Shown here in pieces: positions 1 to 7,450 of a stretch of 7,450 nucleotides of DNA (its first letter is position 1; every line of letters begins with the position of its first letter). The stretch lies in assembly GCA_000004985.1 (NCBI GenBank), contig GG739137.1; one strand, written 5' to 3'. The notes beneath the pieces are model-generated. The model saw nothing but the letters and a program-made list of their open reading frames with translations, was not told the origin of the DNA and made no database searches. This stretch comes from Naegleria gruberi (taxonomy: Eukaryota). The position numbers and the translations under genes were made by a program.

Positions 1-375
1 CAGAGATCCAAACCATTCCCTCCCCCAATGAAACTCTGCAAGGAAATGGTAGAAGGTATGGGAGGAAGTAAGAGTGAAGGTTACATCAAATTTAAAGAGC
101 TATGTGTGACTGCTTACAATATTTTGAGAAAGTCGGCTCACTTGATTTTGAACATGTTTATTCTCATGATTGATGCCAATATTCGTGATTTGGAACATGG
201 TGCAGGTATGGATCCTATTAGAAATATCATGAAAGTTCAGGAAAAGTTTAAACTTGACCTAAATGATCAAGAAGCAAACGTCTACATGCAAAGTATTATC
301 AATGAAAGTGAAAAAGCTCTCTTCCCTCAACTCATGGAAAATATCCACAGATGGGCTCAATATTGGAGATCCTAA
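1..375 (+). CDS. VPS34: Phosphatidylinositol 3-kinase class III (Vps34/PIK3C3), C-terminal part of the catalytic domain. It is 5'-partial: the frame is open to the window edge. Stop TAA is at 373-375.
   Basis: Frame 1 is open from nt 1 ([22 protein letters not shown]...). It is collinear, without gaps, with the human PIK3C3 C-terminus (recalled as ...[29 protein letters not shown]...LILNLFSLMVDANIPDI...[31 protein letters not shown]...IHKFAQYWRK*) and ends with the same AQYWR-x-stop. The ORF track's start at 28 is an internal Met. Confidence 0.85.
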   Translation, partial: [124 protein letters not shown]

Positions 376-514
376 ACAATACAATTTCTTTTATTTACCA
401 TGTTAAAGTGAAATTTCTTATTCAAATCGTATTGTTTTTGTTTTCGCATTCATTCCACAAAGCAATTTAATTGGAAATTTGAATAATAATGTCCCAACTT
501 TGGCTTGCCTTTTG

Positions 515-520
515 AATAAA
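515..520 (+). promoter_or_regulatory. Canonical AATAAA polyadenylation signal in the Vps34 3' UTR, about 140 nt after the stop
   Basis: Hexamer aataaa read at 515-520 inside ttgaataaaaatc. It lies between the Vps34 stop (375) and the next gene's ATG (606). Confidence 0.4.
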
Positions 521-542
521 AATCATTATTGAATTATTTTCA

Positions 543-550
543 TATAATAT
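543..550 (+). promoter_or_regulatory. TATA-like element (tataatat) and adjacent T-tracts, about 56 bp upstream of the Eaf6 ATG
   Basis: catataatattaatttttatttttg at 541-566. Position and composition fit a core promoter for the downstream + strand gene. This rests on sequence motif only. Confidence 0.2.
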
Positions 551-605
551 TAATTTTTATTTTTGAAATTGAAAAGAATTTTCTTATTGAGTGTGTACTG
601 TATGG

Positions 606-1124
606 ATGGAAGAACTTTTGAGAAGGAGACAAAAATTAGAGGACGAATTAAAGATTCTCCAACAAGAAATCTATCAATCGGAGGAGAATTACATTCAAGA
701 TACATGGCATAATGGTAATGCAATCAAAGGCTACGATGGCTATTTATCAAACAAATCATCACAGAGAGGAAAATCATCATCATCAGCTTCAACCTCTTCA
801 TCAACATACAAAATCAAGGAGAAGGACAGGATATTCTCAGATTCATCTCTATTTCTCAAGTTTGATAAGAAGGGACGTAGAGAGAGGGATACTTCATGTC
901 TTTCCTATGGAAGAATTGAATTTGTTGATGAATCGTCTTTAATTTGGGATCCAGTTCCAATTAATATTCATCATTCAATGTCATCTTTTTCTATGAGTAA
1001 TAATAATATTGTTAATAGTAGTGAAGAAGAGAATGTCATGCTAAATGGTGATCAAAGCCTTTCGGATCAACATTTAATGCCTCCACCACCAAAACAAATT
1101 AGAAATCAATTTTCTAACAAGTGA
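606..1124 (+). CDS. EAF6: Eaf6/MEAF6-family protein (NuA4/HBO1 histone acetyltransferase complex subunit). It is a single exon of 172 aa with stop TGA at 1122-1124.
   Basis: The translation MEELLRRRQKLEDELKILQQEIYQSEENYIQDTWHNGNAIKGYDGYL...YKIKEKDRIFSDSS matches the conserved MEAF6 core (human ...[30 protein letters not shown]...RKFKEAERLFSKSS; yeast Eaf6 ...GNIIKGFD...NNDRIFSLSS). The first in-frame ATG is at 606. The ORF-track start at 591 is a GTG. Confidence 0.75.
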   Translation: MEELLRRRQKLEDELKILQQEIYQSEENYIQDTWHNGNAIKGYDGYLSNKSSQRGKSSSSASTSSSTYKIKEKDRIFSDSSLFLKFDKKGRRERDTSCLSYGRIEFVDESSLIWDPVPINIHHSMSSFSMSNNNIVNSSEEENVMLNGDQSLSDQHLMPPPPKQIRNQFSNK

Positions 1125-1179
1125 ATATAACCGATAATAATTTAACAAGTGTGATATTACATGATCAGTTTTAAAGCTG

Positions 1180-4100
1180 NNNNNNNNNNNNNNNNNNNNN
1201 NNNNNNNNNNNNNNNNNNNNNNNNNNNNNNNNNNNNNNNNNNNNNNNNNNNNNNNNNNNNNNNNNNNNNNNNNNNNNNNNNNNNNNNNNNNNNNNNNNNN
1301 NNNNNNNNNNNNNNNNNNNNNNNNNNNNNNNNNNNNNNNNNNNNNNNNNNNNNNNNNNNNNNNNNNNNNNNNNNNNNNNNNNNNNNNNNNNNNNNNNNNN
1401 NNNNNNNNNNNNNNNNNNNNNNNNNNNNNNNNNNNNNNNNNNNNNNNNNNNNNNNNNNNNNNNNNNNNNNNNNNNNNNNNNNNNNNNNNNNNNNNNNNNN
1501 NNNNNNNNNNNNNNNNNNNNNNNNNNNNNNNNNNNNNNNNNNNNNNNNNNNNNNNNNNNNNNNNNNNNNNNNNNNNNNNNNNNNNNNNNNNNNNNNNNNN
1601 NNNNNNNNNNNNNNNNNNNNNNNNNNNNNNNNNNNNNNNNNNNNNNNNNNNNNNNNNNNNNNNNNNNNNNNNNNNNNNNNNNNNNNNNNNNNNNNNNNNN
1701 NNNNNNNNNNNNNNNNNNNNNNNNNNNNNNNNNNNNNNNNNNNNNNNNNNNNNNNNNNNNNNNNNNNNNNNNNNNNNNNNNNNNNNNNNNNNNNNNNNNN
1801 NNNNNNNNNNNNNNNNNNNNNNNNNNNNNNNNNNNNNNNNNNNNNNNNNNNNNNNNNNNNNNNNNNNNNNNNNNNNNNNNNNNNNNNNNNNNNNNNNNNN
1901 NNNNNNNNNNNNNNNNNNNNNNNNNNNNNNNNNNNNNNNNNNNNNNNNNNNNNNNNNNNNNNNNNNNNNNNNNNNNNNNNNNNNNNNNNNNNNNNNNNNN
2001 NNNNNNNNNNNNNNNNNNNNNNNNNNNNNNNNNNNNNNNNNNNNNNNNNNNNNNNNNNNNNNNNNNNNNNNNNNNNNNNNNNNNNNNNNNNNNNNNNNNN
2101 NNNNNNNNNNNNNNNNNNNNNNNNNNNNNNNNNNNNNNNNNNNNNNNNNNNNNNNNNNNNNNNNNNNNNNNNNNNNNNNNNNNNNNNNNNNNNNNNNNNN
2201 NNNNNNNNNNNNNNNNNNNNNNNNNNNNNNNNNNNNNNNNNNNNNNNNNNNNNNNNNNNNNNNNNNNNNNNNNNNNNNNNNNNNNNNNNNNNNNNNNNNN
2301 NNNNNNNNNNNNNNNNNNNNNNNNNNNNNNNNNNNNNNNNNNNNNNNNNNNNNNNNNNNNNNNNNNNNNNNNNNNNNNNNNNNNNNNNNNNNNNNNNNNN
2401 NNNNNNNNNNNNNNNNNNNNNNNNNNNNNNNNNNNNNNNNNNNNNNNNNNNNNNNNNNNNNNNNNNNNNNNNNNNNNNNNNNNNNNNNNNNNNNNNNNNN
2501 NNNNNNNNNNNNNNNNNNNNNNNNNNNNNNNNNNNNNNNNNNNNNNNNNNNNNNNNNNNNNNNNNNNNNNNNNNNNNNNNNNNNNNNNNNNNNNNNNNNN
2601 NNNNNNNNNNNNNNNNNNNNNNNNNNNNNNNNNNNNNNNNNNNNNNNNNNNNNNNNNNNNNNNNNNNNNNNNNNNNNNNNNNNNNNNNNNNNNNNNNNNN
2701 NNNNNNNNNNNNNNNNNNNNNNNNNNNNNNNNNNNNNNNNNNNNNNNNNNNNNNNNNNNNNNNNNNNNNNNNNNNNNNNNNNNNNNNNNNNNNNNNNNNN
2801 NNNNNNNNNNNNNNNNNNNNNNNNNNNNNNNNNNNNNNNNNNNNNNNNNNNNNNNNNNNNNNNNNNNNNNNNNNNNNNNNNNNNNNNNNNNNNNNNNNNN
2901 NNNNNNNNNNNNNNNNNNNNNNNNNNNNNNNNNNNNNNNNNNNNNNNNNNNNNNNNNNNNNNNNNNNNNNNNNNNNNNNNNNNNNNNNNNNNNNNNNNNN
3001 NNNNNNNNNNNNNNNNNNNNNNNNNNNNNNNNNNNNNNNNNNNNNNNNNNNNNNNNNNNNNNNNNNNNNNNNNNNNNNNNNNNNNNNNNNNNNNNNNNNN
3101 NNNNNNNNNNNNNNNNNNNNNNNNNNNNNNNNNNNNNNNNNNNNNNNNNNNNNNNNNNNNNNNNNNNNNNNNNNNNNNNNNNNNNNNNNNNNNNNNNNNN
3201 NNNNNNNNNNNNNNNNNNNNNNNNNNNNNNNNNNNNNNNNNNNNNNNNNNNNNNNNNNNNNNNNNNNNNNNNNNNNNNNNNNNNNNNNNNNNNNNNNNNN
3301 NNNNNNNNNNNNNNNNNNNNNNNNNNNNNNNNNNNNNNNNNNNNNNNNNNNNNNNNNNNNNNNNNNNNNNNNNNNNNNNNNNNNNNNNNNNNNNNNNNNN
3401 NNNNNNNNNNNNNNNNNNNNNNNNNNNNNNNNNNNNNNNNNNNNNNNNNNNNNNNNNNNNNNNNNNNNNNNNNNNNNNNNNNNNNNNNNNNNNNNNNNNN
3501 NNNNNNNNNNNNNNNNNNNNNNNNNNNNNNNNNNNNNNNNNNNNNNNNNNNNNNNNNNNNNNNNNNNNNNNNNNNNNNNNNNNNNNNNNNNNNNNNNNNN
3601 NNNNNNNNNNNNNNNNNNNNNNNNNNNNNNNNNNNNNNNNNNNNNNNNNNNNNNNNNNNNNNNNNNNNNNNNNNNNNNNNNNNNNNNNNNNNNNNNNNNN
3701 NNNNNNNNNNNNNNNNNNNNNNNNNNNNNNNNNNNNNNNNNNNNNNNNNNNNNNNNNNNNNNNNNNNNNNNNNNNNNNNNNNNNNNNNNNNNNNNNNNNN
3801 NNNNNNNNNNNNNNNNNNNNNNNNNNNNNNNNNNNNNNNNNNNNNNNNNNNNNNNNNNNNNNNNNNNNNNNNNNNNNNNNNNNNNNNNNNNNNNNNNNNN
3901 NNNNNNNNNNNNNNNNNNNNNNNNNNNNNNNNNNNNNNNNNNNNNNNNNNNNNNNNNNNNNNNNNNNNNNNNNNNNNNNNNNNNNNNNNNNNNNNNNNNN
4001 NNNNNNNNNNNNNNNNNNNNNNNNNNNNNNNNNNNNNNNNNNNNNNNNNNNNNNNNNNNNNNNNNNNNNNNNNNNNNNNNNNNNNNNNNNNNNNNNNNNN

Positions 4101-6377
4101 NNNNNNNNNNNNNNNNNNNNNNNNNNNNNNNNNNNNNNNNNNNNNNNNNNNNNNNNNNNNNNNNNNNNNNNNNNNNNNNNNNNNNNNNNNNNNNNNNNNN
4201 NNNNNNNNNNNNNNNNNNNNNNNNNNNNNNNNNNNNNNNNNNNNNNNNNNNNNNNNNNNNNNNNNNNNNNNNNNNNNNNNNNNNNNNNNNNNNNNNNNNN
4301 NNNNNNNNNNNNNNNNNNNNNNNNNNNNNNNNNNNNNNNNNNNNNNNNNNNNNNNNNNNNNNNNNNNNNNNNNNNNNNNNNNNNNNNNNNNNNNNNNNNN
4401 NNNNNNNNNNNNNNNNNNNNNNNNNNNNNNNNNNNNNNNNNNNNNNNNNNNNNNNNNNNNNNNNNNNNNNNNNNNNNNNNNNNNNNNNNNNNNNNNNNNN
4501 NNNNNNNNNNNNNNNNNNNNNNNNNNNNNNNNNNNNNNNNNNNNNNNNNNNNNNNNNNNNNNNNNNNNNNNNNNNNNNNNNNNNNNNNNNNNNNNNNNNN
4601 NNNNNNNNNNNNNNNNNNNNNNNNNNNNNNNNNNNNNNNNNNNNNNNNNNNNNNNNNNNNNNNNNNNNNNNNNNNNNNNNNNNNNNNNNNNNNNNNNNNN
4701 NNNNNNNNNNNNNNNNNNNNNNNNNNNNNNNNNNNNNNNNNNNNNNNNNNNNNNNNNNNNNNNNNNNNNNNNNNNNNNNNNNNNNNNNNNNNNNNNNNNN
4801 NNNNNNNNNNNNNNNNNNNNNNNNNNNNNNNNNNNNNNNNNNNNNNNNNNNNNNNNNNNNNNNNNNNNNNNNNNNNNNNNNNNNNNNNNNNNNNNNNNNN
4901 NNNNNNNNNNNNNNNNNNNNNNNNNNNNNNNNNNNNNNNNNNNNNNNNNNNNNNNNNNNNNNNNNNNNNNNNNNNNNNNNNNNNNNNNNNNNNNNNNNNN
5001 NNNNNNNNNNNNNNNNNNNNNNNNNNNNNNNNNNNNNNNNNNNNNNNNNNNNNNNNNNNNNNNNNNNNNNNNNNNNNNNNNNNNNNNNNNNNNNNNNNNN
5101 NNNNNNNNNNNNNNNNNNNNNNNNNNNNNNNNNNNNNNNNNNNNNNNNNNNNNNNNNNNNNNNNNNNNNNNNNNNNNNNNNNNNNNNNNNNNNNNNNNNN
5201 NNNNNNNNNNNNNNNNNNNNNNNNNNNNNNNNNNNNNNNNNNNNNNNNNNNNNNNNNNNNNNNNNNNNNNNNNNNNNNNNNNNNNNNNNNNNNNNNNNNN
5301 NNNNNNNNNNNNNNNNNNNNNNNNNNNNNNNNNNNNNNNNNNNNNNNNNNNNNNNNNNNNNNNNNNNNNNNNNNNNNNNNNNNNNNNNNNNNNNNNNNNN
5401 NNNNNNNNNNNNNNNNNNNNNNNNNNNNNNNNNNNNNNNNNNNNNNNNNNNNNNNNNNNNNNNNNNNNNNNNNNNNNNNNNNNNNNNNNNNNNNNNNNNN
5501 NNNNNNNNNNNNNNNNNNNNNNNNNNNNNNNNNNNNNNNNNNNNNNNNNNNNNNNNNNNNNNNNNNNNNNNNNNNNNNNNNNNNNNNNNNNNNNNNNNNN
5601 NNNNNNNNNNNNNNNNNNNNNNNNNNNNNNNNNNNNNNNNNNNNNNNNNNNNNNNNNNNNNNNNNNNNNNNNNNNNNNNNNNNNNNNNNNNNNNNNNNNN
5701 NNNNNNNNNNNNNNNNNNNNNNNNNNNNNNNNNNNNNNNNNNNNNNNNNNNNNNNNNNNNNNNNNNNNNNNNNNNNNNNNNNNNNNNNNNNNNNNNNNNN
5801 NNNNNNNNNNNNNNNNNNNNNNNNNNNNNNNNNNNNNNNNNNNNNNNNNNNNNNNNNNNNNNNNNNNNNNNNNNNNNNNNNNNNNNNNNNNNNNNNNNNN
5901 NNNNNNNNNNNNNNNNNNNNNNNNNNNNNNNNNNNNNNNNNNNNNNNNNNNNNNNNNNNNNNNNNNNNNNNNNNNNNNNNNNNNNNNNNNNNNNNNNNNN
6001 NNNNNNNNNNNNNNNNNNNNNNNNNNNNNNNNNNNNNNNNNNNNNNNNNNNNNNNNNNNNNNNNNNNNNNNNNNNNNNNNNNNNNNNNNNNNNNNNNNNN
6101 NNNNNNNNNNNNNNNNNNNNNNNNNNNNNNNNNNNNNNNNNNNNNNNNNNNNNNNNNNNNNNNNNNNNNNNNNNNNNNNNNNNNNNNNNNNNNNNNNNNN
6201 NNNNNNNNNNNNNNNNNNNNNNNNNNNNNNNNNNNNNNNNNNNNNNNNNNNNNNNNNNNNNNNNNNNNNNNNNNNNNNNNNNNNNNNNNNNNNNNNNNNN
6301 NNNNNNNNNNNNNNNNNNNNNNNNNNNNNNNNNNNNNNNNNNNNNNNNNNNNNNNNNNNNNNNNNNNNNNNNNNNNN
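1180..6377. other. Run of 5198 N (assembly gap or masked region). No sequence information.
   Basis: Uninterrupted n from 1180 to 6377. ORF-track proteins consisting of X arise from translating this run. Confidence 0.99.
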
Positions 6378-6955
6378 ATTGCCACATTACTATCAGTATG
6401 GATTTTAATCTTGGAGTCTCTTGGGATAACTTTAGCTGCTGTAATAATAGAGCATATTTCAGCTACATTATTTGAATATTGATCATTAATATGGAGGGAT
6501 AAAGATCTAACTGGAGTGTTCATATTGGAGCAATCATAGATATTAATCCCCATTCCAGTCTTTGATTCGAGTCTTGATCCGTCAGTGTGAATATCAAAAT
6601 TATTTCCTGTTTTGATTTTTTTCAACTTGAATTTCATTTCATTTTTCTTAAGTGTGAGGTTGTATTCTTTTAGTACTAGTAGCCATTTCGAATAAATATT
6701 GTCTTTCGTTTCCTCACAGTGCTTGATACCATGTTTGAAAGCTTTCTTGACGAGTAAATTGTTACTGTTAGCAATTAAGGTCATGGTTCTTAGGTTCATT
6801 CTTTCAGAAAATTCTACAATAGATGGTAGTCCTAATCCACCTTTTTCTAATGGTAAGTGGAATAAGCTGGTTGGTGTTTTCCTGTCCATATATAGTTTTC
6901 TTCTAATTGCTCCTCTAATGGCTATATCAATTTGAGATGAAAAGAAATATGGCAA
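6378..6955 (-). mobile_element. Non-LTR (LINE-like) retrotransposon fragment: 3' part of the RT (GGLGLP thumb motif) plus an RNase H domain. It is 5'-truncated (or at least its frame begins at a stop) and continues into the N gap.
   Basis: The - strand frame is open for 192 codons from 6955 down to the gap. ...HLPLEKGGLGLPSIVEFSERMNLRTM (GGLGL at 6827-6841) resembles the conserved post-RT GGL(G/T)LP region of LINE ORF2s (L1 ORF2 has ...KAGGITLPDFKLYYKA). Then comes FDIHTDGS (catalytic D at 6581-6583), then TGMGI, then NNVAEICSIITAAKVI (E at 6458-6460) and KIKIHTDSNVA (D at 6392-6394). This is the standard RNase H DG...E...D signature in the correct order. Confidence 0.7.
6378..6955 (-). CDS. 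Retroelement pol/ORF2 fragment (RT C-terminal region plus RNase H). It is partial at both ends: the upstream frame is closed by TAG at 6956-6958 and the downstream end is lost in the gap.
   Basis: Same open frame as the mobile_element entry. A 579-nt stop-free frame in ~70% AT DNA is very unlikely by chance. The nominal start at 6953-6955 is TTG, not ATG. Confidence 0.65.
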
Positions 6956-7443
6956 CTAATACTAGACCTAACAAACGTAAATCTAATTACAATCTTAATC
7001 AAATAATTAATGTAATTTGCTACAAAGATGTTACTAACGAATTTGTTGAACAAATTACAGACCTACTCGGTGACTCTGTAATCATTAGAGTTAATCGATA
7101 CTGTAATAATATTATTAATGTAATTTGCCCTGATGAAACCAGTTATAAAGAGTGTTTCAATCAATTAGTGCAAGGAAGTCATGGAGGAAAATTCATATTA
7201 GAATGCTTTCCATCTCCAGCAATCTTTAATCCTAAACCTTTAGCACTTTCACATACTACTTCCAGTAAAACTACTCACCTTAAAATGCTAGAAAATATTA
7301 TTAGCAAATATATATTGGAAGATAATATTTCTGTTGAGGAACTCTACACTAACTATTCTCATAACCAATTTATAATTAGAATATCATTTGAGGATCAAAC
7401 TATTGCTCTCAAATGGCACAAAATCTTGGTTAAATCAATATAA
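6937..7443 (+). CDS. Hypothetical protein, 168 aa, with no family recognised. It has a basic N-terminus (TRPNKRKSNYN) and an in-frame internal direct repeat (N-x-I-I-N-V-I-C).
   Basis: ATG at 6937 (second ATG at 6949) and stop TAA at 7441-7443. An in-frame stop lies 21 nt upstream at 6916-6918. The ORF is 507 nt in AT-rich DNA. The 18-mer at(a/t)attaatgtaatttgc occurs at 7003-7020 and 7111-7128, 108 nt apart and in frame. It overlaps the start of the - strand retroelement frame by 19 nt. Confidence 0.45.
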   Translation: MKRNMATNTRPNKRKSNYNLNQIINVICYKDVTNEFVEQITDLLGDSVIIRVNRYCNNIINVICPDETSYKECFNQLVQGSHGGKFILECFPSPAIFNPKPLALSHTTSSKTTHLKMLENIISKYILEDNISVEELYTNYSHNQFIIRISFEDQTIALKWHKILVKSI

Positions 7444-7450
7444 AACTATA

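What the first reader, a model, noticed from the sequence alone, without database searches (positions are those of the whole stretch)
6378..6955. LINE-like retrotransposon copy with an intact RT-thumb plus RNase H frame running into the assembly gap
The - strand frame is stop-free for its full visible 192 codons and carries unmistakable RNase H catalytic residues (D at 6581-6583, E at 6458-6460, D at 6392-6394). Upstream of these is the GGLGLP post-RT motif typical of non-LTR ORF2 proteins. The frame starts immediately after a TAG (6956-6958) with no upstream RT fingers or palm, which is the classic picture of a 5'-truncated LINE insertion. RNase H is only present in a subset of non-LTR clades (for example I, R1, LOA, Tad1, Ingi and some L1-like elements), so the clade assignment is informative. 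The lack of degeneration suggests a young, possibly still-active family.
Basis: partly seen in the sequence, partly recalled or inferred. Interest (0 to 1): 0.55.

Follow-up and report, generated by a model that had tools for sequence, protein, structure and literature searches.

The report
Rearranged Naegleria LINE fragment, RNase H-bearing
This is a dead, broken copy of a young "jumping gene" (a non-LTR retrotransposon with an RNase H domain) in the amoeba Naegleria gruberi. It is ordinary, except that its broken end is fused head-to-head to an inverted piece of the same element's other gene.

Summary
The minus-strand frame 6955→6378 has 192 stop-free codons (chance ~8e-8). The D/E/D codons sit exactly where stated, and Pfam RNase_H passes its cut-off for the N-terminal half of the domain.

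The window is a whole 7450-bp scaffold of Naegleria gruberi NEG-M. The fragment matches ORF2 residues ~793-977 of a Heterolobosea-restricted LINE family built as ORF1, then ORF2 = APE endonuclease, RT, thumb, RNase H and a CCHC tail. The family profile matches solved R2 and human L1 proteins and no retroviral RT.

Two corrections:
- ORF2 homology ends at ~6932-6934, not at the TAG (6956-6958).
- The DNA upstream is not host flank. It is the same family's ORF1 (residues 155-327 of gene model EFC36452.1), on the opposite strand, running from ~6935 to the scaffold end. It is annotated as the gene NAEGRDRAFT_76768.

So two fragments of one LINE family meet head-to-head with at most 5 nt unassigned. 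The likeliest cause is an inversion during target-primed reverse transcription (twin or dual priming). A nested insertion or a chimeric 1-kb contig cannot be excluded. The clade is unresolved. Low interest.

The parts
6378..6934 (-). 3' part of LINE ORF2: RT thumb region, linker and the N-terminal half of RNase H. It corresponds to residues ~793-977 of the 1228-aa full-length relative P0032 and is cut off by the N run.
   Evidence: tblastn: P0032 aa 786-977 at 73% identity; P0001 100% over 140 aa; P0025 155/156. dN/dS = 0.11 against L003 over codons 9-192. 23 relatives in the exhaustive search, all named ones from Naegleria or Willaertia.
6824..6841 (-). GGLGLP thumb motif, conserved across the family as GGLG(L/I/V)P.
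   Evidence: Coordinates; family alignment.
6378..6595 (-). N-terminal half of the RNase H domain, with catalytic D125 (6581-6583), E166 (6458-6460) and D188 (6392-6394). The H and the fourth D lie in the gap.
   Evidence: Pfam PF00075 30.6 bits > 25.8, aa 121-190 (6386-6595) = profile positions 5-69/141; the last two codons (6378-6385) continue the domain up to the gap. Alignment to 3u3g. In P0001, identical over the shared 140 aa, the domain is complete (profile 5-139, E = 9e-12) and reads 'AHKDKENIKVDLLAK'.
6932..6937 (.). Head-to-head junction between the ORF2 fragment (minus strand) and the ORF1 fragment (plus strand); at most ~5 nt unassigned.
   Evidence: The exact match to P0025 ORF1 starts at M = 6937-6939, and the preceding codon differs (E vs K). 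ORF2 identity falls to random levels beyond codon 8, which is 6932-6934.
6935..6958 (-). These are the antisense of the ORF1 fragment, not ORF2 sequence and not the element boundary.
   Evidence: 7/24 nt identity to L003 ORF2. The plus strand here reads (E)MKRNMATN, which equals P0025 aa 155-162.
6935..7450 (+). Inverted ORF1 fragment of the same LINE family (residues 155-327 of gene model P0025/EFC36452.1), running off the scaffold end. Annotated in GenBank as the gene NAEGRDRAFT_76768 (EFC35579.1, from the ATG at 6949). Two 1-nt deletions in T-runs (~7403 and ~7430) create the apparent stop at 7441-7443.
   Evidence: P0026 is identical to 6949-7440 and sits on a 7450-bp contig. P0025 aa 154-310 matches 6934-7404, 156/157. 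With two Ts restored, 6937-7450 equals P0025 aa 155-327 exactly. L001 ORF1, directly upstream of ORF2 on the same strand, hits this ORF at E = 2e-16.
5557..6377 (-). Inferred, not seen: the rest of ORF2 (second half of RNase H plus a ~200-aa C-terminal region with a CX2C...HX4C motif; 251 codons and the stop) and a short 3' UTR, all hidden in the assembly gap. The coordinates are an estimate and assume the gap size is correct.
   Evidence: P0001 continues 251 aa beyond the window's last codon. The 3' UTRs of L001 and L003 are ~45-65 nt.

Best explanation
What it is: window 6378-6934 (minus strand) is the 3' part of ORF2 of a young non-LTR (LINE) retrotransposon family of Naegleria gruberi. Complete members encode ORF1 followed by ORF2. 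ORF2 consists of an apurinic-type endonuclease, a reverse transcriptase, a thumb with a GGLGLP motif, a type-1 RNase H (D-E-D-H-D) and a Cys/His tail.

How such elements work (established knowledge): they copy themselves by target-primed reverse transcription. The endonuclease nicks the target DNA, the RT extends the nick on the element's RNA, and the element's own RNase H presumably removes the RNA from the RNA:cDNA hybrid so that the second strand can be made.

This copy is dead. It lacks the first ~790 codons of ORF2 (endonuclease and RT core). Its truncated 5' end is joined, with at most 5 nt unassigned, to the truncated 5' end of an ORF1 fragment of the same family lying on the other strand (6935-7450).

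Most likely origin (inferred, not shown): one insertion event in which cDNA synthesis was primed on both strands of the target (twin priming, or dual priming with two RNAs) and the two incomplete cDNAs were then joined.

Shown: the identity of both fragments, the family architecture, the orientation and the position of the junction. Inferred: the mechanism of the inversion, the content of the gap, and the RNase H function.
For: - Identity: the exhaustive search finds 23 relatives. P0001 (N. gruberi EFC35914.1) is 100% identical, and full-length ORF2s P0003 and P0032 are 51% and 73% identical.
- Architecture: PF14529 + RVT_1 + RNase_H in P0003, P0032, P0045 and P0051. The profile is collinear with human L1 ORF2p and also hits R2 and E. 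coli RNase HI.
- Host and scaffold: P0026 lies on a 7450-bp N. gruberi contig.
- ORF1 identity of the plus-strand ORF: P0025 holds it upstream of, and collinear with, the APE and RNase H parts. L001 has ORF1 (>=523 aa) 20 nt upstream of ORF2 on the same strand, homologous at E = 2e-16 (window) and 3e-33 (P0025).
- Junction position.
[quoted passage not shown] The inverted piece (ORF1) comes from further 5' in the element than the direct piece (ORF2 3' end), and the two are joined at their 5'-proximal ends.
- Both pieces are identical in protein sequence to the same reference copy, P0025.
- Coding constraint: dN/dS = 0.11.
Against: - The mechanism of the inversion is untested. Both outer ends of the composite are invisible: one lies in the 5198-N gap, the other beyond the scaffold end. 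So target-site duplications, the 3' tail, and the position where the inverted segment ends cannot be checked.
- No DNA of the same subfamily was obtainable, so microhomology at the junction cannot be scored.
- The right-hand contig is only 1073 bp on a tiny repeat-bearing scaffold, where chimeric clones or mis-joins are plausible.
- Twin priming has been documented for L1. I found no report of it for this kind of element.
Confidence: 0.45

Rival explanations
1. Nested or adjacent independent insertions. A 5'-truncated copy (minus strand) inserted into ORF1 of a pre-existing plus-strand copy of the same family. The head-to-head junction would then simply be the 5' junction of the younger insertion.
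For: The visible anatomy is equally compatible. Small unplaced scaffolds are enriched for repeat clusters. Several other ~7.4-7.9-kb N. gruberi scaffolds carry fragments of this family.
Against: LINEs make up only a small fraction of Naegleria genomes: 0.25% in N. lovaniensis, and total repeats are 5.1% in N. gruberi (PMC6125883). A random hit into another copy of the same family is therefore unlikely a priori, unless insertions cluster. Both fragments are equally undiverged from P0025, so there is no sign of an older host copy.
Confidence: 0.3
2. Assembly or cloning artefact. The 1073-bp right-hand contig is a chimera of reads or clone inserts from two different copies of the family, and the head-to-head junction does not exist in the genome.
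For: The contig is about the length of one or two Sanger reads. It is made entirely of repeat sequence on a 7450-bp scaffold that is 70% gap. Two single-base T-run deletions in its last 47 bases point to low read quality at that end. The junction sequence was not found in any other collection searched, and no independent assembly carrying the ORF could be found.
Against: There is nothing direct. The junction lies mid-contig, more than 500 bp from either end, where read quality is normally good. The joined pieces have the orientation and order expected of a biological inversion, which a random chimera would show only about one time in four.
Confidence: 0.2
3. An LTR-retrotransposon or retroviral pol fragment, or a host RNase H gene, rather than a non-LTR element.
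For: RNase H downstream of RT is also the order in LTR elements. Databases name family members only 'RNase H type-1 domain-containing protein' or 'predicted protein'.
Against: Full-length relatives have an N-terminal APE endonuclease and no protease or integrase. The family profile hits R2 and L1 ORF2p but no retroviral RT at E <= 1. The frame is truncated and fused to an inverted ORF1, so it is not a host gene.
Confidence: 0.02

Closest known systems
[quoted passage not shown]
   Same: ORF2 order of APE endonuclease, RT, thumb and RNase H downstream of the RT. D-E-D-H-D catalytic pattern with H rather than the 'archaeal' R (PMC4640811). Cys/His motif at the C-terminus. Separate ORF1 upstream.
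   Different: No close sequence relative outside Heterolobosea. The nearest other proteins are ~26% identical and unnamed. The thumb/RNase H query hit no trypanosomatid ingi/L1Tc protein at E <= 1e-3. ORF1 has no Pfam match and no gag-type zinc knuckles. Clade membership was not tested by phylogeny.
Human LINE-1 (L1) ORF2p and L1 5'-inverted insertions made by twin priming
   Same: The family profile is collinear with L1 ORF2p over APE and RT. The window shows two fragments of one element in opposite orientation joined at their 5'-proximal ends, with the inverted piece coming from further 5'. This is the architecture described for twin priming (PMC2837659).
   Different: Animal L1 has no RNase H. 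L1 ORF1p (Transposase_22) is not matched. The target-site duplications, the tail and the outer end of the inverted segment, which define a twin-priming product, are not visible here.
R2 retrotransposon proteins (solved structures 8gh6, 9nl2, 9dou)
   Same: Best-scoring solved relatives of the RT plus thumb region (E = 5e-28).
   Different: R2 uses a C-terminal restriction-like endonuclease and has neither an APE nor an RNase H domain. The similarity is limited to the RT.

Membership tests
Non-LTR (LINE) retrotransposon, APE type | Reverse transcriptase of the non-LTR type | tested here: met
   Met for the family: RVT_1 in P0003, P0032, P0006, P0010, P0013, P0045 and P0051. The best solved relatives are R2 and L1 ORF2p, with no retroviral RT. 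The window copy itself lacks the RT core; only the thumb remains.
Non-LTR (LINE) retrotransposon, APE type | Apurinic/apyrimidinic-type endonuclease N-terminal to the RT | tested here: met
   PF14529 scores above its cut-off in P0003 (31.3 > 27.4) and P0045 (30.1) and is weaker in P0032. The profile is collinear with the L1 ORF2p endonuclease plus RT. The endonuclease is absent from the window copy.
Non-LTR (LINE) retrotransposon, APE type | The window sequence is homologous to the ORF2 of such elements | tested here: met
   73% identity to P0032 aa 786-977, 52% to P0003, 100% to P0001.
Non-LTR (LINE) retrotransposon, APE type | Target-site duplications and a 3' tail; no LTRs | not testable with these tools
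   The 3' end lies in the N gap and the other end beyond the scaffold. N. gruberi genomic DNA was not retrievable. Related contigs L001 and L003 show ORF1 + ORF2 and a short 3' UTR, but they are too short to rule LTRs in or out.
RNase H type 1 (PF00075) | Profile match above the curated cut-off | tested here: met
   30.6 bits against 25.8 for the half-domain in the window. 45.8 bits for the complete domain in P0001, identical over the shared 140 aa.
RNase H type 1 (PF00075) | Catalytic D-E-D-(H)-D residues | tested here: met
   D125, E166 and D188 are in the window at the stated coordinates. The H and the last D are hidden in the gap and were seen only in P0001. Enzymatic activity was not tested.
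A named non-LTR clade (I, Tad1, Loa, R1, Ingi, Nimb, Proto1, L1 ...) | Placement of the RT domain within the clade in a phylogeny with reference elements | not tested
   No Repbase or Dfam reference set is available here. The nearest non-heterolobosean proteins are ~26% identical and unnamed. No description of Naegleria LINE families was found in the literature.
Twin-priming (5'-inverted) insertion | Two fragments of the same element in opposite orientation, joined at their 5'-proximal ends, with the inverted one derived from further 5' in the element | tested here: met
   ORF2 aa ~793 onwards lies on the minus strand and ORF1 aa 155-327 on the plus strand, meeting at 6932-6937.
Twin-priming (5'-inverted) insertion | A single pair of target-site duplications around both fragments, with the inverted segment ending next to the start of the direct segment | not testable with these tools
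   Both outer ends lie outside the readable sequence.
Twin-priming (5'-inverted) insertion | Microhomology at the internal junction (frequent, but not obligatory) | tested here: inconclusive
   At most ~5 nt are unassigned at the junction. Without DNA of the same subfamily, the overlap cannot be scored.

The most novel reading that the evidence does not exclude
The family may represent a deep-branching, Heterolobosea-specific clade of RNase H-bearing APE-type LINEs that falls outside the 32 clades recognised in Repbase. This locus would then be a case of twin-priming-type inversion in a protist element far from L1, implying that the two-strand priming side reaction is a general property of APE-type target-primed reverse transcription.
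Probability: 0.2. Interest if true: 0.4.

Novelty: new member of a known kind. Interest (0 to 1): 0.2.

Why it matters
It matters little beyond annotation.
- At least one annotated N. gruberi 'gene' (NAEGRDRAFT_76768), and several 'predicted proteins', are fragments of a LINE family.
- This tiny scaffold holds a rearranged repeat copy next to two ordinary host genes.
- The family is young (copies identical in protein sequence) and so far restricted to Naegleria and Willaertia. It could serve as a marker of recent retrotransposition in Heterolobosea, and as an extra data point for the evolution of RNase H in non-LTR elements.
- If the head-to-head junction is real and insertion-born, it extends twin or dual priming beyond L1. 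That would be a modest but useful mechanistic point.

Tried and rejected
- The word-indexed protein search with the 192-aa fragment and with the plus-strand ORF found nothing, although a 100% identical N. gruberi protein exists. Only the exhaustive search found the family.
- Exact-protein look-ups for genomic DNA of N. gruberi copies or of the host genes all failed. Breakpoints could therefore be mapped only against proteins and against a 75%-identical sister subfamily.
- The metagenome scan for close relatives and for the exact junction sequence found nothing.
- No tRNA gene or Rfam family occurs in the window, so there is no sign of tRNA-gene targeting. The repeat scan gave only short chance-level repeats, apart from a 25-nt internal repeat in ORF1.
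- The PDB search with the fragment alone was uninformative.
- The single-sequence AlphaFold model of the ORF1 fragment had mean pLDDT 50. Its b-a-b-b-a-b core is only a weak hint of an RRM-like fold, so I ran no fold search on it.
- The 3' UTR hairpins of related elements are no more stable than shuffled sequence.
- A ciliate-type genetic code, which would read through the TAG, was rejected. The Vps34-type gene ends at a TAA directly after the conserved C-terminal '...AQYWRS' (that this is the family's natural C-terminus rests on my own knowledge). All frames upstream of the TAG also contain TGA stops.
- My recollection of a Repbase 'Ambal' clade gave nothing usable. The papers held only list the clade name.

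Full report
**The observation.** The minus-strand translation from 6958 to 6378 is a TAG followed by 192 sense codons. The frame ends only because it meets a run of 5198 N at 1180-6377. With the local base composition (31% G+C, stop probability 0.08 per codon) the chance of 192 open codons is about 8e-8.
GGLGLP is at 6824-6841.
- Pfam RNase_H scores 30.6 bits against a curated cut-off of 25.8. It covers profile positions 5-69 of 141, so only the N-terminal half of the domain is present before the gap.
- The residues align with the canonical D, E and D of a solved RNase H.
- No RVT_1 match is reported for the fragment. That is expected, because PF00078 does not cover the thumb.

**Whose sequence it is.** The word-indexed search found nothing. 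The exhaustive HMMER search found 23 relatives.
- P0001 is 100% identical over residues 53-192 and continues for another 251 residues.
- The cluster look-up names the sources: Naegleria gruberi NEG-M, N. fowleri, N. lovaniensis and Willaertia magna.
- One cluster member, P0026 (EFC35579.1, NAEGRDRAFT_76768), lies on a contig of exactly 7450 bases. The window is therefore a complete small scaffold of the N. gruberi assembly, and the N run is a genuine scaffold gap.
- The left contig carries ordinary host genes: the C-terminus of a Vps34-type PI 3-kinase (PF00454) and a NuA4/Eaf6 subunit (PF09340, E = 1e-21). It has no similarity to the element.

**What kind of element.** Full-length relatives P0003 (1213 aa), P0032 (1228 aa), P0045 and P0051 have, in order, an 'endonuclease-reverse transcriptase' APE domain (PF14529), RVT_1 and RNase_H.
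- A profile of eight such proteins hits solved R2 proteins at 5e-28. It aligns collinearly with human L1 ORF2p over endonuclease plus RT at 2e-15, and with the whole of E. coli RNase HI at 2e-4. No retroviral or LTR-type RT appears at E <= 1, although these abound in the PDB.
- P0001 shows what lies in the gap: the second half of RNase H with 'AHKDKENIKVDLLAK', which supplies the H and the fourth D, giving D-E-D-H-D rather than the arginine-bearing 'archaeal' type described in PMC4640811. After that comes a ~200-residue tail with a CX2C...HX4C motif.
- Against the DNA of a sister subfamily (L003), codons 9-192 are 75% identical with dN/dS = 0.11. The frame has therefore evolved as coding sequence.

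**The boundary is not the TAG.** Identity to L003 falls to 7/24 in codons 1-8 and to 15/60 upstream. The block 'HAK.ISLFTHLSKTN', conserved in all full-length relatives just before 'ID..IR', is missing. ORF2 homology thus ends at about 6932-6934. The fragment corresponds to ORF2 residues ~793-977 of 1228, so the endonuclease and RT core (~790 codons) are absent.

**What lies upstream.** The plus-strand ORF 6937-7443, which has no Pfam match and no word-index homologue, is the annotated gene P0026.
- Its sequence recurs inside P0025 (EFC36452.1), a 1179-aa N. gruberi gene model. There it lies upstream of, and collinear with, the endonuclease, thumb, RNase H and tail.
- tblastn places P0025 residues 154-310 on 6934-7404 (+) at 156/157, and residues 773-928 on 6847-6380 (-) at 155/156.
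- On L001, an independent contig of a 52%-identical relative, an ORF of at least 523 aa ends 20 nt before ORF2 on the same strand. It is homologous to the window's plus-strand ORF (E = 2e-16) and to the N-terminal part of P0025 (E = 3e-33).
- So 6935-7450 (+) is ORF1 of the same LINE family, starting at residue 155.
- If one T is restored in each of two T-runs (~7403 and ~7430), the plus strand reads P0025 residues 155-327 exactly, right up to the scaffold end. The 'stop' at 7441 is therefore the result of two single-base deletions in the last 47 bases, which may be read-end errors.

**Anatomy.** Two fragments of one family lie head-to-head with at most about 5 nt unassigned at 6932-6937. The ORF2 3' part runs leftwards into the gap. 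The ORF1 part runs rightwards off the scaffold.

**Mechanism.** Elements of this architecture transpose by target-primed reverse transcription (established knowledge; PMC2837659). The RNase H is presumed to degrade the RNA of the RNA:cDNA hybrid. This copy cannot act on its own.

There are three readings of the head-to-head junction.
1. *Inversion during insertion* (about 0.45). In twin priming, the second target strand primes internally on the same RNA. [quoted passage not shown] The window shows exactly this order and orientation, and both pieces are identical in protein sequence to the same reference copy. Dual priming with two RNAs would look the same here.
2. *Nested insertion* (about 0.3). 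A 5'-truncated copy inserted into ORF1 of an older copy. This is equally compatible with what is visible, but less likely a priori in a genome where LINEs are a fraction of a percent.
3. *Chimeric contig* (about 0.2). The right-hand contig is 1073 bp of pure repeat on a scaffold that is 70% gap.

The tests that would separate these readings are target-site duplications, the outer end of the inverted segment, and independent reads across the junction. All of them need sequence that lies in the gap or beyond the scaffold. Attempts to obtain such sequence failed.

**Comparison with known families.** By architecture, the family resembles the RNase H-bearing APE-type clades listed in PMC4640811: the I group (Ingi, I, Nimb, Loa, R1, Tad1, Loner, Outcast) and Proto1.
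- I could not place it in a clade. No reference RT set is available, the nearest non-heterolobosean proteins are ~26% identical and unnamed, and no trypanosomatid ingi/L1Tc protein was hit by the thumb/RNase H query.
- The literature held here mentions Naegleria LINEs only as RepeatModeler counts (PMC6125883).
- Repbase may nevertheless already hold consensus sequences for this family; I could not check.

**Verdict.** The boundary and the 'classic 5'-truncation' picture need correcting: this is a composite of two inverted fragments of one young LINE family. It is a new (or at least undescribed in the accessible literature) member of a well-known kind, of low general interest. It has modest value for annotation and, if the junction is verified, as an example of priming-associated inversion outside L1.

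Noticed in passing
window 6949-7443 (+): The GenBank gene NAEGRDRAFT_76768 (EFC35579.1, 'predicted protein', 164 aa) is a fragment of LINE ORF1, not a host gene. Several other N. gruberi 'predicted proteins' (EFC35914.1, EFC35586.1, EFC36452.1, EFC36780.1, EFC44578.1) are also pieces of this family.
   Followed up: yes
window ~7403 and ~7430 (+): Two single-T deletions in T-runs within the last 47 bases of the scaffold shift the ORF1 frame twice and create the apparent stop at 7441-7443. With both restored, the sequence equals P0025 exactly. They could be read-end errors or real mutations.
   Followed up: partly
window 1-375 (+) and 603-1124 (+): Two ordinary, intron-less host genes on the left contig: the C-terminus of a Vps34-type PI 3-kinase (ends ...HRWAQYWRS, PF00454) and a NuA4/Eaf6 histone acetyltransferase subunit (PF09340, E = 1e-21). 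Their exact sequences are not in the protein collection. The scaffold might be an alternative haplotype carrying a polymorphic insertion; this was not testable.
   Followed up: partly
proteins P0002/P0027, P0004, P0025 (N. gruberi gene models; no window coordinates): Three different gene models of the family lack the whole RT core. Each jumps from just after '...IP..WK' or 'ALK' to just before or within the thumb. P0002 and P0027 are both 813 aa, fall in one 90%-identity cluster and lie on different scaffolds, which suggests a propagated RT-deleted derivative rather than a gene-model artefact. P0004's deletion ends at 'GW|KAQEIDRAIRG', within about 3 codons of the window's ORF2 breakpoint.
   Followed up: no
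L001 5232-5279, L003 3899-3965, L002 3258-3350: Related complete elements have very short 3' UTRs. L001 and L003, whose ORF2 proteins are only 53% identical, share a 19-nt motif (GAGAATCTGAATAGATTCG, a 6-bp hairpin). All three have AATAAA followed by a T7-8 run, and no poly(A) or tandem-repeat tail is visible. The hairpins are no more stable than shuffled sequence.
   Followed up: partly
window 6996-7020 and 7104-7128 (+): A 25-nt direct repeat (88% identical) inside the ORF1 fragment encodes the twice-occurring peptide 'I(I)NVIC'. In the low-confidence AlphaFold model, both copies fall on beta strands of a b-a-b-b-a-b (RRM-like) unit at residues ~20-91, pLDDT 60-79.
   Followed up: partly
L003 (ENA ERZ929261 metagenome contig): A 'metagenome' contig encodes an intact 1228-aa ORF2 that is 100% identical, over the part they share, to an N. 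gruberi protein (P0061). The sample therefore contained N. gruberi or a very close relative, and this sister subfamily has an apparently intact ORF2.
   Followed up: no
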